From: Bdellovibrionota bacterium FG-1
Lineage (GTDB): Bacteria > Bdellovibrionota > UBA1018
Direction: 5' to 3'
DNA: 64,000 nt
Assembly: GCA_051382295.1 (NCBI GenBank)
Contig: JBBCAW010000005.1
Span: 1 to 64,000 of the forward strand
Shown here: positions 1-64,000 of the stretch, piece by piece
How positions within the stretch are numbered: the stretch's first letter is position 1
Layout: every line of letters starts with the position of its first letter
Notes under the pieces: model-generated
Databases searched by the model: none
The model's input: the letters and a program-made list of their open reading frames with translations, nothing else
What the model was told of the DNA's origin: nothing
Translations under genes and position numbers: made by a program

Positions 1-230
1 ATGGCGCTGTTTGCACACCCGATTTTTACGTTTATCAAAATGAAACTGCGCAAAAAGACCCCGTTCGTTTTGTCCTCAAGTACCGCGGGCGCTTAGATGA
101 CAATTGGAAGGACGAAGCCGCCGTTCGGGTGCAGGATTTAAAGCATGCGGTGGACGAGATTTTAGCAGGTCGAGATCCTGGCTCTGTTCAAATTCCGTCG
201 ATGGGCTGCTCGATTAAGTGGAAGGGTTGA
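1..230 (+). CDS. Thioredoxin-family/AhpC-TSA-like protein, 3' part (truncated by window edge)
   Basis: Frame 3 reads GAVCTPDFYVY...YRGRLDDNW...PSMGCSIKWKG*, the typical C-terminus of this family. Confidence 0.85.
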   Translation, partial: GAVCTPDFYVYQNETAQKDPVRFVLKYRGRLDDNWKDEAAVRVQDLKHAVDEILAGRDPGSVQIPSMGCSIKWKG

Positions 231-285
231 CAAACCAGTACACTATAATGTACAATTTAAGCTATAGTTGGACATTGGAGTGTAC
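227..285 (+). promoter_or_regulatory. Putative sigma70 promoter with two operator-like palindromes for the HTH-hipA operon
   Basis: TTGACA(227)-N18-TACAAT(251); GTACA-N6-TGTAC at 238-253 and GGACA-N6-TGTAC at 270-285. Confidence 0.55.
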
Positions 286-657
286 ATGAAAACCTCAGGC
301 CAGCCCAGAAAAAATAAAACTCCGTGGGAACAGTTGCTGCCCGCTGATGCAGGACTTGAGCTCAAAGAGGTAGGTCGACTCTTAGCTGAGGCTCGAAGAC
401 GTCGAGAAATGTCGATCTCCGAACTCGCTGGCCGCATTGGAGTCGATCGCCGCACCTTAAGCCAACTTGAAAAGGGTAGCCCCAAAGTTTCATTGGGCAT
501 TTTTTTTCAGGTTCTCAGTGCCCTTAATCTCCTGCGCGGCATTGAAGAAATTCTTAAGCCCGAAAACGATCTTGAAGCCATTTCGACAGCGGTTCGTAGG
601 GCGCGCAGTCGTCAGAAGCGAATAAAAAAAATCAGCGATGAGAAGGTGAATTTTTGA
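286..657 (+). CDS. XRE-family HTH protein, HipB-like antitoxin
   Basis: ARRRREMSISELAGRIGVDRRTLSQLEKG HTH; stop overlaps start of hipA. Confidence 0.85.
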   Translation: MKTSGQPRKNKTPWEQLLPADAGLELKEVGRLLAEARRRREMSISELAGRIGVDRRTLSQLEKGSPKVSLGIFFQVLSALNLLRGIEEILKPENDLEAISTAVRRARSRQKRIKKISDEKVNF

Positions 658-1874
658 TGCTTCGTGAACTCTATGTTTACGCCCATTTAGAATCCGCGGG
701 CTGGGTGCCAGCGGGCTTACTTCAATACGAAGAAACAGGCCGATTTTCATCCAGTACCTTTAGATACGGTAAGAAGTATCTGGAACGTCACGATAGGATT
801 GAGCTTGATCCCATTCAACTGCCCCTACAGGACGGGACCTTCGTCACGCCGGAGGGTTTTAGTTTATTCAATGGGATTCGAGACGCGGGGCCAGATAAAT
901 GGGGCCGTTACTTGCTCGATAAAAAATTCGCACGTTCACTCACCGAACTGGAATACGTCGCGGCCACGGGGCCGGATCGAGTCGGGGCCTTGGCTTTCTC
1001 GGATGATCCTGCATCGGGTCCAAAAATCTACACCCCTACCGGATTTCACGCTCTGGATTCAAAGCATCTGGATCTCGCTTTTTGTGTAGGCGCCCTAAAC
1101 GATCTCGAAGCATCCAAAGAGACTGAACGCCTTAAACAATACCTACAGTATGGGCCTTCTTTGGGGGGCGCACGTCCTAAGGCCACGGTGATTTGGAAGG
1201 GAAGGCCGCATCTCGCCAAATTTTCTCTTTCGTTGGATAGTAGAAACGAACCCAGAGTGGAATTTGCAACCATGACCCTTGCGCAGAAATGTGGGTTAAG
1301 GGTTTCTTCTGTTGCTACAACAGAGGTTTCTGGTTGGTCCATCTACTTGATCGAACGTTTCGACCGCAGGCCAGACGGCTCGCCCATTCCGTTTATCTCG
1401 GGTTTGACCCTAACGGGATGCCATGAAAGTGATTATTCGACTTGGAGTTATCACGGCCTGGTCGATGCCATTGTGAAGCATTCAAGTCAAGTCGAACAGG
1501 ATTTACGAGAGTTGTTTCAACGAATGGTTTTTAACATCCTCGTCTATAATAATGACGACCATTTGAGAAATTTTGGTTTCCTGCGTTCTGGCCGAGATCG
1601 CTGGGATCTGTCACCCCTTTATGACGTGGTTCCCGCAAGTGTGAACTCACAAAGTTATTCTCTCGCGATGGTCATTGGAACCGATGGAAAAAAGGCCTCT
1701 ATCACCAATGCCGTGTCTCAGTGTGAACGTTTTCGCCTCATGAAGGAAGAGGCAGGGGGCATCATTGCTCGGCTAAAAATAGGGGTTGCCTCCTGGCGGG
1801 AGCACTTCAAAGGAGCGGGCGTAAAAGATCACGAACTGAAGGCGTTGGAGAATAGTTTTTCGGAAAAGCCCTAA
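657..1874 (+). CDS. hipA: HipA-family kinase toxin
   Basis: Motifs PDKWG, SLGGARPKA, NNDDHLRNFG, LSPLYDVVP. Confidence 0.93.
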   Translation: MLRELYVYAHLESAGWVPAGLLQYEETGRFSSSTFRYGKKYLERHDRIELDPIQLPLQDGTFVTPEGFSLFNGIRDAGPDKWGRYLLDKKFARSLTELEYVAATGPDRVGALAFSDDPASGPKIYTPTGFHALDSKHLDLAFCVGALNDLEASKETERLKQYLQYGPSLGGARPKATVIWKGRPHLAKFSLSLDSRNEPRVEFATMTLAQKCGLRVSSVATTEVSGWSIYLIERFDRRPDGSPIPFISGLTLTGCHESDYSTWSYHGLVDAIVKHSSQVEQDLRELFQRMVFNILVYNNDDHLRNFGFLRSGRDRWDLSPLYDVVPASVNSQSYSLAMVIGTDGKKASITNAVSQCERFRLMKEEAGGIIARLKIGVASWREHFKGAGVKDHELKALENSFSEKP

Positions 1875-1884
1875 GTCCTTTCAC

Positions 1885-3267
1885 TCAACTCGTGAGCTGA
1901 AACTGTCCCTGCTCTTCTTCTTCATAGGGAAGCGGGAAGTCCCGCCCCTTGTTTTTGAGTCGCGTGTAATCTTCGTGCGAAACATAGAGCCGCGTAATGC
2001 TGCGTTTTTCGCTATAGCGCTGAAATAAGTCCGTGCACTGTTCAATCGGAATATAGCTCGGGGCGCTGTAGTGATTGTCGTACCGAACAAAAAAAGGATC
2101 GACCTTTTTTTGGAAATACTTCGAAAGTTCGCCCGTTGAAGTCTTGAGCAGATAGTGAATATTCTGAGCTTTCAGATCCTTTTGAATCCGCGCGAGCAAG
2201 CGGGTTTGTTCGCGTGCGGCCGTTTGCGTGGCGGGGATCCCACTATGCAGCTCAATGAGCATGCGGTACGGAACTTTGTCCGCAATGCGGCAGGCCCATT
2301 TGTTCGTACTTTTGGCGAGGTGTGCTGAGAGGTGGGCGTCGTTAAATTCACAGTACTCCTCGATATCCGCCGGTAAATGGTAATCGCACTGGGGGTCCGA
2401 CAGGTATTGCCCAAGCATTTCGTCAAAAACTACGCTTTTATAATGGAAGTAAACCATCAGAAACATGTGAAAGCGCGAGATCAAGAAATCCTCAAACGCG
2501 TAAAGCGCGCGGTGGTGGAGCGCGAGGTAGCAGTGGCCGCCTTTGATGTGCGAAGTCAGGCTCCCCACCAGCCAATCAAAGTCAAACTGGCCGTAACTCA
2601 CGCCCGCGTGCAGGCTGTCGCGCCGGAGATAATCCATGCGATCCGCATCCAGCTCACTGGAAATCAGCTGTTTGAGAATCGGTCTGAAATCGATCGCTTC
2701 ACCGCGAATCTTTTCGATAAAAAAGTCGTCGTCCATCGCCACCTCAGAATCAATGAGCGCGGCGATATGAACCGGCTTAAATCCATGGAGGGCGCCGGCT
2801 TTTTGCAGGGCCGGGGTCAGACTTGAGTCCAGAATGATTTTGAGAGTGTAGTCTTCATGTGTGGCTTTGCGAGCCTTGGCTTTGGGGGCGCTGCCCGGGA
2901 TTTGCAGTTCACGGACGTCCGGCATCGCAAATTCAGTGGTGTGGGATAGGGGGCCGTGGCCAATGTCATGAAGCAGCGCACTGAGGCGCACGACCGCGCG
3001 AAAGCGCGCAAAGGCCCGGGGCGACTCTGTCGCTAAGACGAGATGTCCGGGCGCTTGAGCGGCAAAAATGGTTTCGAAGGCTCGAGTGGCAATGTGCATG
3101 GCGCCGAGGCTGTGGATGTAGCGATTGTGGGTAGCGCTCGGAAAGGAGTTTTCAGCAAAACCCAGCTGCTTGATTTGCCTGAGGCGCTGAAAATACCGCG
3201 AATCGATGATGGCAAGCTCCGAGTCTTCGATTCGGATCGAACCATGGATGACATCACGAATTTCCAT
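1885..3267 (-). CDS. HD-domain phosphohydrolase (SAMHD1/YwfO dNTPase-like)
   Basis: FQRLRQIKQLG, HNRYIHSLG, LHDIGHGPLSH, LDADRMDYLRRD. Confidence 0.9.
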   Translation of the reverse strand: MEIRDVIHGSIRIEDSELAIIDSRYFQRLRQIKQLGFAENSFPSATHNRYIHSLGAMHIATRAFETIFAAQAPGHLVLATESPRAFARFRAVVRLSALLHDIGHGPLSHTTEFAMPDVRELQIPGSAPKAKARKATHEDYTLKIILDSSLTPALQKAGALHGFKPVHIAALIDSEVAMDDDFFIEKIRGEAIDFRPILKQLISSELDADRMDYLRRDSLHAGVSYGQFDFDWLVGSLTSHIKGGHCYLALHHRALYAFEDFLISRFHMFLMVYFHYKSVVFDEMLGQYLSDPQCDYHLPADIEEYCEFNDAHLSAHLAKSTNKWACRIADKVPYRMLIELHSGIPATQTAAREQTRLLARIQKDLKAQNIHYLLKTSTGELSKYFQKKVDPFFVRYDNHYSAPSYIPIEQCTDLFQRYSEKRSITRLYVSHEDYTRLKNKGRDFPLPYEEEEQGQFQLTS

Positions 3268-3368
3268 AAAACCCTCTTCGGCTAAAAGCACAAAACCCCC
3301 GAAAAGGAGCCGTCTTGAGAGCGGCATTCCGTTTCGAGGGCATGTTCAATGAGGTAAAATTGAGAAGC

Positions 3369-3785
3369 TTATTCTTCAGACTCATCATCACCATGGCTCT
3401 GGCCATGGTTGTGATCCAGGTCATGCTCGTGGTCATGATCATGTGAAGCGCCAAAAGAGGAGCCCATTGCGCCTCCGGCAAGGCCTGCGGCAAAGCCAGT
3501 CATGGCTCCGGCCATGGCAGGTTTTTGGGCTGGCTGAGCTTTAGGGGCAGCTTTACGAGGGGCGGCTTTTTTGGCCGTCGCCTTCTTAGGAGCCGCCTTT
3601 TTGGCAGTGGCCTTCTTAGGAGCTGCTTTCTTTTTTGAAACCGCTTTTTTAGGGGCGGCTTTCTTAGTGACTTTTTTGGCTACCTTCGCGGTCGCTTTTT
3701 TTGCGACTTTTTTAGTCGATTTTTTGGCGGGAGCCGCTTTTTTTGCGGTAGATTTTCCTGCTTTTGCTTTCTTCTTTGTGGCCAT
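3369..3785 (-). CDS. Histone H1-like Lys/Ala-rich protein with His/Asp-rich tail
   Basis: Repeated KKAAPKKA units, C-terminal HDHDHEHDLDHNH; SD GGAGAGG. Confidence 0.75.
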   Translation of the reverse strand: MATKKKAKAGKSTAKKAAPAKKSTKKVAKKATAKVAKKVTKKAAPKKAVSKKKAAPKKATAKKAAPKKATAKKAAPRKAAPKAQPAQKPAMAGAMTGFAAGLAGGAMGSSFGASHDHDHEHDLDHNHGQSHGDDESEE

Positions 3786-3878
3786 GAGCAAACCTCTCCA
3801 TTGAAATTAAGAACGAAATAAAAACTTTCAACAAAAATAAGCCATAGGTGCAATGGCTTTGCAATAAGATTTGCCGGA

Positions 3879-5924
3879 CTAGTGGCGAATACTCTGAAAA
3901 TCCATCTGCGCTTCAGATTCGGAATCCAAGAGGTTAGTCCAGTTTTTTGTGCCATCCGATTTTTCAGGCTTCGAGGTTAACAAATCGAAAGAAACGAATT
4001 TAACGCTATATCCCACACGTCCCTTACTCCTAAACTCGTCATTCAGTACTCCATTCCATGAGGTTTTGATCTTGGATGGATCGGCCGCCAGTCCGCCGCC
4101 CAGGTGGATTGGCTGAGGGCGCCCATCTCCGAGTAAAGTATGCATAGGGTCCTGAAGTTTGACCACATTGAAGCATTCGTTAGTGAGTCCGCTCACTCCG
4201 CCTAGGGGCTCCCCTTGGCAGTTGCGGAGCTTTTCTAGATAGCCCGTCATCTCATTTCTGAGGGCGTCCTTCATGGGGGTTTGTGCGAGTATTGCGGAGT
4301 CGCCCATGAGTGAGTCGACCATCGACATAATCATGGTTTTGGCTTGGCTGGCCTTGTCCGGTGGAAAAACGGGGGCCCAAAACGCCAATACTTGCTGGCT
4401 GTCAAAGTAGCGTTCCATGGGGTCGTTAAGGACGTCGTTGGGGATATTGTATTTGGTGACTTCGATGGGGTTGGGCACCATGGCGGTTTGGTAAGCGCGG
4501 TCCATCGCGGCGGGGCCGATGGTTTGGATGGCGTTGCCGTCTTTTCCCTGAAAGCTCCCATAATACGTGGCCAGTGCGTCTTGCCGGTCCCAGCCGCCCC
4601 CCGAGGCACTGGCTTTGTCACCGGCATCGCGAATAGCGAGATTAGGGATGCTTTTGGCCAAGTGCAAAGAAATGGCTTCATCTCCTTTTGCACCAAAGTC
4701 CGGTACCCCAGATCGAACAAGGTCCTCAGAAGTGAGAACGGGGCCGATGCGGCTTCCAAAGGGCTGGGCTGCTGCATAGGCCTTGAGATCTAAGTCACCC
4801 CAGGGCGAAAACAGGACTTTGGCCTTCGCTTTTACGCGAACCGCGTAATAGGTCAAGATGCTGGGGTCTTTATAAACACCCAAAACGAGTTCGCCGCCGA
4901 GGGAGTCGGGTTCGAGTTGGGGAGTGCAGGCAGCGGCTTTTCCTTTTGTTAGATCCGTTTTGAATGTCACTGCATAGGTATCAAATTTAGCTTTGATATT
5001 GTTGAGTTTAATCAAAGCATTGGGCATGAGTTCGTCCATGACAATGCTGCCCGTATCGAAGGTGTGATTGCCCAAAGTGTAGTAGGCCGACAAAAAAGCT
5101 TGAATGGTGCGCTCAAAGGCGGCCGGGTCGGGTTTGCCTTTCATGGTGTGAGCAGTATTATAGGTCACGTTTTTAGCGGGTTCTTGGTTGGCGTAGTCTT
5201 TGAGGGTTTCGATTCGTCGTCGCAAAATCAGCTCCCGAGGTACGAGTCCCAGTCCATAGGCGAGGTCTTGGACCGTTTGGGCCGCCGCGGCAGTCTTTGG
5301 ATCTGCGGCGAGTTGCGCGATCAGTTTTTTAAGGTCGGGATCGGTGTTCCAAAGCCAGAGCCTCAAGATGATCGAGTTGGTTGCGCCAATGGACTGACAA
5401 TTGGCTTTACGGATGTCTTCGATCGATTTGAGCTGCTCAATCAAAGTCGAGTTGATGGCGTCCAGTGGGTTATCGGGGGGGATGCCAATTTCGGGTAAGA
5501 GGTCGAGCTGGCAAAAGTTATCGCTTTTATTAAAAACCATACAAACGGTGGGGACACTGTAGTTTTTGTCAGGCTTTCCGCTCGGCGACCAGAGTGCGGG
5601 ACCGGCGGCACCCCCATTTCGAGGAAAGCCCCTCTGCGCCATATTGCCCATGACATAATAGCGAAATAGAAATTTTTTGTACTGACGACGCATCTCGTAA
5701 TTCAAAAAAGAGATTTGATTGAGATGTCTGGCCTGAGTGGCCGCGCCGGCGTAGGCAGCCAGATCCGCGGCATTTTGCAGGTTGATCTTGGCGTTGACGA
5801 GCATCCCTGTGTTGATGACAAAGGCCAGAAACAAAATAAACGTCATCATCATCATGCCGATCATGATGGACGCTTGGCCGCGTTCGTCGCCTTTTCGACC
5901 TTGGGTTCCCCGTTTCTTACTCAT
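3879..5924 (-). CDS. TadG-like Flp/Tad pilus assembly protein
   Basis: N-terminal ERGQA + TM segment + INLQNAADLAAYAGA Tad motif. Confidence 0.8.
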   Translation of the reverse strand: MSKKRGTQGRKGDERGQASIMIGMMMMTFILFLAFVINTGMLVNAKINLQNAADLAAYAGAATQARHLNQISFLNYEMRRQYKKFLFRYYVMGNMAQRGFPRNGGAAGPALWSPSGKPDKNYSVPTVCMVFNKSDNFCQLDLLPEIGIPPDNPLDAINSTLIEQLKSIEDIRKANCQSIGATNSIILRLWLWNTDPDLKKLIAQLAADPKTAAAAQTVQDLAYGLGLVPRELILRRRIETLKDYANQEPAKNVTYNTAHTMKGKPDPAAFERTIQAFLSAYYTLGNHTFDTGSIVMDELMPNALIKLNNIKAKFDTYAVTFKTDLTKGKAAACTPQLEPDSLGGELVLGVYKDPSILTYYAVRVKAKAKVLFSPWGDLDLKAYAAAQPFGSRIGPVLTSEDLVRSGVPDFGAKGDEAISLHLAKSIPNLAIRDAGDKASASGGGWDRQDALATYYGSFQGKDGNAIQTIGPAAMDRAYQTAMVPNPIEVTKYNIPNDVLNDPMERYFDSQQVLAFWAPVFPPDKASQAKTMIMSMVDSLMGDSAILAQTPMKDALRNEMTGYLEKLRNCQGEPLGGVSGLTNECFNVVKLQDPMHTLLGDGRPQPIHLGGGLAADPSKIKTSWNGVLNDEFRSKGRVGYSVKFVSFDLLTSKPEKSDGTKNWTNLLDSESEAQMDFQSIRH

Positions 5925-5969
5925 TTCGCTTAGCTTAATTGTCCACTAAAGAGTGGGGGCCTGTCCAGT

Positions 5970-5986
5970 TGTCTAATCTTTGGACA
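5970..5986. promoter_or_regulatory. Palindromic putative bEBP upstream activating sequence
   Basis: TGTCTAATCTTTGGACA, 100 bp upstream of a sigma54 motif; near-identical copy at 42969. Confidence 0.5.
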
Positions 5987-6069
5987 TCCTGTTGAAATTT
6001 CAGGCAAAATGACCCCAGAGGTTTTACGGGGTTACACCGGTCGAGCTTTGAAACCGTCCTTTGGCGCAT

Positions 6070-6085
6070 CGGCACGGAGGTTGCT
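6070..6085 (+). promoter_or_regulatory. Putative sigma54 promoter
   Basis: CGGCACGGAGGTTGCT, GG-N10-GC spacing. Confidence 0.65.
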
Positions 6086-6104
6086 CTAGTGGCCCACGAA
6101 CAGC

Positions 6105-6206
6105 GGTTTTCGGTGAGTGATTTCGCGAAAGCAAACTTCCTGTTTTTACACAACTTTCGCCATCCATGGCTGTTGTGATTTTCGCGAAATAACTCACCGC
6201 AAAACC
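6105..6206 (+). ncRNA. Long stem-loop, candidate structured leader or ncRNA
   Basis: GGTTTTCGGTGAGTGATTTCGCGAAA pairs with TTTCGCGAAATAACTCACCGCAAAACC; inner CACAAC/GTTGTG stem. Confidence 0.45.
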
Positions 6207-6290
6207 TTCTACGCAAAAGAGGTTATTCTCGCTTTCAGCGGGAATTGCTGATGTCTCGGAGTATCGGTTTGGTTTAAGGAGAAATACATT

Positions 6291-6773
6291 ATGAATGGTT
6301 TTAATAGGAGAGTTTCGTTTGCCCTCGGTGCTCTTGGCTTCTTTGGAGCCCTTGGGGTGCTTGAACTCTCCGCACGAGCGTCAATCGATGGCGCACCGAT
6401 GAGTTCTATCAACGACCCCACGAGGCGGTTGGTCCTTCAGATGAATCCAGTTTTGAAACGCTCGGCTTTGCAATTTCAGAATGCACTACCTTCGCCTGCA
6501 AATCGGCCGCTGATTTCCCAAAATGACGAACTTCAGGGCGCTTTCAAAGCCCCCTGGACCTTGCCCGAAAGTCATTTTAATCCAGGATTTGTGACTTCTT
6601 ATTATAACGATCAAGACGGCATGATGAATGTTTCCGCCGCCCCCTGGAATCAGGGAATAGCTTCGCACTTTGGGCCGCAAATTTACGCTTATGGGATGAA
6701 ATACATGGGCGAATACGATCTCAGTGCTTCACTTCCAGTCTGGGACCCCGCATTAGCCGGGGCAGCGTTCTAA
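6291..6773 (+). CDS. Hypothetical secreted protein
   Basis: SD AAGGAG, signal-peptide-like N-terminus, 160 aa. Confidence 0.65.
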   Translation: MNGFNRRVSFALGALGFFGALGVLELSARASIDGAPMSSINDPTRRLVLQMNPVLKRSALQFQNALPSPANRPLISQNDELQGAFKAPWTLPESHFNPGFVTSYYNDQDGMMNVSAAPWNQGIASHFGPQIYAYGMKYMGEYDLSASLPVWDPALAGAAF

Positions 6774-6795
6774 TGCAGGGAGAACCCCCAGTGAT

Positions 6796-6811
6796 TGGCA
6801 TCGTCCCTGCA
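6796..6811 (+). promoter_or_regulatory. Putative sigma54 promoter
   Basis: TGGCATCGTCCCTGCA, GG-N10-GC. Confidence 0.55.
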
Positions 6812-6821
6812 ATTCTATAAA

Positions 6822-6892
6822 GTGTCCGCAGGAAGCGGCTCATACTACTCCTCTCTCTCAAGGCCCCCTGACTTTAGGTCAGGGGGCTTTTT
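6822..6892 (+). ncRNA. Candidate sigma54-dependent small RNA (~70 nt)
   Basis: Between sigma54 motif and strong terminator; CCGC-AGGAA-GCGG hairpin and CU-rich TACTCCTCTCTCTC tract; no ORF. Confidence 0.5.
6864..6892 (+). terminator. Rho-independent terminator
   Basis: GCCCCCTGAC-TTTAG-GTCAGGGGGC followed by T tract. Confidence 0.85.
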
Positions 6893-6942
6893 CTTGCTTA
6901 TGCCCAGCCCTGTCATTATAAGGTTTGAGGAGCAAATCAAAC

Positions 6943-7887
6943 ATGGACACTCGCCCGCTATCCCCGTCTAAAGCCGCTCAGATTTTAGCTTCTCGCAAGC
7001 CAGAGTGGCTCAAGATCCGCCCACCGGCAGGCGAGAACTATTCTAAGATCAAAGGCCTCCTTCGGGAGCGTAAGCTTCATACCGTTTGCGAAGAAGCTCA
7101 TTGCCCGAATGTAGCGGAATGTTGGGCGAGTGGGACTGCGACCTTTATGCTGGGAAGTGACACTTGCACGCGGGCCTGTCGATTTTGCGCAGTCAAGACG
7201 GCGCGGCTTCCGCCTGCTCTTGATCCCGAAGAACCGCTCCAGATCGCGCAAAGTGTTGCCGCGCTTAAGCTTCGATACGTCGTTTTGACTTCGGTGGATC
7301 GCGACGATCTCTCAGACGGCGGGGCTGGCCATTTTGCCGCGACCATTCGCGAGATCAAGCGGCTCGATCCTTCGATTGTGGTTGAGGCTTTGGTTTCCGA
7401 TTTCCGAGGCGATATTCAGGCGATTCAAACCATCGTCGATTCAGGTTTGGATGTTTACGCGCACAATATCGAGACCGTGCGAAGTCTGCAATACCGGGTG
7501 CGTGATCCACGCGCGGGGTATGAGCAATCTTTGAATACCTTACGCGAGGCCAAAAACCATGCGCGCGCCACGGGGCGAGCTCTTTACACGAAGAGTGCGG
7601 TGATGTTGGGTCTGGGCGAAGAGGTCGCGGAGCTGAGTGAGGCTTTTGACGATCTCAGATCTTTTGAGGTCGATGTCCTGACGTTAGGGCAATACCTCAG
7701 ACCCTCTTTGGCGCATTTGCCGGTCGAAAAGTACTATACACCCGATGAATTCGTGGTTTTAGGAAAACAGGCCGAGGCGAAGGGGTTTTTGTACGTCGCT
7801 TCGGGGCCGATGGTTCGGTCGAGTTATCGGGCGGCGGAACTATTTATTAAACAGCACCAGGAGAAACACAGTGTCGAATCAATTTAA
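6943..7887 (+). CDS. lipA: Lipoyl synthase
   Basis: CEEAHCPNVAEC, CTRACRFC radical-SAM motif, VRSSYRA. Confidence 0.97.
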   Translation: MDTRPLSPSKAAQILASRKPEWLKIRPPAGENYSKIKGLLRERKLHTVCEEAHCPNVAECWASGTATFMLGSDTCTRACRFCAVKTARLPPALDPEEPLQIAQSVAALKLRYVVLTSVDRDDLSDGGAGHFAATIREIKRLDPSIVVEALVSDFRGDIQAIQTIVDSGLDVYAHNIETVRSLQYRVRDPRAGYEQSLNTLREAKNHARATGRALYTKSAVMLGLGEEVAELSEAFDDLRSFEVDVLTLGQYLRPSLAHLPVEKYYTPDEFVVLGKQAEAKGFLYVASGPMVRSSYRAAELFIKQHQEKHSVESI

Positions 7888-9085
7888 GCTTCCGGAGTTG
7901 GGCGAAGGCGTTCATGAAGGCGAACTCATTAAGTGGCAGGTTAAGGTCGGCGACTCCGTCAAGTTTGACCAACCTCTTTGCGAGATTATGACGGATAAGG
8001 CGACGATTGAGATTCCCTCGGCTTTTCAGGGGAAAGTGAGCGAACTTCATTTCAAAGAAGGCAGCATCGTGCACGTGGGCGAACGCATGCTGACCTTTGA
8101 GGGATCGGCATTAGGGGGGGCTTCTGCGGCTCATGCGCCTCATGTGGAAACGGCAGCGGTTCCCGCTCCTGTTTTGACAAAGGCGACAGCCGTGGCTCCT
8201 TCCACGGGTGATCTTCATGTTGCAACGCGTGTATTGGCCGCGCCCAGCACCCGGCGGGTCGCTCGAGAGCTAGGGGTTGAATTGGCCAACCTGTCAGGCA
8301 CGGGCCCTCATGGGCGAGTGATGCGTGAGGATCTTGCCAAGGGAATTGAAGCGCGTCCGGTTTTGGCAAGTGCGGGCGATCGCCGTGTCCCTCTTCGGGG
8401 GCTTCGTAAAAAAATCGCGGAGAAAATGCGCCAGTCCAAAGATCATGCCGCGCATTTCACCTATGTCGAAGAGTGCGACATGTCCAACCTCGTGGCTTTA
8501 CGCAACCAAGCCAAAGTCGTGGGTGCTCAACAAGGGGTTAAGGTGACTTACTTGCCCTTTATTATGAAAGCCATGGTTGCCGCTCTTAAGCAGTACCCGA
8601 TTCTGAATTCTTCACTGGACGAAGAAAAACAAGAAATCGTCTATAAGGGAGATGTTCATATCGCGCTTTCCGTTCAAACTGAAGACGGCTTGACGGCCCC
8701 CGTGATCAAAAACGTCGCTCAAAAGTCGATCCTCGAATTGGCCAAAGATATTCAAGAAATGGGTGAGCGGGCGCGCAACAAGAAGCTCACGTTGGAAGAC
8801 TTTTCTGGCGGCACAATCACGCTCACCAATGCTGGTACGATTGGCGGGCTTTTTGCGACCCCGGTGATCAATTACCCTGAAGTCGCGATTTTGGGTTTTA
8901 ACAAAATTTTCCGTAAGCCCGTGGTCAAAGTGGTGGATGGCAAAGAAACGATTGCAATTGCGGACTGGACTTATTTCTCGATTTCTTTGGATCATCGAGT
9001 CGTGGATGGCGCGATTGGCGCCGAGTTCATGAAGCTCCTGATTCACAATCTAGAAAACCCAGCGCTTTTGCTGCTGATGGCGTAA
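7871..9085 (+). CDS. 2-oxoacid dehydrogenase E2 (dihydrolipoamide acyltransferase)
   Basis: Lipoyl domain MTDKA, E3-binding GTGPHGRV, catalytic DHRVVDG. Confidence 0.95.
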   Translation: MSNQFKLPELGEGVHEGELIKWQVKVGDSVKFDQPLCEIMTDKATIEIPSAFQGKVSELHFKEGSIVHVGERMLTFEGSALGGASAAHAPHVETAAVPAPVLTKATAVAPSTGDLHVATRVLAAPSTRRVARELGVELANLSGTGPHGRVMREDLAKGIEARPVLASAGDRRVPLRGLRKKIAEKMRQSKDHAAHFTYVEECDMSNLVALRNQAKVVGAQQGVKVTYLPFIMKAMVAALKQYPILNSSLDEEKQEIVYKGDVHIALSVQTEDGLTAPVIKNVAQKSILELAKDIQEMGERARNKKLTLEDFSGGTITLTNAGTIGGLFATPVINYPEVAILGFNKIFRKPVVKVVDGKETIAIADWTYFSISLDHRVVDGAIGAEFMKLLIHNLENPALLLLMA

Positions 9086-9098
9086 GGATTTTTCAAGA

Positions 9099-10496
9099 AT
9101 GCAAAATATGAATGTTGATGTGGTGATCTTGGGCGCCGGCCCTGCAGGTTATGTTTGCGCCATTCGGCTCGCGCAATTAGGTAAAAAGGTGACGGTGGTT
9201 GAGCGCGGCGAGATGGGAGGAGTTTGCCTCAATGTAGGTTGTATTCCTTCTAAGGCGCTGATTACGGCGGGCACGCTTTTCGAGAGGCTTAAATATTCCT
9301 CAGAGATGGGGATTGAAGTGACCGGGGCCAAAGTCAATATGTCGAAGCTTATCGAGTGGAAGTCGTCGGTCGTTAAAAAACTCACTAGCGGCGTAGCGGG
9401 ATTGCTCAAAGCCAATGGTTGTGTAGTCATCCAAGGGGACGCCAAGTTTACGGGACCCAAGGCCCTCGAAGTAAAAACCTCTGAGGATGTCATCACGCTT
9501 CAGTTCAATCAATGTGTGATTGCCACGGGCTCACGGCCTTCAAGTTTGCCGGGGTTTGAAGTCGATCAAAAGCGAATCCTGGATTCGACGGGCGCGCTTG
9601 CGTTGACGGAGATTCCGAAGACTCTGCTTTGTATTGGCGGCGGTTACATCGGGCTCGAACTCGGGACTTTTTATGCCAAAGTGGGCACGCAGGTGACGGT
9701 GGTCGAGGCCGGGCCGGGATTACTGGGTGGCGTGGATCCGGAGTTGACGAAGGTGGTTCAAAAGCGTCTTGAGAAAATGGGAGTCAAACTCAAGATCGGT
9801 ACGGGCGTGAAGACTCAAAAAGCGGCTAAAAATGGCACTGAAGTGTGCTTTTCGGATGGAACTTCTGAGGTTTTTGACAAGGTTTTAGTAACAATCGGTC
9901 GGACGCCTAACTCAGATGGCTTGGGTTTTGAAAAAGCAGGTCTTAAAGTCGATCAGCGTGGATTTTTGACTGTCGATGCGCAACGTCGCACTTCGGTACC
10001 GCACCTGTATGCGATTGGCGATATCGCAGGTCAGCCATTGCTCGCACATAAGGGCTCCAAAGAAGGCATGGTCGCAGCTGAAGCGATTGCGGGCAAAAAG
10101 GTGGCCTATGATGTGGTCGCGATGCCCGCCGTGATTTTTACGGATCCTGAAATAGCCACCGTGGGCATGACGGAGGCCGAAGCCAAAGTGAAGGGGATTC
10201 AGACGCGCGTCGGAATGTTTCCGATGGCGGCGAATGGTCGCGCACTTTCGATGAATGAGCCCGATGGTTTTGTCAAAATGATTGGCGATGCTCAAACGGG
10301 CCGTTTGCTGGGCGTGCATATTGTGGGTACGGAGGCTTCGAATTTGATTGCCGAAGCCTCCTTGGCGCTTGAAATGGGCGCAATGGTCGAAGATCTGGCT
10401 TTGACGGTGCATGCGCATCCGACTTTGCCTGAGACCTTGATGGAGGCGGCCGAAGCGACGCTTGGGCATGCGATCCATATTTTTAAACGCAAATGA
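9099..10496 (+). CDS. lpdA: Dihydrolipoyl dehydrogenase E3
   Basis: GAGPAG, GGVCLNVGCIPSK, HAHPTLPE. Confidence 0.97.
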   Translation: MQNMNVDVVILGAGPAGYVCAIRLAQLGKKVTVVERGEMGGVCLNVGCIPSKALITAGTLFERLKYSSEMGIEVTGAKVNMSKLIEWKSSVVKKLTSGVAGLLKANGCVVIQGDAKFTGPKALEVKTSEDVITLQFNQCVIATGSRPSSLPGFEVDQKRILDSTGALALTEIPKTLLCIGGGYIGLELGTFYAKVGTQVTVVEAGPGLLGGVDPELTKVVQKRLEKMGVKLKIGTGVKTQKAAKNGTEVCFSDGTSEVFDKVLVTIGRTPNSDGLGFEKAGLKVDQRGFLTVDAQRRTSVPHLYAIGDIAGQPLLAHKGSKEGMVAAEAIAGKKVAYDVVAMPAVIFTDPEIATVGMTEAEAKVKGIQTRVGMFPMAANGRALSMNEPDGFVKMIGDAQTGRLLGVHIVGTEASNLIAEASLALEMGAMVEDLALTVHAHPTLPETLMEAAEATLGHAIHIFKRK

Positions 10497-10508
10497 TGTA
10501 GGTAGACG

Positions 10509-11195
10509 ATGCAGTTTCGGTCGTTAAAAAACTTAACTTCTTATGCGGCGGCGCGCGAACTTCAATTGGAGCTGGTGGAGCAGCGCGCACAGGATCAAAT
10601 TCCCGACACAGTTTTGTTTTTAGAACACGAACCGGTGATTACGCGCGGGCGCGGACTTCAATTTACCGGTACGCCTCGGCCGCGGCATATGCCGCTTCCG
10701 GTTTCTTTGCCTCCTGAAATTGCCTTCTCTGAGAGTGAAAGGGGAGGGGACCTGACTTACCATGGGCCGGGCCAATTGGTGATTTATCCGATTATTAAAC
10801 TCGAAGACGAAAAGCGGGATATTGGCGCTTTTTTAAGGGGTTTTGAAGAAGCGGTGATGGCTGCGATAGCGCCACTCAGTGGTGGGCGATGGGTGGCGGA
10901 GTCGCGCCCGCATGCTACCGGCGTGTGGATTGGGGATCGTAAGCTCGCGTCGATGGGGATCGCTGTTCGACGTTGGGTGACGTATCACGGTTTAGCCATC
11001 AATTGTGTGAATGACCTTGCGCCGTTTCATTTGATTTCGCCCTGTGGTTTCAGTCCTGAAGTGATGACGAGGCTTGTGGATTGGCTCGATCCCGAGTCCA
11101 AAGAGTTCGAGGTTTTGAGTGACTGGCAAGCGCGCGGGCGCGCGGATTTGGAAGCGCGGATTGGGGCGCAGATGGGGTGGTTGAGGGTTACCTAA
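10509..11195 (+). CDS. lipB: Octanoyltransferase
   Basis: LEHEPVIT, RGGDLTYHGPGQL, ISPCG. Confidence 0.95.
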   Translation: MQFRSLKNLTSYAAARELQLELVEQRAQDQIPDTVLFLEHEPVITRGRGLQFTGTPRPRHMPLPVSLPPEIAFSESERGGDLTYHGPGQLVIYPIIKLEDEKRDIGAFLRGFEEAVMAAIAPLSGGRWVAESRPHATGVWIGDRKLASMGIAVRRWVTYHGLAINCVNDLAPFHLISPCGFSPEVMTRLVDWLDPESKEFEVLSDWQARGRADLEARIGAQMGWLRVT

Positions 11196-11226
11196 ATCCG
11201 CATAGTATGTAAATATAGGCATATTG

Positions 11227-11656
11227 ATGCCTCACCTTAGAAGTCGACATATTCACGAAGCTTTTAATCAGTTGTGCGCCCACTCTGCTATTGTGGGAGT
11301 CTTTGGTCATCGGCAAGTGGGAAAAACCACTTTTCTTGAATCGCTGTTAGCAAATTATCGCACTCTGGATGATGAAAAGGAACTTAAGAAAGCTCATGAG
11401 GACTCGCGCGGGAGCCTCTATTCCTGTAGCAATTCGGACCGAGCATGGGGTTTTAGGCGTTCTTCCGCTGGAATCCTCTCAGCAGATCACCCGCGCAACC
11501 AAGGGGGCGATTTCAAGCTTTCTGAGAGCCTATAATCGATCCAAGGTGTTGGTGACGGTTGATTCTCCAGAAGACGCCCATCTTCTTGATGATCGCACTT
11601 TGGTGGCCCCGGTCACGTTGGTGTATGAGTTACCTTCTTGGCGAAGCCGAGCCTAG
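11227..11656 (+). pseudogene. Deleted/frameshifted AAA ATPase (AAA_14/DUF4143-like) remnant
   Basis: Walker A GHRQVGKTT near N-terminus, ORF ends after ~100 aa, second frame gives a C-terminal-like fragment. Confidence 0.55.
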
Positions 11657-12256
11657 TCCGCCGAGCAGCGCGAGCAGTTCTTTGCGCGTGACCGGATCAT
11701 CGTGAAATTCGCCTAACATCGTGCTGGTGATGGTGTAGCTGCTTTGTTTTTCTACTCCACGCATCATCATACAGAGATGAGTCGCCTCAATAATGACCGC
11801 TACGCCGAGCGGCTTGAGGATTCTTTGAAGTTCTCCGGCAATTTGCGTGGTGAGGCGCTCTTGCACTTGAAGTCGACGTGAAAAAGCATCTACGATCCGC
11901 GGGATCTTGGAGAGGCCGATGATTCTATTTTTGGGGATATAAGCAACGTGAGCGCGCCCGAAAAAGGGCAGCAAATGATGCTCACAAAGTGAAAAAAATT
12001 CGATATCGCGGATAATCACGATTTCGCTCGCATTCTCCTTAAAGAGCGCATTGCCCACGATGTCATCAATATTGCGATCATAGCCCGAGGTCAAAAATTC
12101 CATCGCCTTGGCATAACGTTCAGGGGTTCGTATCAATCCTTCGCGTGTGACGTCTTCGCCCAGCAGGTCCAGCGTAGAGCGGGTGTTCTTAATGATGGTT
12201 TCGCGTGCGAGCTGGGCGTTTTCTTTGCGGGGCATGGACTTGGTTTTTGGGGGCAT
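11630..12256 (-). CDS. folE: GTP cyclohydrolase I
   Basis: [38 protein letters not shown]. Confidence 0.97.
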
Positions 12257-12337
12257 GAGTAAATTCCTACTTTCCCATTTTTTTGGAGCTTGCTGCCGTG
12301 TATCATGATTTGAGATTGGGCGGAAGGGGTTTAAAAA

Positions 12338-12544
12338 ATGGTCGATCCGGATCAAACGATTTGTTTTTGTCATTTTGTGAGCTTGGGGCAATTGACTGAT
12401 GCTATCCAAAAAGGCTGTCGGACTTTAGAAGAGATCAAAAAGCAGACTTGCGCCTCTACCGGCTGCGGGGGATGTGAGTCTGAGGTGGTTGAAATTCTTC
12501 ACGAGGTTTTACAGGCGGGGTTGAGAAAGGCACGGTGGCCGTGA
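12338..12544 (+). CDS. BFD-like [2Fe-2S] protein
   Basis: ICFC...ASTGCGGC. Confidence 0.85.
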
Positions 12545-13013
12545 ATCTTGCAACTGCTTTGGTATTGCAGGGCGCGCGGTGAAAGTTATGTCCATGGGGT
12601 TCTTGATTCGTGACGATCAGCCGGCGAGTTGGCACGGTCCCATGCTTCATAGTATCGTCAGTATCGTCAATTAATTTTGCCATAAAGTGCGTTGGGGTGA
12701 GCTCGGCTACTGGGTCGTCGATATGCCTCCCGGCACCTGAGATGTACCGATGTTCGAAAAAATCGGAGTACCGGTTCGCGGTTTTATCGAAAACATGAGT
12801 TGGTTTAAGGGCCATGGTTGTGACAAAAAGCATGAACTTTTTGGCCAAGGAGGCGGCAAAGGCTTGGCGCGTAAATTTGATCTTATCTCCTGGCGCAGTT
12901 GCCGATGCAGGGGGATGTACGGCAAGGCGGCGATGAGGGAACGCCTCTCGTGATTCGCAGTCCCCAATCCGAGGTGGGTCTGGCGTTTCTCGAAATAATT
13001 TCTATTAAATGAT
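12522..13013 (+). pseudogene. mrp: Mrp/ApbC/NBP35 Fe-S carrier ATPase remnant
   Basis: Fragments across frames: [76 protein letters not shown]. Confidence 0.8.
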
Positions 13014-13029
13014 GTTTCAAAATAGGTGT

Positions 13030-13045
13030 TGGCCTTTGCTTTGCA
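13030..13045 (+). promoter_or_regulatory. Putative sigma54 promoter
   Basis: TGGCCTTTGCTTTGCA, GG-N10-GC, 30 nt before an ATG with SD AAGGAG. Confidence 0.55.
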
Positions 13046-13075
13046 ATTGGTTGCAAAGCGAAAAGGAGATTTTTC

Positions 13076-13300
13076 ATGGCAACAAATTCACGTTCTTCTA
13101 AAGTTCAAGGTCGTCCAAAAGCAGCTCCGAGAAAGGCTGCTACTAGTCGTTCTGCGACTGTTGCGAAAGCGGGGAGGGCGGTCGGGGCACGAACAACAGC
13201 AACCCCGGTCGCACGAACTCAAGCTCGTAAATCATCAGGGGCCAAGCGGTTGGTTTCCCGAGTGAAGCGCGCCGTGGTTCACTCGATGGGTTCGCGCTGA
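13076..13300 (+). CDS. Small Arg/Lys/Ala-rich basic protein
   Basis: SD AAGGAG; 74 aa, no acidic residues; terminator downstream. Confidence 0.6.
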   Translation: MATNSRSSKVQGRPKAAPRKAATSRSATVAKAGRAVGARTTATPVARTQARKSSGAKRLVSRVKRAVVHSMGSR

Positions 13301-13331
13301 ACTCGCAGTTGGCGCCAGCTATTTGACAGCA

Positions 13332-13387
13332 AGAAAGGGCAACCCCTCTTGGCTTCAATGCCTCAGGACGGGTTGCCTTTTTTTTTA
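13332..13387. terminator. Probable bidirectional terminator
   Basis: AAAGGGCAACCC...GGGTTGCCTTT followed by T run, between convergent genes. Confidence 0.6.
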
Positions 13388-13618
13388 AACGCCGTCAATG
13401 CCAATGGCTTCAACCGGGCATGCCTCAAGAGCGGCTTTGGATCGAATTTCTTCTTCAGGGGTGGATGGCTGCTTATAAACGTAGGAGTAGCCGTGTTCAT
13501 CGTTGCGAGTGAAATTATCAGGTGCTTCGGTGCGGCAAGCATCGCAATCGATACATTGGTCGTCCACGTAGAATTTGCCGGGGGCATTGTCGGACCACTT
13601 ACGGGTTTTGTCTGGCAT
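13385..13618 (-). CDS. Ferredoxin
   Basis: CIDCDAC...ACPVEAI. Confidence 0.9.
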   Translation of the reverse strand: MPDKTRKWSDNAPGKFYVDDQCIDCDACRTEAPDNFTRNDEHGYSYVYKQPSTPEEEIRSKAALEACPVEAIGIDGV

Positions 13619-13747
13619 AGTATGATCCATCCTACCTAGAGAGGTTGACTGGTTTTCTACGAGTTTCCAGACCAAGAGTCAAGTCGTTCCAAGAATTTTT
13701 TTGATCCGATGCCCTTACTTTGGCTAGATCGCGTTATAATCAGATCA

Positions 13748-14872
13748 ATGAAAAAAGTGAAGTTCATCATCAGCGACTGCCATCTCTCCGCAGGACGGTT
13801 TTTTGAGGGTCAGCTGAATCCTCATGAAGACTTTCATTTCGATGACGAAATGGTTGAACTTTTTGATTTTTTTTCTGCTGGTGAGTTCGGGCATGGTCCC
13901 GATGGACCGGTCGATGTCGAGCTTTTCATGAACGGGGATTATTTTGATTTCTTGAATGTTCCTTATAATGGGGAGTTTGAAGACGTCATTACTGAACCGA
14001 TCGCGCTCTTCAAGTGCGAGGCGATTATTCAAGGGCATCCTAAGGTGATGGAAGCTTTGCGGCGATTTGCGGCTAAACCGGGCAAAACCATCACTTATAT
14101 GGTGGGGAATCACGATGCTGATTTGTTTTTTCCGAAGATCAGGGAACGAATCATTCGCGAGTGGGATCCGCAGGGTGAGTTTCCCAGCGATAAGGTAAAA
14201 ATCATCACGGACCGTGATCGTGTGCGGTGGGGGGGGGGGGTTGAGGTTCATCATGGAAATCAATTTGAAGCCGTTCATGTTTTGAACTTTGAGAAGCCCT
14301 TAATTGAGCAAGAGGGCAGTGAAGCGCCGGTTCTTAATCTTCCCTGGGGAAGTTTTTACGTCCTTAAAATCGTGAATCGGCTGAAGTGGGAGCGGGAATT
14401 TTTGGACAAAGTTCGCCCCATTAAGGCGTTTGTTTTTTTTGGCTTGCTCATGGATCCTGTGTTCACCCTGAAGTTTTGCTTTCTTTCGGCTTTTTATTTT
14501 TTGAAAACTCGTTTTGTCTATTCACGCAAGCGCCGCTCCAAACTCAGCGTCACGGCTAAAATTCTTAAAGAAGAAACGAGTAACTTTCTTTTAGATCTGG
14601 AGTGCGAAGCTCGCGACCTCATGGCTTCTGATGCGGCTATCCGTACAGTGATTTTCGGGCATACCCATAAGCCCATGGACAAAATTTACCCCGATGGAAA
14701 ACAGTATATCAATACAGGTACTTGGACTCGGATGATCAATTTGGATTGGCGGCATTTAGGGCAGCAATACAGTCTGACCTTTGCTTTGGTGCAAATTGAG
14801 AACGACAAGGCTCATTGCGAGCTCCGGCATTGGGTGGGCGAACAAAGCCCTCATCGCGTTTTTAGAGGGTAG
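13748..14872 (+). CDS. Calcineurin-like metallophosphoesterase
   Basis: SDCH, GDYFD, GNHD, GHTH motifs. Confidence 0.9.
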   Translation: MKKVKFIISDCHLSAGRFFEGQLNPHEDFHFDDEMVELFDFFSAGEFGHGPDGPVDVELFMNGDYFDFLNVPYNGEFEDVITEPIALFKCEAIIQGHPKVMEALRRFAAKPGKTITYMVGNHDADLFFPKIRERIIREWDPQGEFPSDKVKIITDRDRVRWGGGVEVHHGNQFEAVHVLNFEKPLIEQEGSEAPVLNLPWGSFYVLKIVNRLKWEREFLDKVRPIKAFVFFGLLMDPVFTLKFCFLSAFYFLKTRFVYSRKRRSKLSVTAKILKEETSNFLLDLECEARDLMASDAAIRTVIFGHTHKPMDKIYPDGKQYINTGTWTRMINLDWRHLGQQYSLTFALVQIENDKAHCELRHWVGEQSPHRVFRG

Positions 14873-15039
14873 GCAAGACCGAGGCCAGTTCGAGGCTAAA
14901 AAGAGTCTTGGTTTTTGATAATGCTGCAAAAGCGCGGGCTTATTGTTTTGTTTATTTTGTTTGTTTAAAAAATACGAATTCAGGCAGGAAGAGATCCAGA
15001 AACAGACTACACTAACCGAATAGAGTTTCGGAGGAAGTC

Positions 15040-16683
15040 ATGCGCATGGGTCATTCCAGACACAGGTTACTGGCCGCAGTGGTCTTAGTTTTTCCTTTGT
15101 TTTTGAACTGTGGAAAAAAAGACTTGGCCGCTACCACGAGCGCGGTAGTTCTGGAAGGTGCCGCCTGGGTGCCTAACGTGACAGGTGCGGGGGCGGTTAA
15201 TCACGATGCCAATGTGACCCTGACCAAGACCGATTTAGCCACGGTGACCGGTCCTTTGGTGGGTTTGGCGCAGGGCTGGAGCGGTCGTGAAATCAGTGTC
15301 ACGATCGATATGACGGATGATTTGGGTGATTATGGGTCGTTGACACTTTTAGCTCAACCCACGGGGTTTCCGGCTGCGCTTCAAGGGGGCGCTTATACGG
15401 TTTTGACGTATCTTTCAGATGGTTCGAATGACTGGATTAATCTTGCGCGTTCTGGCACGGGGGGGGATTGTTTTGCCTCTGGTGCCTATATTTGTGACTC
15501 AAGTGGTAACTGCACGGTCAATAGTGCCTGTACCATCAGCTGGCCCAGCGCCTACGCGGATCGATCGCATTGGGAACAGCATCAAATTGATTTTTCCTTT
15601 GGGAGTTACGCGAGCACGAATACCTTTCCGACTTGTAACTGGAGTGATGGTACGGCCCAATCGGCTTTGGATCCTTCTTGTGCGTTCAATTCTACTTTTT
15701 TCAGTCATGGAAAAATGCGTTCTGGAGGGACTTACACCGCAAAATATATCTTAATGACGGATAGTTATGCCTCGCTGAGTGGTTATAATGCGGGACTGAA
15801 TGTCTCCGTCATTAAAAAGGCAAAAAACAGTATCGCCAACTCAGGGGCGATCGACGTCAATGTGATTTTGGTTGGTAAAGACGTCGCCCAGGCTACGCGC
15901 ACCGAAAAAGGTAAAATCAATTTGGACTCGCTTTTTTCGGCGGTGCAAGATTTTTACTCCGCCTCTAATGTCAATGTGAAGCTAGGATCCATTCAGGCGT
16001 ATGAGTGGACTGATGGCGAGGCCTACGCCAATGTCGCCATGGGTGACTTTGGTAAGATGGTGGCGGCTGCGGGTTCGATGTTGCCGGCGGCGACGGCGGG
16101 TAAGGCAATCAATATCTTTTTTGTTAAGTCGGTATCAGACAATAGCGCCCTTTTAGGGATGTCGGGTGGGATTGGCGGACCTGCCGTGAATGGTCTCCCG
16201 AATAGCGGGGTCGTGGTTTCGACCTTTGGCAAAATGGATCAGTATAATTCCGGATGTTCGGCGGCGCCCTGTGGGCTGACCCAAGTGGAATACGATTTTG
16301 CGGATATGGAGCAAACCATCGCGCATGAGATGGGACATTATTTAGGACTCAATCACCCGACCGAATCCCACGGCACCGAACATGATCTTCTTCGGGATAC
16401 CCCGATCTGCACTGCCACCGACTCCAGTGGTCGAATTTCGATTCGCAACTGTTTGATGAGAGATACAAATGTATTTCCAGTCACCCAAAAGATGTGCAGT
16501 GACGCTTGCACCTCCTATAGTAGTATTGACGGTAATTATTGCCCAGTCGCCCTGGAGTGTGAGTTTAATTATATGATGTATTGGAGTTCCAAGTACTTTA
16601 CGGTCGGTAAAGGGACGGGTGACGGAAATCTGTTTTCCGCTCAAAGTGGGCAAGTCATCAATAACCACCCGTTGATTCAGTAG
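15040..16683 (+). CDS. Secreted Cys-rich metzincin zinc metalloprotease (likely lipoprotein)
   Basis: Signal with LNC; HEMGHYLGLNH zinc motif; downstream Met-turn candidate NYMM. Confidence 0.8.
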   Translation: MRMGHSRHRLLAAVVLVFPLFLNCGKKDLAATTSAVVLEGAAWVPNVTGAGAVNHDANVTLTKTDLATVTGPLVGLAQGWSGREISVTIDMTDDLGDYGSLTLLAQPTGFPAALQGGAYTVLTYLSDGSNDWINLARSGTGGDCFASGAYICDSSGNCTVNSACTISWPSAYADRSHWEQHQIDFSFGSYASTNTFPTCNWSDGTAQSALDPSCAFNSTFFSHGKMRSGGTYTAKYILMTDSYASLSGYNAGLNVSVIKKAKNSIANSGAIDVNVILVGKDVAQATRTEKGKINLDSLFSAVQDFYSASNVNVKLGSIQAYEWTDGEAYANVAMGDFGKMVAAAGSMLPAATAGKAINIFFVKSVSDNSALLGMSGGIGGPAVNGLPNSGVVVSTFGKMDQYNSGCSAAPCGLTQVEYDFADMEQTIAHEMGHYLGLNHPTESHGTEHDLLRDTPICTATDSSGRISIRNCLMRDTNVFPVTQKMCSDACTSYSSIDGNYCPVALECEFNYMMYWSSKYFTVGKGTGDGNLFSAQSGQVINNHPLIQ

Positions 16684-16708
16684 GGTGGTTTCCGGTAAGC
16701 TCAGAGGT

Positions 16709-17659
16709 ATGAGCAAACTTTGGGTCAAGGTGTGCGTTTGGGCGATTGCGACGATACTTTTCGGGCTTTCGATGCCTGTGAGTGCATCGACGGATGCCGA
16801 GATAGAAGAGAGCGTTCGCGTGATGATCATGGATCGCCATCCTCATGAGTCCCCCGCCTGGTGGCGGAGTTTGGGGCCCCAAACCCCAAAAATTTTAACG
16901 AAGATGTATGAAACGGAGCCGAGCACTTATCGGAAAATGCGCCTCATCGAGGGTCTGAGCGCATTTACTGATGACGCGGTCGCCGTTGATTTTATTAAAA
17001 GCCAGGCTGAGCACACGCCAGATGACGTGATCCGCACCAATGCCATTCGGATGATCGGGGTGGCTCAAGGCGCGCGAGAAGAGGAATGGCTGTCTAAGTT
17101 TTTGAAACACGATGATCCACATACCCGAGTGGCTGCGGGCACGGCTTTGAAGCGCAGTGGTTCGTCCTCGGCATTAGCTAGGGTTGAGCAGTGGTTCGTC
17201 AGCGAAAAGCAATCATGGGTAGTGGCCAAGGTGAAGGGGGAGTTACCCCCGATTTCGGGCAAGTGGGTGCCGTCAGGGACTTCTGAAGATCGCCTGAGTC
17301 CCGATTTTGGCGGCACGTGGCGGGGTTTTTGGGTGTCAGTCAAAGAGGGCACTGTAGGAATGAAAAGTGAGCCGGTGCTTTTGACTGCACAGGTTTCTGG
17401 CCTTAGCGAGTTCAATGCTGAGGTGACGGTCAAGTCTCAGCATAAAATTCGGCATTGGAAGATCGTCAAGGCCATAGGTAAGGCAGGTTATTGGACAGGC
17501 TCAATGGCGGAAGAGCAGTCAAAGAATCCAGTTCGAGTGCCAAGTCAGGTCTGTAATGCGGACCTCAGTAAACGTTCAGAAAATGTGTTGATGCAGATTC
17601 GCTTGCCTCAGTCGGGGGAGTTTATATTACTTCGTCGTGATAATGCATTGCAAGATTGA
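16709..17659 (+). CDS. Exported HEAT-repeat protein
   Basis: Signal peptide; DDVIRTNAIRMIG and DDPHTRVAAGTAL repeats. Confidence 0.65.
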   Translation: MSKLWVKVCVWAIATILFGLSMPVSASTDAEIEESVRVMIMDRHPHESPAWWRSLGPQTPKILTKMYETEPSTYRKMRLIEGLSAFTDDAVAVDFIKSQAEHTPDDVIRTNAIRMIGVAQGAREEEWLSKFLKHDDPHTRVAAGTALKRSGSSSALARVEQWFVSEKQSWVVAKVKGELPPISGKWVPSGTSEDRLSPDFGGTWRGFWVSVKEGTVGMKSEPVLLTAQVSGLSEFNAEVTVKSQHKIRHWKIVKAIGKAGYWTGSMAEEQSKNPVRVPSQVCNADLSKRSENVLMQIRLPQSGEFILLRRDNALQD

Positions 17660-17733
17660 GAAAAAGTTTTTTTTAAATTGCGTAAACAGGGGATTGGCAG
17701 TTACTAATAGAATCTCAACTCGAGGTAACTCTC

Positions 17734-18438
17734 ATGATTCCGCTTCATCAAGCGCTTCGCTCTTCCGTCGGAAAAAAGCTTCTCATGGCTCTTTCTGGAC
17801 TAGGGTTGGTTCTCTTCTCTCTTATTCATCTTCTAGGTAATCTTTCTCTCTATAAAGTGAATGGAACAACCTTTAACTTTTATGCACACACTCTGATGGG
17901 ATTGGGGGGGCTGTTAGTCGTCGCCGAAGTCGGACTGACGGCTTTATTTCTGCTTCATATTCTCATGGGTTTTACGCTGACTGGTAAGAATCGCACAGCT
18001 CGCCCCATCGCTTATCAAGGGCTGCGCACCAAAGGTGGAGCCAGTTATAGCAATTTGAGTTCTCGCAATATGATTATTACGGGGGGCATTCTCTTCGCCT
18101 TCTTAATTCTCCATATTTGGCAGTTTCGATTTGGTCCGGCCGAGGCGGCTGGCTATGTGACGCAGGCCAATGGAGTGGAAGTTCGCGATCTTCATCGTCT
18201 TGTTTATGAGACTTTCAGAAATCCTTTCTTTGTTTTTGTCTACATGGGGTCTATGGCGCTTTTGGGTACCCATCTGCGCCACGGTTTTTGGAGTGCTTTC
18301 CAGAGTTTAGGAGCTGTCAACGCAAGGTGGCTGCCTCCGATTCGCTTGTTGGGTATGGTGCTTTCGTTCATTCTTGCGTTTGGATTCTTTTTGATCCCGT
18401 TGTGGATCTACTTTGATATTCCCGGAGCTTTGAAATGA
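17734..18438 (+). CDS. sdhC: Succinate dehydrogenase cytochrome b558 subunit
   Basis: [32 protein letters not shown]. Confidence 0.93.
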
Positions 18439-20366
18439 GTGACATCAAATTGGATGCAAAGGTCCCTGAAGGCCCACTTGCCACAAAATGGCAGGATTAT
18501 ATTGGGCATATGAAACTTGTCAATCCAGCTAATAAGCGAAAGCACACAGTCATCGTGGTTGGTACTGGGTTGGCGGGAGCCTCTGCCTCGGCTTCGCTTT
18601 CGGAGTTGGGCTATAACGTCAAGACGTTTTCGGTTTTGGACTCGCCCAGACGCGCTCACTCGATCGCGGCTCAAGGTGGGATTAACGCCGCTAAAAACTA
18701 TCAAAACGATGGCGATAGTGTTTTTCGTCTTTTTTACGACACGATTAAAGGCGGCGATTTTCGAGCCCGTGAGGCTAATGTTCATCGGTTGGCTGAGATC
18801 AGTCGGCTGATCATTGACCAATCGGTATCTCAGGGTGTGCCTTTTGCTCGGGAGTACTCCGGCGAGTTGGCAAATCGCTCATTTGGTGGCGCCCAAGTTT
18901 CGCGCACTTTCTATGCTCGAGGTCAAACAGGTCAGCAGCTTTTGCTGGGGGCCTACAGCCAGATGATGAAGCAGGTGGATGCGGGCAAAGTGCAACTTTT
19001 TAACCGCTCTGAAATGCTCGAGCTGGTCATTATCGATGGTAAAGCACGCGGGATTATTACGCGTGATCTGGTGAGTGGCAAAATTGAACGGCATGTAGCT
19101 GATGCTGTATGCTTGGCTACCGGTGGTTACGGGCGCGTGTATTTTCTTTCGACCAATGCTTTTAACTCCAACGGAACGGCCATTTGGCGGGCTCATAAAA
19201 AAGGCGCGCTTTTTGCTAACCCTTGTTATGTCCAAATTCATCCGACTTGCATTCCCGTTGCGGGTGAGCATCAGTCCAAGTTGACACTCATGTCTGAGAG
19301 CCTTCGCAATGATGGCCGAGTTTGGGTGCCGTTTAAAAAAGAAGACTGCAAAAAGCATCCAGGCGAAATTTCTGAGGATGCCCGCGATTATTATCTCGAG
19401 CGGAAATACCCGACGTTTGGAAACTTGGTCCCTCGTGACGTGGCCTCTCGCGCGGCTAAGCAGGTTTGCGACGAGGGTCGTGGCGTGGGTTCAAGCGGCT
19501 TGGCCGTTTACTTGGATTTTAAAGATGCTATTCAACGTGACGGTATTGACGTAGTTCGCGACAAGTATGGCAATCTTTTTCAGATGTATGAAAAGATTAC
19601 CGGCGAAAACCCCTATCATGTGCCGATGCGGATTTATCCAGCCGCGCACTATACGATGGGCGGTTTGTGGGTTGATTACAACTTGATGAGCAATGTGCCT
19701 GGCCTTCATGTGCTCGGCGAGGCCAATTTCTCTGACCATGGCGCAAACCGTCTCGGGGCCAGCGCTTTGATGCAAGGCCTGGCGGATGGCTATTTCGTGA
19801 TTCCTTACACGATTGGTTCCTACTTTGCCGATTCTAAGCTTGAAAAGGTCGATGCTTCGCACCCCGCTTTTGTGCAGGCTGAAAAAGAAGCCGTCGCTCA
19901 GATCAATAGGCTCATGGAAGTGGGCAAGAAGGGTAAGAAGACGGTTCTTGAGATCTATCGTGAGCTTGGCCACATCATGTGGGATTACGTCGGAATGGCC
20001 CGTGAAGAAAAGGGCTTGAAAATTGCGGTCGAAAAGATCCAAAAACTTCGCGAAGAATTTTGGACGAATGTTCGGATCCCGGGGTCGGATGCGAGTTTCA
20101 ATAAGAATCTCGAAGTGGCCGGTCGGTTGGCTGACTTTTTGGAAATGGGCGAATTGATGGCGCGTGATGCGCTTCATCGCAGAGAGAGCTGTGGGGGTCA
20201 TTTCCGTCTTGAGAGCCAGACGCCTGATAATGAGGCGCTTCGTAAAGACGATGAATTTGCTTACGTGGCTGCCTGGGAGTGGGTGGGTTCTGGAAAAGAT
20301 CCCGTTCTTCATAAAGAGCCGCTGAAATTCGATAGCATTCATCTCGCGCAACGGAGTTATAAATGA
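18435..20366 (+). CDS. sdhA: Succinate dehydrogenase/fumarate reductase flavoprotein
   Basis: [35 protein letters not shown]. Confidence 0.96.
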
Positions 20367-21151
20367 GTGCCCAATTGATGAATCTGACATTAGAAGTTTG
20401 GAGACAGTCGGGTCCGGCCGATCCAGGTCATTTTGAGACCTATCAGGCTAAAAATATTTCTCCGGATATGTCTTTTTTGGAGATGCTCGATTTTGTGAAC
20501 GAAGACTTGATCAAAACGGGCAAAGAGCCGATCGAGTTTGATAATGACTGTCGCGAAGGCATTTGTGGCTCTTGCAGCTGCATGATTAACGGTCAGGCTC
20601 ATGGGCCTGATCTGGCCATTGCGACCTGTCAGCTCCATATGCGAGGATTTAAAGACGGGGATCGGATTGTGGTTGAGCCTTGGCGCGCCCGGGCTTTTCC
20701 CGTGATCCGTGACTTGGTGGTAGATCGTAACGCGTTTGATCGCATTATTGCGGCGGGCGGATATACGGGAGCTAAGACTGGCGGGCATGCTGATGCCAAC
20801 GCTATTTTGATTTCCAAGCAAGATGCTGACGCGGCGATGGATGCCGCGGCTTGTATCGGATGTGGTGCGTGTGTGGCCGCGTGCCCGAATGCTTCGGCCT
20901 CACTTTTCACGGGCGCCAAGGTGTCGCAAATGGCTTTACTGCCGCAGGGGCATCCGCTTCGCGTCGATCGGGTCATTCGGATGGTCGAGCAGATGGATAA
21001 AGAAGGCTTCGGCAATTGCACCAATATTGGTGAGTGCCGGGCGGCTTGTCCGAAAGATATTTCGATCGACAATATTGCCCGGATGAAACGTGAGTACGTG
21101 GCTGCGATGAAGGCCCCGCTTCGTCGCACCGGCGGCGACGGCGCCATTTAA
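20363..21151 (+). CDS. sdhB: Succinate dehydrogenase Fe-S subunit
   Basis: [32 protein letters not shown]. Confidence 0.96.
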
Positions 21152-21633
21152 AACTGCTGATTACTGAATTCGCCGCGAGCTGGGGTTTTGATGACGACAA
21201 AACCACGCTCCACCGTTTGGTGACAGGCGTTGCAGGCTTGGGTGAGGCTCTCGTGGCTTTTGATAAAGCTTTTCTTATTCTTGGCTTTGATCGCGGTTTC
21301 TACTTCTTGAACTCCTGATTCCGTAATCTTGACGGCATCGGTGAGGGGTACCTTGACCTCTTTGAAGTGAGGGTAAAGTTTTACGGCGCTATCTAAGCCT
21401 TCTTTGAGTTCATCGAGTTCATAGGCCGCGAGCGCCCAGCTCCCGACGCTTCCCGCATAGTAAAGTTTGGCATGGTGTTGTTGAATGACGCCCATGACTT
21501 CTCCCAGCGCCGGGCGAAGATCAAGGAGTCTAGCCTCGAGCTGGTTGATACGTTTGTGGAGGGCTGGGTCGCCTTGGGTGCAGGAGGTGAGGAAGATTGC
21601 AGTTAGAAGACCCAAAAGCGACATTTTGTTCAT
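21148..21633 (-). CDS. Lipoprotein monoheme cytochrome c (c'-like)
   Basis: Lipobox LTSC; C-terminal CNACH. Confidence 0.75.
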
Positions 21634-21703
21634 ATATTTCAACTATATACCCGATAATTTAATGGGTTGCCTCAATTTATTTGCGATGCTAAGTCACGTA
21701 ACG

Positions 21704-22282
21704 ATGTTGAACAAAATCATGTTGTTTTCAATTCTCCCGACCTTTTTGACTCTTGCCTCACTCGCTTATGCCTCTGGCCCATCCAATATTGCTGGGATTA
21801 GTGAACGCCTTGAGTCGATGACTTGTCGAGGTGCTTATTGGACCACGAAGGCTGATTCCGAAAAGCGCATTGGGCCTGCGATCGATTCCGCCTGCAGGAG
21901 TGTGAGCGATGCTGCGGCTGCTGAAGCCTGTTCCTTCTCTGTGATTAAACAAATGAGCAAGGCTGCGCCGGAAGCACTATTTGTCGGAAACGCCGTGAGT
22001 GGCCAGGTCACCTTTCAAATGTCGATTGTGGATGGCGGCAAACAGGTTTTTAGTTCGCTCCGTACGGGTAGTCATGGTGATGGGGTGGATGGCAATATTT
22101 CTTTGAACTTTCAGCGGGTAGGTGTGAGTAACGACCCTTATATGATCGAAAGTGGAAGTGTTTCGGGCGAGAGTGATAAAGTTTCGTCGTTCATGGTGCC
22201 CATCCGTAGGCGCTTGGCCCCTGACCTGGTCTACTTCTTCGTCGACGGTTGCACGCTGAACTGGGCCAAGCAGAATGAATGA
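21704..22282 (+). CDS. Hypothetical secreted protein
   Basis: Signal-peptide-like LTLASLAYA; start uncertain. Confidence 0.55.
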   Translation: MLNKIMLFSILPTFLTLASLAYASGPSNIAGISERLESMTCRGAYWTTKADSEKRIGPAIDSACRSVSDAAAAEACSFSVIKQMSKAAPEALFVGNAVSGQVTFQMSIVDGGKQVFSSLRTGSHGDGVDGNISLNFQRVGVSNDPYMIESGSVSGESDKVSSFMVPIRRRLAPDLVYFFVDGCTLNWAKQNE

Positions 22283-22325
22283 TCTGAAGTTGACATCCCC
22301 CTGTTACTTCGCCGATTGTTGACTT

Positions 22326-22661
22326 ATGCCTCAAATTCAACTCAGACTTCAGTCCGGTGTTTCCAGTTCAGGTGATATTACGTTGACGGTACAGGACAAT
22401 ACCTACGATTATCTGATGACTTCCCGCGCGCCGACAATCAAGGTGTCAGCCTATCTCGATCAAGATTGGCCGCAGATCGAGGCGAAATACGCCGATATTT
22501 TTGTTCATGAGGCCTGCCCCTCCAAATTTGAGGTCACTAAAATAACGCCCGGAAGCAAAATTAGAAAAAATCTCACGTTGCCCGGGTCCATGAAAAATGG
22601 CGAGCAGCTGGTGATTCACGTGAAGCGGGTGGGGGAGGGCACCAGTGACCCGACCTCATGA
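22326..22661 (+). CDS. Hypothetical protein
   Basis: 111-aa ORF filling intergenic space. Confidence 0.5.
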   Translation: MPQIQLRLQSGVSSSGDITLTVQDNTYDYLMTSRAPTIKVSAYLDQDWPQIEAKYADIFVHEACPSKFEVTKITPGSKIRKNLTLPGSMKNGEQLVIHVKRVGEGTSDPTS

Positions 22662-22805
22662 ATGTTTCCCTATTCAGAATTGGGAAGCAATGGGTCACGG
22701 CCGGATTGCCTGCTTCAGTTGCTTGAAATTACAGGGGATTTACTTTGGCTTTTTTGTAGACAACTGAAAGCGTCCTAAGTTATCTAAGTGTTCCAAAGTT
22801 TTTTT

Positions 22806-22879
22806 TGGGGAATCGTCCAATGGTAGGACACCAGACTCTGACTCTGGTTATCTAGGTTCGAATCCTAGTTCCCCAGCCA
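22806..22879 (+). tRNA. tRNA-Gln (CTG anticodon)
   Basis: TGGGGAA/TTCCCCA acceptor, CCAGA-CTCTGAC-TCTGG anticodon arm, GGTTCGAATCC, encoded CCA. Confidence 0.95.
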
Positions 22880-23003
22880 AAAAATAAGTCAGATGATTGA
22901 GCAAAGAACAAAATAGCTAGCCGCATTAAGTAGTTAATAACACAGGAAGAGCGGCGCAATCAAAACCGAGATATTTCAAGGTATTTCGGCCCATTTCAAA
23001 ACT

Positions 23004-23034
23004 TTGCTACCAAACTGCTACCATTTTGCTACCA
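23004..23034. repeat. Three TGCTACCA direct repeats, integrase arm-site-like
   Basis: TTGCTACCAAACTGCTACCATTTTGCTACCA about 125 bp downstream of tRNA-Gln. Confidence 0.6.
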
Positions 23035-23084
23035 GCAAAATTTCAACGAGCGAGTACCACGTAACGTCCTCAAGGAGGAACACC

Positions 23085-23252
23085 ATGGAACTCATTCGAT
23101 TCTACTCTGCCGTGCTTTGGCTCGGCATCATGCTCGCGCTGGCGGGCCAACTCAAATCCTGCACGCTCACGATTATGGGGCTCGCCGCTGAAAAGACCCA
23201 GGTCGGCATCATGTCTTATTCCAAATTCTCACGGATGCTCACGCACCCCTAG
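23085..23252 (+). CDS. Small hydrophobic hypothetical protein
   Basis: SD AAGGAGG; 55 aa; followed by hairpin at ~23300-23330. Confidence 0.55.
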   Translation: MELIRFYSAVLWLGIMLALAGQLKSCTLTIMGLAAEKTQVGIMSYSKFSRMLTHP

Positions 23253-23545
23253 AGCCTGACCACCTCAGTCAAACCGGTAGCACAACCAACCCCACCCACG
23301 GCCCGAAGGCATGAATAGCCCTCGGGCCGTTGCATTTCTAAAGGAGAGACTTATGCAAATTTTACCAACTCCCACCAAAAAACGTCGCTGGGCTTGCTAC
23401 GCAAGTTATGTTGAGTAGAAAATTATGTTAAGTACCGTCAGCCCACTACGGTATTTTGGCCTTATCTAAAAAATGTTCTTAACATAATTAAACAGTCTCC
23501 CGATAGATGGATCGTTGTTCATCACCGAACCAAACGGGAGGCATC

Positions 23546-24196
23546 ATGGCTTGCGAACATGTAACGGAGCAGGAGAAGATTTTTTTCTATAACGGAAAAT
23601 CATTGCCGCTGCTTTATCTGAAATATTTAGAGTATCTGCGGCAAGATAAAGAGTTGAATGGAGGCACTATTCATAATCGCAAAAAGCCGTTACTACTTTT
23701 TTTATGAAGTATCCGCACTTTGGGACGGCTTCGGGAATCAGAAAAATTTGCCCAGCCCTCATCCACGATTATGTGACTGAGACAGCCCAGCCACTTAGAC
23801 GCGAAGGTTCCTCTTTTGCCCGATGTCGCAGAAGCGCTTATTGCTTATTTTAAGGGGGGAAGGATGGATGCGCCTAAAAAATATGATCAGGTTTTTTTAA
23901 CGACAGGATTGGGTGGGAGTGTCGTTGATGGTCAACGCCCCATCAAGGGTTCGGTTTGGGGACTTGTCAGCCGGTCACTGCGGAAGATTGGCATTACTAA
24001 GGCGTGCCGGATACCGAGAGGGCCGCATTCGATTCGCCATGCGTTTGCGTCCAAGCTTCTCGCCGAAAACACGCCAATGAAAGACATCGCGGATCTGTTG
24101 GGGCACAAATCGATCCGCACGGCCTACGTGTACACAAAATCAGATGTGAATCGACTCAGGATGATCTCTGAGGAATGGCCGGAGGTGGCGGCATGA
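23546..24196 (+). pseudogene. Tyrosine recombinase (RitA-like), frameshifted and internally deleted
   Basis: C-terminal HSIRH, LLGH, Y and terminal EEWPEV; N-terminal SAM-like fragment broken at a T run near 23700. Confidence 0.8.
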
Positions 24197-24370
24197 AATC
24201 GGAAAATGAATTCAAATGGGGAGGCCTGACGGGTGACCTCATGCAAAAGCACCTGGCCCTTCGGGCGGCGATGGGAAGGGTGTCGAAAGCCGATGAAATC
24301 GTTCTTCGTCAGTTCAACGAGTTTTTGAATGAGAACTATCCGAAGCTCCGAGCACCCAATCGGCTAGGAC
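24193..24370 (+). pseudogene. N-terminal fragment of second recombinase (RitB-like)
   Basis: ATGA overlap; LMQKHLALRAAMGR...LRQFNEFL, then similarity is lost. Confidence 0.55.
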
Positions 24371-24729
24371 GAAGTCCTGATCAACCGCCTCAAGTGCCTC
24401 TACCAGCGCGTACTGGCGATCCAGGTCCGTGGCTAATGCGGCTTCTATTCCCGTTAGCATCGGGCTAGTCGGGATGATCGAGAGGTTTTGGCCGTATGCC
24501 GGCAACGCCTTCCCGGGAGAGGGTAGGGATCGGGGTACCGCCTTAATGCCCCATCGCGACAGGCGCACAACTCCATACGTTAATCGTAATTCAAAAACAA
24601 TAACATTAAGTTACAATTACTTGACTATTTTAGTTATTTATCATATAAAGCATCACCTTAGCCGGTACTCCTTGAGCGTGAGATCGAGAATTACCTCTTC
24701 CCGCCTCGGACAGTAACGAGGACCTTGTT

Positions 24730-25392
24730 ATGACTAAAAAGGCTTTGCATTATTCAGCCCCAGGATTTTCAATCCTTTCGCTGATCATAATTTCGGCATG
24801 TGGAGGAAATTCGCCCACCCAACCAAACCCCGCGCCAGTGAACAGTTCTCCTCCCTCAGCGGTTCCACAAGTCGTGGAAGCACCTATCAGCACCCCAGCC
24901 CCAGTTGTAACGCAGCCCCAAAGCCCCTCTCCCATCGGTATTTTGAACCTACCACTCCCGGAGGGTGCCGTGGAACTCGTTGGCCCCAACATCTGCACTG
25001 AGAAGCTATCACGCCTAATAGACTGCACTTCGGTCGGAACAAATTTGTCTTTTGATACAAAGTCACTTGATCCGGCCAAATTTTACAAAACAACGATCAC
25101 ACCGGTGATTCAAGGGGATTGCTCTGGCCTGGTCGTCGAACTCAACCTCACCTTCATTGCCAATCAAAACGAAGCCTCGGCAAAGGTGTTCAATCCATTT
25201 CTAAAAAAAGAAGAGGTGTTCGAAACTCCGACCCTTGAACCCATCTCGGCGATCACCATAGAAGACCGCAGGCCGGAACTCTGGAGAAAATTAACAGCCT
25301 TCAAGTCCACCTGCAGAGTAAGCGTCGGAATCCAACCCAACCAAGCTAAAGGAATAAACCATGAAAATCCCCCTTCCCTTCCACAACTTTAA
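24730..25392 (+). CDS. Hypothetical lipoprotein with Pro-rich linker
   Basis: Lipobox ISAC; SD GAGG. Confidence 0.7.
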   Translation: MTKKALHYSAPGFSILSLIIISACGGNSPTQPNPAPVNSSPPSAVPQVVEAPISTPAPVVTQPQSPSPIGILNLPLPEGAVELVGPNICTEKLSRLIDCTSVGTNLSFDTKSLDPAKFYKTTITPVIQGDCSGLVVELNLTFIANQNEASAKVFNPFLKKEEVFETPTLEPISAITIEDRRPELWRKLTAFKSTCRVSVGIQPNQAKGINHENPPSLPQL

Positions 25393-25543
25393 ACCTATAA
25401 ATTGGCTTTTTGCCGCGCTGTCAGTCTTTACACTTTGTCCCACATCCGCTCACGCAGACAATCTGACAGTAAATTACGGCCTCGAACAAGATGTGGCGCC
25501 GACAAAGACAGCCGTCATCTCCAAAACGCTACAGCTTTATTAG
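25361..25543 (+). pseudogene. Probably truncated secreted protein
   Basis: SD AAGGA, signal peptide ending SAHA, stops where it meets the end of the convergent yeiH-like gene. Confidence 0.35.
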
Positions 25544-26587
25544 ACCAAAAAGAATCGCAGTCAGCGTCCCTGTTGCCATCACAAACCATAATGCCACGCC
25601 CTGAATAAAGGGTGCTACCCCCACGGCTTTGATGGTCTCTTGGGTGAGGTTCGTGCCAATGAAAAAGAGTGTCAGAACCATGAGCCTTTTTGCAACGGCT
25701 TCAATCTGATGCCCAGCCCCCTGAAGAACTGGCACAAATGTAACTAAAGCGGCCGCCAACAAGAACCCAAGAATGAACCACGGCTTCTTGGTTTTTGTCG
25801 CCGCTGTTTTCGACTGATGACTTCGTGATCTGATCAGCCCCACAATCATGGCAACCGGAATGATCCATAGCGCCCGTGCCAGTTTTACTGTAGTCCCCAC
25901 CTCAAGGGCGTGAGATCCATACTGAAGAGTGGCCCCAACCACTGAACTCGTGTCATGGATGGCAAGGGCACTCCACAGTCCAAATTGCGTTTCAGTCAAA
26001 TTTAAGTGGTGCCCTATCCACGGAAAAATAAATAGAGCCAGGGCATTCGGCATAAAAACGATGCCAAGAGCTACTGACACCTCGTGTGACTTCGCTTTAA
26101 TCACGGGTGCCACTGCGGCGATGGCACTTCCGCCACAAATTGCCGTACCTACCGTGATTAACAGAGAGGTGTCTTTCTCAATTTTGAAAAGCCTTCCAAA
26201 AGTGGTTCCAATAAGAAAGGCACTGCCAATACCAGCAATTGTGTACCCAATTCCAGAGAGTCCTATTTTTCCGATGATTCCCAGATTCATTCCTGCACCA
26301 AGCCCCATCACGGCAAGGCTCAAGAGGGTGTGTGTGAGCTTCTTTGTGTGAGCGTTATAGGGGTTTCCAAAGGCTAACGCCACGATGACCCCCATGAAGA
26401 GAGCGACAGCGGAGGAGATCACTGGCAAAAAAGTAATCAGTGCAAAGGCAGGAATGGCATAGTGCCCAGGGGTTCTATTCCGCAGAAAAACAAGAGCAGC
26501 ATAAGGAATGCTCTGTTGGTGTTTAGGTGCATCAAGGTGAGCCGCCTTCTTTGGATCGAATTTCTTGCCTTCCTTGGAATGTGACAT
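25529..26587 (-). CDS. YeiH/putative sulfate exporter family membrane protein
   Basis: GTAICGGSAIAA, AIHDTSSV, TTVKLAR. Confidence 0.9.
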   Translation of the reverse strand: MSHSKEGKKFDPKKAAHLDAPKHQQSIPYAALVFLRNRTPGHYAIPAFALITFLPVISSAVALFMGVIVALAFGNPYNAHTKKLTHTLLSLAVMGLGAGMNLGIIGKIGLSGIGYTIAGIGSAFLIGTTFGRLFKIEKDTSLLITVGTAICGGSAIAAVAPVIKAKSHEVSVALGIVFMPNALALFIFPWIGHHLNLTETQFGLWSALAIHDTSSVVGATLQYGSHALEVGTTVKLARALWIIPVAMIVGLIRSRSHQSKTAATKTKKPWFILGFLLAAALVTFVPVLQGAGHQIEAVAKRLMVLTLFFIGTNLTQETIKAVGVAPFIQGVALWFVMATGTLTAILFGLIKL

Positions 26588-26747
26588 TGGAGATAGTCCC
26601 TCTTTTCCTTAAGTCAAAAAAACCCTCGCAGCCAGGCTTCATAGTGTTGCCCAATCTATTTTTCGTCAAACTCAGAATCTGACCGTAACTATAAACAGTT
26701 TTGATAAAGTAATGGAGCCGCTGCCTGTTTTGCGATAGGGTAGAAGC

Positions 26748-27125
26748 ATGATTCAATACGGATTTATGATTTGTGCTGGTTTCATTACGGGTGTCATGTC
26801 GGGTGTTTTCGGCATTGGCGGCGGAGTTATTCTTATCCCTATCCTGGTATTAGTGCTGCGGTTCAATCCGCACACAGCGAGTGGTACATCCCTCGTAGCT
26901 CTCCTGCTCCCCGTGGGAATTCTGGGCGTCATTCAATACTTCAAGGCGGGGAGCATCTCCTATGATCATATCCGCTACGGCTTGCTGATCGCCCTGGGAT
27001 TGTTTGTCGGCACCTACTTTGGGTCGAAGTTTGCGATGCTTCTCCCGGATTTTTGGTTAAGAAAAGGTTTCGCTTTACTGCTTATGATACTCGCGGTCAG
27101 GATGTGGATTACTCCTGCTGTCTGA
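26748..27125 (+). CDS. TauE/SafE sulfite exporter family (half-size)
   Basis: SGVFGIGGGVILIP, ASGTSL. Confidence 0.88.
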   Translation: MIQYGFMICAGFITGVMSGVFGIGGGVILIPILVLVLRFNPHTASGTSLVALLLPVGILGVIQYFKAGSISYDHIRYGLLIALGLFVGTYFGSKFAMLLPDFWLRKGFALLLMILAVRMWITPAV

Positions 27126-27214
27126 TATGAATAAGCTTGAACTGACATTAAAAGCTCTGGCAGACAAAAACAGGCTTCGAATCATTGGAATTGGATGGAG
27201 CTGTAATGATTTTA

Positions 27215-28270
27215 TCACTCTACTGCAGTTCCTTTGAATCGAATTCTCGTGTATGGATCCTCCGGGACCACTCGTCCAATGATCGAGGCTAATGGGAAAC
27301 GTGGCTGCAGGAGTTGTAGTGCTTTTTCAGCATCCTCTTCCGGCAACGAAAGCAGTAACCCTCCTGAGGTCTGTGGATCGACTGTCAGCCAGATTGTAGC
27401 CGCATCGACTTCCTGGTATGTCACACTTTTTTCGGTGTAGTCACGGTTGGTCTTGTGAGCGCGGTTTAAATAGTCGTCGCCGAGCATTTTGAGCGCGCCA
27501 GGCAGCGCAGGTAGGCGTTGGGTTTCAATTTCGAACGTGCATCGACTAGCCACCGCCATCTGCATGGCATGGCCCGCGAGGCCGAAGCCGGTAATGTCGG
27601 TCGCGGCGTTAATACTTACGTCTCCTATGAGATCATTCGTGCGATTGAGGAGTTTCATGCTCTCGATCGCAGCGCCGGTGAACTCCGCGGAAAGTTCGCC
27701 CAGTTTCAGGGCAGTCATGAGCGTGCCAGTTCCCAGTCCCTTGGTCAGAATCAGGGTGTCCCCTGGCTGGGCTCCTTGATTTGTCCAAGCGCGCTTCGCA
27801 TCGACGAAACCTGTGACTGAAAATCCGAGTTTAAGAGTTTCGTCGTCAATCGAGTGCCCGCCCGCGAGGCAGGCCCCCGCCTCAGCGATCTTTGTCACCG
27901 CGCCTTCCAGTAGTTCGCTGACGAGTGCCATCGGCAGAGTCGAGGCGGGAAAGGCGAGAATCGTAAGCGCGATCCGCGGCTCGCCTCCCATCGCATAGAC
28001 GTCGCTCATCGCATTGGCGGCGGCGATGGCGCCGAAGTCCCTCGCGTCATCAACGATGGGTGTGAAGAAATCCAGAGTCTGCACGAGATACTGACCATTG
28101 CCGAGATCCCAGAGACAGGCGTCGTCCATCAGTTCAGTGCCCACCTTGAGTTCAGGCAGCCGCGGGAGTTTGAGTGTTTTAAGGATCTCACGGAGTTCTC
28201 CGGCGGGAAGTTTTGCGGCGCAGCCGCCCTTTTTCACGGTCGCAGTCAGGCGAATCGGTTTTGGATCCAT
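27215..28270 (-). CDS. selD: Selenophosphate synthetase (Cys form)
   Basis: GGCAAK, DFFTPIVDD, AAANAMSDVYAMGG, TDITGFGLAGH, DPQTSGGLL. Confidence 0.96.
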   Translation of the reverse strand: MDPKPIRLTATVKKGGCAAKLPAGELREILKTLKLPRLPELKVGTELMDDACLWDLGNGQYLVQTLDFFTPIVDDARDFGAIAAANAMSDVYAMGGEPRIALTILAFPASTLPMALVSELLEGAVTKIAEAGACLAGGHSIDDETLKLGFSVTGFVDAKRAWTNQGAQPGDTLILTKGLGTGTLMTALKLGELSAEFTGAAIESMKLLNRTNDLIGDVSINAATDITGFGLAGHAMQMAVASRCTFEIETQRLPALPGALKMLGDDYLNRAHKTNRDYTEKSVTYQEVDAATIWLTVDPQTSGGLLLSLPEEDAEKALQLLQPRFPLASIIGRVVPEDPYTRIRFKGTAVE

Positions 28271-29364
28271 TGTTGGCATTCCTCGTAATTTCCCCGGAAA
28301 AGTACCGGACGATTGAGTGATTTTAGGCCTGAGAGATAGAGTCTGTCGTAATAATGCTCAAGCAGCTCGCGAATCCAAGGTAAGTGACGATCCTCATCCA
28401 GTCGCTCATTGTTCATGAATGCATCTTCAAGCGCCCGGATGATCTTTGAAGTCAGCAGTCCGCCTAGACGTTTGGAGATGCGTTTCACAGCATTGCGCAT
28501 GGATTCTAGATGGTCGTGCGCAGAAATCCCCGCGCGCATCGGTTCGAGAACATAGGTGCGTGCAATGTGTAAGGCGCGGTCGTCGAGACCAACCTCCAAA
28601 AGGACCAGCGGTGCTTGGACAATCCGATCCTTGATTTCATTGGGTAAGAGTACTCGACCGATTGCACTACTTTCGTCTTCCACGAGCACTTCAGGGCGTC
28701 TCGCCTGTTTTGCCCGGTAGATTGCAAGAAAAAGCTGATTCTCGAAAGTCGCCTGACTGGGTTGCTCGACTCCTGCGATTCCCCCAAAAGCACTGCCGCG
28801 ATGCGCGGCGAACTCCTCGAGGTCGATCCTTGCGGGGCCGGCAGCGGTGAGTAGCTCGGTTTTACGGGAACCCGTCAATCCTGCAAGAACCAGGAATGCA
28901 GGTTGAGCGGCTTGGGCACTCTGAAGGAGTTCCGCACGGATGGCTTTGTAGCCGCCCTCCACCGTTCGAATGGGACTTCCCGTGTATTCAGCCATCCATT
29001 CGGCTGCAATACGCGAACGAAGTCCCCCACGCCAGCAGCTCACAATCGCCTTGTGACCCGCGGTGGCTTCGATCGCGGCGCGCCAAGCCTCAAGCCGAAG
29101 CAGACGGTAGGGGGCCACGAGCCGTTGACCAAGATGAATGGCCGCTTCTTGTCCTTGCTGCATATAGATCAAGCCGACTTGGTGTCGTTCGGAGTCCGTG
29201 AGGATGGGGAGATTTTGGAAGCCTGGAATCTTCCCCTGTGCATACTCAGCCTCCGACCGTACGTCGATGAGTGCGGCATCTCCGTGCTCAGGCTCGGATA
29301 ATATTGCAAGCGCCTCCACTGCGGTGATCTTTAAGACGTCGTGAAAAAGTTCAATCCTAGACAA
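28246..29364 (-). CDS. mnmH: tRNA 2-selenouridine synthase (SelU)
   Basis: Rhodanese DVRS..CWRGGLRS, GGYKA, P-loop-like GLTGSRKT, HRGSAFG, EDES, YYD. Confidence 0.93.
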   Translation of the reverse strand: MSRIELFHDVLKITAVEALAILSEPEHGDAALIDVRSEAEYAQGKIPGFQNLPILTDSERHQVGLIYMQQGQEAAIHLGQRLVAPYRLLRLEAWRAAIEATAGHKAIVSCWRGGLRSRIAAEWMAEYTGSPIRTVEGGYKAIRAELLQSAQAAQPAFLVLAGLTGSRKTELLTAAGPARIDLEEFAAHRGSAFGGIAGVEQPSQATFENQLFLAIYRAKQARRPEVLVEDESSAIGRVLLPNEIKDRIVQAPLVLLEVGLDDRALHIARTYVLEPMRAGISAHDHLESMRNAVKRISKRLGGLLTSKIIRALEDAFMNNERLDEDRHLPWIRELLEHYYDRLYLSGLKSLNRPVLFRGNYEECQQWIQNRFA

Positions 29365-29385
29365 ATTTTTACTCTTACCCTTTAC

Positions 29386-29865
29386 CTATGGAAAGGTATG
29401 GCGAAGTCTTCCGCGTTTAATGAGGATATCGAGATCGTATTCCTTCACATGAAAATCCTCATGGGTGCCACGTGAAGGGACATAGTTTCCGATCTGGATT
29501 TCAATCTGGATCGAAAGGTGAGGCAGTGCCGCGAGCAAGGTTCGAAGGGTCGTCACGGCCGGATGATAGCTCGCCTCGAAAGTCTTTTGGTGACCGATGG
29601 CGTTTAACTTTCCTGCATGACCGACGCTGATCCAGCCCAAGCTATAAGCCAGATGCGCATTTTTTTCCGCCAATTCAGCCTCTTCGGGCGCTTCATCTTT
29701 TCCCACCGCGCGGGTATCTGGCCTGCGAAATTGGGCGTTGATACTCGTCCAATGTTCTTTGGTTTTGTGAAAGTGGCCTTGCGGCGTGATCCAGCCGCGC
29801 GGTACTTGGTCGTCATTTGGGATTCCAGCATTGTGCGGAAAAAGGTGTCGGATGCGTTGTTTCAT
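29386..29865 (-). CDS. Hypothetical protein
   Basis: 159-aa ORF co-oriented directly upstream of mnmH; GWITPQG motif. Confidence 0.6.
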   Translation of the reverse strand: MKQRIRHLFPHNAGIPNDDQVPRGWITPQGHFHKTKEHWTSINAQFRRPDTRAVGKDEAPEEAELAEKNAHLAYSLGWISVGHAGKLNAIGHQKTFEASYHPAVTTLRTLLAALPHLSIQIEIQIGNYVPSRGTHEDFHVKEYDLDILIKRGRLRHTFP

Positions 29866-30032
29866 ATTTTTGGCCCCTGTATTGGTTTAATGAGTGGTTC
29901 GGCCGGTGTCAATGGGTGGGTTGTTGCCGCCCGGGACCGGTGGAGATTCGTAGTTCATTAATGCATTGCACTAGCTTCCTGGCCCCTGGTAGTCTCCGAT
30001 AGGTCAATCCAACAGAAAGCAGAGGACCCGTT

Positions 30033-30641
30033 ATGGGTAAAAATACGTTGCCGGCGCAATTATCAAAGGCACTTCAGTTTGCAACGCTGAAACATGGTCT
30101 TCAAACCCGCAAAGGGACGGAAATCCTCTATATTTCACATCCATTAGCGGTGGCCGCTTTGGTGATGGAACACTCTGGGAACTTGACGCAGATCCAGGCG
30201 GCTCTTTTTCATGATTTATGTGAGGACTGCGATGTCTCCCTAGCGGTGATCAAGAAACAATTCGGCGCGGGTGTAGCCAAAATTGTGGAGAACTGCTCGG
30301 ATTCCTTTTCTTCAGAAAAGGGACCATGGAAGAACAGAAAGGTAGCCTATCTCAAACACTTAGAGACAGTCTCCGCAGACACTCTTTTGGTTTCCCTGGC
30401 GGATAAGGTTCATAATTGCGGTGCAATCGTCCGGGATCTTGATCGTCACGGCAAGGGTGTTTGGAAACGATTCAGCGCAGAACCTTTACAGATCAGCTGG
30501 TATTATTCGACGCTCCTCAAGATCTTCACCCGCCGCCGCACTGAGGGCACCGCTGGTTTTAAGCAACTTCTGGCTGATTTTAGAAAGAGTGTAAAGCGAC
30601 TTGTTGCCGAGGCAAAACTCGGAGTTGCGCAAAATGACTAG
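30033..30641 (+). CDS. Stand-alone HD hydrolase, Mesh1/small alarmone hydrolase-like
   Basis: H..QTRKG..YISHP, FHDLCED, LADKVHN. Confidence 0.85.
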   Translation: MGKNTLPAQLSKALQFATLKHGLQTRKGTEILYISHPLAVAALVMEHSGNLTQIQAALFHDLCEDCDVSLAVIKKQFGAGVAKIVENCSDSFSSEKGPWKNRKVAYLKHLETVSADTLLVSLADKVHNCGAIVRDLDRHGKGVWKRFSAEPLQISWYYSTLLKIFTRRRTEGTAGFKQLLADFRKSVKRLVAEAKLGVAQND

Positions 30642-30722
30642 TTCCTTCGGGAGGCGCACAGCAGTAGACTTGCCGCCAGTCGTGGGCATGTTGGCACGCA
30701 CCCAGCATCACTTAAAAGCCAT

Positions 30723-31034
30723 ATGATCAAAATCCTTGGGATCCTTTCTTTAGTACTATTGTTGCCGCTGTACGCTTCGGCTCAGTCGGTGGATGGCTCA
30801 AACACGGCGACGACCACCGGGCAAAGTGTGTCAGAACAAGCGGGCCAGGCAGGCCAACAGGCGAGTCAGGTGGGCACTCTTCTGCCCACGACAACTCCCA
30901 CTCCCATTCCCGCACCCTTTCCGGCGGCGTCGCCCCCTGGCTTAGTAGCCCCAGAGTTATCTTTTCCGCCCGCAGTCGCTACGCCACCACTCGAAGTGTC
31001 GCCCTTACCGAGTTCGGACTTTAATAGGGAGTAA
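30723..31034 (+). CDS. Secreted Pro/Thr-rich hypothetical protein
   Basis: Signal peptide ending ASA. Confidence 0.55.
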   Translation: MIKILGILSLVLLLPLYASAQSVDGSNTATTTGQSVSEQAGQAGQQASQVGTLLPTTTPTPIPAPFPAASPPGLVAPELSFPPAVATPPLEVSPLPSSDFNRE

Positions 31035-31284
31035 AGTCCCCCGTGCAACCGATTTGCGCAAAAAAATCTTTGCGCAAAGTTTGGGCGCAGCCGTTATTGA
31101 GGGCTTCATTTTGAAGGCTGCCACACTCCTCGGCGAGGGTAGAAGAAAAATGCTCCGCTGTATCGCACCCATTGATGGTGAAATGATAAGAAAAAGTCTG
31201 ATCACTTTTGCCGCAACTCACAAGACCGGCGGGGCCTGCAAAAATAACCAGCACCCAAACCATCGAAAATATTCGAGTGCTCAT
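31021..31284 (-). CDS. Small Cys-containing lipoprotein
   Basis: Lipobox LVSC. Confidence 0.6.
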   Translation of the reverse strand: MSTRIFSMVWVLVIFAGPAGLVSCGKSDQTFSYHFTINGCDTAEHFSSTLAEECGSLQNEALNNGCAQTLRKDFFAQIGCTGDFTPY

Positions 31285-31772
31285 AATAATTTCATTCCTA
31301 AGCGAATGCCCGCATAGCGCTCGCCCGCGCCCGAAAGGCCTAAATCAATTTCTTCAAAAAAGAACGAGAAAAACTCCTTTTCTTCGGGGTGAAGCGCTGG
31401 AAGGCGAAGCCCCAGTGCGCCAAAACCGGCCGGCTGTCCGGGGTTGTTGACGACCACTCCGACGCGAGCTCCGATGGAAAAAGCGGGGTTGATCTCAGTA
31501 AAAAAACCGAGCTGAAAATTCACATCCATTCGATGATTTTCGAATGAAAAGGGCGTCGTCTCTTCGATCGAAATTTCATACGATGACTTGAGCCAGTCAT
31601 GATAGCGATCGTAGGACAATGCGAGTCCAGTGCCTGCGGGGTTGTTGGCGCTCATGACGAGGGGGAGTAAATCTAGGGTGAGGTGATTATGAATGCTCCC
31701 AGCCTGAGCCAGGGACGAATCAGCTAACGCGATGAACAGGATTGGCAACAGGACCGAGGGGCTGAGTTTCAT
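31281..31772 (-). CDS. Hypothetical exported protein, possible beta-barrel
   Basis: Signal peptide AQA; alternating beta-strand pattern at C-terminus. Confidence 0.55.
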   Translation of the reverse strand: MKLSPSVLLPILFIALADSSLAQAGSIHNHLTLDLLPLVMSANNPAGTGLALSYDRYHDWLKSSYEISIEETTPFSFENHRMDVNFQLGFFTEINPAFSIGARVGVVVNNPGQPAGFGALGLRLPALHPEEKEFFSFFFEEIDLGLSGAGERYAGIRLGMKLL

Positions 31773-31842
31773 TTGATCACGATTCTAACTCATTTTTACT
31801 GGGAGTTGCAACTTGACGCGCACCCCTGGTGCACGATAGCTC

Positions 31843-32550
31843 TTGGGGCGAATGTCTATGAACCTGCTCTTTTCGTCAATCGTGAGCCCACAAGTGGGTT
31901 TTTACTCCGTTCGACTGCCACTTCAGCCGCAGGAAGAAGTGCGTTTTGGTGAGTCTTCTCATCCCTTGCCGGTCGAACTTTTGGGTGCCGCCTCTGGGCG
32001 ACAGCTCGATTTTCGATTGGGCCGTTATTGTGCCCAAACTGCCCTGCGGTTTAAGGCACCCTCAGAACCCTCTTCCTTTGTTGGTGTGGGGCCCGCGCGT
32101 GAGCCTCTTTGGCCCCCTGGGTGGGTAGGTTCGATTACCCATACCCAGGGAATGGTTGCCGCCGTAGTTGCCCTCTCGGCCGAGCGATCCGCCTTGGGAA
32201 TCGACATTGAGCCACTGATGGATGAAACTCGCGCGGCTCGTATCGAATCCCGGGTTTTAACGCTATCCGAGATGCTTTTGCCGGCGCGTTCAAGACAGGA
32301 ACGCGTGACAGCTGTCTTTTCGGCCAAAGAAAGCATCTATAAATGCTTGCGGCCGCTGGTGGGCAAGTACTTTGGTTTTCACGCGGTGGCGATTCGACAA
32401 TGGAACTTATTGCAGGGGACTTTTCATTTTGTTTTGCTCGAAGATTTGACCCCTCCCTATGTTCAAGGGTGGGAGGGGTCCGGACGTTTGGCTGTGGATG
32501 GGGCCTACGTCTTTACTGCGGTCGAGCTTGTACCGTTACATCAAAGTTAA
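31843..32550 (+). CDS. 4'-phosphopantetheinyl transferase (EntD-like)
   Basis: PLWPPGWVGSITH, LGIDIE, FSAKESIYK. Confidence 0.92.
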   Translation: MGRMSMNLLFSSIVSPQVGFYSVRLPLQPQEEVRFGESSHPLPVELLGAASGRQLDFRLGRYCAQTALRFKAPSEPSSFVGVGPAREPLWPPGWVGSITHTQGMVAAVVALSAERSALGIDIEPLMDETRAARIESRVLTLSEMLLPARSRQERVTAVFSAKESIYKCLRPLVGKYFGFHAVAIRQWNLLQGTFHFVLLEDLTPPYVQGWEGSGRLAVDGAYVFTAVELVPLHQS

Positions 32551-33691
32551 ATTTCTTGCCGCCTCGAATCACCTGGGCCAAAATTTTCTGTCCGGCCGGG
32601 ATTTTAAGCACTGCTTCAACGAGTTGTGCGGTGGATTTTAGTGTCTTGCCGTTGATGCCGGTAATGACGTCATAGGGTTCGATTCCGGCTTTTTCAGCGG
32701 GAGTTCCTGGGCCCACGTTAGCCACCACAGGCGTACCCGCTGGTGCCTCAATATGCAGGGCTTTAGCTAAATCCATTTTCAGTGGCATGATATTGATGCC
32801 CAAATAGCCACGGTCTATTTTCCCTTCTGCTTTGAGTTGGGGAAGAAACTCTTTAATCGAGTTGATGGGAATGGCAAATCCGATGCCCGGGCCACGCGCA
32901 TCAATCGCATTATTGATTCCCACCACTTGGCCCGACATATTGACGAGTGGGCCCCCGGAGTTGCCGGGGTTAATCGGAGCATCGAGCTGAAGGTACCGCC
33001 CAAAACCTCCCGGTAAGGTGCGTTCTTTTGCACTGACAATGCCATGCGAAACGGAATGACCATGCCCGAAGGGGTTGCCGATGGCCGCGACCCATTCCCC
33101 CACTTTGAGGCGGTCGGAGTCTCCCAGTTCGACCGCCTGGAGTTTGCGGTCGGTTATGACCTCGAGCACCGCGATGTCCAGCTCGGGGTCTTTTCCGATG
33201 ATTTTTGCTGGGATTTCGTCTTCATCTGCGGACTCCGTAAATTTAACCTTCACTTCGTCCGCGCCCGCAATCACGTGATGATTGGTGAGGATGATTCCCT
33301 TTCCGTGGCCGGCTTCGATGATAAAACCTGTGCCGAGTGACATAGGGGTTTGGGGAGCTTGGGGCGAGCGTGGGTCGAGGGGGAGGGCTTCTTCTGAACC
33401 GCCTTCTAAACCGTCCGGTAAATCGCCTGGAAATCCCCCAAATCCAGGAAAGCCTGGAAACCCATGCGGATGGGCGCGAACTGCTTTGGTCGTGAAGATG
33501 TTTACAACGGAGGGCATCAAGCGATCCGATATGTCGACAAAGAGATTTTGGAGGGAGGTTGCCGCGAGGGGCGGAGGTGGGGGTTCCGTGGCGGCGGAAT
33601 GGACGGAGGAGTGACTGAGGGCGACTAAACAAAGCACTACAGAAGCGCTGATTGCGATGAATAGGCGTTTTTGGGCTTGGGAGGCCTTCAT
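32513..33691 (-). CDS. HtrA/DegP-family serine protease, one PDZ domain
   Basis: GTGFII, TNHHV, DAPINPGNSGGPL, PDZ. Confidence 0.93.
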   Translation of the reverse strand: MKASQAQKRLFIAISASVVLCLVALSHSSVHSAATEPPPPPLAATSLQNLFVDISDRLMPSVVNIFTTKAVRAHPHGFPGFPGFGGFPGDLPDGLEGGSEEALPLDPRSPQAPQTPMSLGTGFIIEAGHGKGIILTNHHVIAGADEVKVKFTESADEDEIPAKIIGKDPELDIAVLEVITDRKLQAVELGDSDRLKVGEWVAAIGNPFGHGHSVSHGIVSAKERTLPGGFGRYLQLDAPINPGNSGGPLVNMSGQVVGINNAIDARGPGIGFAIPINSIKEFLPQLKAEGKIDRGYLGINIMPLKMDLAKALHIEAPAGTPVVANVGPGTPAEKAGIEPYDVITGINGKTLKSTAQLVEAVLKIPAGQKILAQVIRGGKKFNFDVTVQARPQ

Positions 33692-33796
33692 AGTAAAATC
33701 TCCTAGTTTGCTTTTTCCACCTTAAGCCAGCAGGTTTAAATTCAGATTAAAACTGAATTAAAATTCCTTTAGAAGGGTTTTAGGGAGACTATTCAA

Positions 33797-35026
33797 GTGA
33801 TGGTAGGAAGCAAAAAAACCTTAAAAGTCGGGATCGTAGGAACTGGGCCTGCAGGTTTAATGGCCGCTTATGAAGTCGCCCAGGCTGGCTATTCAGTTGT
33901 TCTTTTCGAAAAACGCCGCGGTCCGGGTCGCAAACTATTGATTGCCGGAAGTTCGGGACTCAATGTGACCTATGATGCTCCGGGGGCAGAATTTGCGGCT
34001 CATTATGGGGTGCAACGTGAGCGGTTTTTGAAGATCTTTTCAGTTTTTTCGCCCCAACAGTGGTTGGCTTTTATTGAGCACCTTGGAATCAAGACTTTCA
34101 AGGGGACGAGCCGGCGTTATTTTGTGGAGGGGTTGAAGGCGTCTTCACTTTTGCGGGCCTGGTTGGATGAGCTTTCTGCGCTGGGAGCGCGGCTGGAGTT
34201 GGGCCATGAGTGCTCGGGTTTTGAGGATTCCTCTGATGGGGTTCGTCTTTACTTTGACGACCCTGAAAAATCGGGCGATGCGCAGGCCGTGTTTGATTTT
34301 GATGCGGTTTGTTTTTGCTTAGGAGGGGGTAGTTATGAACCCGATGAAAATCCTCTTCGATGGCCTCGCTTTTTTCGGGAAAAGGGTCTCGGTTTTCAGG
34401 ACTTCGAGGCATCCAACGTGGGTTTTCAGGTGGATTGGCCCCCGGCGCTTCTGAAAGAGGTCGAAGGTAAACCCATTAAAAACGTGGTTCTTTCTTCCTC
34501 GCGTGGTCAGCGCAGTGGCGATTTAGTGATCACCCATTACGGGGTTGAGGGTACCCCCGTTTATTTTGCGGGCGAAGTGGGTACGGTGTACCTGGATCTT
34601 AAGCCCGATCTGAGTGAGGCGCAGATTCGCGCAAAACTTTTACTCTGCCGCGAAAACCTTTCGCCGATTCGGCGAATCAAGCGTTTTTTGAATTTGGGCG
34701 AGGGGGCGTTGGCCTTGCTTTTTCATCTCACCCCTTCGGCAGTGCTTTCGGACCTCAATGCGATGATGGACTTGGTTAAACGATTTCCGCTGCCGCTCCG
34801 TCAAAGACAGCCGTTGAGCGAGGCGATCTCCTCATCGGGCGGTCTCAAGTGGGATGGGTTGGATGAAACTTTCATGTTAAGAGCTTACCCCGGGGTTTTT
34901 GTGGCGGGCGAAATGCTGGATTGGGACGCCCCGACCGGCGGATTTTTGATTCAAGGTTGTGTTTCACAAGGTGCGGTCGCGGGCCAAGGGATTGTGGCCT
35001 ATCTGAAAAGCGATGGAGGAATTTAA
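33797..35026 (+). CDS. BaiN/HI0933-family flavoprotein
   Basis: GTGPAG, GRKLLIAG, GEMLDWDAPTGG. Confidence 0.9.
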   Translation: MMVGSKKTLKVGIVGTGPAGLMAAYEVAQAGYSVVLFEKRRGPGRKLLIAGSSGLNVTYDAPGAEFAAHYGVQRERFLKIFSVFSPQQWLAFIEHLGIKTFKGTSRRYFVEGLKASSLLRAWLDELSALGARLELGHECSGFEDSSDGVRLYFDDPEKSGDAQAVFDFDAVCFCLGGGSYEPDENPLRWPRFFREKGLGFQDFEASNVGFQVDWPPALLKEVEGKPIKNVVLSSSRGQRSGDLVITHYGVEGTPVYFAGEVGTVYLDLKPDLSEAQIRAKLLLCRENLSPIRRIKRFLNLGEGALALLFHLTPSAVLSDLNAMMDLVKRFPLPLRQRQPLSEAISSSGGLKWDGLDETFMLRAYPGVFVAGEMLDWDAPTGGFLIQGCVSQGAVAGQGIVAYLKSDGGI

Positions 35027-35028
35027 AA

Positions 35029-36057
35029 TTGAAGAAGAAAAAAAAATCACAAGTTTTGATTTTGTATACTGGCGGCACCATTGGAATGGACGTCGGTACG
35101 GATCGGGCCTTAACGACCCCGCGGTTGAAGCCCTCCATGTTGAAACAGCGGTTAGAGGCGCGGGTGCCAGAATTGAGCGCCCTTGCGGACTGTCATGTCG
35201 GGGTCTTGTTGAACCGGGATAGCGCTCATGTGGGACCGGAGCAGTGGAAATGGTTCGCGCAAGAAATTCAAAGTCGCTGGTCTCAGTATGATGGCGTGGT
35301 GTTACTTCACGGAACGGATACGCTGGCCTATACGGCAAGCGCGCTTTCTTTTTTGCTTCGTCCCTGTTTGCGCCCGGTGGTGATTACCGGCGCGCAGCGG
35401 CCGTTGACCGCGCTCAGAACTGACGCGCGGCGCAATTTGATTTCGGCCGTGGAGATCGCCACGCAAGGGCCGCGGGAATTGGTTTCACAGGTTTGTGTGT
35501 TTTTTGACGAAAAACTTTTTCGGGGAGATTCGATACGGAAGAGAAGTGCGATCGATTTTGATGCCTTTGAAAGTCCTCAAGTGGAACCTTTGGCGGTGGT
35601 GGGTACTGAAATTCGATATCAGGGAGGTTTAACTTTAAGGACAGCTCCCAAGACACGCCTAAAAGCACCACTGAAGTTTTTGCCGGAGTTTGATCGTCAG
35701 GTGGTCTTGTTGCATGTCACGCCGGGCTTTCCGGCCCGTTTGATTCGCGAGAAATTATTGCCCGACCTCAGCGCTTTAGTGCTTGTGGTGTTTCAATCCG
35801 GAACCGCGCCCACTGAAGATCCAGAATTTTTGAATTTGCTTGAAGATGCCCGCCGCCTGAAAAAACCGGTGGTATTGACCACTGATGGGCGTGCTTCTCA
35901 TCCCGATCTCTATGAGGCGGGCAAGGTGCTTTTGCGCGAAGGGGGTATTTGGGCCGGAACGATGACTCCCGAGTGCGCGTTTGTAAAAACCGCCTGGATT
36001 TTAGGCCAGCCCGGGGGGGCTCGACGATTTACAGCCCTTTGGAAAGCCGTTTTTTAG
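35029..36057 (+). CDS. ansA: L-asparaginase type I
   Basis: YTGGTIGM, HGTDTLAY, TGAQRP; TTG start after SD GGAGG. Confidence 0.9.
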   Translation: MKKKKKSQVLILYTGGTIGMDVGTDRALTTPRLKPSMLKQRLEARVPELSALADCHVGVLLNRDSAHVGPEQWKWFAQEIQSRWSQYDGVVLLHGTDTLAYTASALSFLLRPCLRPVVITGAQRPLTALRTDARRNLISAVEIATQGPRELVSQVCVFFDEKLFRGDSIRKRSAIDFDAFESPQVEPLAVVGTEIRYQGGLTLRTAPKTRLKAPLKFLPEFDRQVVLLHVTPGFPARLIREKLLPDLSALVLVVFQSGTAPTEDPEFLNLLEDARRLKKPVVLTTDGRASHPDLYEAGKVLLREGGIWAGTMTPECAFVKTAWILGQPGGARRFTALWKAVF

Positions 36058-37000
36058 CCACATGCACCAAGCCCTGCGCATTGAGGTCAAGATCCAAGCG
36101 GACTAACTCGCGGTCTTGAGCATCGAGCGTAAGGCCCACAGATTGGGCTTTGTTTTGCCAGTGTTGTTCGAGGGCTCGGTGACAAAAGGTCCAGGGATCG
36201 GGATCTACTAATCCATCCTGTTTGACCAGATGCTCTACTAAGCTTTGGCTGAAACGAAGATCCTCGCGCAGCTGTAGGGCGGCGGCTGCGAACTCGGTGA
36301 GTACCCCAAAATGAGCGAGATAGGCTTGGCGCGCGCCAACGGCCAAAATTAAATCGATACTGTTGAGCGCTTCGTGAGCATCAAAGTCCGTAGGACTGGT
36401 GGTTGGAAAAATAAAGAGCCCTTCGCGCTGCAGGGCAGGATAGCAAATACCAAAGGCATCACCGGTGAAAATGGATTGGGTTTCAGGTTCTTCGATGCAA
36501 AAATGATGGTTAGCATGCCCGCGAGTATGAATAAAACGCAGGGGCCGGCCTTTGCCAAAGGGGACTTTTTCGTTGTGTTCGATCGCGCGTACCCGCTGGG
36601 CGTCAATCGCCTCAATCGAGCCGTATAATTTTTGAAAAGTCTCGGGGCCGTAAACATGCTCGGCGCTGGCAATGAGCTTTGAGGGGTCAATGACGTGCTT
36701 GGTCGCCCGAGGGTGTGCGAGCAAAACCGCGCGCGGGCAAGCTTTCATAAGCGCAGAACTCCCGCCGGCATGGTCCAAATGAACATGGGTGATGATGACG
36801 TACTGGACGTCTTCCGGAGCAAGTCCTTCGGTTTTGAGCGCGGCTAGAAGTTGAGGAACGCAGTGGGCGGTGTTATTGTCGATAAATGCAGCAGAGGTTT
36901 TGCCGTGACTTCTGTCCATCAAAAGGTAAGAGGCCGCATACTGCGGGTGGAGATAGTCGCAATCAATCGTGAGGATTTTGCGTTGGCCCAAGGTTATCAC
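36029..37000 (-). CDS. MBL-fold metallo-hydrolase
   Basis: THVHLDHAGG, GHANHH, FTGD. Confidence 0.92.
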   Translation of the reverse strand: MITLGQRKILTIDCDYLHPQYAASYLLMDRSHGKTSAAFIDNNTAHCVPQLLAALKTEGLAPEDVQYVIITHVHLDHAGGSSALMKACPRAVLLAHPRATKHVIDPSKLIASAEHVYGPETFQKLYGSIEAIDAQRVRAIEHNEKVPFGKGRPLRFIHTRGHANHHFCIEEPETQSIFTGDAFGICYPALQREGLFIFPTTSPTDFDAHEALNSIDLILAVGARQAYLAHFGVLTEFAAAALQLREDLRFSQSLVEHLVKQDGLVDPDPWTFCHRALEQHWQNKAQSVGLTLDAQDRELVRLDLDLNAQGLVHVAKKRLSKGL

Positions 37001-37014
37001 TCGGAAATGTTCCC

Positions 37015-37242
37015 TTATCTCAGGTTACAACCGGCCCACCGCATTTTGTAGGCGGGGTTGCACCAAGGCGCTTCACTGGGAGCAGAAAGCTTCGCGATCG
37101 GAGGTTTGGGGGCATATTGCGAAAACACATTTCCGTGAGTACGAAAAGAGCGTTGAAGGATCTGCGAAACCCAGCCGCTCACCAAGATGAGGCCAAAAAC
37201 GAGACCGAGAACTGCGGGTAAAAAAGCTTTATTAAAACTCAT
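37015..37242 (-). CDS. Small membrane-anchored hypothetical protein
   Basis: N-terminal hydrophobic segment; SD GAGGAG. Confidence 0.45.
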   Translation of the reverse strand: MSFNKAFLPAVLGLVFGLILVSGWVSQILQRSFRTHGNVFSQYAPKPPIAKLSAPSEAPWCNPAYKMRWAGCNLR

Positions 37243-37299
37243 GAAAACCATCTCCTCAAGATCAGCTCACTATACGTTCGAATGGGGCGATCGTGAAGT

Positions 37300-37719
37300 C
37301 TAAATTCGACAAGCGATGATGGCTAAATGTGAATCGTCTGATTTTGCACGGCCTAGGGTCAAGAGATTGAAGCCATTTTGACGCAGCATAGAGGCAAGAG
37401 CTTTTTCTGGATAGGTGAGGATCGCTGAAAAAACGCCTGTTTTTGGCCGTAAACCCTGAAAAAAACTCGCCACTACGCGTTGAGTCTCTTCAATAGGAAG
37501 GTTAGCCAGTGCTTGCCCCGCCCAGATTCCGTCGAAGCTTTCACGGGGCAGGCTTAAAAGGCGAGCATCTTTGGCTGCGTCCATCTCCTGGACTGTATAG
37601 CCGTGAGACTGGAGCCAGAGAGGAATTTCGGCCTGCGACGGGAGGCAAAATACCTGGCCTTGCGGCGGTAGATGAATGGCAAAGTGCTCAAGTAACTGAC
37701 GAGTTTCGGCTGAAGGCAT
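37300..37719 (-). CDS. Degenerate SAM-methyltransferase-fold protein
   Basis: ESFDGIWA..L, LRPKTGVF; motif I absent. Confidence 0.45.
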   Translation of the reverse strand: MPSAETRQLLEHFAIHLPPQGQVFCLPSQAEIPLWLQSHGYTVQEMDAAKDARLLSLPRESFDGIWAGQALANLPIEETQRVVASFFQGLRPKTGVFSAILTYPEKALASMLRQNGFNLLTLGRAKSDDSHLAIIACRI

Positions 37720-37734
37720 GATTGTTGGTACACC

Positions 37735-38838
37735 TTAATGAGCGCAGGTAAAAGGGCGATAGTCGGTAAGCCGATAAGGGGCGGGGGGTTGCCCCACGTA
37801 GGTGTAGATATGTTGACTGACTCCGACCAGGTCCCCTTTTCTGAGGGACAGAGGCCGCCAGGTACCCAGGTCATCGCGACCGAGTCGGATAGGATCAATC
37901 GAGATCTCGCCTAAGTAGGGGGCTTTGTCGAGCATGATCGCAGAAATGGGCTTAGAACCGGTGGCCACTAAAATATCAAAAATGGCTGGGTCGAAATCTT
38001 TGTTTCGGATATCCTCAAGGTCTTGCGCCGTGACATCTAGATGGCCGCTGATGGATTGGGTTTGCCCCTTTTTGCAGGAGGTGAACGTGGCGAGTAGCCG
38101 CCCGTTGCCTTGAAGATAGATGGCGGGGCCGTCCTCGTGGCAGGTTCGGGTGAGACCGAGGTAGTAGCCTTGCCGGGATGGGCAAGCCTCAGAAGCCGAA
38201 AGCACGGGAGGGGGCCGTTTCAAGCCGGAGAGGCTGGTTTGAATCGTGACTTTAAGTCCGGGGACGGCATCGACTTCTCGAGGAAAGGTGAGCCACATGA
38301 GATGGGGATTGGTTTTGGCGAGTTGTTGATCGAGCGTCCGGCTTTTAAAAGCTTGGGACGAATAACAGGTGATCAAGCCAAGAACTCTCAGATTGGGGTG
38401 AATTTCGCTGAGCAAAGGGGAGATGTCAAATTCGTCTTTATCTAGAATCCCGCCTTGTAAAAGCCCGCCGTCTGCTGAGCCTTTTTGGAGGCCATGAGAT
38501 ACCCAATAAATTCCCGCATAATCGGGCGAATGAAGCAGGGCTGAAAGGATGGCCAAATTGCCTTGATGGTAAACTTCGATTTCGTATCCTTCGTTCTCGA
38601 GTTGGTCGCGAAAGGTTTTTTCGAGTTCCATTTCAGTTTTCATGCCGCTGTGGGCGATGCTGGAACGCAAAAACCCCAGATATCCAGGGAGCTTTGCCGC
38701 AAGTTGCGCGGTGTCGTACGAGGTAATCAGGGCGACTTTGTGAGGGAGGTAGGTATTCGCGTGGGTGTTCGCGAACACACTCGCGCTGAGAGCCCAGGAG
38801 AGACAGGTGAAAATCAGAAGTATTTTGAAATTCGGCAT
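37735..38838 (-). CDS. Hypothetical secreted protein
   Basis: Signal peptide; YWVSHG and ITCYS resemble a caspase/CHAT-like His-Cys dyad. Confidence 0.55.
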   Translation of the reverse strand: MPNFKILLIFTCLSWALSASVFANTHANTYLPHKVALITSYDTAQLAAKLPGYLGFLRSSIAHSGMKTEMELEKTFRDQLENEGYEIEVYHQGNLAILSALLHSPDYAGIYWVSHGLQKGSADGGLLQGGILDKDEFDISPLLSEIHPNLRVLGLITCYSSQAFKSRTLDQQLAKTNPHLMWLTFPREVDAVPGLKVTIQTSLSGLKRPPPVLSASEACPSRQGYYLGLTRTCHEDGPAIYLQGNGRLLATFTSCKKGQTQSISGHLDVTAQDLEDIRNKDFDPAIFDILVATGSKPISAIMLDKAPYLGEISIDPIRLGRDDLGTWRPLSLRKGDLVGVSQHIYTYVGQPPAPYRLTDYRPFTCAH

Positions 38839-38852
38839 AGTTGTTTTTTGGG

Positions 38853-39476
38853 TTACTTCTTTTGGGAAGCCTGTTCGAGTTGTTGGGCAAAATGCTGGGA
38901 ATTTTTGCTTAAGGCGGAGCATGCCAATGCACTGATCTGCTGATCGTGGCAGGCTTGTTTCCAGATTTCGTCGGCTAGACGAAGCGCCTGATTGGCATCC
39001 GTGATTTTTGGATCGGCAAATTTTTGCGCGATGGTTTCGGAAATCCCGTTAATCCGCTGAAGTTGGCGGTTAAAGGCCTTTTGTTCAGCAGGTAAAATCC
39101 CTCGCTCAGTGGCGGTGAGGGAGTCGAGGGGCCTGAATTGAAGAGTCGGTGAGCCGGTTTGGTCGAGCATCACAACGCCGACCAGGATTCCGATAACCCC
39201 ACCGATGGTGAGAATTCCGCCGCCATAAATCAAGGTATCTGGTGCCGTGCAGTCGCCACATTCGCGTCCTGTTGAAATGCCTAAGGTCACGAGCCCCGCG
39301 CCCCCTGCGGTACCTATGAGGCTGGCTCCGAGGACCACCAGGGCAGGAATCGCCGCGCCAGCGGTGGCCCCTGCGATGATCGCGTGGGCCGGACGCTGGA
39401 AGGCCACCTGGGTCAAGCCCATGCTGGCGAGGGTGAGAGCGGCGACTAACTGGATTCTTTTCTTGGCATCAATCAT
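38853..39476 (-). CDS. Hypothetical exported membrane protein
   Basis: Signal peptide AHA, two Gly-rich hydrophobic segments. Confidence 0.6.
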   Translation of the reverse strand: MIDAKKRIQLVAALTLASMGLTQVAFQRPAHAIIAGATAGAAIPALVVLGASLIGTAGGAGLVTLGISTGRECGDCTAPDTLIYGGGILTIGGVIGILVGVVMLDQTGSPTLQFRPLDSLTATERGILPAEQKAFNRQLQRINGISETIAQKFADPKITDANQALRLADEIWKQACHDQQISALACSALSKNSQHFAQQLEQASQKK

Positions 39477-39612
39477 GGTTCAACTCCGGAGGCAGATTCT
39501 ATACTAATATGACCTAAATGGTCAAGTATCGAGTTCTTTGGTGTCCAACTCTTTGATTTATAATATAAAAATGATAATATCCTATGGAAAGGTCGCCTCT
39601 CATCAATTCAAT

Positions 39613-41922
39613 ATGCCCTCCCTCAAATCCCATAACGAACTAGCCCCCGAACTTCGAACCCTCGTTAAGCGCTCCGTGGCACTTTTAGGAAATGTCATTC
39701 GAGAAGAACTGGGTTTGAAGGCCTATGGGCGGATTGAATCACTGAGAAAACAAATGACGGTGGTTCGAGGGTCCTCTCATGAGGTGGCCTATGCAGTCTT
39801 GAAACGCTCACTTGAGGACCTGCGAAAGCTTTCCATGCATCAACGCGAGGAAATCGCTCAGGCGTTTACCTTGATGCTCGAACTGATGAACGCCTGCGAA
39901 AGTTCCTATCGGACTTGGCGCCTGCGTTCAGGCTTAGCCGTTCATCTTGTGAAGCGACCCGATGCGATTATCTATGTTTTGACGGCCCATCCCACCGAGG
40001 CCCGATCGCCCGAGACGATTGCGTTGTTTCGGGAAATTCAGAACGCTTTGACCGAGTGGATCGACGATCCCAAGTCATTCGAAATCGAGAAACGAATCCT
40101 GAGTTTATTAAGAGTGGCTTGGAGGCTCTCGCCTTCACGGAGGCGTAAACCCACCGTGCGGGATGAGGCCGATGCCATTTATTCGATGGTGCTGCAAAGT
40201 GATACTTTGGGCGCGATCCTTCGGGCTAATCGCGAGATTGCTCCGGTTTTTCTTCGAACTTGGGTGGGTGGGGATAAGGATGGTCATCCGGGTGTCGATG
40301 AGGTTCAACTTCACCAGAGTTTACAGGCTTCGCGCACGGTCTTGCTTCAGCGGTTCGAGTCTGGGGCAAGTCGTCTATTCAAACTCGCAGAGCGCATGGG
40401 TGATCCCCAGTTGATGGGGGAGCTTAAACCCGTTCGGCAGGCCCTGAAAGGTTTGCGCGAACTCAAAAGAGGGGATGGCCGGCGAGTGGGGCGATTGCGC
40501 ACGGTACTTAAAGGGGTGACGGATTTTCATCCCCTGGCGGCGGAGCTCCGGCTACTCTTAAAAGTTTTTCCTGGCCTGGTCGTTCCGTTAGAACTTCGGG
40601 AGTCGTCGGATCTTCTCTGTCAAGCCGCGGAAGGCAAGCCTCTTGCGATTTCTCGAATGATGGTCAAAGTGCGCGTACTTTCGGAGGGCGGGGATCCGAA
40701 ATGGTATGCCCGAGGTTTGATTATCAGCATGGCCTCGAACATGGATCATGTGCGAGCCGCCGCAGCGGTCGTAAAAAAGCAATGGGGTAGCATTCGTCTG
40801 CCGATTATTCCGCTCTTTGAACAGAACGTGGCCCTTGAGTCAGCTCCCCAAATTGCGGGGCAAATGCTTGCGGATCGTGAACTTCGGGCGGCGGTTCATG
40901 AGTATTGGGGCGGTTATTTTGAAATCATGGTGGGGTATTCGGACTCGGCCAAAGAAACGGGTGTCCTTAAAAGCCGGCTCGAAATCGCCGCGGCGATTCA
41001 TAGTCTAGACCGAGTGTACCGAAAAGCCCAAAAAACAGGGACGTTTAAACCCGTATTTTTTCACGGCTCTGGCGGGAGTACGGACCGGGGGGGCGGCTCG
41101 ATTGAGGAGCAAACCGCCTGGTGGCCGGATAGTGCGTTGAGGATTTACAAAGCGACCATTCAAGGCGAGACGATCGAACGTTCGACGGCTAGTCCGGAGA
41201 TTACGCGGCGGCGTTTGGATCAAATTGCACAAAGGGTTGGGGCAGGGGGGGCTAGCGCTTATCAGGCGAGTGCGGTGCTCAGGCGTTTTGCCGACGCAAC
41301 TTCGATTTATTATCGCGTGATGATTGGCAATCCTGAATTTTTGAAAGTCGTGAGTTGCGCCACGATTTATCGGTACCTTTCCGATTTAAAGATGGGTTCA
41401 CGTCCCTCGAAACGAGGCCAGGTGCTTTCAGTTGGAGCGCTTCGTGCGATTCCGTGGGTGATGTGTTGGACTCAGACGCGCGCGCTCTTTCCGACCTGGT
41501 GGGGGGCGGGGAGCGCGTGGCGGTCCATGAGTGCTCGGGACCAGAAAGAGTTACGGAAGCAGTATGGCTTGGATCCACTTTTTTGCTCTTACGTCAAAGT
41601 CCTTGCCTCGACTTTGGCTAAGGTTGAATTGCCGATTTGGCAGCTTTATCTCGAAAACAGTGGTTTGGATGCGGAGCTCACGCGCAAAACAATCAGCGAT
41701 TTTCGGCGTGAGTTTCGGCTTGCGGTGACTTTTGTGCGCGCAATCACGGGGGAGCGGGATTTGTTGGGTTTTCGTCCGTGGCTGGGTACGAGTATTCGAT
41801 TAAGAGCGCCGATGATTCACCCTTTGAACCTCATTCAGGTTCTCTTATTGAGGGATCCTGATCCCGCCTTGCTTCGGTTGACCGTGACCGGAATTTCGAG
41901 TGGGATGATGACGACGGGGTGA
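39613..41922 (+). CDS. ppc: Phosphoenolpyruvate carboxylase (short, divergent)
   Basis: VLTAHPTE, WVGGDKDG, MVGYSDSAKE, LRAIPW, C-terminal GMMTTG. Confidence 0.9.
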   Translation: MPSLKSHNELAPELRTLVKRSVALLGNVIREELGLKAYGRIESLRKQMTVVRGSSHEVAYAVLKRSLEDLRKLSMHQREEIAQAFTLMLELMNACESSYRTWRLRSGLAVHLVKRPDAIIYVLTAHPTEARSPETIALFREIQNALTEWIDDPKSFEIEKRILSLLRVAWRLSPSRRRKPTVRDEADAIYSMVLQSDTLGAILRANREIAPVFLRTWVGGDKDGHPGVDEVQLHQSLQASRTVLLQRFESGASRLFKLAERMGDPQLMGELKPVRQALKGLRELKRGDGRRVGRLRTVLKGVTDFHPLAAELRLLLKVFPGLVVPLELRESSDLLCQAAEGKPLAISRMMVKVRVLSEGGDPKWYARGLIISMASNMDHVRAAAAVVKKQWGSIRLPIIPLFEQNVALESAPQIAGQMLADRELRAAVHEYWGGYFEIMVGYSDSAKETGVLKSRLEIAAAIHSLDRVYRKAQKTGTFKPVFFHGSGGSTDRGGGSIEEQTAWWPDSALRIYKATIQGETIERSTASPEITRRRLDQIAQRVGAGGASAYQASAVLRRFADATSIYYRVMIGNPEFLKVVSCATIYRYLSDLKMGSRPSKRGQVLSVGALRAIPWVMCWTQTRALFPTWWGAGSAWRSMSARDQKELRKQYGLDPLFCSYVKVLASTLAKVELPIWQLYLENSGLDAELTRKTISDFRREFRLAVTFVRAITGERDLLGFRPWLGTSIRLRAPMIHPLNLIQVLLLRDPDPALLRLTVTGISSGMMTTG

Positions 41923-41969
41923 ATGTGGATCGATTTGACTTCTCCGGATTTTCATGACTTTCTGATGGG

Positions 41970-42932
41970 ATGAAAACCCGCGTTCGTTTCCTGAGTTTTG
42001 TATTCGCACTGATTGCGGCAACCTCGGCGCAAGCCAACCTGATTTGGCCATCCTTGTCCCCGTCTTTAGCCTCTCCGCTGTTTCAGATTTTTGGGACGGA
42101 TGATTATCGAATCGGGGACCAGTGGGGTAAGCATGCGGTCACTCAAGCTGAAATAGATGTCGGTGGGGCTGTTTTTCGGCGAGTGGCGCTCGCGACCGCA
42201 AAATACGGAAGTGGTGGAACCGCCTTTTACCTGGGTAAATTTAACGGACTTCATGTGATGGCGACCAACTATCACGTCATGGAAGCTTTCGGTTGCGATG
42301 GGTCTCCAGTCAAATTTCCTTTTACGGGTAAGAATTTCACGTGCTCAAAACTTTTTGGGCTTTGGACCGATATTGATCTCTCACTCTTTGCGATTCCGGT
42401 CTCTGCCGGGGATGAAGCCACGCTTTTGGGCTTAGGCCGTAACTTTGACTTCGATGCCAAAATTTATCCGGGGCAGAAGCTCCTGACCCTTGGTTTTGGG
42501 ATCGCCGGAAACCCTGCGGGCAAGCTGATGGCAAATCAAGACGACGACTGCAAGGTGTTCTCGCAGGCCGATGATTATCGTTTCATGGGCGATCCGGACG
42601 AGTACAATCCCGGCCCCTATAAGGCCTGGTCGTTCGCTAACGGGTGTGATGTTTCGCACGGCGACTCGGGATCCTCGTTCGTTGACCGGGAGACTGGCCA
42701 GGTCGTGGGGATCGTCTGGACCGGCCGGGTGCCAAAATCTCCTGAAGTTCAAAGTTCGAAATACCTGGGAGAGATGCTGAAAGTTCAAAGTTCAAAAATC
42801 TGGACCGAATTGACCTACACGGTCCCTGCTCCGAAAATCCGTGAAAAGCTTAAAGAAATCATTGCCAACGGCTCCCTGGATGAGCTCAGTCGCAAAACCC
42901 TAGAAGCCGTGATCGGCAACCGGACGGAGTGA
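41970..42932 (+). CDS. Secreted trypsin-like serine protease
   Basis: Signal peptide, TNYHV, HGDSGS. Confidence 0.85.
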   Translation: MKTRVRFLSFVFALIAATSAQANLIWPSLSPSLASPLFQIFGTDDYRIGDQWGKHAVTQAEIDVGGAVFRRVALATAKYGSGGTAFYLGKFNGLHVMATNYHVMEAFGCDGSPVKFPFTGKNFTCSKLFGLWTDIDLSLFAIPVSAGDEATLLGLGRNFDFDAKIYPGQKLLTLGFGIAGNPAGKLMANQDDDCKVFSQADDYRFMGDPDEYNPGPYKAWSFANGCDVSHGDSGSSFVDRETGQVVGIVWTGRVPKSPEVQSSKYLGEMLKVQSSKIWTELTYTVPAPKIREKLKEIIANGSLDELSRKTLEAVIGNRTE

Positions 42933-42968
42933 GTCCAGAGCCTGCAGACTGTCTAAGGTAGGATGGAC

Positions 42969-43143
42969 TGTCTCATCTTTAGACAGGTTCGTAGTTTGAT
43001 TTCAGGGGTTGGCTTTTTTGGCTCTAGTGAGATCGGGTACTTTGCGCATTAAGTCCTGTAAAAGTTTCGGCATCGGCCTTGCTTTAGGGCGCTCGACTGA
43101 TCATGGAGTCAGTTTGACAAAATGGGATTGCGCATGATATGGT
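42969..43143 (+). promoter_or_regulatory. carD promoter region: UAS-like palindrome, sigma54 and sigma70 motifs
   Basis: TGTCTCATCTTTAGACA (42969), CGGCATCGGCCTTGCT (43068), TTGACA-N18-TATGGT (43114-43143). Confidence 0.55.
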
Positions 43144-43249
43144 CTCGCGCGGTCAAAATTTTGCGCTCAGGTCTGCGTCAAGTTTCGATTCAGGTTTGAA
43201 GCGGCTTTATATTTTTTCATCAGGGTTTTGTCCAGCATCGGAGGTTTTG

Positions 43250-43732
43250 ATGTTCAAAGTAGGCGATAACGCAGTTTATCCAGCTCACGGCGTGGCAGTC
43301 ATTAAGCGTATTGAAGAAAAGGAAGTAGGGGGAAAGAAGAAGAGATTTTATGTTCTTCAGGTCGTCGATAACCAAATGACGATTATGGTCCCTACGGATA
43401 ATGTGGCTTCTGTGGGACTACGCGAAATTATTTCTAATAAAGACGTTAAGACCGTCTACGATATTCTGAAAGAACGGAATGTCAAAATCGACCAGACCAC
43501 CTGGAACCGTCGTTACCGTGAATACATGGAAAAGATCAAGACGGGCTCGATTTTTGAAATCGCTGAAGTTTTGCGAAATCTTTTCTTACTCAGGCACAGT
43601 AAAGATCTCTCCTTTGGTGAACGTAAGATGTTGGATCAAGCCAAGCACTTGCTCGTCAAAGAGATTTCTTTGGCCAAAAACACTCAAGAAGATCAAATCG
43701 AACAGGAAATTCAGACTATTTTCGCGAGCTGA
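43250..43732 (+). CDS. carD: CarD/CdnL-family transcription factor
   Basis: FKVGDNAVYPAHGV, TWNRRYR, LSFGER. Confidence 0.93.
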   Translation: MFKVGDNAVYPAHGVAVIKRIEEKEVGGKKKRFYVLQVVDNQMTIMVPTDNVASVGLREIISNKDVKTVYDILKERNVKIDQTTWNRRYREYMEKIKTGSIFEIAEVLRNLFLLRHSKDLSFGERKMLDQAKHLLVKEISLAKNTQEDQIEQEIQTIFAS

Positions 43733-45246
43733 TGAACACTGTGATTCGTCCGATCAAACTGACCAACACGCTTACGGGAAAAAAGGAGCTATTTGAGCCC
43801 CGAGAACCTGGTAAGGTGAGTCTTTATTCATGCGGACCCACGGTCTACAACTATATCCATATCGGTAATCTGCGGGGTGGACTCGTAGCGGATTTGTTTT
43901 ACCGTTATTTTAAGCGGGTTGGGTACGACGTTAATTACGTACGTAATTACACCGATGTGGATGATAAAATCATCAAGCGGGCGAACGAAGAAGGGATTTC
44001 CGCCGAGGCGGTTTCGAAAAAATACATTCAGGAAGTCGAAAAGGATTACGCGGCTTCGGGGATGCTTGAACCTACCCATAAGCCGACAGTCACGGACCAT
44101 ATGGTTGAAATCATTGCGCTGATTGAGCGGCTGATTGCCAATGGTCATGCTTATGTGATCGAATCCGGCGAAGTCTTGTATTCGATCGAAAAATTTGATG
44201 GCTACGGTAAGCTTTCACATAAGCAGCCTGAGGATCTCGTGGCGGGGATGCGGGTGGATGTGAACGAAAAGAAGAAAAGCCCCCTTGATTTTGCACTGTG
44301 GAAACCTGCCAAGCCCGGCGAACCGGCTTGGGAAAGTCCGTGGGGTAAAGGGCGGCCGGGGTGGCATATTGAATGCTCGGCCATGTCGAGTCGTTGGATC
44401 GGTGATCAGATTGATGTGCACCATGGCGGCGAAGATTTGATTTTTCCGCATCATGAAAATGAAATCGCGCAAAGCGAGGGCGCGAGTGGCCATGCACCTT
44501 TTGTGCGCTATTGGTTACACCATGCTTTTCTAACCCTTTCTAAAACGAAGATGTCCAAGAGCTTGGGCAACGTTTTCACCGCGCGTGATTTTTTGATAAA
44601 ATTTTCGGGCGAGTTCGCACGTTTTCTTCTTTTGGGGGTCCATTATCGGTCGCCCATTGATTTTGACGATCATGTGGTCGAACAGACCATGACCGGGCTG
44701 CAGCGGATTTACGAGGCTAAAGCCAAAGCGCAGCAGGTGGCTAAACAGGTTCGGGCTCATGCAGATCTTCGGGCCGAAGGGGCTTGGGGCGCGTTTCTGG
44801 CCTCAAGCGAGAAAGCGCGCACAGAGATTGATGAATGCTACGCCAATGATTTCAATACTGCAGGAGCGCTGGCAGCGCTGTTTACACTGATCCGTGAGTT
44901 TAACCGGACCCTGGCAGAACCTCTCGGACAGGCCACTCCTGCGGCCGTTTTAGGCGCCACCGAACTTTTGCGGGTGATCGAAGATGATATTGGCGGCATG
45001 ATCGGTATCGGCCGGCAGGATCCGACGTACGCGCTTGAGGATTTGGCACGAATCAAGGCGGAACGTGCGACAGCCGGGGGAAGCACGCTTCCGACTGAAG
45101 CCGAAATTTTGCAGGGGATCGAAGATCGCAAAACTGCCCGCGCGTCTAAAGATTTTGCCAAGGCTGATCAAATTCGCAAGGATTTAGAGGCCCGCGGAGT
45201 ACTGCTGAAGGACGGACCCCAGGGGACGAGTTGGTCCTATAAATAG
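43732..45246 (+). CDS. cysS: Cysteine--tRNA ligase
   Basis: CGPTVY, HIGN, GRPGWHIECSAM, KMSKS. Confidence 0.97.
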   Translation: MNTVIRPIKLTNTLTGKKELFEPREPGKVSLYSCGPTVYNYIHIGNLRGGLVADLFYRYFKRVGYDVNYVRNYTDVDDKIIKRANEEGISAEAVSKKYIQEVEKDYAASGMLEPTHKPTVTDHMVEIIALIERLIANGHAYVIESGEVLYSIEKFDGYGKLSHKQPEDLVAGMRVDVNEKKKSPLDFALWKPAKPGEPAWESPWGKGRPGWHIECSAMSSRWIGDQIDVHHGGEDLIFPHHENEIAQSEGASGHAPFVRYWLHHAFLTLSKTKMSKSLGNVFTARDFLIKFSGEFARFLLLGVHYRSPIDFDDHVVEQTMTGLQRIYEAKAKAQQVAKQVRAHADLRAEGAWGAFLASSEKARTEIDECYANDFNTAGALAALFTLIREFNRTLAEPLGQATPAAVLGATELLRVIEDDIGGMIGIGRQDPTYALEDLARIKAERATAGGSTLPTEAEILQGIEDRKTARASKDFAKADQIRKDLEARGVLLKDGPQGTSWSYK

Positions 45247-45251
45247 CATGC

Positions 45252-45373
45252 AGCTAGTCAGCCATCAGCTAACAGCAATCAGCTTTTTAAACGCAATCAA
45301 AGACGTGTATTACTGCTAGACGGATGTAATTTTTCGTCTTAGCTGACGCCTGTTCGCTGATGGCTGATTAGCT
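45252..45373. repeat. Long inverted repeat of GCTGA-type heptamers between convergent cysS and rel
   Basis: AGCTAGTCAGCCATCAGCTAACAG vs CTGTTCGCTGATGGCTGATTAGCT. Confidence 0.7.
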
Positions 45374-45382
45374 ACCCTCGCT

Positions 45383-47572
45383 TTAAGAGCGTACCCGTTC
45401 GACCGAAATGACCCCTCGTTTGCTTTCCAGGGCGCTTTGAACTTTGTGTAACTGCGAGATATCGCTCACCTCGATATCAAAAAGCGCGATGGCTTTTTTG
45501 TCCTTAGTGGTGCGGATATTGGCTGATGAAATATTTACGCCGCACGCCGAGAGGGTCTGAGACATCAGGGCAAGCAAGCCGGGCTCATCCAAGGTGAGTA
45601 CTCGAATTCGAACGTGCCGCCGCATGACGCCTTTGTCGGGTTGGTTCCATTGCACGTCCACGCGGCGCTCTTGGTCGTTGTCGATCGCCTTGGTGCAAGT
45701 GACAGTGTGGACCGTGACCCCACGACCTCGGGTAATAAAACCAACAATGCTGTCGCCCGGAAGCGGAGAGCAGCATCGGCCGAAGCGGATGAGTATGTCA
45801 TCCAGATTGGCCACGGTAATCGCATTGCGGGTTTCGCTGCGTCGAGTGGCGGCCTTGAAAACCTTTTTGAGAAAACTCTCATCCTCGGCCTTGGCATCTT
45901 CTACGGTGTGCTCAAGCGCCTCTTTGGGTACTAAGTAAGGAATAACGTGTTCGGTTTGGGTGCGGCCATAACCAATTCGGATCGCCATCTCATCGACGGT
46001 CTTAAAACCCAGGGCCTGCGCGGCCTTGAGGAGCTCGCCTGATTTTTCGACTCGATTGACGGACATCGAATAGGGCTTGAGCGCCTTATCCAGAAGTTCA
46101 CGCCCGATTTCCATGGCTTTAAGACGCTCTTGGATTTTGATGTGAGCGCGAATTTTGGCCTTGGCGCGCGAACTGCGCACGATCTTGAGCCAGTCCTTGG
46201 AGGGTTCTTGCGTGGGTGAGGTGATGATCTCGACTGTATCTCCTGATTTGAGGCGGTGTTTGAGCTGGACGATCTTGCCGTTTACCTTGGCGCCGACGCA
46301 TTTGTGGCCAACGTCCGTGTGGACAGAATAGGCAAAGTCGAGTGGCGTGGCGCCGTGGGAAAGCTGCTTGACCTGTCCTTTGGGCGTGAACACGAAAACA
46401 TCTTCTGCAAAAAGGTCAATTTTAACGGTTTCTAAAAACTCGTTCGGGTCCGAAAGATCTTTGTGCCACTCCAGCAGGCGGTTAACCCATTCCACGTTTT
46501 CGTGCGAGTGAGAATCGAATTTGCCTTCTTTGTACTTCCAATGCGCGGCGATCCCCTTTTCTGCCACCTGGTCCATATCATTGGTGCGAATCTGGATTTC
46601 AATGCGCTCGCCTGAGGGACCAATCACGGTGGTGTGGAGCGATTGATAGCTATTGGCCTTGGGCATGGCGATGTAGTCTTTGAAACGCCCAGGAACGGGC
46701 TTGTAGGTGGCATGGATCACCCCCAAAGACTTGTAGCATTCGGTGATATTGTCCACGACGATTCGAAAAGCGATGAGATCGTAGATATCCTCGTAGTCCG
46801 TTTGACGACGCTCCATTTTTTTGAAAATAGAGTAGAAATGTTTGGCCCGTCCGCCAACCGTGGCCTTGATGTCGTATTCGCCCAGTTTTTCGAGGATAAT
46901 ATCACAAACCTCGTCAGTGTACTTGTCTCGCTCGATTTTCTTCTTGGTGACTTTTTGCGCCAAGCGATAGTAGACGTCCGGATGGAGGTAGCGGAGGCAA
47001 AGATCTTCTAGTTCTATCCTGAGCCAGCCAATACCCAGGCGATTAGCGATCGGGGCGTAGATTTCCAGGGTTTCCTGGGCGATCATTTTTTGCTTATAGG
47101 GAATTAAATGCTCGAGCGTCTGCATGTTGTTGAGGCGGTCAGCCAGCTTGACCAGGATGACCCGAATATCCTTGGCCATGGCGAGGATCATTTTTCTGAA
47201 GTTCTCGGCCTGTTTTTCTTCTGAGGTTTTGAACGTGATTTTTGAAAGCTTAGTGACGCCATCGACGAGTTCGGCGATGTGCTTGCCGAATTCCTCTTCG
47301 ATTTGCACCAGTGTCGTCGAGGTATCCTCGACGGTATCATGGAGTAGTCCGGCCGCGATGCTGGGGATATCCATCTTCAAATCCGCGAGGGTTTGAGCTA
47401 CTTCAGTGGGGTGGGTCATATAGGGATCGCCGCTGGAGCGCAGCTGGCCTTGGTGCGCGCGTTCGGCGACTTCATAGGCTTTGCGGACGAGGTCGAGTTT
47501 GGCATCGGGATAGTAGCTGGAGATTCTACTGCAAATGGATGCGATCGTGGCTTGGGGCTTTTTTTTGGCCAT
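45383..47572 (-). CDS. rel: Bifunctional (p)ppGpp synthetase/hydrolase
   Basis: LHDTVED, YQSLHT, EIQIRT, TGS, CC and ACT domains. Confidence 0.96.
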   Translation of the reverse strand: MAKKKPQATIASICSRISSYYPDAKLDLVRKAYEVAERAHQGQLRSSGDPYMTHPTEVAQTLADLKMDIPSIAAGLLHDTVEDTSTTLVQIEEEFGKHIAELVDGVTKLSKITFKTSEEKQAENFRKMILAMAKDIRVILVKLADRLNNMQTLEHLIPYKQKMIAQETLEIYAPIANRLGIGWLRIELEDLCLRYLHPDVYYRLAQKVTKKKIERDKYTDEVCDIILEKLGEYDIKATVGGRAKHFYSIFKKMERRQTDYEDIYDLIAFRIVVDNITECYKSLGVIHATYKPVPGRFKDYIAMPKANSYQSLHTTVIGPSGERIEIQIRTNDMDQVAEKGIAAHWKYKEGKFDSHSHENVEWVNRLLEWHKDLSDPNEFLETVKIDLFAEDVFVFTPKGQVKQLSHGATPLDFAYSVHTDVGHKCVGAKVNGKIVQLKHRLKSGDTVEIITSPTQEPSKDWLKIVRSSRAKAKIRAHIKIQERLKAMEIGRELLDKALKPYSMSVNRVEKSGELLKAAQALGFKTVDEMAIRIGYGRTQTEHVIPYLVPKEALEHTVEDAKAEDESFLKKVFKAATRRSETRNAITVANLDDILIRFGRCCSPLPGDSIVGFITRGRGVTVHTVTCTKAIDNDQERRVDVQWNQPDKGVMRRHVRIRVLTLDEPGLLALMSQTLSACGVNISSANIRTTKDKKAIALFDIEVSDISQLHKVQSALESKRGVISVERVRS

Positions 47573-48150
47573 TAGGCGAGGGCCTCCGCTCGCAGTTGTT
47601 GTGCGACGATGGCCTTGAGCTTCCGATAGGCGGTTTCGAGCTGGTCGTTCACGACCACTTGGTGAAATTCAGAAATGCGCTCCATTTCGGTTGCAGCATT
47701 GTGGATTCTTTTTTGAATAGTTTGTTCGCTGTCGGTCTTTCGGGCGCGCAGGCGGGCTTCGAGGATCTCAATGCTGGGCGGGGCGATAAAGACGGTAAAA
47801 CATTGCGTTGGGTAGGCCGTTCGCAGGCTCGCTGATCCTTGAACGTCGATGTCGAGCAGAACTGATTTTTCATGATGAAAGGCTTTTTCGATGACATCTT
47901 TGGAGGTGCCATAATAGTTGCCGTGAACTAAAGCCCATTCCGCAAATCTTCCCGCCCGGATTTGAGATTCGAATTCCTCTTTTGAAAGAAAAAAATACTC
48001 CCGGCCGTGAGTTTCTGCTCCGCGAGGTGGGCGAGTGGTGCACGAGATAGAAAGGACGAGTTCGGAAAAATCCTCAAGAAGACGCTGACACAGGGTCGTT
48101 TTTCCGGCACCTGAGGGGGCTGAGATGACGATGAGTTTACTTTGGCTCAT
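47572..48150 (-). CDS. gmk: Guanylate kinase
   Basis: APSGAGKTT, TTRPPR, NYYGT. Confidence 0.96.
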   Translation of the reverse strand: MSQSKLIVISAPSGAGKTTLCQRLLEDFSELVLSISCTTRPPRGAETHGREYFFLSKEEFESQIRAGRFAEWALVHGNYYGTSKDVIEKAFHHEKSVLLDIDVQGSASLRTAYPTQCFTVFIAPPSIEILEARLRARKTDSEQTIQKRIHNAATEMERISEFHQVVVNDQLETAYRKLKAIVAQQLRAEALA

Positions 48151-48194
48151 TCTAGGTCCTTTGCTTTGAGTCATCCGCCTATGATAGCCTAAAA

Positions 48195-49205
48195 TCAGCC
48201 CGACGTATCGGGTGCATGTGCGAGCGCCGCTTGACCCATTGCGCGAAATTTTTCAGTGCGGTCCATGATGAGTTTTTTCGGCGATTTTTTGGCGTTTGCT
48301 TTGGCTTGCTTGATGAGAGGGTTTAAATGCTGAGCGATGCCCTCTTTTAAAAGACTGGCCGCCAAATTCCAGTCGCGATGAGCGCCTCCTTGGGGTTCGG
48401 GTAAGATGGCATCAATGACTCCGAGTTTCAGGAGGTCGGTGGGGTTCATTTTGAGACGGTCGGTAGCACGTTCAGCCAGGCTCGAGTCGCTCCATAAAAT
48501 GGCGGCGCAGCTTTCAGGGGAGATGACGGCGTAAGTGCTGTATTCTTGCATTAACACGCGGTTGCCGACCCCGATGGCGAGGGCTCCGCCCGAGCCCCCC
48601 TCTCCAATGACGACGGAAATAATCGGCACATTCAACCCCGCCATGAGGCGAAGGCACTCGGCAATGGCTTGGGATTGGCCTCGCTCCTCAGCTTCAATCC
48701 CAGGATAGGCGCCCGGAGTGTCCATCAGGGTAATCATCGGCATTTTGAATCGTTCGGCCATTTGCATGAGCCGCATGGCTTTGCGATACCCTTCGGGTCT
48801 GGCCATCCCGAAGTTGCGTTCTATTTTTTGTTTGGTGGTTCGGCCTTTTTGGTGCCCCAAAATCATGACCGTGATGTCACCTTTGTCAGTTTTCCAGGTG
48901 GCAGTACCTCCCAAAATCGCCTGGTCATCCCCAAAAGTTCTATCCCCTTGAAGTTCAAGAAAGTCGGGAAAAAGTAGGTCGATATAGTCTCTCGTGTAGG
49001 GGCGGGCGGGATGACGGGAGAGTTGCACGCGTTGCCATGGGGAAAGGTGGGCGTAAGTCTCGTCGATGAGAGTTTCAAGTTTCTTATTTAAGATATTGAT
49101 TTCATTGCTGAAATCTACACCCTCTTGTTTGGCCAATGCGCGTAGGTCCTGAAGTTTTTTTTCTAGGGCGACAATAGGTTTTTCAAATTCAAAAAAAGCT
49201 TCCAT
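48195..49205 (-). CDS. accA: Acetyl-CoA carboxylase carboxyltransferase alpha
   Basis: FEFEKPI, PEGYRKA, DTPGAYPG, GEGGSGGA. Confidence 0.97.
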   Translation of the reverse strand: MEAFFEFEKPIVALEKKLQDLRALAKQEGVDFSNEINILNKKLETLIDETYAHLSPWQRVQLSRHPARPYTRDYIDLLFPDFLELQGDRTFGDDQAILGGTATWKTDKGDITVMILGHQKGRTTKQKIERNFGMARPEGYRKAMRLMQMAERFKMPMITLMDTPGAYPGIEAEERGQSQAIAECLRLMAGLNVPIISVVIGEGGSGGALAIGVGNRVLMQEYSTYAVISPESCAAILWSDSSLAERATDRLKMNPTDLLKLGVIDAILPEPQGGAHRDWNLAASLLKEGIAQHLNPLIKQAKANAKKSPKKLIMDRTEKFRAMGQAALAHAPDTSG

Positions 49206-49246
49206 GTCCGGGTATTAACATCGATTTTCGGCAAAGGCTCGCGGTT

Positions 49247-49702
49247 TTAGTGGGGGGTCTGCCAACCGGCGACATGACCGCCTTCAAAAAATACGACGCG
49301 ACGTCCGCCCAGTCCCCAGCGGCTAGAGAGGCCCGAAAAATAAGTCCAACGTTGGTTTCCTTCGCGGGAATCCCCGGCGGATTCCACTTGGCTAGGCTGA
49401 CCCCAAAGGGCCATCACTTGGTTCATGGGCATGCCCAACACAAGATGTTCAGCGTAAGTGGTTTGGGCGCGGGCTTCGTCGCCGGTTTCATCGTCGCCAA
49501 AAAGGTCGCCCGATTGGGTCGTAGATTCGGTAGCAGCGGGCCGCGAGTCGGAAGCTGGATTTCGAAAACGAGCGGCAGCCGCAGCGACGGGGTCGGCCCG
49601 TGGGTCGTCCGAATTATCTTTGAGCCCCAAGGCTGCGCATCCGGTGAGGGTGAGAAATAGGGACGAAATGGAAATCCATCGAAAGAGGTGAAACTTCTTC
49701 AT
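49247..49702 (-). CDS. Lipoprotein with SmpA/BamE-like C-terminus
   Basis: Lipobox LTGC; GMPMNQV..LWGQP. Confidence 0.7.
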   Translation of the reverse strand: MKKFHLFRWISISSLFLTLTGCAALGLKDNSDDPRADPVAAAAARFRNPASDSRPAATESTTQSGDLFGDDETGDEARAQTTYAEHLVLGMPMNQVMALWGQPSQVESAGDSREGNQRWTYFSGLSSRWGLGGRRVVFFEGGHVAGWQTPH

Positions 49703-49723
49703 ACGGCCTCCATGCCTATAGGG

Positions 49724-49750
49724 GTATCGGCAGGGGGCTGGGGAACTTGA
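49724..49750 (-). promoter_or_regulatory. Putative sigma28 (FliA) promoter
   Basis: TCAAG-N14-GCCGATAC upstream of the lipoprotein gene. Confidence 0.55.
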
Positions 49751-49776
49751 AGACAGAGTTTTGACGGATTAAGATG

Positions 49777-51081
49777 TCAAACCTGATAATATTTTTCCGA
49801 CCGCGGCCCCGTAATTTGATGCCGCTTCAGCATTTCAAAAAGGGTGCTTCGGGCAATCCCTAGGGCTTGCGCCGCTCGACCGCGATTTCCGCTCGTGAGT
49901 TTGAGGGCTCTTAAAAGCATAATGCGTTGCATTTCATCCAGTGAAACCACCGGAACTCCTAGTTCCAGTTCGGGTCGAGCGTGGATATGTTCAGGGGTGA
50001 GCAAAAACTCAAAGGCCTTCTCGTCGAGCATGGCGCTATTTGGGGAGGCGAGGCCGCAGGCCCTTTCGACTCCATGGCGGAGTTCTCGAACATTTCCGGG
50101 CCAGGCATGGGCTTGCAGTCGCAGTAGCGCCTGGGCGGAGATGCCCCGTTTGAACTCTTTGGCAAACCGACGGGCTAAAAGGGCGATGTCTTTCGGCCTG
50201 GTGCGCAGCGTAGGAATTTGAATCGTGATCGAGGCTAAGCGGTAGTAGAGATCGCGCCGAAACTTGCCCTGCTCAACGAGCTGGAGCAGGGGATGATGGG
50301 TGGCGCAGAGGAGGCGGACATCCGAATGAGAAATTCGATCAGAGCCGACCGGTCGAATTTCTCCGTCTTCGAGAAAGCGGAGGAGTTTGACTTGAATGTC
50401 CAACGGAAGATCGCCGACTTCGTCCAAAAACAGCGTGCCACCGTGGGCCTGGATCAGCGCGCCGGGGCGATGGTGAGAAGCTCCCGTAAAGGCCCCTTTG
50501 ACGTGGCCAAAAAGCTCGCTTTCGACCAGGGACATCGAGAGCGCCCCACAATGAAGAGGAATAAACGGGCCGGATGCGCGTCCACTCCACGCATGAATGA
50601 GATGGGCGAGAACCTCTTTGCCCGTGCCAGTTTCGCCCGCGAGGTAAATCGAAAGAGGCGTATGCGCCGCTTTTTTTGTCAGCCAAAGGGTTTGCGTTCC
50701 TTCGTCCGTGCAGGTCAGCCAAGGTCGAATATGGGTGGGTTGGTTGGGTTGGGAGCCTAGGTCGGTTTCCCTTTCTAAAGTCAGGCGGGTTTCCCCGACT
50801 CGAATGGGAAGGCCAGCGGGCAGCTGCGCTTCTCGCACAAAAAGATCACCTAATTGTAGAGGTTCCCCCCCTTCTGCGACGCGTAGCCAAAAAGGGGATT
50901 CTTCATTTGCCGCAAAAGCCTTTTGAGGGGGTGTCCAAAGGGTGGCGGCTTCTGCGGGGACTGTCGGGTCGCGCAGCGGGATCGTGGCGGTTTCGCCACG
51001 GCCTAAAATGGCTGATCCTCTCAGGGAGAGAAGACGGGTTTCGCCGGACGGGTCTTGAATTCTGAGTTTCCATTTCATCAT
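49777..51081 (-). CDS. Sigma54-dependent activator (degenerate FHA + AAA+ + Fis HTH)
   Basis: GETGTGKE, GAFTGA, LFLDEV, WPGNVREL, HTH. Confidence 0.93.
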   Translation of the reverse strand: MMKWKLRIQDPSGETRLLSLRGSAILGRGETATIPLRDPTVPAEAATLWTPPQKAFAANEESPFWLRVAEGGEPLQLGDLFVREAQLPAGLPIRVGETRLTLERETDLGSQPNQPTHIRPWLTCTDEGTQTLWLTKKAAHTPLSIYLAGETGTGKEVLAHLIHAWSGRASGPFIPLHCGALSMSLVESELFGHVKGAFTGASHHRPGALIQAHGGTLFLDEVGDLPLDIQVKLLRFLEDGEIRPVGSDRISHSDVRLLCATHHPLLQLVEQGKFRRDLYYRLASITIQIPTLRTRPKDIALLARRFAKEFKRGISAQALLRLQAHAWPGNVRELRHGVERACGLASPNSAMLDEKAFEFLLTPEHIHARPELELGVPVVSLDEMQRIMLLRALKLTSGNRGRAAQALGIARSTLFEMLKRHQITGPRSEKYYQV

Positions 51082-51179
51082 AGACTCGCCAAAAGCAACT
51101 TCTGTTCCATCCGCGTTTCATGGCTCGTTCTATTTGCCGGATACGGGGACAACACGGTATACTGGGCAAGAGACAACCC

Positions 51180-53408
51180 ATGCATGAATCCAAAAAAACT
51201 TATAAAACTCAAATAGGTGTGAGTCTTGATCGAGGGACTCGTTTTCTGGGCTTGGGGTTGATGCTGTGTTTTGCGGCCCTCTTAGCGCTTCAGTGGGGCA
51301 TCACTTCCAGATGGTTCATCTTTGCACTCGGGGTAGCGGGTTTGAACCTCTTGATCTTGGTTTTGTTACGACTTCCAAAGGCGTGGAGGGCCTCGCGTAA
51401 AATTTCAAAAGCCGCTCTTGAAAGTAAGGCCCTCGATCAAGCGCATGCGGGGCTTCGAAAGGGCGAATACTTCGGAATGGGTTTTGAAACGCCACTTTCG
51501 CGGGAGGAATTCAAGGCCGCCGCCAAAAAATGGGCGGGTCGGAGTTTTAAAAATTGGAAGGTCGCACGGGATACGGAGCAGGAAGTTCAGATGGTTTCAA
51601 CGGGGGGGGCGCTCAGTCACCTCGGGGTGTGGGTTGCTCATCTGGCCTTGATCGTGGCCCTGGTTGGCGTCCTATGGAGTAGTCTCTTTGGTTTTCAGGC
51701 CAGACTGATTGTCGCTGAAGACGGGCGCACCGATTACGCTCAGCCTTTGCGGGGGATTTTGCCTCAGGGGTGGAGTCGCTACCCTGCCGAGCAAAAGTCG
51801 TACGCACCGTATGCTAAAATGAACTTTGAAGTGGCGGGTACTGATTACGACCCGCTTGAACAGTCCACGACCCTCCGAATTTATGAAAAAGGCGCGCTGG
51901 TTTCAACAGTAGATGTTGATTCAGAGCGCCCGGGTGAATTCGGGGCCTGGAAGTTCTTTCAGGTGGGGTATGGCCCAGGGGGCCGTTCGAGCGTGGATTT
52001 GAGCGTGATCGATTCGGCGGATGGCGAAGAACGAAATTTCCCTAAAATCGGGCGGGGCGAGGGACTGGAGCTGGATTCCTATCGGTTCAAGGTTTTAGAT
52101 ATCCAACCCGAGAGCGAGTTCAATCGGCCGGCGATTGAGATCGAATTTCAACAAAATGATTCTTCTCCTGAGAAATTTTGGATTTTTAGTGATCATCGGG
52201 ATTACGATTTCATTCGTCGTAAACAAAGTCGGGCGCATTTTGTCCTTCATTCGGTTCGCCCGCTTCAGCAAAGCGAATTGATCATGAGCCGCGATCCTGG
52301 CGTGGCGCTCATTTGGGTGGGGTTAAGTTTGGCGGTCGTTCTTTTGGCTTGGGCAATGATGGCCTCGCCCTCGCGCAAGTCTTGGCTGGCTTGGCGGCCC
52401 GGGATGGTTACATGGGTAGGATGGAGTGATCAGCCGTTCTTGTTTGAACCTCGCTTTGAAGCACAATCGAAAAGTCTCAAAAGAAACCTGATCGCGTCAC
52501 CCGTACGGCGGCGTAGTTTTTGGAAATGGCTTTTGGGGGGCCTTTTTTTTGGATTTTCGGTGTGGGGGACGATGGCGTACGGCCCTCGGCTTTGGCGACT
52601 TTATGAAACCCGGACGTGGGTTTACCCTCATCTGAACGTAGTCTTAGCGTTTGCGCATCGGTATGTGGGGCGATTGACCTTCTTGCCCGTGGCTCTTGCG
52701 ATGGCTCTGGCTGGCATTTATGCCTTTCGCGCTGGACTCCAAAGTCGAGCTTATCGCCTGGGCCTGCTCGGCTCCTTGGGTTTTCTGGGGGTGGTTTTGG
52801 TTCTCAGGCCATCGGATTTGGGCTGGGCCGGAGGCGTGGTCCTGATTCTGGCTTTGGGCGCGGGGGGTTTGGCCCAAGGGTTGGAGGTTTGGGAAGCTCA
52901 GTGGGCGACGCAAGCGGAGGCTCAGTTAAAAGCCCAGGCGAAGCGCCGTTTTAAGCTCTTTCCGCCAGCACCGCTTCGGTTTTCAGTAGGGATGAGCGTC
53001 ATCTCGCAGGTTTTGTGGGGCATGCTCTGGGGGGGGTTAGGGCTGGCAAAGATATCCATCTTTTCAAGCGTGGCGGTGTTGGGCCTGCTGGCTTGGTTGG
53101 CGTTTGGGGTCGCATTTTTTAGGCCCGCACTTTTTGAGGCGCGCTTGCCCTCTTTGGATCGTCTCGCTCGATGGGGTTATCGCGGGGTATTTTTGGGTTT
53201 TTGTTTTTGGACCGCTCATTTGCTTTTAACCTCGTATTTGTCCCAAAGGGCTACGGGTTTAGCCTGGGTTGAGAGTAGGCCAAACGTTTGGGGGCTCGCG
53301 GCTTGGCTGGTTTTGGGTGTTGCTCTGCACTTCCCAAAGTGGGACAAGGGGAGCGTTCTTTTGCCGATTTTGGCAATTGCGGCAATGTGGGTGAGCTATG
53401 GCGGGTGA
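51180..53408 (+). CDS. Divergent ResB/CcsB-CcsA-like cytochrome c biogenesis fusion
   Basis: SHLGVWVAH, FFQVGY, SRDPG (ResB); LPSLDRLAR..YR..LGF and ALH (CcsA-like). Confidence 0.6.
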   Translation: MHESKKTYKTQIGVSLDRGTRFLGLGLMLCFAALLALQWGITSRWFIFALGVAGLNLLILVLLRLPKAWRASRKISKAALESKALDQAHAGLRKGEYFGMGFETPLSREEFKAAAKKWAGRSFKNWKVARDTEQEVQMVSTGGALSHLGVWVAHLALIVALVGVLWSSLFGFQARLIVAEDGRTDYAQPLRGILPQGWSRYPAEQKSYAPYAKMNFEVAGTDYDPLEQSTTLRIYEKGALVSTVDVDSERPGEFGAWKFFQVGYGPGGRSSVDLSVIDSADGEERNFPKIGRGEGLELDSYRFKVLDIQPESEFNRPAIEIEFQQNDSSPEKFWIFSDHRDYDFIRRKQSRAHFVLHSVRPLQQSELIMSRDPGVALIWVGLSLAVVLLAWAMMASPSRKSWLAWRPGMVTWVGWSDQPFLFEPRFEAQSKSLKRNLIASPVRRRSFWKWLLGGLFFGFSVWGTMAYGPRLWRLYETRTWVYPHLNVVLAFAHRYVGRLTFLPVALAMALAGIYAFRAGLQSRAYRLGLLGSLGFLGVVLVLRPSDLGWAGGVVLILALGAGGLAQGLEVWEAQWATQAEAQLKAQAKRRFKLFPPAPLRFSVGMSVISQVLWGMLWGGLGLAKISIFSSVAVLGLLAWLAFGVAFFRPALFEARLPSLDRLARWGYRGVFLGFCFWTAHLLLTSYLSQRATGLAWVESRPNVWGLAAWLVLGVALHFPKWDKGSVLLPILAIAAMWVSYGG

Positions 53409-54015
53409 GTTTGTTGCAACTTTAGGAGATGCCTCTCAAATCGATCAAATCATCAAAGGCGCCTTTGTGAAAGGTCGGCGCGAGCCTCGGATTGCCATGG
53501 TGGGGCGGTCGAATGTGGGTAAAAGCTCGCTGATTAATGCGTTGATGGGTGGAAAGCTCGCGAGAGTGAGTAATGATCCTGGAAAAACCCGGCAAATTCA
53601 TTTTTATTTTTGGAAAGAGGTCGGAAAGGTGATTGCTGATCTTCCGGGGTATGGTTACGCGCGCGCGGGCCATGAGGAGCGGGATCGTTGGGCGAAGTTT
53701 ATTCAACAGTATTTTCGCGCGGATGAAGGCCTAGAACGAGCCATTGTGTTATTGGATTCGCGGAATGGCCCGACGGATTTGGATCGCGATGCGATTCGAT
53801 TTCTCAGTTCAGAAAGTATTTCAGTTCAGTTTGTGTTTACCAAAGTGGATCAACTCAAAACTCAGTCTGAGCGCGCCGCTCGTCGCAAGGAAGGTTCCGC
53901 TGAGTTGTTGAAGTTGGGACATGATCCGAGTTTAGCGCTTTGGGTTTCGAGCAAGGAAGGAACGGGTTTGAAGAATTTGGAGCGAGAACTGGCGCAAGGC
54001 AGGGTTCCTGTGTGA
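53398..54015 (+). CDS. engB: Ribosome biogenesis GTPase YihA/EngB
   Basis: GRSNVGKSS, PGKTR, DLPGYG, TKVD. Confidence 0.95.
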   Translation: MAGEFVATLGDASQIDQIIKGAFVKGRREPRIAMVGRSNVGKSSLINALMGGKLARVSNDPGKTRQIHFYFWKEVGKVIADLPGYGYARAGHEERDRWAKFIQQYFRADEGLERAIVLLDSRNGPTDLDRDAIRFLSSESISVQFVFTKVDQLKTQSERAARRKEGSAELLKLGHDPSLALWVSSKEGTGLKNLERELAQGRVPV

Positions 54016-55043
54016 AACCCTGGTTTCCTCGCATCGGCATCGTTGCGCCTTCTTCGAAGGTTCCTGAAATCGAGTTTTCACTCGGGGTCGATAAAATTCG
54101 GGCCGCGGGATTTGAAGTTCAAGTTCATCCCCAGGTGTTTGAAGGTCATTTGTTTTTTGCCGGAACGGACGCGCAGCGCGCCGAGGCTTTCTTCGAATAT
54201 GCCATACTTTCTTCAGTGGATGTTCTTTGGGCCGCGCGGGGCGGTTATGGGGCCATTCGGTTGTTACCCCTGCTCGAGAAAATGACCCAAAAAAGGGGCA
54301 TTCCCCCTAAGAAATTGCTGGTCGGATTTTCGGATTCTACCGCCTTATTGGAATTTGTGCGAACCCGGTGGAAGTGGTCGACGCTTCACGCGTCGATGCC
54401 CGGACTTCGAAAGTTTTGTGCCTTGCCTCCGCACGAATGGCAAACCTTGCTTCAGTGGATTCGACGGAAATCGGTCGCCCACCCCTTCGGGCGGGGTACG
54501 CGGTTAGAGTTTTTGGGTTCAGCGCCCCGCCAGGCGATTTCGGGTGTAGTGGTTGGAGGAAATCTGACCGTCTGGACCTCGCTCATTGGAACCCCTTATG
54601 CGGGCAACGCTCGAGGAAAAATCGTTTTTTTTGAGGACGTCGATGAGAACCTTTACCGGATTGACCGCATGGTTCAGCAATTGATTCATTCGGGGGCACT
54701 CAAGGGCGCGCGCGCCGTGGTTTTGGGAAATTTCATGGGCTGTCGAGACACCGTGCCTTCGGTTTTGGTTCGGCGCCCAGCGGCGCAGGATCTGGAGCGG
54801 ATGATTCATTCTCCCCAGGAGTCGGAGCTTGGGCCTCTGCGGCCCTCCCTTGAGCCCTCACGTGGAATTGAAGCGATTTTTTCAGAAATTACGAAAGCCT
54901 ATGGCATTCCCATCGCCCGAGGTTTGCCCGTGGGGCATGGCCCCGAAAAGGTTCCCCTCCCGCTTGGGGCCACGTTCAAGCTCAGTCCACGTGGCGCGCT
55001 GGCGTTGATGAAATGGGATTGGTTGCAAATGAAAAAAATGTGA
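54012..55043 (+). CDS. LD-carboxypeptidase (S66)
   Basis: RGGYGA, GFSDST, GGNL, EDVDE, VGH. Confidence 0.92.
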   Translation: MKPWFPRIGIVAPSSKVPEIEFSLGVDKIRAAGFEVQVHPQVFEGHLFFAGTDAQRAEAFFEYAILSSVDVLWAARGGYGAIRLLPLLEKMTQKRGIPPKKLLVGFSDSTALLEFVRTRWKWSTLHASMPGLRKFCALPPHEWQTLLQWIRRKSVAHPFGRGTRLEFLGSAPRQAISGVVVGGNLTVWTSLIGTPYAGNARGKIVFFEDVDENLYRIDRMVQQLIHSGALKGARAVVLGNFMGCRDTVPSVLVRRPAAQDLERMIHSPQESELGPLRPSLEPSRGIEAIFSEITKAYGIPIARGLPVGHGPEKVPLPLGATFKLSPRGALALMKWDWLQMKKM

Positions 55044-55128
55044 TTTCTTCATTTGTCTTTGAACGTTCCCGTGCTACTAAGCCGATGAAGTTTTGATATG
55101 GTCTAGTCACATAGGACACGAGGGCAGC

Positions 55129-55830
55129 ATGGATCAGGATCGTAGGATTCGAGAGCAGTTTGTGTCGACGTTGACGCACGATCTGCGCAATCCCCTGACC
55201 TCAGCTAAGATGGCGATTCAGTTGTTAGGTCGTCAGATGGATGTATCGCCTCCGAAGGCGCTCCATCAGGCGCGCCTCATTAACCAAGCGATTTCAAGCA
55301 TTGATCGCGCGGATCGGATGATTCAGGATCTTTTAGACGCTAGTCGCCTTCGCGAGGGCGAAAGTCTTCCGATTCAGGTGGTCCCTTGTGTCTTGAAAAC
55401 CGTCATGACCGAAACGATCGAGGATTTATCCCTGATCTATGGCAATCGGTTTGTGCTCGAGTCAGACGGCGATTTAGCCGGGTATTGGTGTTGCGATGGG
55501 TTAAAGCGAGTGATCGACAACCTGATCTGTAATGCGATCAAATATGGTAAATCGGATGGGAAAATTACTTTGCGGCTCAAGGATCAGGGGGCGAGGGTTT
55601 TGATATCAGTGCATAACGAAGGAGAAGCCCTTTCTTCGGATGAGCGGGAGCGCATTTTTGAGCCATTTTATAGGACGCATTCGGCACAAAATGGCGGAAA
55701 AAATGGCTGGGGCTTGGGCCTAACCCTGGTGCGCGGGATGGTGCAAGCCCATGGTGGGACGGTTCATGTTGTGAGCCAGGTGGGGGATGGTACGACATTT
55801 ACTTTGGATCTTCCGAAAGATTGCCGGTAA
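55129..55830 (+). CDS. Sensor-less histidine kinase (HisKA + HATPase)
   Basis: THDLRNPL, NAIKY, GWGLGL. Confidence 0.85.
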   Translation: MDQDRRIREQFVSTLTHDLRNPLTSAKMAIQLLGRQMDVSPPKALHQARLINQAISSIDRADRMIQDLLDASRLREGESLPIQVVPCVLKTVMTETIEDLSLIYGNRFVLESDGDLAGYWCCDGLKRVIDNLICNAIKYGKSDGKITLRLKDQGARVLISVHNEGEALSSDERERIFEPFYRTHSAQNGGKNGWGLGLTLVRGMVQAHGGTVHVVSQVGDGTTFTLDLPKDCR

Positions 55831-55850
55831 ACTGCTCCTTGAGGTGACCG

Positions 55851-56213
55851 ATGGACGAAGGGGCAGAGTGGATTCACTTAGGGGCAGCGGAACATTCAGA
55901 GGCCAAACGCCTCAAAAGTGCGCTTGAGGATCTCGGGGTGGAACTTCAAATCCTGAGCGATCCTGAGAGTTGTAGCACAGGGGGTTGCAAGCCCAAGCTT
56001 GAGATCATGGTTCGCAAGCGGGATCTAGAAAAGGTAAAGTCCTTTTTTGAGCGTGAGCGGCTCAGGGATTTGGGAGAATTAGAGCATGATCAAGCGCTCG
56101 CCGATGTGGTTTTTGATCCGGAGCAAGAAAACGCTCATTGTCCCGCATGTGGAACGGAGTTTTCGACGAAGTTGACGGAGTGCCCTGACTGCGGGCTTTG
56201 TTTCGGTGGATAA
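55851..56213 (+). CDS. Hypothetical protein with C-terminal zinc ribbon
   Basis: CPACG..CPDCG. Confidence 0.7.
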   Translation: MDEGAEWIHLGAAEHSEAKRLKSALEDLGVELQILSDPESCSTGGCKPKLEIMVRKRDLEKVKSFFERERLRDLGELEHDQALADVVFDPEQENAHCPACGTEFSTKLTECPDCGLCFGG

Positions 56214-56694
56214 ACGGAAAATTTTAGAACTGATGATTGCGCGCATCCAGGCGGAGCTAGAGGGGGTGTTTCAGGCGGCGCGTGCGGCGCATGAAGCCGC
56301 AACCCATGACGAAGCCAAGCCCGAGAATCAATATGACACTCGGGGTTTAGAGGCTTCTTATCTGGCTGGGGCTCAAACCCAAAGGGCGGCTGAGTTACAG
56401 GCACATTTAGCGGCTTTTCGGACGTTGGAGTTACCCGAGAGGGGGGCTAAAGACCCTATTGAACTCGGAGCGCTCGTTGAACTTGAACTCGCAGGAACCC
56501 TTGCACGGCGCAGTTTTTATTTCATGGTCCCTCGGGGGGGCGGCACCTCCGTGACTTTTGAAGGGCGTTCAATCCTGGCTCTTGTGCCGAGCTCGCCGAT
56601 GGGTGAGGCGTTACTGGGTCGTAAGTCGGGTGAAGACATTGAAGTCGAAATTCAAGGGGGCACGCGAGCCTATCATATCGTGAGGGTGGGGTAA
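56206..56694 (+). CDS. GreA/GreB-family protein
   Basis: ENQYDTRGLEASYLA, SPMGEALLG. Confidence 0.85.
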   Translation: MDKRKILELMIARIQAELEGVFQAARAAHEAATHDEAKPENQYDTRGLEASYLAGAQTQRAAELQAHLAAFRTLELPERGAKDPIELGALVELELAGTLARRSFYFMVPRGGGTSVTFEGRSILALVPSSPMGEALLGRKSGEDIEVEIQGGTRAYHIVRVG

Positions 56695-56697
56695 GGC

Positions 56698-57402
56698 ATG
56701 AAACCTGAATTTTCGCGCATGGAAGTAGCCGGCACTCTGATCAGCGATTATGTGTTTCACAAACCTCAAGGTGCGCCCAAGCAGGTGATTTTTTTGCTGC
56801 ACGGTTATCAGCAAACGGGCGCCTATTTGTTTAAAAAGTTAGAGGCGTCCTTTCCGGAAAACGCCCTGGTGATTTCTCCGAATGGACCTTTTCCTGTTCC
56901 CACCCTGAAGAAAGACGGGAGCCGTCGCATCGGATTTTCGTGGTATTTTTACGACTTTTCAACCGACTCCTATTTTATCGATATGAAGGTTTCAATCGAG
57001 CTGATCGAAGGGTTCGTGCAGCGTCTCGGGCTGGTGGACCTTCCTAAGCGCATCGTGGGTTTTTCACAGGGGGGGTACCTCGCACCGTTTGTGGCCGCGC
57101 GACTCCAGAATGTCCGGCAAGTGGTGGGAGTGGCCGCCGAATTTTTGGGGCAGGAACTTCGGGAGTCGATCGAGTTGCGAGAGCCGGGAGCGGCGTGGCC
57201 GCCCGCTTTTCGAGTGGATGCGATTCATGGTGAGCAGGATGACGTGGTTAAGCCGGGGCGTTCTCGGCAGCTTCACGCGGAGGCCCTGGAGCAAGGAATT
57301 CAGGGCGAGTGGGTGGGCTTGCCCGGGGTGGGGCATAAGATCACGACACACGTCAATCAGGTGTTGGGTGAGATGTTGACGCGGGACTCAACCAAAAGGT
57401 AG
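56698..57402 (+). CDS. Alpha/beta hydrolase (carboxylesterase/phospholipase-like)
   Basis: LHGY, GFSQG, HGEQDDVV, GH. Confidence 0.85.
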   Translation: MKPEFSRMEVAGTLISDYVFHKPQGAPKQVIFLLHGYQQTGAYLFKKLEASFPENALVISPNGPFPVPTLKKDGSRRIGFSWYFYDFSTDSYFIDMKVSIELIEGFVQRLGLVDLPKRIVGFSQGGYLAPFVAARLQNVRQVVGVAAEFLGQELRESIELREPGAAWPPAFRVDAIHGEQDDVVKPGRSRQLHAEALEQGIQGEWVGLPGVGHKITTHVNQVLGEMLTRDSTKR

Positions 57403-57435
57403 GGACTACTTTTTGGTTGAAACCGGAAAGCTCAG

Positions 57436-57508
57436 TGGAGACGCACGGGATCGAACCGAGGACCTCATCCATGCCATGGATGCGCTCTACCAACTGAGCT
57501 ACATCCCC
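57436..57508 (-). tRNA. tRNA-Ala (GGC anticodon), CCA not encoded
   Basis: GGGGATGTAGCTCAGTTGGTAGAGCGCATCCATGGCATGGATGAGG...GGTTCGATCCC...CTCCA. Confidence 0.93.
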
Positions 57509-57518
57509 ACTCAACTTT

Positions 57519-57596
57519 CCGATTTCCTAGGCCGATTTCCTAGGCCGATTTCCTAGGCCGATTTCCTAGGCCGATTTCCTAGGCCGATTTCCTAAG
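57519..57596. repeat. 13-bp tandem repeat x6 (VNTR)
   Basis: CCGATTTCCTAGG x5 plus CCGATTTCCTAAG. Confidence 0.95.
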
Positions 57597-57676
57597 TCAA
57601 TACGATAGGTTGTCGTTTTTTACTTGGGTCCACTGAAAAATGCAACCCAAAATCAAAGATTGAGGCAAAAAAGTTA

Positions 57677-59062
57677 CTACTGCGGTGTGCTGTCTTGAGT
57701 CATTCGGCGGCCCACAAAATAATAGCGATAGGTCACGCGGTCAAAGATGTTGAGGGTTTTGTCCTCGGCCACTGAGGCGGGGCCTCTCGTTTTGTTCGCA
57801 AAAATCACGGCGTTGACCCCAGTTTTGGGTGCGGTGCCTTTCTTGGCGTTGGGATTGAGTTGCTCCATCATTCCGGCGAGCATTTGTTGCATATCTCCCA
57901 TGCTGTTGTCGGCGCCCCCGCCTTCACTCCCGCCGCCTCCGTTATGGCCATACGTCGAACTTGGCATGCTCATATCGGCGACCTGGCTTTCGAGATCCGA
58001 AATCGCCGTCGCGAGTTTTCCGGCTTGAGCGGCATTCATTCCGTTGGTTGACGCTCCGGCCATCATCGGGCCGGGGGGGCCGTCTTTGGTGAGGTAGTCC
58101 CCTAGGTTTTGTCCGGAGTCTTTTTTGAATTCGCTGTTAAACTTGGGGCTGCTCACAAACCCCGGAAGAGTGCTGTCGCTGGCAATGGCGCATTGGAGGA
58201 TGGTGCCACCGGTTGGGTTGTTACGAGCGGACGCGCAGGTGGCTTGGCGGGTGGTAGCGAGGTTAGGGTCTGAGGGATTAGAGGGATTGCCGGTGTCTCC
58301 ACCGGTACCGCCGCCGGAACCATTGGCGGCTTGGCCCTGGGGATTATAGCCATTGGCGGCCCCATTATTGGCGAGCACATTGCTGTCGGCGACTTTTTTG
58401 GCGGAGTCTAAGTTGGTTTGCATGGAGTCGTCGTCGTTTTTCATGGAGCGGTATTTCATAAAGACTTGAAGCCCGGCCATCGCGGCGTTGATGCAGGCGC
58501 CGATGTCTTTGTCTTTTTTGACTTCCTTGGTTTCTTTTGTGGCCTTTTCGCCTTCTTTTGCGCCTTCTTTGGCTTCTTTCGCTTCGTTGGTCTGATCATT
58601 GCCTTTATTCATTTGTTGGTTGATCATAAAACCTGCGCCGACGCCGCCCACGGCCATGATCGCGCTGGTAAAGTTTTTAGTCACGAGTGCGTCTGTCACG
58701 CCGCCCGCGACCGTGGCGCCCATGCAGATGTATTCGCTCGTGGGTCCGCCCGCAAACGAAGCCACGCAACCGTAGGTACACACGACGCCTACCGCGGACC
58801 AGACTTTCCACATCGCACTATTGGCGTGCGAACCTTCTTGCGCGGTCTTGGCGGCTTGGCAATATTGGAGTTTTTGCTGTTGCGAACCGAGCGCAGGATT
58901 GGCGGCGTTAGCGCCGCTTTGGATCTGGTCGGCTTGAGATAAGGTTTTGCCACAGACGGCATCGAGTTCGCCATCAATGGCGCTATCTGCGCGCGCGGTG
59001 TGAGGTGGCGGTAACGCCAAGAGAGAAAGGCTGAGTGCGAGAGCGAGAGTGCGAACAGCCAA
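57677..59062 (-). CDS. Secreted Gly-rich hypothetical protein
   Basis: Signal peptide ARA, hydrophobic hairpin, C-terminal LNIFDRVTYRY. Confidence 0.75.
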   Translation of the reverse strand: MAVRTLALALSLSLLALPPPHTARADSAIDGELDAVCGKTLSQADQIQSGANAANPALGSQQQKLQYCQAAKTAQEGSHANSAMWKVWSAVGVVCTYGCVASFAGGPTSEYICMGATVAGGVTDALVTKNFTSAIMAVGGVGAGFMINQQMNKGNDQTNEAKEAKEGAKEGEKATKETKEVKKDKDIGACINAAMAGLQVFMKYRSMKNDDDSMQTNLDSAKKVADSNVLANNGAANGYNPQGQAANGSGGGTGGDTGNPSNPSDPNLATTRQATCASARNNPTGGTILQCAIASDSTLPGFVSSPKFNSEFKKDSGQNLGDYLTKDGPPGPMMAGASTNGMNAAQAGKLATAISDLESQVADMSMPSSTYGHNGGGGSEGGGADNSMGDMQQMLAGMMEQLNPNAKKGTAPKTGVNAVIFANKTRGPASVAEDKTLNIFDRVTYRYYFVGRRMTQDSTPQ

Positions 59063-59449
59063 AAATGAACCCCCTTAAAATCGATGTCTCCTATTATTGT
59101 GAAGGGGATGATTACCTGAGTCAATCAGTTATAATCTGGTCTCTCATTCTCGGTTTATTATGGTGTAACTCGTTGGAATGATAAAGTAAAACAGTGTTTC
59201 CGCTGAAAATTTGGGCAGGTATTTGGTATTGTTGGTTAATTTCCATGAGTTCACGTGAAAAAAACCCGAGGCAAGGGGACCTTGTTTTCACGGCAGTGAG
59301 TTGCATTAACTGCCTTTCTGCGGCAGTAAATCAAATCGGCTCGAAGAATGAGCGCCCCAATCGGGGCTGAGTATGATTTTTGCGTATGCAATATATGGAT
59401 TGGCTCGCGTGAATGCCAGAAACGATGGTCGCAAACGACAACGAGAGAG

Positions 59450-59890
59450 TTAAGCCGCCATTCGCTTTTGAGAACCCAGGTGCCAGTCTACGATTAGTTT
59501 TTCTGGAGTCTTGGAACTTTCCGAAAGGTCAGAAAATTTGATGGGAATGATCAAAGCCAACGCCTCAGCGACGAAACCACGAATTGCATACTCGTTGATC
59601 TGAGAAAGGCGCTTCTTCTTTTCACGCTCCCATCGCAGGATGGTGCCACTGGTAAGTCCAAGTTTTCCGGCAAATTTTTCCATAGAAAGATCTAAGGTCT
59701 TTCTTAAGAATTCCACCTCCTGGCCGCGAAGCGGTACATGCTGGTTTAAAATTTCGGCAGCGATCAGGCGCTCGACTTCCCCTAACTTTGCAGTGACAAT
59801 CGCTCCTAGTTCCTTGCTGGTTCTTACCGGGAGATTCTTAACCTCAACATATTCTAGGCCACCATACTGTTTAAAGTTCGTCGTTTTCAT
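59450..59890 (-). CDS. MqsA/HigA-like HTH antitoxin
   Basis: VEVKNLP N-terminus; FLRKTLDLSMEKFAGKLG..TILRWE HTH. Confidence 0.8.
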   Translation of the reverse strand: MKTTNFKQYGGLEYVEVKNLPVRTSKELGAIVTAKLGEVERLIAAEILNQHVPLRGQEVEFLRKTLDLSMEKFAGKLGLTSGTILRWEREKKKRLSQINEYAIRGFVAEALALIIPIKFSDLSESSKTPEKLIVDWHLGSQKRMAA

Positions 59891-60183
59891 TGTCCGGCCT
59901 TTTCTTTTTTAGTGAGGTGCCTTCGCATGACCGTAACGATCACGACGGCTCCTTCAATTTTGCATGAAAGTGCGGCCCCTTTTTTATTCGTATCGTAGCC
60001 AGCGACAAAATAAGTTTTTTTATCATCCTGCCATCGAAATGCCACACAGGTCTTTCCTATACTTGCCAAATCAGCTCGGACAAGTTTTCGGTTAATCATC
60101 TGTTGGAAGCCATGCGTGGTGACCTGAATCTCGTCGTTGATCAAGGCTTCGATAATGATCTTCTTGTCCGCCGTTGTAACCAT
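59887..60183 (-). CDS. DUF4258/RelE-like putative toxin
   Basis: TTHGFQQMINR..., VVIVTV; ATGA overlap with HTH gene; AT-rich. Confidence 0.7.
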   Translation of the reverse strand: MVTTADKKIIIEALINDEIQVTTHGFQQMINRKLVRADLASIGKTCVAFRWQDDKKTYFVAGYDTNKKGAALSCKIEGAVVIVTVMRRHLTKKEKAGQ

Positions 60184-60264
60184 AACACGATGAATTTATA
60201 TTATTCAATGAAAAATGCAATGAAAAATAAAGTGTTAAAATAAATAAGATTTAAAGTCAGGTCC

Positions 60265-61779
60265 CTAAATCCCCACGGTCCCTCTGCGTCCTTTATCTTG
60301 ATAGGTTTGGTGAATTCGTTCGAAGATATTGACGTTCTTATCGAGGAGCGAAATCGGGCCTTCGCCCGCGGGTCCACGACCGCCAAAGTCGGCAATGCCG
60401 TTGGGATTTTTTTGTGCGTCGTCTTTTTTCGGTAAAAACTGCGCCAGGAGTCCTGAGAGGTCGGGGCCTTTGTCGGGCGTGCCGCCGCCACCGCCGCCAG
60501 ACGCGTAGCCGCCACCTTCGTAGCCTGACCCTTTGGATGAATCCGCCATTTTGGCTTGAGGGTCGGCGTTATCGCCACCCGAAGCGGGTGCGGTTGAGGC
60601 GCCACCGTTGAAACCACCTCCACCTCCGCTGCCACCGCCGGGGGGGCCTGAGCTTGAAAATTTACCGGCTGCAGGTCCCGGGTCTATGCCAGTTTTTGGG
60701 ACGTCGGCGATCGGGCGTCCGAGGCTTCCGTTATCGGGAGTAAGAGGTGTGCTATCTTGCGCAGCTTGGACATCGCTCGTGCCAGCGCCGTTGAGTGACG
60801 TGGGCGCAGCGGGCGCGAGCGCATCGGCCGGGCCGACTTGTCTGGCGCCCATGGGTGCAAATGGACTAATGGTCGGCACTTGGTTTTCGAGAGCTTTGAG
60901 TTTGTCGGCGGTATCATCGAGTTGATTGGCGCTCATGATGTTAAAGCCTCCGGTCATCATCTGGGTTGCGCCTTGGATGATGGACATCATTCCACCGGCC
61001 ATGGCTTCTTTGGCCATTCCGCCTTGCTCGTCAGCGGCTTTGTTGGCGATGCGTTTAGTGTCCCTTTTCATCGCACCTTTCTTCATTTCAATTTCTTGAT
61101 TGCGGGCTGCTTCCTGCGCTTGTGCTTGAGATGGGCCTGGGACCACATCTGTTGTGATGTGGTATTTTTCGTTTAATTTAAAGTTTTTGACGATCCGATC
61201 GTTTACGCCGCCGTCAGTCGCTGCGCTCACAAAACCTTGGCCACCGAGTGAGCCATCACCAACTTGTGGACCCTTTTTTTCGGCTTTCAAGGCTTCTGCG
61301 CTTCCTCCTTTGATCTCTTTGGCGTTACCCTTATGGTCGGCATATTGAATCATTTGAACGAGGCCCAGGCCGGTATTGAGTCCGCCTGTGACGAGTTCGA
61401 TGTCGCCCGTGGTTCGTTGGGTAACTGCGGCGGCATGAAGTGTGGCGGATTGTGTTCCTCCTGCTGCTTGTGCGTTCATCTGTTGGGATTGCCCTACCGC
61501 TGCGGTTGAAATTTGACCTGCAGCTTGCGTGACGGCATTGGTGACTTTCGCGCCTTCGATCATGGCGCGTGTGCCACCACAGCCGTAGCGATCACCGTTA
61601 ATTCCAGCTGAAACTTTGCAATCGGAATCGTTTGTGCTGTATCCATCGGCTTCGTCCCATCCGCCGTCTCGTTCGAGTTTGGGAGTGATGGGTTTGTCCT
61701 CGGCGCGGGCCTCTCCCCCCATTCCCAATCCCACCATGAAGGTTAGCGCGAATACAAATCGTAGGCTGCGTGATTTCAT
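60265..61779 (-). CDS. Secreted Gly-rich hypothetical protein
   Basis: Signal peptide ARA, Gly-rich linker, C-terminal VNIFERIHQTY. Confidence 0.75.
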   Translation of the reverse strand: MKSRSLRFVFALTFMVGLGMGGEARAEDKPITPKLERDGGWDEADGYSTNDSDCKVSAGINGDRYGCGGTRAMIEGAKVTNAVTQAAGQISTAAVGQSQQMNAQAAGGTQSATLHAAAVTQRTTGDIELVTGGLNTGLGLVQMIQYADHKGNAKEIKGGSAEALKAEKKGPQVGDGSLGGQGFVSAATDGGVNDRIVKNFKLNEKYHITTDVVPGPSQAQAQEAARNQEIEMKKGAMKRDTKRIANKAADEQGGMAKEAMAGGMMSIIQGATQMMTGGFNIMSANQLDDTADKLKALENQVPTISPFAPMGARQVGPADALAPAAPTSLNGAGTSDVQAAQDSTPLTPDNGSLGRPIADVPKTGIDPGPAAGKFSSSGPPGGGSGGGGGFNGGASTAPASGGDNADPQAKMADSSKGSGYEGGGYASGGGGGGTPDKGPDLSGLLAQFLPKKDDAQKNPNGIADFGGRGPAGEGPISLLDKNVNIFERIHQTYQDKGRRGTVGI

Positions 61780-62299
61780 ATCTTCCCCCTAAACCACCCC
61801 AAGGCGACACACCTCAAAGGACGGTTTGTTACCTCTTGATTGTCATCTGAATTTATGTCTGAGTCAATAAGTCAAGTAATAATCGGCAGCTTGTTTTCTA
61901 TAGCATTGATTTAAAAGGCAAAATTAGGAATTCTCGGCGAGGGTGTCGGGGACGGCCATCCAGGCCTCGGCCGCTCTTGTCGCATCCATGCGACGCGGAC
62001 GCCCCTCACCTCGCCGCAGAATTCCTCGCGCCCGCCTGCGGCGAAGGAGCCCTTGCGGCATAAATACCTCACCTTTCGAGGCAAAGGGGTGGGCCGCTTC
62101 GGGCGCTTTTATTGGCTGGGCGGGCTTGCGAGTGGGATGATTAGGCAACCGCATCCCTTAGTTCGCTCCTGGATCGGAAACTTTTTTTCCGGGGTCTTCT
62201 TCTTGAAAGGCTGAGAGCTGATAGCTGACAACTCTAAATGAACCAAATCGGACAGCTCCCATCCATGAGAACACCGGTTGCGCTGCACCCGGAGCCTCC

Positions 62300-62452
62300 T
62301 CATTGATGATCTAGATAGAACAGAACCAACTTGGCTAAAAACCACAAAAACTGGGATAGAATTTTTTGAGTCCCTATTTTTTGCTTTAGTTTTTTAAGCC
62401 ATCGACGAAAAGAATAGTGTTCGGCCTTGCGACCGTTCTTCTTGTTTTTCAT
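62300..62452 (-). CDS. 50-aa cationic/hydrophobic peptide (cassette 1)
   Basis: SD AAGGAGG; MKNKKNGRK...ILSQFLWFLAKLVLFYLDHQ. Confidence 0.75.
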   Translation of the reverse strand: MKNKKNGRKAEHYSFRRWLKKLKQKIGTQKILSQFLWFLAKLVLFYLDHQ

Positions 62453-62523
62453 CGGGGTTACCTCCTTTCTTGTGAAAAGGGGGTAGCTCCATCTTTCCTG
62501 TCCGATTTGGCAGGGACCCATTG

Positions 62524-62539
62524 AGCAACTTCAGTGCCA
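62524..62539 (-). promoter_or_regulatory. Sigma54 promoter, cassette 1
   Basis: TGGCACTGAAGTTGCT. Confidence 0.8.
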
Positions 62540-62728
62540 GCGTTATCGCGATTTTCTCGATGTTTTTGCTGGAGTTTGGTTCGATACGCGGTGAGTGCGG
62601 CTGAAAGTCGGATCAGTGAATTGCAGTCTTCTTCAAAAGCTGAGTGCTAAGCGCTGATGGCTCTAAAAAAACCAAACCGGACAGCTCCCATCCATGAGAA
62701 CTCCAGTTGCGCTGCACCCCGAGCCTCC

Positions 62729-62881
62729 TCATTGATGATCTAGATAGAACAGAACCAACTTGGCTAAAAACCACAAAAACTGGGATAGAATTTTTTGAGT
62801 CCCTATTTTTTGCTTTAGTTTTTTAAGCCATCGACGAAAAGAATAATGTTCGGCCTTGCGACCGTTCTTCTTGTTCTTCAT
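62729..62881 (-). CDS. 50-aa cationic/hydrophobic peptide (cassette 2)
   Basis: Same protein as cassette 1, two synonymous differences. Confidence 0.75.
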   Translation of the reverse strand: MKNKKNGRKAEHYSFRRWLKKLKQKIGTQKILSQFLWFLAKLVLFYLDHQ

Positions 62882-62952
62882 CGGGGTTACCTCCTTTCTC
62901 ATTAAAAGGGGGTAGCTCCATCTTTCCTGTCCGATTTGGCAGGGACCCATAG

Positions 62953-62968
62953 AGCAAGGTTGGTGCCA
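62953..62968 (-). promoter_or_regulatory. Sigma54 promoter, cassette 2
   Basis: TGGCACCAACCTTGCT. Confidence 0.8.
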
Positions 62969-63170
62969 GATTTATGTGCAACTTCCGGGGGTTTTTGCCT
63001 GGGGGTTGGTTCGATACGCGGTGGGATGGTCGAAAATCGGATCAAATGCTGAAGTGATCTTCTTCTTCGAAGGCTGAGAGCTAAGCGCTGATAGCTGATT
63101 GCTCTAGAAAAACCAAATCGGACAGCTCCCATCCATGAGAACTCCGGTTGCGCTGCACCCAGAGCACTCC

Positions 63171-63326
63171 TCACGGCTGTCTTAGATAGTAGGATATTGC
63201 ATCGGCTAGAATCACTAAAACCTTGGCTAAGACGTAGAGTCGCCAAGATTTCAATTTAAGTTTTTCCAGCCGAATCCGAGACGAATAATGTTCGTTGGTC
63301 TTACGACCAATTTGTTTATTCTTCAT
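63171..63326 (-). CDS. 51-aa cationic/hydrophobic peptide (cassette 3, divergent)
   Basis: SD AAGGAGG; MKNKQIGRK...WRLYVLAKVLVILADAISYYLRQP. Confidence 0.75.
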   Translation of the reverse strand: MKNKQIGRKTNEHYSSRIRLEKLKLKSWRLYVLAKVLVILADAISYYLRQP

Positions 63327-63397
63327 CGGGGTTACCTCCTTTCTTGTTAAAAGGGGGTAGCTCCATCTTTCCTGTCCGATTTGGCAGCGACCCATCG

Positions 63398-63413
63398 AGC
63401 AAAGTTGGTGCCA
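63398..63413 (-). promoter_or_regulatory. Sigma54 promoter, cassette 3
   Basis: TGGCACCAACTTTGCT. Confidence 0.8.
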
Positions 63414-63572
63414 GGTTTATGTGCAACTTCCTGGGGTTTTTGCTGGAGTTTGGTTCGATACCCGATGAGGATGGCCGAAAATCGGATCAGTGATGGGGTG
63501 AATAGGACAGAAAGCCGGGATGGCGTGTGGGTGTATTCTGAGTGGCATGGGCCCGCAAGCTCTGGTCGTTGA

Positions 63573-63672
63573 GCAGTATCTACTGCCGCGCGGAGGCAGC
63601 TCGTGGCGTTCACCCCGACCTCGGCGCAGTGTACTGCCGCGCGGAGGCAGCTCGTGGCACTCACTCCGAGCT
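63573..63672. repeat. Two ~50-bp REP-like direct repeats
   Basis: TACTGCCGCGCGGAGGCAGCTCGTGGC at 63581 and 63632 with CTGCC/GGCAG hairpin. Confidence 0.75.
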
Positions 63673-63737
63673 GCTCGCTTTAAAAAGTTGCTCTAAATGC
63701 AGACTTAGGTTTCACTACTGACGGGAGGTTTCCGAAA

Positions 63738-64000
63738 ATGGCAGCTCAAGTGGCCCCAAAAAGTGGCGAATTTCTGGATGGTAAGCTTTGGTTCGAGCGT
63801 AAGGGTAAGACCGTGACGCTTGGCATCACTAGTTTCGCCGTAGAGGAAGTCGGCGAGGTTCAGAGTATTGAATTTCCGGATGAGGGCACCGATTTTGTCA
63901 AAGGCGACACCGTGCTCACGGTTGAAGGCGCCAACGGAAAGCTCGAAGTCATTGCTCCGGCAACAGGGATTATTCAAGAGGTGAACGAAGCCGCTCGTGC
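63738..64000 (+). CDS. GcvH-like protein (partial, runs off window)
   Basis: LWFERKGKTVTLGITSFAVEEVGEV...GDTVLTVE..IAPATGIIQEVN; SD GGAGG. Confidence 0.8.
   Translation, partial: MAAQVAPKSGEFLDGKLWFERKGKTVTLGITSFAVEEVGEVQSIEFPDEGTDFVKGDTVLTVEGANGKLEVIAPATGIIQEVNEAAR

Follow-up and report, generated by a model that had tools for sequence, protein, structure and literature searches.

Toxin-antitoxin systems of type I have so far been recorded only from Proteobacteria, Firmicutes and Tenericutes, according to the accessible text of one source (PMC12390103). Among those most similar to the locus described here are aapA1/IsoA1 and aapA3/IsoA3 of Helicobacter, where, in the available sections of two papers, folding of the aapA1 and aapA3 mRNAs impedes translation and SD-sequestering hairpins act co-transcriptionally (PMC5416894, PMC6733600). 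To judge from the same sections, the cassette we report shares with these systems a multicopy chromosomal small-peptide gene, a translation-impeding fold and SD hairpins able to act during transcription. It differs from them in a sigma-54-type promoter with upstream activator sites, in a longer peptide (43-53 aa) of unrelated sequence and in an RNA whose two ends pair into a blunt closing helix of 14 bp; it was also found without a convincing antisense promoter, and in silico 3' trimming leaves its SD paired. The AapA1 peptide, like that of the cassette, is basic towards its N-terminus and hydrophobic towards its C-terminus.

With hok/sok, ldr/rdl and ibs/sib the cassette has in common a 5'/3' pairing comparable to the fold-back inhibition of these toxin mRNAs, an occluded initiation region and a peptide of about 50 aa encoded in several chromosomal copies. 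Unlike hok/sok it lacks a mok-like overlapping frame, the upstream ATG of the window copies not being conserved, and its SD is not locked by the end pairing. No Sok-like promoter was found in the cassette and there is no Hok-family match, because the peptides match no Pfam family at all.

RNAIII/hld of Staphylococcus is likewise a highly structured RNA that has its two ends close to each other and codes for a small membrane-active peptide, whereas the cassette is present in about 26 copies instead of one, is under sigma-54 control, and has no identified trans-acting pairing region in its RNA. The Qrr RNAs of Vibrio are non-coding and about 100 nt long, in contrast to the cassette RNAs of about 270 nt with their conserved and selected ORF. 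What Qrr1-5 and the cassette share, according to the accessible part of the Qrr source, are several paralogous short transcripts that each have a sigma-54 promoter and an enhancer-binding activator (bioRxiv 10.1101/2021.07.01.450815).

Organisation, copy number and distribution

The window, by which we mean the whole 64-kb stretch of Bdellovibrionota bacterium FG-1 DNA that was analysed, carries three tandem cassette units on its minus strand with start-to-start distances of 429 and 441-445 nt (Table 1). A preliminary description had reported here three tandem minus-strand units, each with a sigma54 motif, a leader with SD, a 50-51 aa peptide and a trailer complementary to the leader, and we found each of these parts again; the span given there, 62236-63500, takes in all three units, with the upstream activator sites of unit 1 extending to approximately 63488. 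The leader is identical in the three units over about 70 nt, GAAAGGAGGT included, and the trailer is conserved, its CTGTCCGATTTGG being the reverse complement of CCAAATCGGACAG in the leader. An inverted repeat of 13-14 nt encloses about 250 nt. Between the units of the window, the ORF varies more than the non-coding leader and trailer do. A single cassette of about 385 nt is self-contained, with a predicted RNA of about 270 nt. The start of the unit 1 transcript was placed by the usual spacing between -12 element and start, 1-4 nt before the first pair of P1.

Table 1 Predicted features of the three cassette units in the window
Feature	Position	Strand	Remarks
Unit 1 upstream activator site A (putative), GATCCGATTTTCGGCC	63473..63488	-	about 76-62 nt upstream of the -24 GG; promoter-anchored alignment
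Unit 1 upstream activator site B (putative), GGGTATCGAACC	63452..63463	-	roughly inverted partner of site A
Unit 1 sigma-54 -24/-12 promoter, TGGCACCAACTTTGCT	63398..63413	-	exact motif match
Unit 1 transcript, 277 nt (predicted)	63111..63387	-	ends set by profile and covariance model; 237 bits
Unit 1 P1 5' strand, GCCAAATCGGACAG	63372..63385	-	14-bp closing helix
Unit 1 P2, SD-sequestering hairpin	63331..63360	-	anti-SD ACCCCCTTTT versus GAAAGGAGGT; SD core 63334-63343
Unit 1 ORF, 51 aa and stop codon, MKNKQIGRKTNEHYSSRIRLEKLKLKSWRLYVLAKVLVILADAISYYLRQP	63171..63326	-	
Unit 1 trailer	63113..63170	-	stop-proximal GAGG, GGGTRCAGC-loop helix, CTCA/TGAG hairpin, P1 3' strand (63113-63125)
Unit 2 upstream site A (putative)	63028..63043	-	
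Unit 2 upstream site B (putative)	63008..63020	-	
Unit 2 sigma-54 promoter, TGGCACCAACCTTGCT	62953..62968	-	
Unit 2 transcript, 273 nt (predicted)	62670..62942	-	
Unit 2 ORF, 50 aa and stop codon	62729..62881	-	
Unit 3 upstream site A (putative)	62599..62614	-	
Unit 3 upstream site B (putative)	62578..62590	-	
Unit 3 sigma-54 promoter, TGGCACTGAAGTTGCT	62524..62539	-	
Unit 3 transcript, 273 nt (predicted)	62241..62513	-	
Unit 3 ORF, 50 aa and stop codon	62300..62452	-	peptide identical to that of unit 2

The triplet in the window is a small part of a family with about 26 full-length copies on 16 contigs of the genome, as recovered by nhmmer (28 rows) and by a covariance model (29 matches, of which 26 score 120 bits or higher). 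Tandem arrays are frequent, with three units on each of C5, C22, C12 and C62. When the covariance-model search that the preliminary description had proposed was run on other genomes, the RNA recurred in 27 of the 115 examined from the same order, and the protein profile gave no match in the phylum's other orders. The distribution is patchy and limited to the order, with 1-19 copies per genome.

The gene cassette is previously undescribed. Searches with the peptides returned no Pfam family at E up to 10, nothing relevant in NCBIfam, no PADLOC match and nothing credible in PHROGs (best E 0.045), and Rfam at E up to 10 gave two chance-level matches only, BTnc231 and FTX_5, both far below the gathering score. 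The 30 nearest clusters in the ESM Atlas are all unnamed and the nearest named one is TisB, at 0.77, a score flagged as often due to chance. Neither peptide nor RNA matches a family described in Pfam, NCBIfam, PADLOC, PHROGs or Rfam, in agreement with the first reading of the sequence, in which the peptide family had not been recognised. That reading had also known of no type I toxin under sigma54 control; none came up in the accessible text of the literature either, and the accessible text on sigma-54 and type I toxins, on Bdellovibrio and on small membrane proteins holds no description of the cassette family.

Promoter and upstream activator sites

Exact matches to TGGCAC-N5-TTGCT occur three times in the window, one per unit and none elsewhere, where 0.12 would be expected, and none of 100 shuffles reached three. 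The cassette copies of the same genome align on the promoter and have GG-N10-GC at exact or near consensus, and 15 of the 18 copies found in other genera retain GG-N8-(T)TGC at an unchanged offset, for which the chance rate is 1.9% per search window. The strict sigma-54 consensus is found 26 times in the genome, nine of these belonging to the family. A single rpoN is present together with genes for enhancer-binding proteins, represented by approximately 25 strong Sigma54_activat domain matches.

When the genome's copies were anchored on the promoter, a pair of upstream sites, A and B, aligned without gaps at a fixed promoter distance. A crude two-site test was passed by 17 of the 28 family promoters and by 3 of 360 other promoter-like sites, none of the three being convincing as a further regulon member outside the family. 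These paired sites, which to judge from the sequence probably bind an enhancer-binding protein, are specific to the family and were not seen in the cassette copies of other genera.

RNA fold

Folding predicts that the 5' and 3' ends pair in all 36 copies analysed, through a closing helix of 12-17 bp and with a median z of -6.1 (range -4.0 to -8.7), the RNA of unit 1 reaching an MFE of -114 kcal/mol and a z of -8.7. The ORF region is itself folded into helices, and the model as a whole has seven helices. Within the 14 bp of P1, double-sided changes occur at 9-10 pairs and 97.8% of the cells are paired. Over the MAFFT alignment, paired cells amount to 87% versus 38-53% when the partners are slid, and double-sided cells to 147 versus 18-39; 500 shuffles never reached the observed values. 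An independent set of 21 copies, in an alignment fitted to the model, gave 89.8% paired and 121 double-sided cells, and covariation is also present in the SD hairpin in both sets of copies. Since G-U cells (189) outnumber A-C cells (98), the sense strand is favoured as the folded one.

These patterns bear on whether the family is a dispersed repeat without function, or mobile DNA of the MITE kind, with inverted ends that mimic an RNA helix. Copies are indeed both dispersed and in tandem, and the short inverted repeat around roughly 250 nt would suit such an element, but the arms co-vary instead of being constant, with the excess of G-U over A-C, the ORF is under selection, and the inverted repeat does not take in the conserved promoter and activator sites. 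The copies have no Rfam family and, by blastn in distant mode, no match in phage and plasmid collections. We consider this the least probable of the explanations.

Several additional elements did not hold as general features. An intrinsic terminator after the closing helix (at least 5 T in 8 nt, counted from two bases past the final GG) is present in only 13 of 25 copies. The ATG within GATGGA, from which an upstream ORF could start, is ACG or AAG in other copies, and the trailer GTG, a candidate start for a second ORF, is GTA, GCA or ATA. For the single-stranded linker, the window contains a trans-complement at chance level only.

The shape of the RNA may also indicate a dual function, in which the closed RNA, with its loop GGGTRCAGC and single-stranded A-GA-N-GGA linker, acts in trans by base pairing or titrates a protein such as CsrA, the peptide being a second product as in RNAIII/delta-haemolysin and SgrS/SgrT and the multicopy sigma-54 control being Qrr-like. 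The z-scores lie in the range typical of structured non-coding RNAs, some predicted unpaired positions such as the GGGTRCAGC loop are invariant, and leader and trailer are the better conserved parts of the window units. csrA is present once in the genome, and the cassette RNA may carry a CsrA motif. Against this, neither a target nor a complementary partner was found, the ORF with its start codon is retained in every full-length copy, as is a very strong SD, and the helices that would control translation explain most of the conserved non-coding sequence. A dual function appears unlikely on balance, even though multicopy sigma-54-dependent sRNAs are exemplified by Qrr in the accessible text cited above (bioRxiv 10.1101/2021.07.01.450815).

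Sequestration of the SD

Over 11-16 nt the SD region is complementary to the 3' tail of the 16S RNA of the same genome, and of the 22 such complements in this genome that reach 11 nt or more, 14 are within the cassette family. In silico, 35 of 36 copies give the SD a pairing probability of 0.79 or higher; in the nascent RNA it is already paired to the same degree, and opening it costs a median of 14.5 kcal/mol. The lock is a local hairpin with an internal anti-SD and not the pairing of the ends. After in silico trimming of the 3' end by 18 or 60 nt the SD is still paired, with a median probability of 0.99, and activation by 3' processing of the hok/aapA1 kind is therefore not reproduced in silico.

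Such a long and perfect SD could alternatively make this a titrating RNA, whose opened hairpin holds 30S subunits and damps global translation with the peptide as an incidental product. The share of the family among the 16S-tail complements and its high copy number are what this would lead one to expect, whereas the peptide is under purifying selection and a long SD suits strong translation after unlocking equally well. We know of no precedent for a ribosome-titrating RNA of this kind and regard the explanation as very improbable.

Coding potential and the predicted peptide

The ORF is intact in all 30 scored rows, indels keep the frame, and variability by codon position is 0.38, 0.32 and 0.47, the third position being the most variable. 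The median dN/dS is 0.38 and is below 1 in all 337 pairs, which indicates purifying selection on the peptide. In further genomes the ORF is also intact, in 18 of 18 full-length copies. The family peptides of 43-53 aa have a basic N-terminal half, with an N-terminal net charge of +4 to +14, and a hydrophobic C-terminal half that reaches a Kyte-Doolittle value of at least 1.6 over a 19-residue window in 23 of 30. Structure prediction gives one helix over residues 5-49 (pLDDT 75.5), and prediction of a four-copy homo-oligomer scored 0.03. Together with the promoter, these sequence data support the view that the units are real sigma-54-type cassettes encoding a conserved small membrane-type peptide.

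In bacteria, many small proteins of the membrane serve membrane complexes as accessory or regulatory subunits. The cassette peptides may be non-toxic proteins of this sort, stress- or stage-specific and induced by an enhancer-binding protein that senses envelope, nutrients or the predation stage, with an RNA fold that mainly stabilises the message and times its translation. Accessory subunits are as a rule encoded once and in synteny with the proteins they join, whereas the cassette is found in about 26 dispersed copies with no neighbour gene common to them; its patchy occurrence among related genera, the existence of decayed copies and the extreme translational lock, at a median of 14.5 kcal/mol to open, also fit poorly. 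In favour are the plain helix with its predicted tail-anchor-like topology, the conserved protein function shown by the dN/dS, the lack of a detected antitoxin in the sigma-70 scan and antisense match described below, and the common ties of sigma-54 regulons to the cell exterior that are described in the accessible text of PMC3162934. We hold this explanation to be possible, though doubtful.

Comparison with type I toxin-antitoxin systems

The locus had initially been proposed as a type I toxin-antitoxin-like system, and this stands in part. A small membrane peptide, multicopy arrays, an mRNA with an occluded SD (in silico) and long-distance pairing of its 5' and 3' ends were all found, but a convincing antisense promoter was seen neither in the scan of the window nor in the alignment of 36 copies, the SD stays locked upon 3' trimming in silico, and in the Pfam, NCBIfam and PADLOC searches the peptide shows no similarity to the Hok, Ldr, Ibs, TisB, Fst, AapA or other type I toxin families. 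The sigma-70 scan of the window returned one promoter-like site versus 1.1 expected. One antisense sigma-70-like match is conserved in position in 23 of the 36 copies; it reaches a weak 8 of 12 and falls within the Tyr-Tyr and LEKL codons, whose sequence is conserved in any case. Most type I toxins differ in topology from a C-terminal hydrophobic helix preceded by a long basic N-terminus, and about 26 copies under apparently one regulator are unusually many for a toxin.

Proposed mechanism

The reading we favour, to which we would give a probability of roughly 0.45, is that of a toxin-like membrane peptide whose expression is held in check both by an enhancer-dependent promoter and by an intrinsic RNA lock. 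Two enhancer-binding-protein sites and the sigma-54 -24/-12 promoter would direct the synthesis of a discrete transcript some 270 nt long, closed by the 14-bp end helix and with the SD held in a local hairpin by the anti-SD. Most likely the peptide acts on membranes and harms the cell that makes it. Were it harmful when made, its expression would, we propose, be gated at three levels for that reason: an activator-dependent promoter that would be silent until its activator fires, an SD hairpin that would block translation co-transcriptionally, and a closed, presumably nuclease-resistant RNA that would store the message until the hairpin is opened, possibly by RNase cleavage, by an RNA or by a protein like CsrA. 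Through such gating of a harmful peptide the cassette would work like a type I toxin gene, and the tight sigma-54 promoter may stand in for a cognate antisense antitoxin.

A bolder extension of the toxin-like reading, which we put forward only tentatively, is that the cassettes form a new class of antitoxin-less type I-like modules, in which a tail-anchored cationic peptide would be silenced by the zero-leak sigma-54 promoter of a dedicated activator together with an RNA lock of closed-end helix and perfect-SD hairpin, and the approximately 26 copies would make up a single-activator regulon. If so, predatory or stress-exposed Bdellovibrionota could use this regulon to bring about membrane permeabilisation, dormancy or abortive infection rapidly and at a specific stage, and the family would be the first type I-like one in the phylum.

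Four features come together in the cassette, a compact and highly amplified unit, namely enhancer-dependent transcription, a near-perfect 16S-tail complement as SD, a co-varying closed mRNA fold that runs through the ORF and a conserved small membrane peptide. Should the peptide prove toxic, sigma-54 plus an RNA lock could serve as the basis of type I-like toxin control, no antisense partner being obligatory, and such systems would extend to Bdellovibrionota. If it is not, the family is still a large unannotated one of small proteins with structured mRNAs and accounts for about one third of the genome's consensus sigma-54 promoters, which points to a dedicated activator and a signal. In either case the covariation data offer a ready-made model for translational locking, and the family exposes blind spots of standard annotation (Pfam, NCBIfam, Rfam).

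Genomic neighbourhood

Truncated or stop-containing copies occur beside the full-length ones. Toxin-antitoxin-type domains lie at most 3.5 kb away at 5 of 19 loci, given here as a plain count. The patchy range, the decayed copies and the toxin-antitoxin-type neighbours are signs of a selfish or accessory element.

Structure and distribution of the cassette

The preliminary description had placed three tandem units on the minus strand, each with a sigma-54 motif, a leader carrying the Shine-Dalgarno (SD) sequence, a 50-51 aa peptide and a trailer complementary to the leader, and all of these elements were recovered by repeat finding, alignment and motif scanning. The units lie head-to-tail, successive starts being 429 and 441-445 nt apart according to the repeat finder, and mean column identity in their three-way alignment is 86%. 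Every unit contains an exact TGGCAC-N5-TTGCT with no fourth match anywhere in the 64-kb window (3 observed against 0.12 expected; at least three in 0 of 100 shuffles). The ~70 nt leader 3' of the motif is invariant among units and terminates in GAAAGGAGGT-N7-ATG, while CTGTCCGATTTGG of the conserved trailer is the reverse complement of CCAAATCGGACAG in the leader. Between unit 1 and units 2 and 3 the ORF is far more diverged than leader and trailer, and carries one 3-nt indel.

Features of the window, the cassette family and its neighbourhood
Feature	Position	Strand	Remarks
Three-unit array	62190-63520	-	window
Unit 1 ORF	63171-63326	-	51 aa
Unit 2 ORF	62729-62881	-	50 aa
Unit 3 ORF	62300-62452	-	50 aa
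Unit 1 SD	63334-63343	-	
Unit 1 P1-P2 linker	63361-63371	-	
Two direct repeats	63581-63672	+	51 nt each
Downstream ORF	60265-61779	-	504 aa
Gene for sigma-54 enhancer-binding protein	50218-50694	-	open frame 446 aa; 12 kb from cassettes
Site A	~76-62 nt upstream of GG		rGTCCgnATTTCG; promoter-anchored alignment
Site B	~52-38 nt upstream of GG		CGAAATyCGRAC; roughly inverted partner of site A; same alignment
Contigs with full-length copies	C5, C62, C22, C12, C3, C23, C30, C89, C130, C56, C83, C141, C13, C41, C10, C9		own genome
Truncated or internally deleted cassettes	C9:1357-1833; C96:4982-5218		own genome
DUF4423 genes near cassettes	L078 3018-4085; L082 6778-7587; L077 4714-5595; L073 2045-2845		own genome, by locus

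The three units are real, but they are not a local triplication as had been proposed, since the same genome holds 26 full-length copies. A nucleotide profile built from these three units returned 28 rows and the covariance model 29 matches, of which 26 were full-length at ≥120 bits; the protein profile likewise gave 26 matches. Contigs C5, C22, C12 and C62 each carry a tandem array of three. The C9 copy has an internal deletion and three other covariance-model matches are fragments or weak, and cassette copies evidently decay as well as multiply. Among relatives, 9 of 40 genomes had protein-profile matches (up to 18 per genome), and in a sample of 400 genomes from the phylum 19 were positive, every one from the order to which the window belongs (13/57 in family f1, 4/7 in f2, 1/1 in f9 and 1/1 in f6), with zero matches in the remaining families of that sample (e.g. 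0/100, 0/53, 0/34). The covariance-model search across relatives that the preliminary description had proposed was positive in 27 of 115 further genomes from the order, each with 1-19 copies of the RNA. In public records the cassette occurs in MAGs under the labels Bacteriovoracaceae, Oligoflexia, Bdellovibrionia, Bdellovibrio sp. and Bdellovibrionota.

No Rfam family matched the RNA, and the peptides, already described as unrecognisable, found no match in Pfam, NCBIfam or PADLOC and no credible one in PHROGs. The Atlas gave no named neighbour of the peptide above 0.77, and the phage and plasmid collections contained no cassette match. From 5.8 billion protein clusters 51 proteins of 42-75 aa were recovered, with 'hypothetical protein' as their sole name and a Pfam domain in none. 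We rate the cassette as a new peptide family combined with a new RNA family.

A closed and co-varying RNA fold

When transcripts were folded singly, 12-17 pairs joined the first 20 nt to the last 20 nt in 36 of 36, and MFE z-scores were -4.0 to -8.7 (median -6.1). The shared structure, built from pairs that recur in half or more of the single-sequence folds, comprises 55 pairs in 7 helices: P1, closing the RNA ends; P2, in which the SD is paired by an anti-SD; a short helix joining codons 3-4 to the Tyr-Tyr codons; two helices formed within the ORF, CTnGAAAAAC (LEKL codons) with GTTTTTCTAG (VFLA codons) and CTTGGC with GCCAAG; and two in the trailer. In a MAFFT alignment unfitted to any structure, 87.0% of cells were paired against 38-53% with slid partners, 147 cells showed double-sided changes against 18-39, and 0 of 500 shuffles equalled any of the measures. 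P1, on which RNAalifold agrees, had double-sided changes at 9 of 14 pairs and 97.8% pairing. For another 21 copies, taken from other genomes, pairing was 89.8% with 121 double-sided cells, in an alignment made to the model, which leans towards it. G-U cells outnumbered A-C cells (189 vs 98) and the sense strand is therefore the folding strand. On these comparative grounds the RNA adopts a closed, co-varying structure in which the SD is locked. Conservation runs from the promoter's upstream sites to immediately after GTTTGG(T).

Inside the ORF, the codons of the conserved LEKLK motif pair with VFLA codons (columns 137-146 and 204-213 of alignment A3), and here a GAA-to-AAA replacement of Glu by Lys co-varies with a silent CTA-to-TTA change in a Leu codon; protein and RNA constraints are therefore interlocked. 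A dual-function RNA, acting as RNA as well as message, appears rather unlikely to us.

The ORF and its peptide

A script located the CDS in 30 of the 36 aligned transcripts, its SD pattern missing the start in L016, L017, L027, L029, L030 and L054, whose ORFs are also intact. All 30 scored ORFs were open and every indel preserved the frame; pairwise differences at codon positions 1, 2 and 3 were 0.38, 0.32 and 0.47, and the median Nei-Gojobori dN/dS was 0.38 over 337 pairs, all below 1. In a further set from other genomes the ORF was intact in 18 of 18 full-length copies, the three rows lacking it being fragments. Judged by these substitution patterns the ORF is a real gene with a peptide under selection; that the cassette is a non-functional repeat we regard as very unlikely.

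The peptide consensus is MKNK..YYS.R.RLEKLK.K.W.L.VLAK.LVFL....YL.Q. AlphaFold2 returned a single helix over residues 5-49 (mean pLDDT 75.5), the best 19-residue Kyte-Doolittle window, always C-terminal, reached ≥1.6 in 23 of 30 peptides, and net charge N-terminal of it was +4 to +14. The peptide probably forms an N-in, tail-anchored membrane helix that contains a conserved Lys or Arg. A benign small membrane protein would have these same properties, and this we consider an unlikely but serious alternative.

Promoter and upstream sites

GG-N10-GC provides a gap-free anchor aligning the own-genome copies. The family accounts for 9 of 26 strict TGGCAC-N5-TTGCW motifs in the genome and for 23 of 100 relaxed ones, and 15 of 18 copies from other genera have GG-N8-(T)TGC at that offset (chance 1.9% per window). 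On sequence grounds, the RNA is preceded by a conserved promoter of the sigma-54 type. Counting from the usual -12 spacing, transcription would start 1-4 nt before the first P1 pair. The genome has one copy of rpoN, and the sigma-54 activator domain is strongly matched ~25 times, once within the window at 50218-50694; expression would presumably depend on an activator. Sites A and B, upstream of the promoter, suggest one dedicated to the family because they are largely family-specific: a crude two-site test was passed by 17 of 28 family promoters and by 3 of 360 other promoter-like sites. They were not seen in cassette copies of other genera.

Predicted translational lock

The family SD region is up to the full 16-nt complement of GGATCACCTCCTTTCT, the 3' end of the genome's own 16S gene, with SDs in all copies complementing 11-16 nt of this tail. 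Of the genome's complements to the tail, the family contributes 14 of the 22 that are 11 nt or longer and 21 of the 60 that reach 10 nt or more. Such complementarity would suit an SD sponge, a very improbable reading in our estimation. In silico the SD pairs with the internal anti-SD at a probability of ≥0.79 in 35 of 36 copies, already in nascent RNA up to AUG+30, and opening it would cost a median 14.5 kcal/mol (range 7.6-43.7). Cutting 18 or 60 nt off the 3' end did not release it in these predictions. The end-to-end helix P1 is therefore not what hides the SD; it would rather guard both RNA ends against nucleases, and we infer that a trans-acting unlocking step is needed.

The linker between P1 and P2 is a nearly invariant single-stranded A-GA-N-GGA in unit 1 and the other copies. 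Together with the GGA in the SD it is reminiscent of two paired CsrA sites; csrA itself occurs once in the genome.

Relation to type I toxin-antitoxin systems

Taken together, the three levels of silencing, the patchy multicopy distribution and the decay of some copies recall type I toxin genes, and a toxin-like reading of the cassette, to which we assign a probability of about 0.45, is the one we favour. The aapA systems are documented to have transcripts whose folding impedes translation and hairpins that sequester the SD co-transcriptionally (PMC5416894, PMC6733600), and the cassette is like these systems in having an SD-sequestering hairpin, here predicted in nascent RNA by in silico folding. 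The proposal that it is a type I toxin-antitoxin system thus keeps these likenesses, but membership is not established, because 3' trimming in silico does not activate the RNA, homology is absent, the antisense match is weak and toxicity is only presumed. One publication places type I systems found so far only in Proteobacteria, Firmicutes and Tenericutes (PMC12390103). In line with the preliminary description, which knew of none, no sigma-54-controlled type I toxin turned up in the texts returned by full-text literature searches, nor did any description of the cassette family.

That antisense match (-35 TTTTCC-like, -10 AATAAT, 8/12) is common to 23 of 36 aligned copies and overlaps the conserved Tyr-Tyr and LEKL codons, and may simply be inherited; the window scan gave 1 sigma-70-like site against 1.1 expected. 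An RNA initiated at the antisense match would span both start codon and SD, and the match therefore stays a candidate antitoxin, though no more than that.

Genomic context

At the 19 loci examined the cassettes are intergenic and adjoin unrelated genes. By raw count, 5 of the 19 have toxin-antitoxin-type domains (HEPN, PIN twice, HipA, two nucleotidyltransferase types and PBECR2) no more than 3.5 kb away. DUF4423 (PF14394), a paralogous family with 34 matches genome-wide, has genes within 3.5 kb of a cassette at four loci. Two are convergent, with stop codons 6 and 26 nt from the cassette 3' end, and their read-through would therefore be antisense to the cassette; of the others, one is convergent at 375 nt and one is 1.1 kb off.

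Directly downstream of the array in the window lies a Gly/Ala/Gln-rich ORF with a signal-peptide-like N-terminus and without a Pfam match. Between unit 1 and a divergent GcvH-like gene are two direct repeats, both of which include a GC-rich palindrome. Allowing up to 3 mismatches, one of their 25-mers is present 11 times in the genome, suggesting a dispersed repeat of the REP-like kind.

Follow-up and report, generated by a model that had tools for sequence, protein, structure and literature searches.

The locus described here raises the question of what is achieved by pairing the two ends of a short bacterial transcript with each other. It lies in a stretch of 64,000 nucleotides from Bdellovibrionota bacterium FG-1 (GCA_051382295.1, JBBCAW010000005.1:1-64000), referred to below as the window, where three successive units on the minus strand carry complementary ends. 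The sequence-only reading took these units for mRNAs inhibited by fold-back and requiring 3′ processing, as for hok and aapA. This interpretation is partly supported overall: the end pairing stands, and the trimming switch finds no support in the folding calculations. At the level of sequence, the unit is made up of an enhancer, a σ54 box, an RNA of approximately 270 nt closed by a helix, a Shine–Dalgarno (SD) hairpin and a conserved ORF for a cationic, hydrophobic peptide. It is predicted, with moderate confidence, to represent a type I toxin-antitoxin-like family that has many copies, carries no name and occurs in bacteria related to predatory ones; its mRNA would be driven by σ54 and the enhancer, and an antisense RNA by a FliA-type promoter.

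The 13-nt stretches proposed to pair read as described, with 5′ arms at 62498-510, 62927-39 and 63372-84 (copies 1, 2 and 3) and 3′ arms at 62243-55, 62672-84 and 63113-25. In the MFE structures of all three copies the pairing is borne out and is one pair longer, forming a closing helix of 14 bp with an outer G·U. The arms then occupy 62498..62511 and 62242..62255 in copy 1, 62927..62940 and 62671..62684 in copy 2, and 63372..63385 and 63112..63125 in copy 3. Measured from outer pair to outer pair, the units are 270, 270 and 274 nt long, in agreement with the length first given, and the copies have z-scores of -5.5, -5.1 and -8.5 when folded as minus-strand RNA. As stated, the A-to-G change in the 3′ arm of copy 2 leaves a U·G pair in the minus-strand RNA, where the plus strand would have C·A. 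Runs of 7 U and 5 U follow copies 2 and 3, with none after copy 1. The U run is not conserved across the family, most copies having 4-5 T in the 8 nt from the last pair.

The three copies belong to a larger family. In the window's genome, a peptide HMM has 27 ORF matches and a DNA HMM has 29 matches, the latter comprising 25 whole units, three pieces on contig C9 and one on C96. These paralogues are intergenic, both tandem and dispersed, as is typical for toxin-antitoxin loci belonging to type I. Relatives are patchily distributed over 26 of the 116 genomes searched from one Bdellovibrionota order (1-27 matches per genome), and all 16 positives in a 300-genome sample of the phylum come from the same order as the window's genome. 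A profile search of 1.84 billion protein representatives returned 58 proteins. Single queries gave 37 pattern matches in viral contigs, none of them confirmed, no relative on plasmids, and in phages one match at E=7 and no relative. The records holding relatives are titled as Bdellovibrionota, Bdellovibrionia, Oligoflexia and Bacteriovoracaceae MAGs. One family copy (L045) sits in a record titled Lysobacteraceae; the genome search places what is apparently the same region (contig C3 of genome G032) in the window's order, and the title is probably a mislabelling.

Family counts were made on 59 of 68 units: the 25 from the window's genome and, out of 43 distinct relative units at the loci retrieved, 34. 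One unit at a contig edge, three without a pattern-detected trailer motif and five with an arm missing or cut short were left out. As the copies are kin and not independent, all family counts overstate the evidence. The neighbouring genes differ at every locus, and several are type II toxin-antitoxin-like. At five loci (L090, L097, L099, L100 and L101), copies adjoin HipA, PIN, nucleotidyltransferase, PBECR2 and HTH genes, a hint that they may share common insertion hot spots. Broken copies also occur. At L090 (contig C9 of genome G000, 1413-1843), the 5′ half of one unit comes after the 3′ half of a different one, and a copy on contig C96 (~4957-5099) is without its -24 box, enhancer and 3′ half, with the antisense promoter motif described below kept.

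Among the 25 own-genome copies, 94.1% of the 375 cells of the closing helix are paired, with two-sided changes at 9 of the 15 pairs; none of 500 shuffles matches this paired fraction and slid registers reach 24-44%. The arm sequence varies between these copies and the pairing is maintained. Of the 708 cells at 12 fixed positions in the 59 copies, 647 are Watson–Crick, 45 are G·U, 3 are A·C and 13 are something else; 54 copies have G·U as their outer pair. The end pairing is thus confirmed as real and is kept by compensatory changes both in the genome itself and in its relatives. Since G·U greatly exceeds A·C on the mRNA (minus) strand, the helix is a feature of the RNA, as had been proposed from the single change in copy 2.

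Transcription of the mRNA appears to be controlled by σ54. The consensus for such promoters consists of -24/-12 elements of the form GG-N10-GC, and boxes were scored against it. A σ54-type box is present at 26 of the 27 peptide matches (one copy needed manual register), with C(-12) placed 15-17 nt before the 5′ arm in whole copies; GG-N10-GC also occurs in 28 of the 36 relatives scored. The boxes of copies 1 to 3 are at 62525..62539, 62954..62968 and 63399..63413 on the minus strand. From the box position, the predicted +1 lies approximately 2 nt before the 5′ arm, near 62513, 62942 and 63387.

Further upstream, two tandem GTCCG-N5-CGGAC-like boxes form a putative enhancer (62579..62614, 63008..63043 and, 103 nt before the 5′ arm of copy 3, 63453..63488, all on the minus strand). 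It accompanies 24 of the 25 own copies, at -92, -103/-104 or -127, in steps near helical turns. Genome-wide, 24 of 25 combined enhancer and σ54 matches are family copies, with a PWM that was trained on the family itself and was passed by only 8 of 32 relatives scored. Homology between copies takes in promoter and enhancer, reaching more than 100 nt past the 5′ arm. An arm-like repeat upstream was discarded as a separate element: it is the enhancer box, and its few high matches are due to tandem neighbours. The genome carries rpoN and approximately 25 full-length σ54 activators. The box, the candidate activator sites and the required proteins are all present, which is consistent with a σ54-dependent promoter.

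The sole non-family promoter with the same enhancer (5970-6005) and a σ54 box (6069-6085) is found on the plus strand of the window at 5970-6773. It precedes a 160-aa ORF (6291-6773) with no Pfam match, behind a leader of approximately 200 nt containing a long inverted repeat, and this gene is a probable co-regulated partner of the family.

The peptide encoded by the 59 units has 38-53 aa, a net charge of +4 to +14 and a hydrophobic C-terminal half. In the window, copy 3 encodes 51 aa with a net charge of +9 and the same hydrophobic half (63171..63326), and copies 1 and 2 encode identical peptides of 50 aa (62300..62452 and 62729..62881; net charge +11), all on the minus strand. Hydropathy over 19 aa is at least 1.6 in 51 of 59 units, with copies 1 and 2 of the window lower at 1.29. 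In 48 close pairs pN/pS is 0.37-0.38, which indicates purifying selection on the ORF; its small size (<70 aa) and hydrophobicity are those of type I toxins. It is modelled as one long helix (pLDDT 77, pTM 0.37), and the peptide would probably insert into membranes. Searches with 24 peptides against Pfam and NCBIfam at E<=5 returned no family, only single weak unrelated matches; none belongs to Hok/Gef, Ldr/Fst, TisB or the other toxin families of these databases. The nearest named cluster in the ESM Atlas is TisB at 0.77, below lead level, and Rfam has two matches in window positions 58000-64000 (E 0.94 and 4.8), far under their gathering scores.

The most conserved residues of this peptide, (Y/H/S)-R-x-x-L-E-K-L-K, correspond to TTNAG-N15-CCGA on the opposite strand. 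The mapped attack-phase FliA consensus of Bdellovibrio bacteriovorus is TTAAG-N16-CCGATA, and Table S2 of the same study gives the variants TTTAG, TTCAG, TCAAG, CCGAAA and ACGAAA, as well as a 15-nt spacer at a flagellin (PMC3627812). The consensus and these variants match the antisense site; unlike in the published regulon, the spacer here is 15 nt, the site is antisense within the coding sequence of a peptide, and the family is found only in another order. Scored against that N16 consensus from a different order, the N15 sites have at least 9 of 11 matches in 53 of 59 units (mean 9.46), at a background rate of 0.00023. Synonymous recodings of the ORF have means of 7.54 and 6.92, the best of 500 being 7.93. 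This consensus count was preferred over a FliA matrix learned from the genome, as the matrix may hold family sites and noise. The copy 3 promoter is at 63256..63281 on the plus strand (-35 63256-60, -10 63276-81) and has 10 of 11 matches; those of copies 1 and 2 (62385..62410 and 62814..62839) are weaker, with 8 of 11 only.

The codons used support this assignment. The conserved Arg is CGN in 58 of 58 units and AGR in none, against AGR in 86 of 177 other Arg codons, and the C of the conserved codon is mostly unpaired in the mRNA (P 0.42). In the SD stem, A·C exceeds G·U (27 to 13 in the 59 units), a reversed strand bias, and in 50 of 59 the leader hairpin folds more stably in its antisense form (-22.3 vs -17.1; shuffles 0.0); for the closing helix, the trailer stem and an ORF helix, the bias favours the mRNA. 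A real antisense promoter is favoured because AGR is avoided even though the Arg C is mostly unpaired, and because the reversal of strand bias coincides exactly with the predicted antisense segment. The -10 bases also pair with the sequence ahead of the AUG, their own partner being better than a foreign one in 39 of 59 units, with two-sided changes, and part of the -35 lies within an ORF helix; the codon bias therefore has a second cause.

The genome carries fliA. Among its six flagellin genes, fliC on contig C3 matches at 11/11 positions, again with 15 nt between the two elements, and two others match at 9/11. Against the promoter, FliA-like sites are scarcely enriched upstream of the genes of this genome (20 sense vs 16 antisense at N15). 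Other antisense promoters were rejected: the σ70 score of the ORF (13.6) equals that of synonymous recodings (13.55), σ54 sites are scattered in 3 of 59 units and the E. coli-style TAAA FliA pattern occurs in none of 59. No conserved site for a convergent promoter was found downstream of the family units. The FliA (σ28)-type promoter inside the ORF would produce an antisense RNA of approximately 85 nt (range ~55-90 nt; 53-86 nt to the hairpin foot) that spans the ribosome binding site (RBS). Its predicted extent on the plus strand is ~62417-62500 and ~62846-62929 in copies 1 and 2, and 63288..63374, with inferred ends, in copy 3. The U tail after its hairpin is weak, with 2-6 U in 10.

On the mRNA, the SD is held in a local anti-SD hairpin, at 62454-62490 in copy 1, 62883-62919 in copy 2 and 63328..63364 in copy 3, where the same segment would form a 15-bp 3′ hairpin of the antisense. 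Opening the RBS of the full-length RNA costs a median of 13.8 kcal/mol (n=25) by equilibrium folding, a calculation that kinetic or standby-site effects lie beyond. The RBS would thus be sequestered in the primary mRNA, as in type I systems.

The type I-like reading can be assembled into a mechanism. A single σ54 activator would turn on all copies through the common enhancer. The closing helix would hide both ends and provide a long-lived mRNA, as in par RNA I, without acting as the translation lock. The lock would be the anti-SD hairpin and a start-codon hairpin, perhaps reinforced by CsrA bound at the leader hexamer ANGGAN and the SD. FliA (σ28) polymerase would start inside the ORF and make an antisense that covers RBS and start codon; the copy would stay silent for as long as FliA is active, as in the swimming attack phase of Bdellovibrio. 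As FliA activity falls, the stored mRNA could yield the membrane-inserting peptide, leading to cell arrest or lysis. It counts against the toxin-antitoxin reading that classical addiction modules do not usually have a σ54 promoter that can be induced.

If this reading is right, the family would be new among type I-like systems and would belong to a phylum in which none was found in the literature searched. That literature holds few subscription papers and has T1TAdb and Supplementary Table S7 of PMC2887945 outside its scope; within it, there is no type I system in Bdellovibrionota and none with σ54/σ28 wiring, and the available part of PMC11264685 has no mention of RpoN, FliA or Bdellovibrio. 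Toxin mRNA and antitoxin would each depend on an alternative sigma factor, the former on σ54 together with an enhancer of its own and the latter on σ28, whose site is encoded inside the most conserved residues of the peptide. The modules would be tied to a developmental programme, making the purpose of chromosomal type I systems directly testable. A bolder and rather improbable proposal is that predatory bacteria have built a life-cycle switch from type I parts. Here, antisense RNAs made by FliA, the sigma factor of the attack phase, would silence approximately 25 stored mRNAs with sealed ends; in another phase a single σ54 activator, to which CsrA would add a third input, would release all of them to give membrane-active peptides for programmed lysis, prey exit or prey damage, and not for addiction.

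The rival that survives best, while still unlikely, is that the units encode no toxins: they could be a tightly controlled set of small regulators in the membrane, or RNAs with a dual function, locked in the same manner, with CsrA-binding RNAs and peptides directed at prey membranes as examples. The inducible σ54/enhancer control common to all copies and the lack of any toxin-family match are in its favour. So is ANGGAN, the hexaloop of RsmE/CsrA sites (PMC7652899), which is present in 55 of 59 units at a fixed place, 19-23 nt from the arm start, with its N positions free. Its stem has at least three of four pairs in 41 units, including two-sided changes, and csrA is present in the window's genome. 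In the window the hexamer is at 62487-92, 62916-21 and 63361..63366 on the minus strand, with a weak stem; hexamer and anti-SD/SD hairpin together span 62454..62492 in copy 1 and 62883..62921 in copy 2. The leader GGA can, however, also pair with UCC before the AUG in a long hairpin, and this pairing may be what keeps it. There are 1-3 GGA loops per RNA against 22 GGA in CsrB (PMC7652899). Unlike sRNAs of the CsrB/RsmZ type, which have many GGA loops and no ORF, the family has one conserved ANGGAN and a conserved ORF. A double lock with a cis antisense is, moreover, a hallmark of harmful peptides.

RNA functions beyond locking are also indicated by the trailer, which covers 62256..62298, 62685..62727 and 63126..63168 in copies 1 to 3 (minus strand). 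The motif GURCAGY is invariant and unpaired, and a GAGG upstream of it is kept even where the stop moves. Two small hairpins had been described here. TTCTCA/TGGGAG belongs to the family at large, with two-sided changes in L026 and L028, although in the window copies the MFE prefers another pairing for its 5′ strand. The TGC-AGC-GCA stem does not: its 9-mer was counted by eye in 6 of 59 units, and elsewhere these bases open the loop of a larger stem (conserved start GURCAGY), which covaries (51 G·U against 12 A·C) and has a loop of ~10 to more than 40 nt. In copy 3, the start of that loop is at 63160-63152 and the small hairpin at 63141-63126. Pairing of the trailer GAGG as an anti-anti-SD showed no covariation by eye. 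Loop insertions are tolerated, with an extra hairpin in the SD-hairpin loop of L043 and in the trailer loop of L030; together with the longer leader of L037, they help to delimit the core structure.

The fold-back mechanism proper, in which the RNA is inactive at full length and is refolded by 3′ trimming to a translated, antisense-sensitive form as in hok and aapA, is doubtful. The strongly covarying helix, which joins the 3′ end to the first nucleotides of the predicted RNA, speaks for such a mechanism. The 5′ arm forms a small alternative hairpin without the 3′ arm, and strong stems just inside the arm could halt an exonuclease. As for isoA1 at aapA1, the family's antisense promoter lies inside the ORF (PMC5416894). 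However, trimming leaves the RBS closed. The median opening cost is 13.8 kcal/mol for the full length, 14.3 without the 3′ arm and 14.7 when cut at the stop, with a further value of 14.4 in the same truncation series, which includes removal of the whole trailer (n=25). For the SD only, in 30 units taken as every second one, the cost is 10.4 vs 10.4 kcal/mol, with a drop of more than 2 in one of 30. An E. coli hokB control, with its ends set at its 7-bp 5′–3′ complement, opens by 8-13 kcal/mol (14.5 to 1.2-6.3) on trimming; its ends were inferred, and two other choices gave no drop and a drop of 5 kcal. The method is able to see a trimming switch, as hokB opens and the family units do not. Removal of the 5′ arm lowered the RBS cost by more than 2 in one of 30 units only. 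CsrA as an activator was likewise rejected: with the ANGGAN loop held open the cost is 14.9 vs 14.6, with a drop of more than 2 in none of 30. In these folding calculations, no truncation, 5′-arm removal or CsrA mimic opened the RBS, and the claim that translation is inhibited until 3′ trimming is not borne out by the model. The alignment does provide 59 natural variants of a 5′–3′ helix conserved without a computed translation switch.

The likeness to hok and aapA holds for the helix and the type I-like mRNA, and fails for an SD freed by trimming and for a 3′ anti-SD as in aapA3. The family shares with hok/Sok the end pairing, the local anti-SD and an antisense from within the 5′ coding part (PMC9841398). 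In hok, tac/ucb-type alternative pairing lets the 5′ end, once freed, take up the anti-SD (PMC9841398). In the family, the 5′ arm is not complementary to the anti-SD (-3.2 against -3.3 for shuffled arms; better than shuffles in 23 of 55), and no leader ORF was seen. With aapA/IsoA of Helicobacter, the family has in common multicopy chromosomal loci, 5′–3′ interaction in a highly folded mRNA (225-250 nt for aapA), a short cationic/hydrophobic peptide, and an antisense over the RBS (IsoA ~76-80 nt) (PMC5416894, PMC6733600). It differs in having no 3′ anti-SD of the kind removed on trimming of aapA3 (aSD3; PMC6733600) and no predicted opening. Its promoters are of the σ54-plus-enhancer and FliA types, in contrast to the TATAAT boxes of aapA/IsoA. 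Its peptide is longer (38-53 aa) and has no sequence match in the databases searched.

Still weaker, and very improbable, is a non-autonomous mobile DNA element with the 13-bp arms as terminal inverted repeats: the 27 dispersed and tandem copies in unrelated contexts and the frequent end of homology at or soon past the 3′ arm would suit it, but the excess of G·U over A·C, with G·U at the outer pair, is an RNA signature, homology runs past the 5′ arm, and the arms differ between copies with pairing kept, so that terminal inverted repeats are rejected.

The layout of the type I-like unit appears closer to par RNA I than to the hok/aapA fold-back. In RNA I of the par (fst) system of Enterococcus pAD1, the SD is held by a stem-loop of its own and the upstream helix is there for stability (PMC7472228), which resembles the 5′-end-hiding helix and separate SD hairpin seen here. 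Unlike par, the family has no convergent downstream promoter, no shared intrinsic terminator and no PXXXG(C) peptide motif. The timP/TimR system shows that a toxin mRNA with a locked SD can be activated with no processing step (PMC13000454), and the conserved unpaired trailer motifs could have a timP-like role in activation. It differs from the family in that no pseudoknot or long-range SD-releasing pairing was identified in the latter, where the antitoxin is predicted to overlap.

Other features lie close to the three copies. Just upstream of copy 3, two REP-like palindromic repeats of 41 nt stand 51 nt apart (window 63581-63672), and an inverted related copy is located approximately 4.3 kb away at 59295-59331. 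On the minus strand, a pair of genes at 59450-60183 is DUF4258-like (E 0.009) and HTH (E 0.0006), both under the cut-off, and is type II toxin-antitoxin-like. It is flanked on the same strand by ORFs at 57677-59062 and 60265-61779 for Gly/Ala-rich proteins of 461 and 504 aa, which belong to no Pfam family and have signal-peptide-like starts and similar C-terminal ends.
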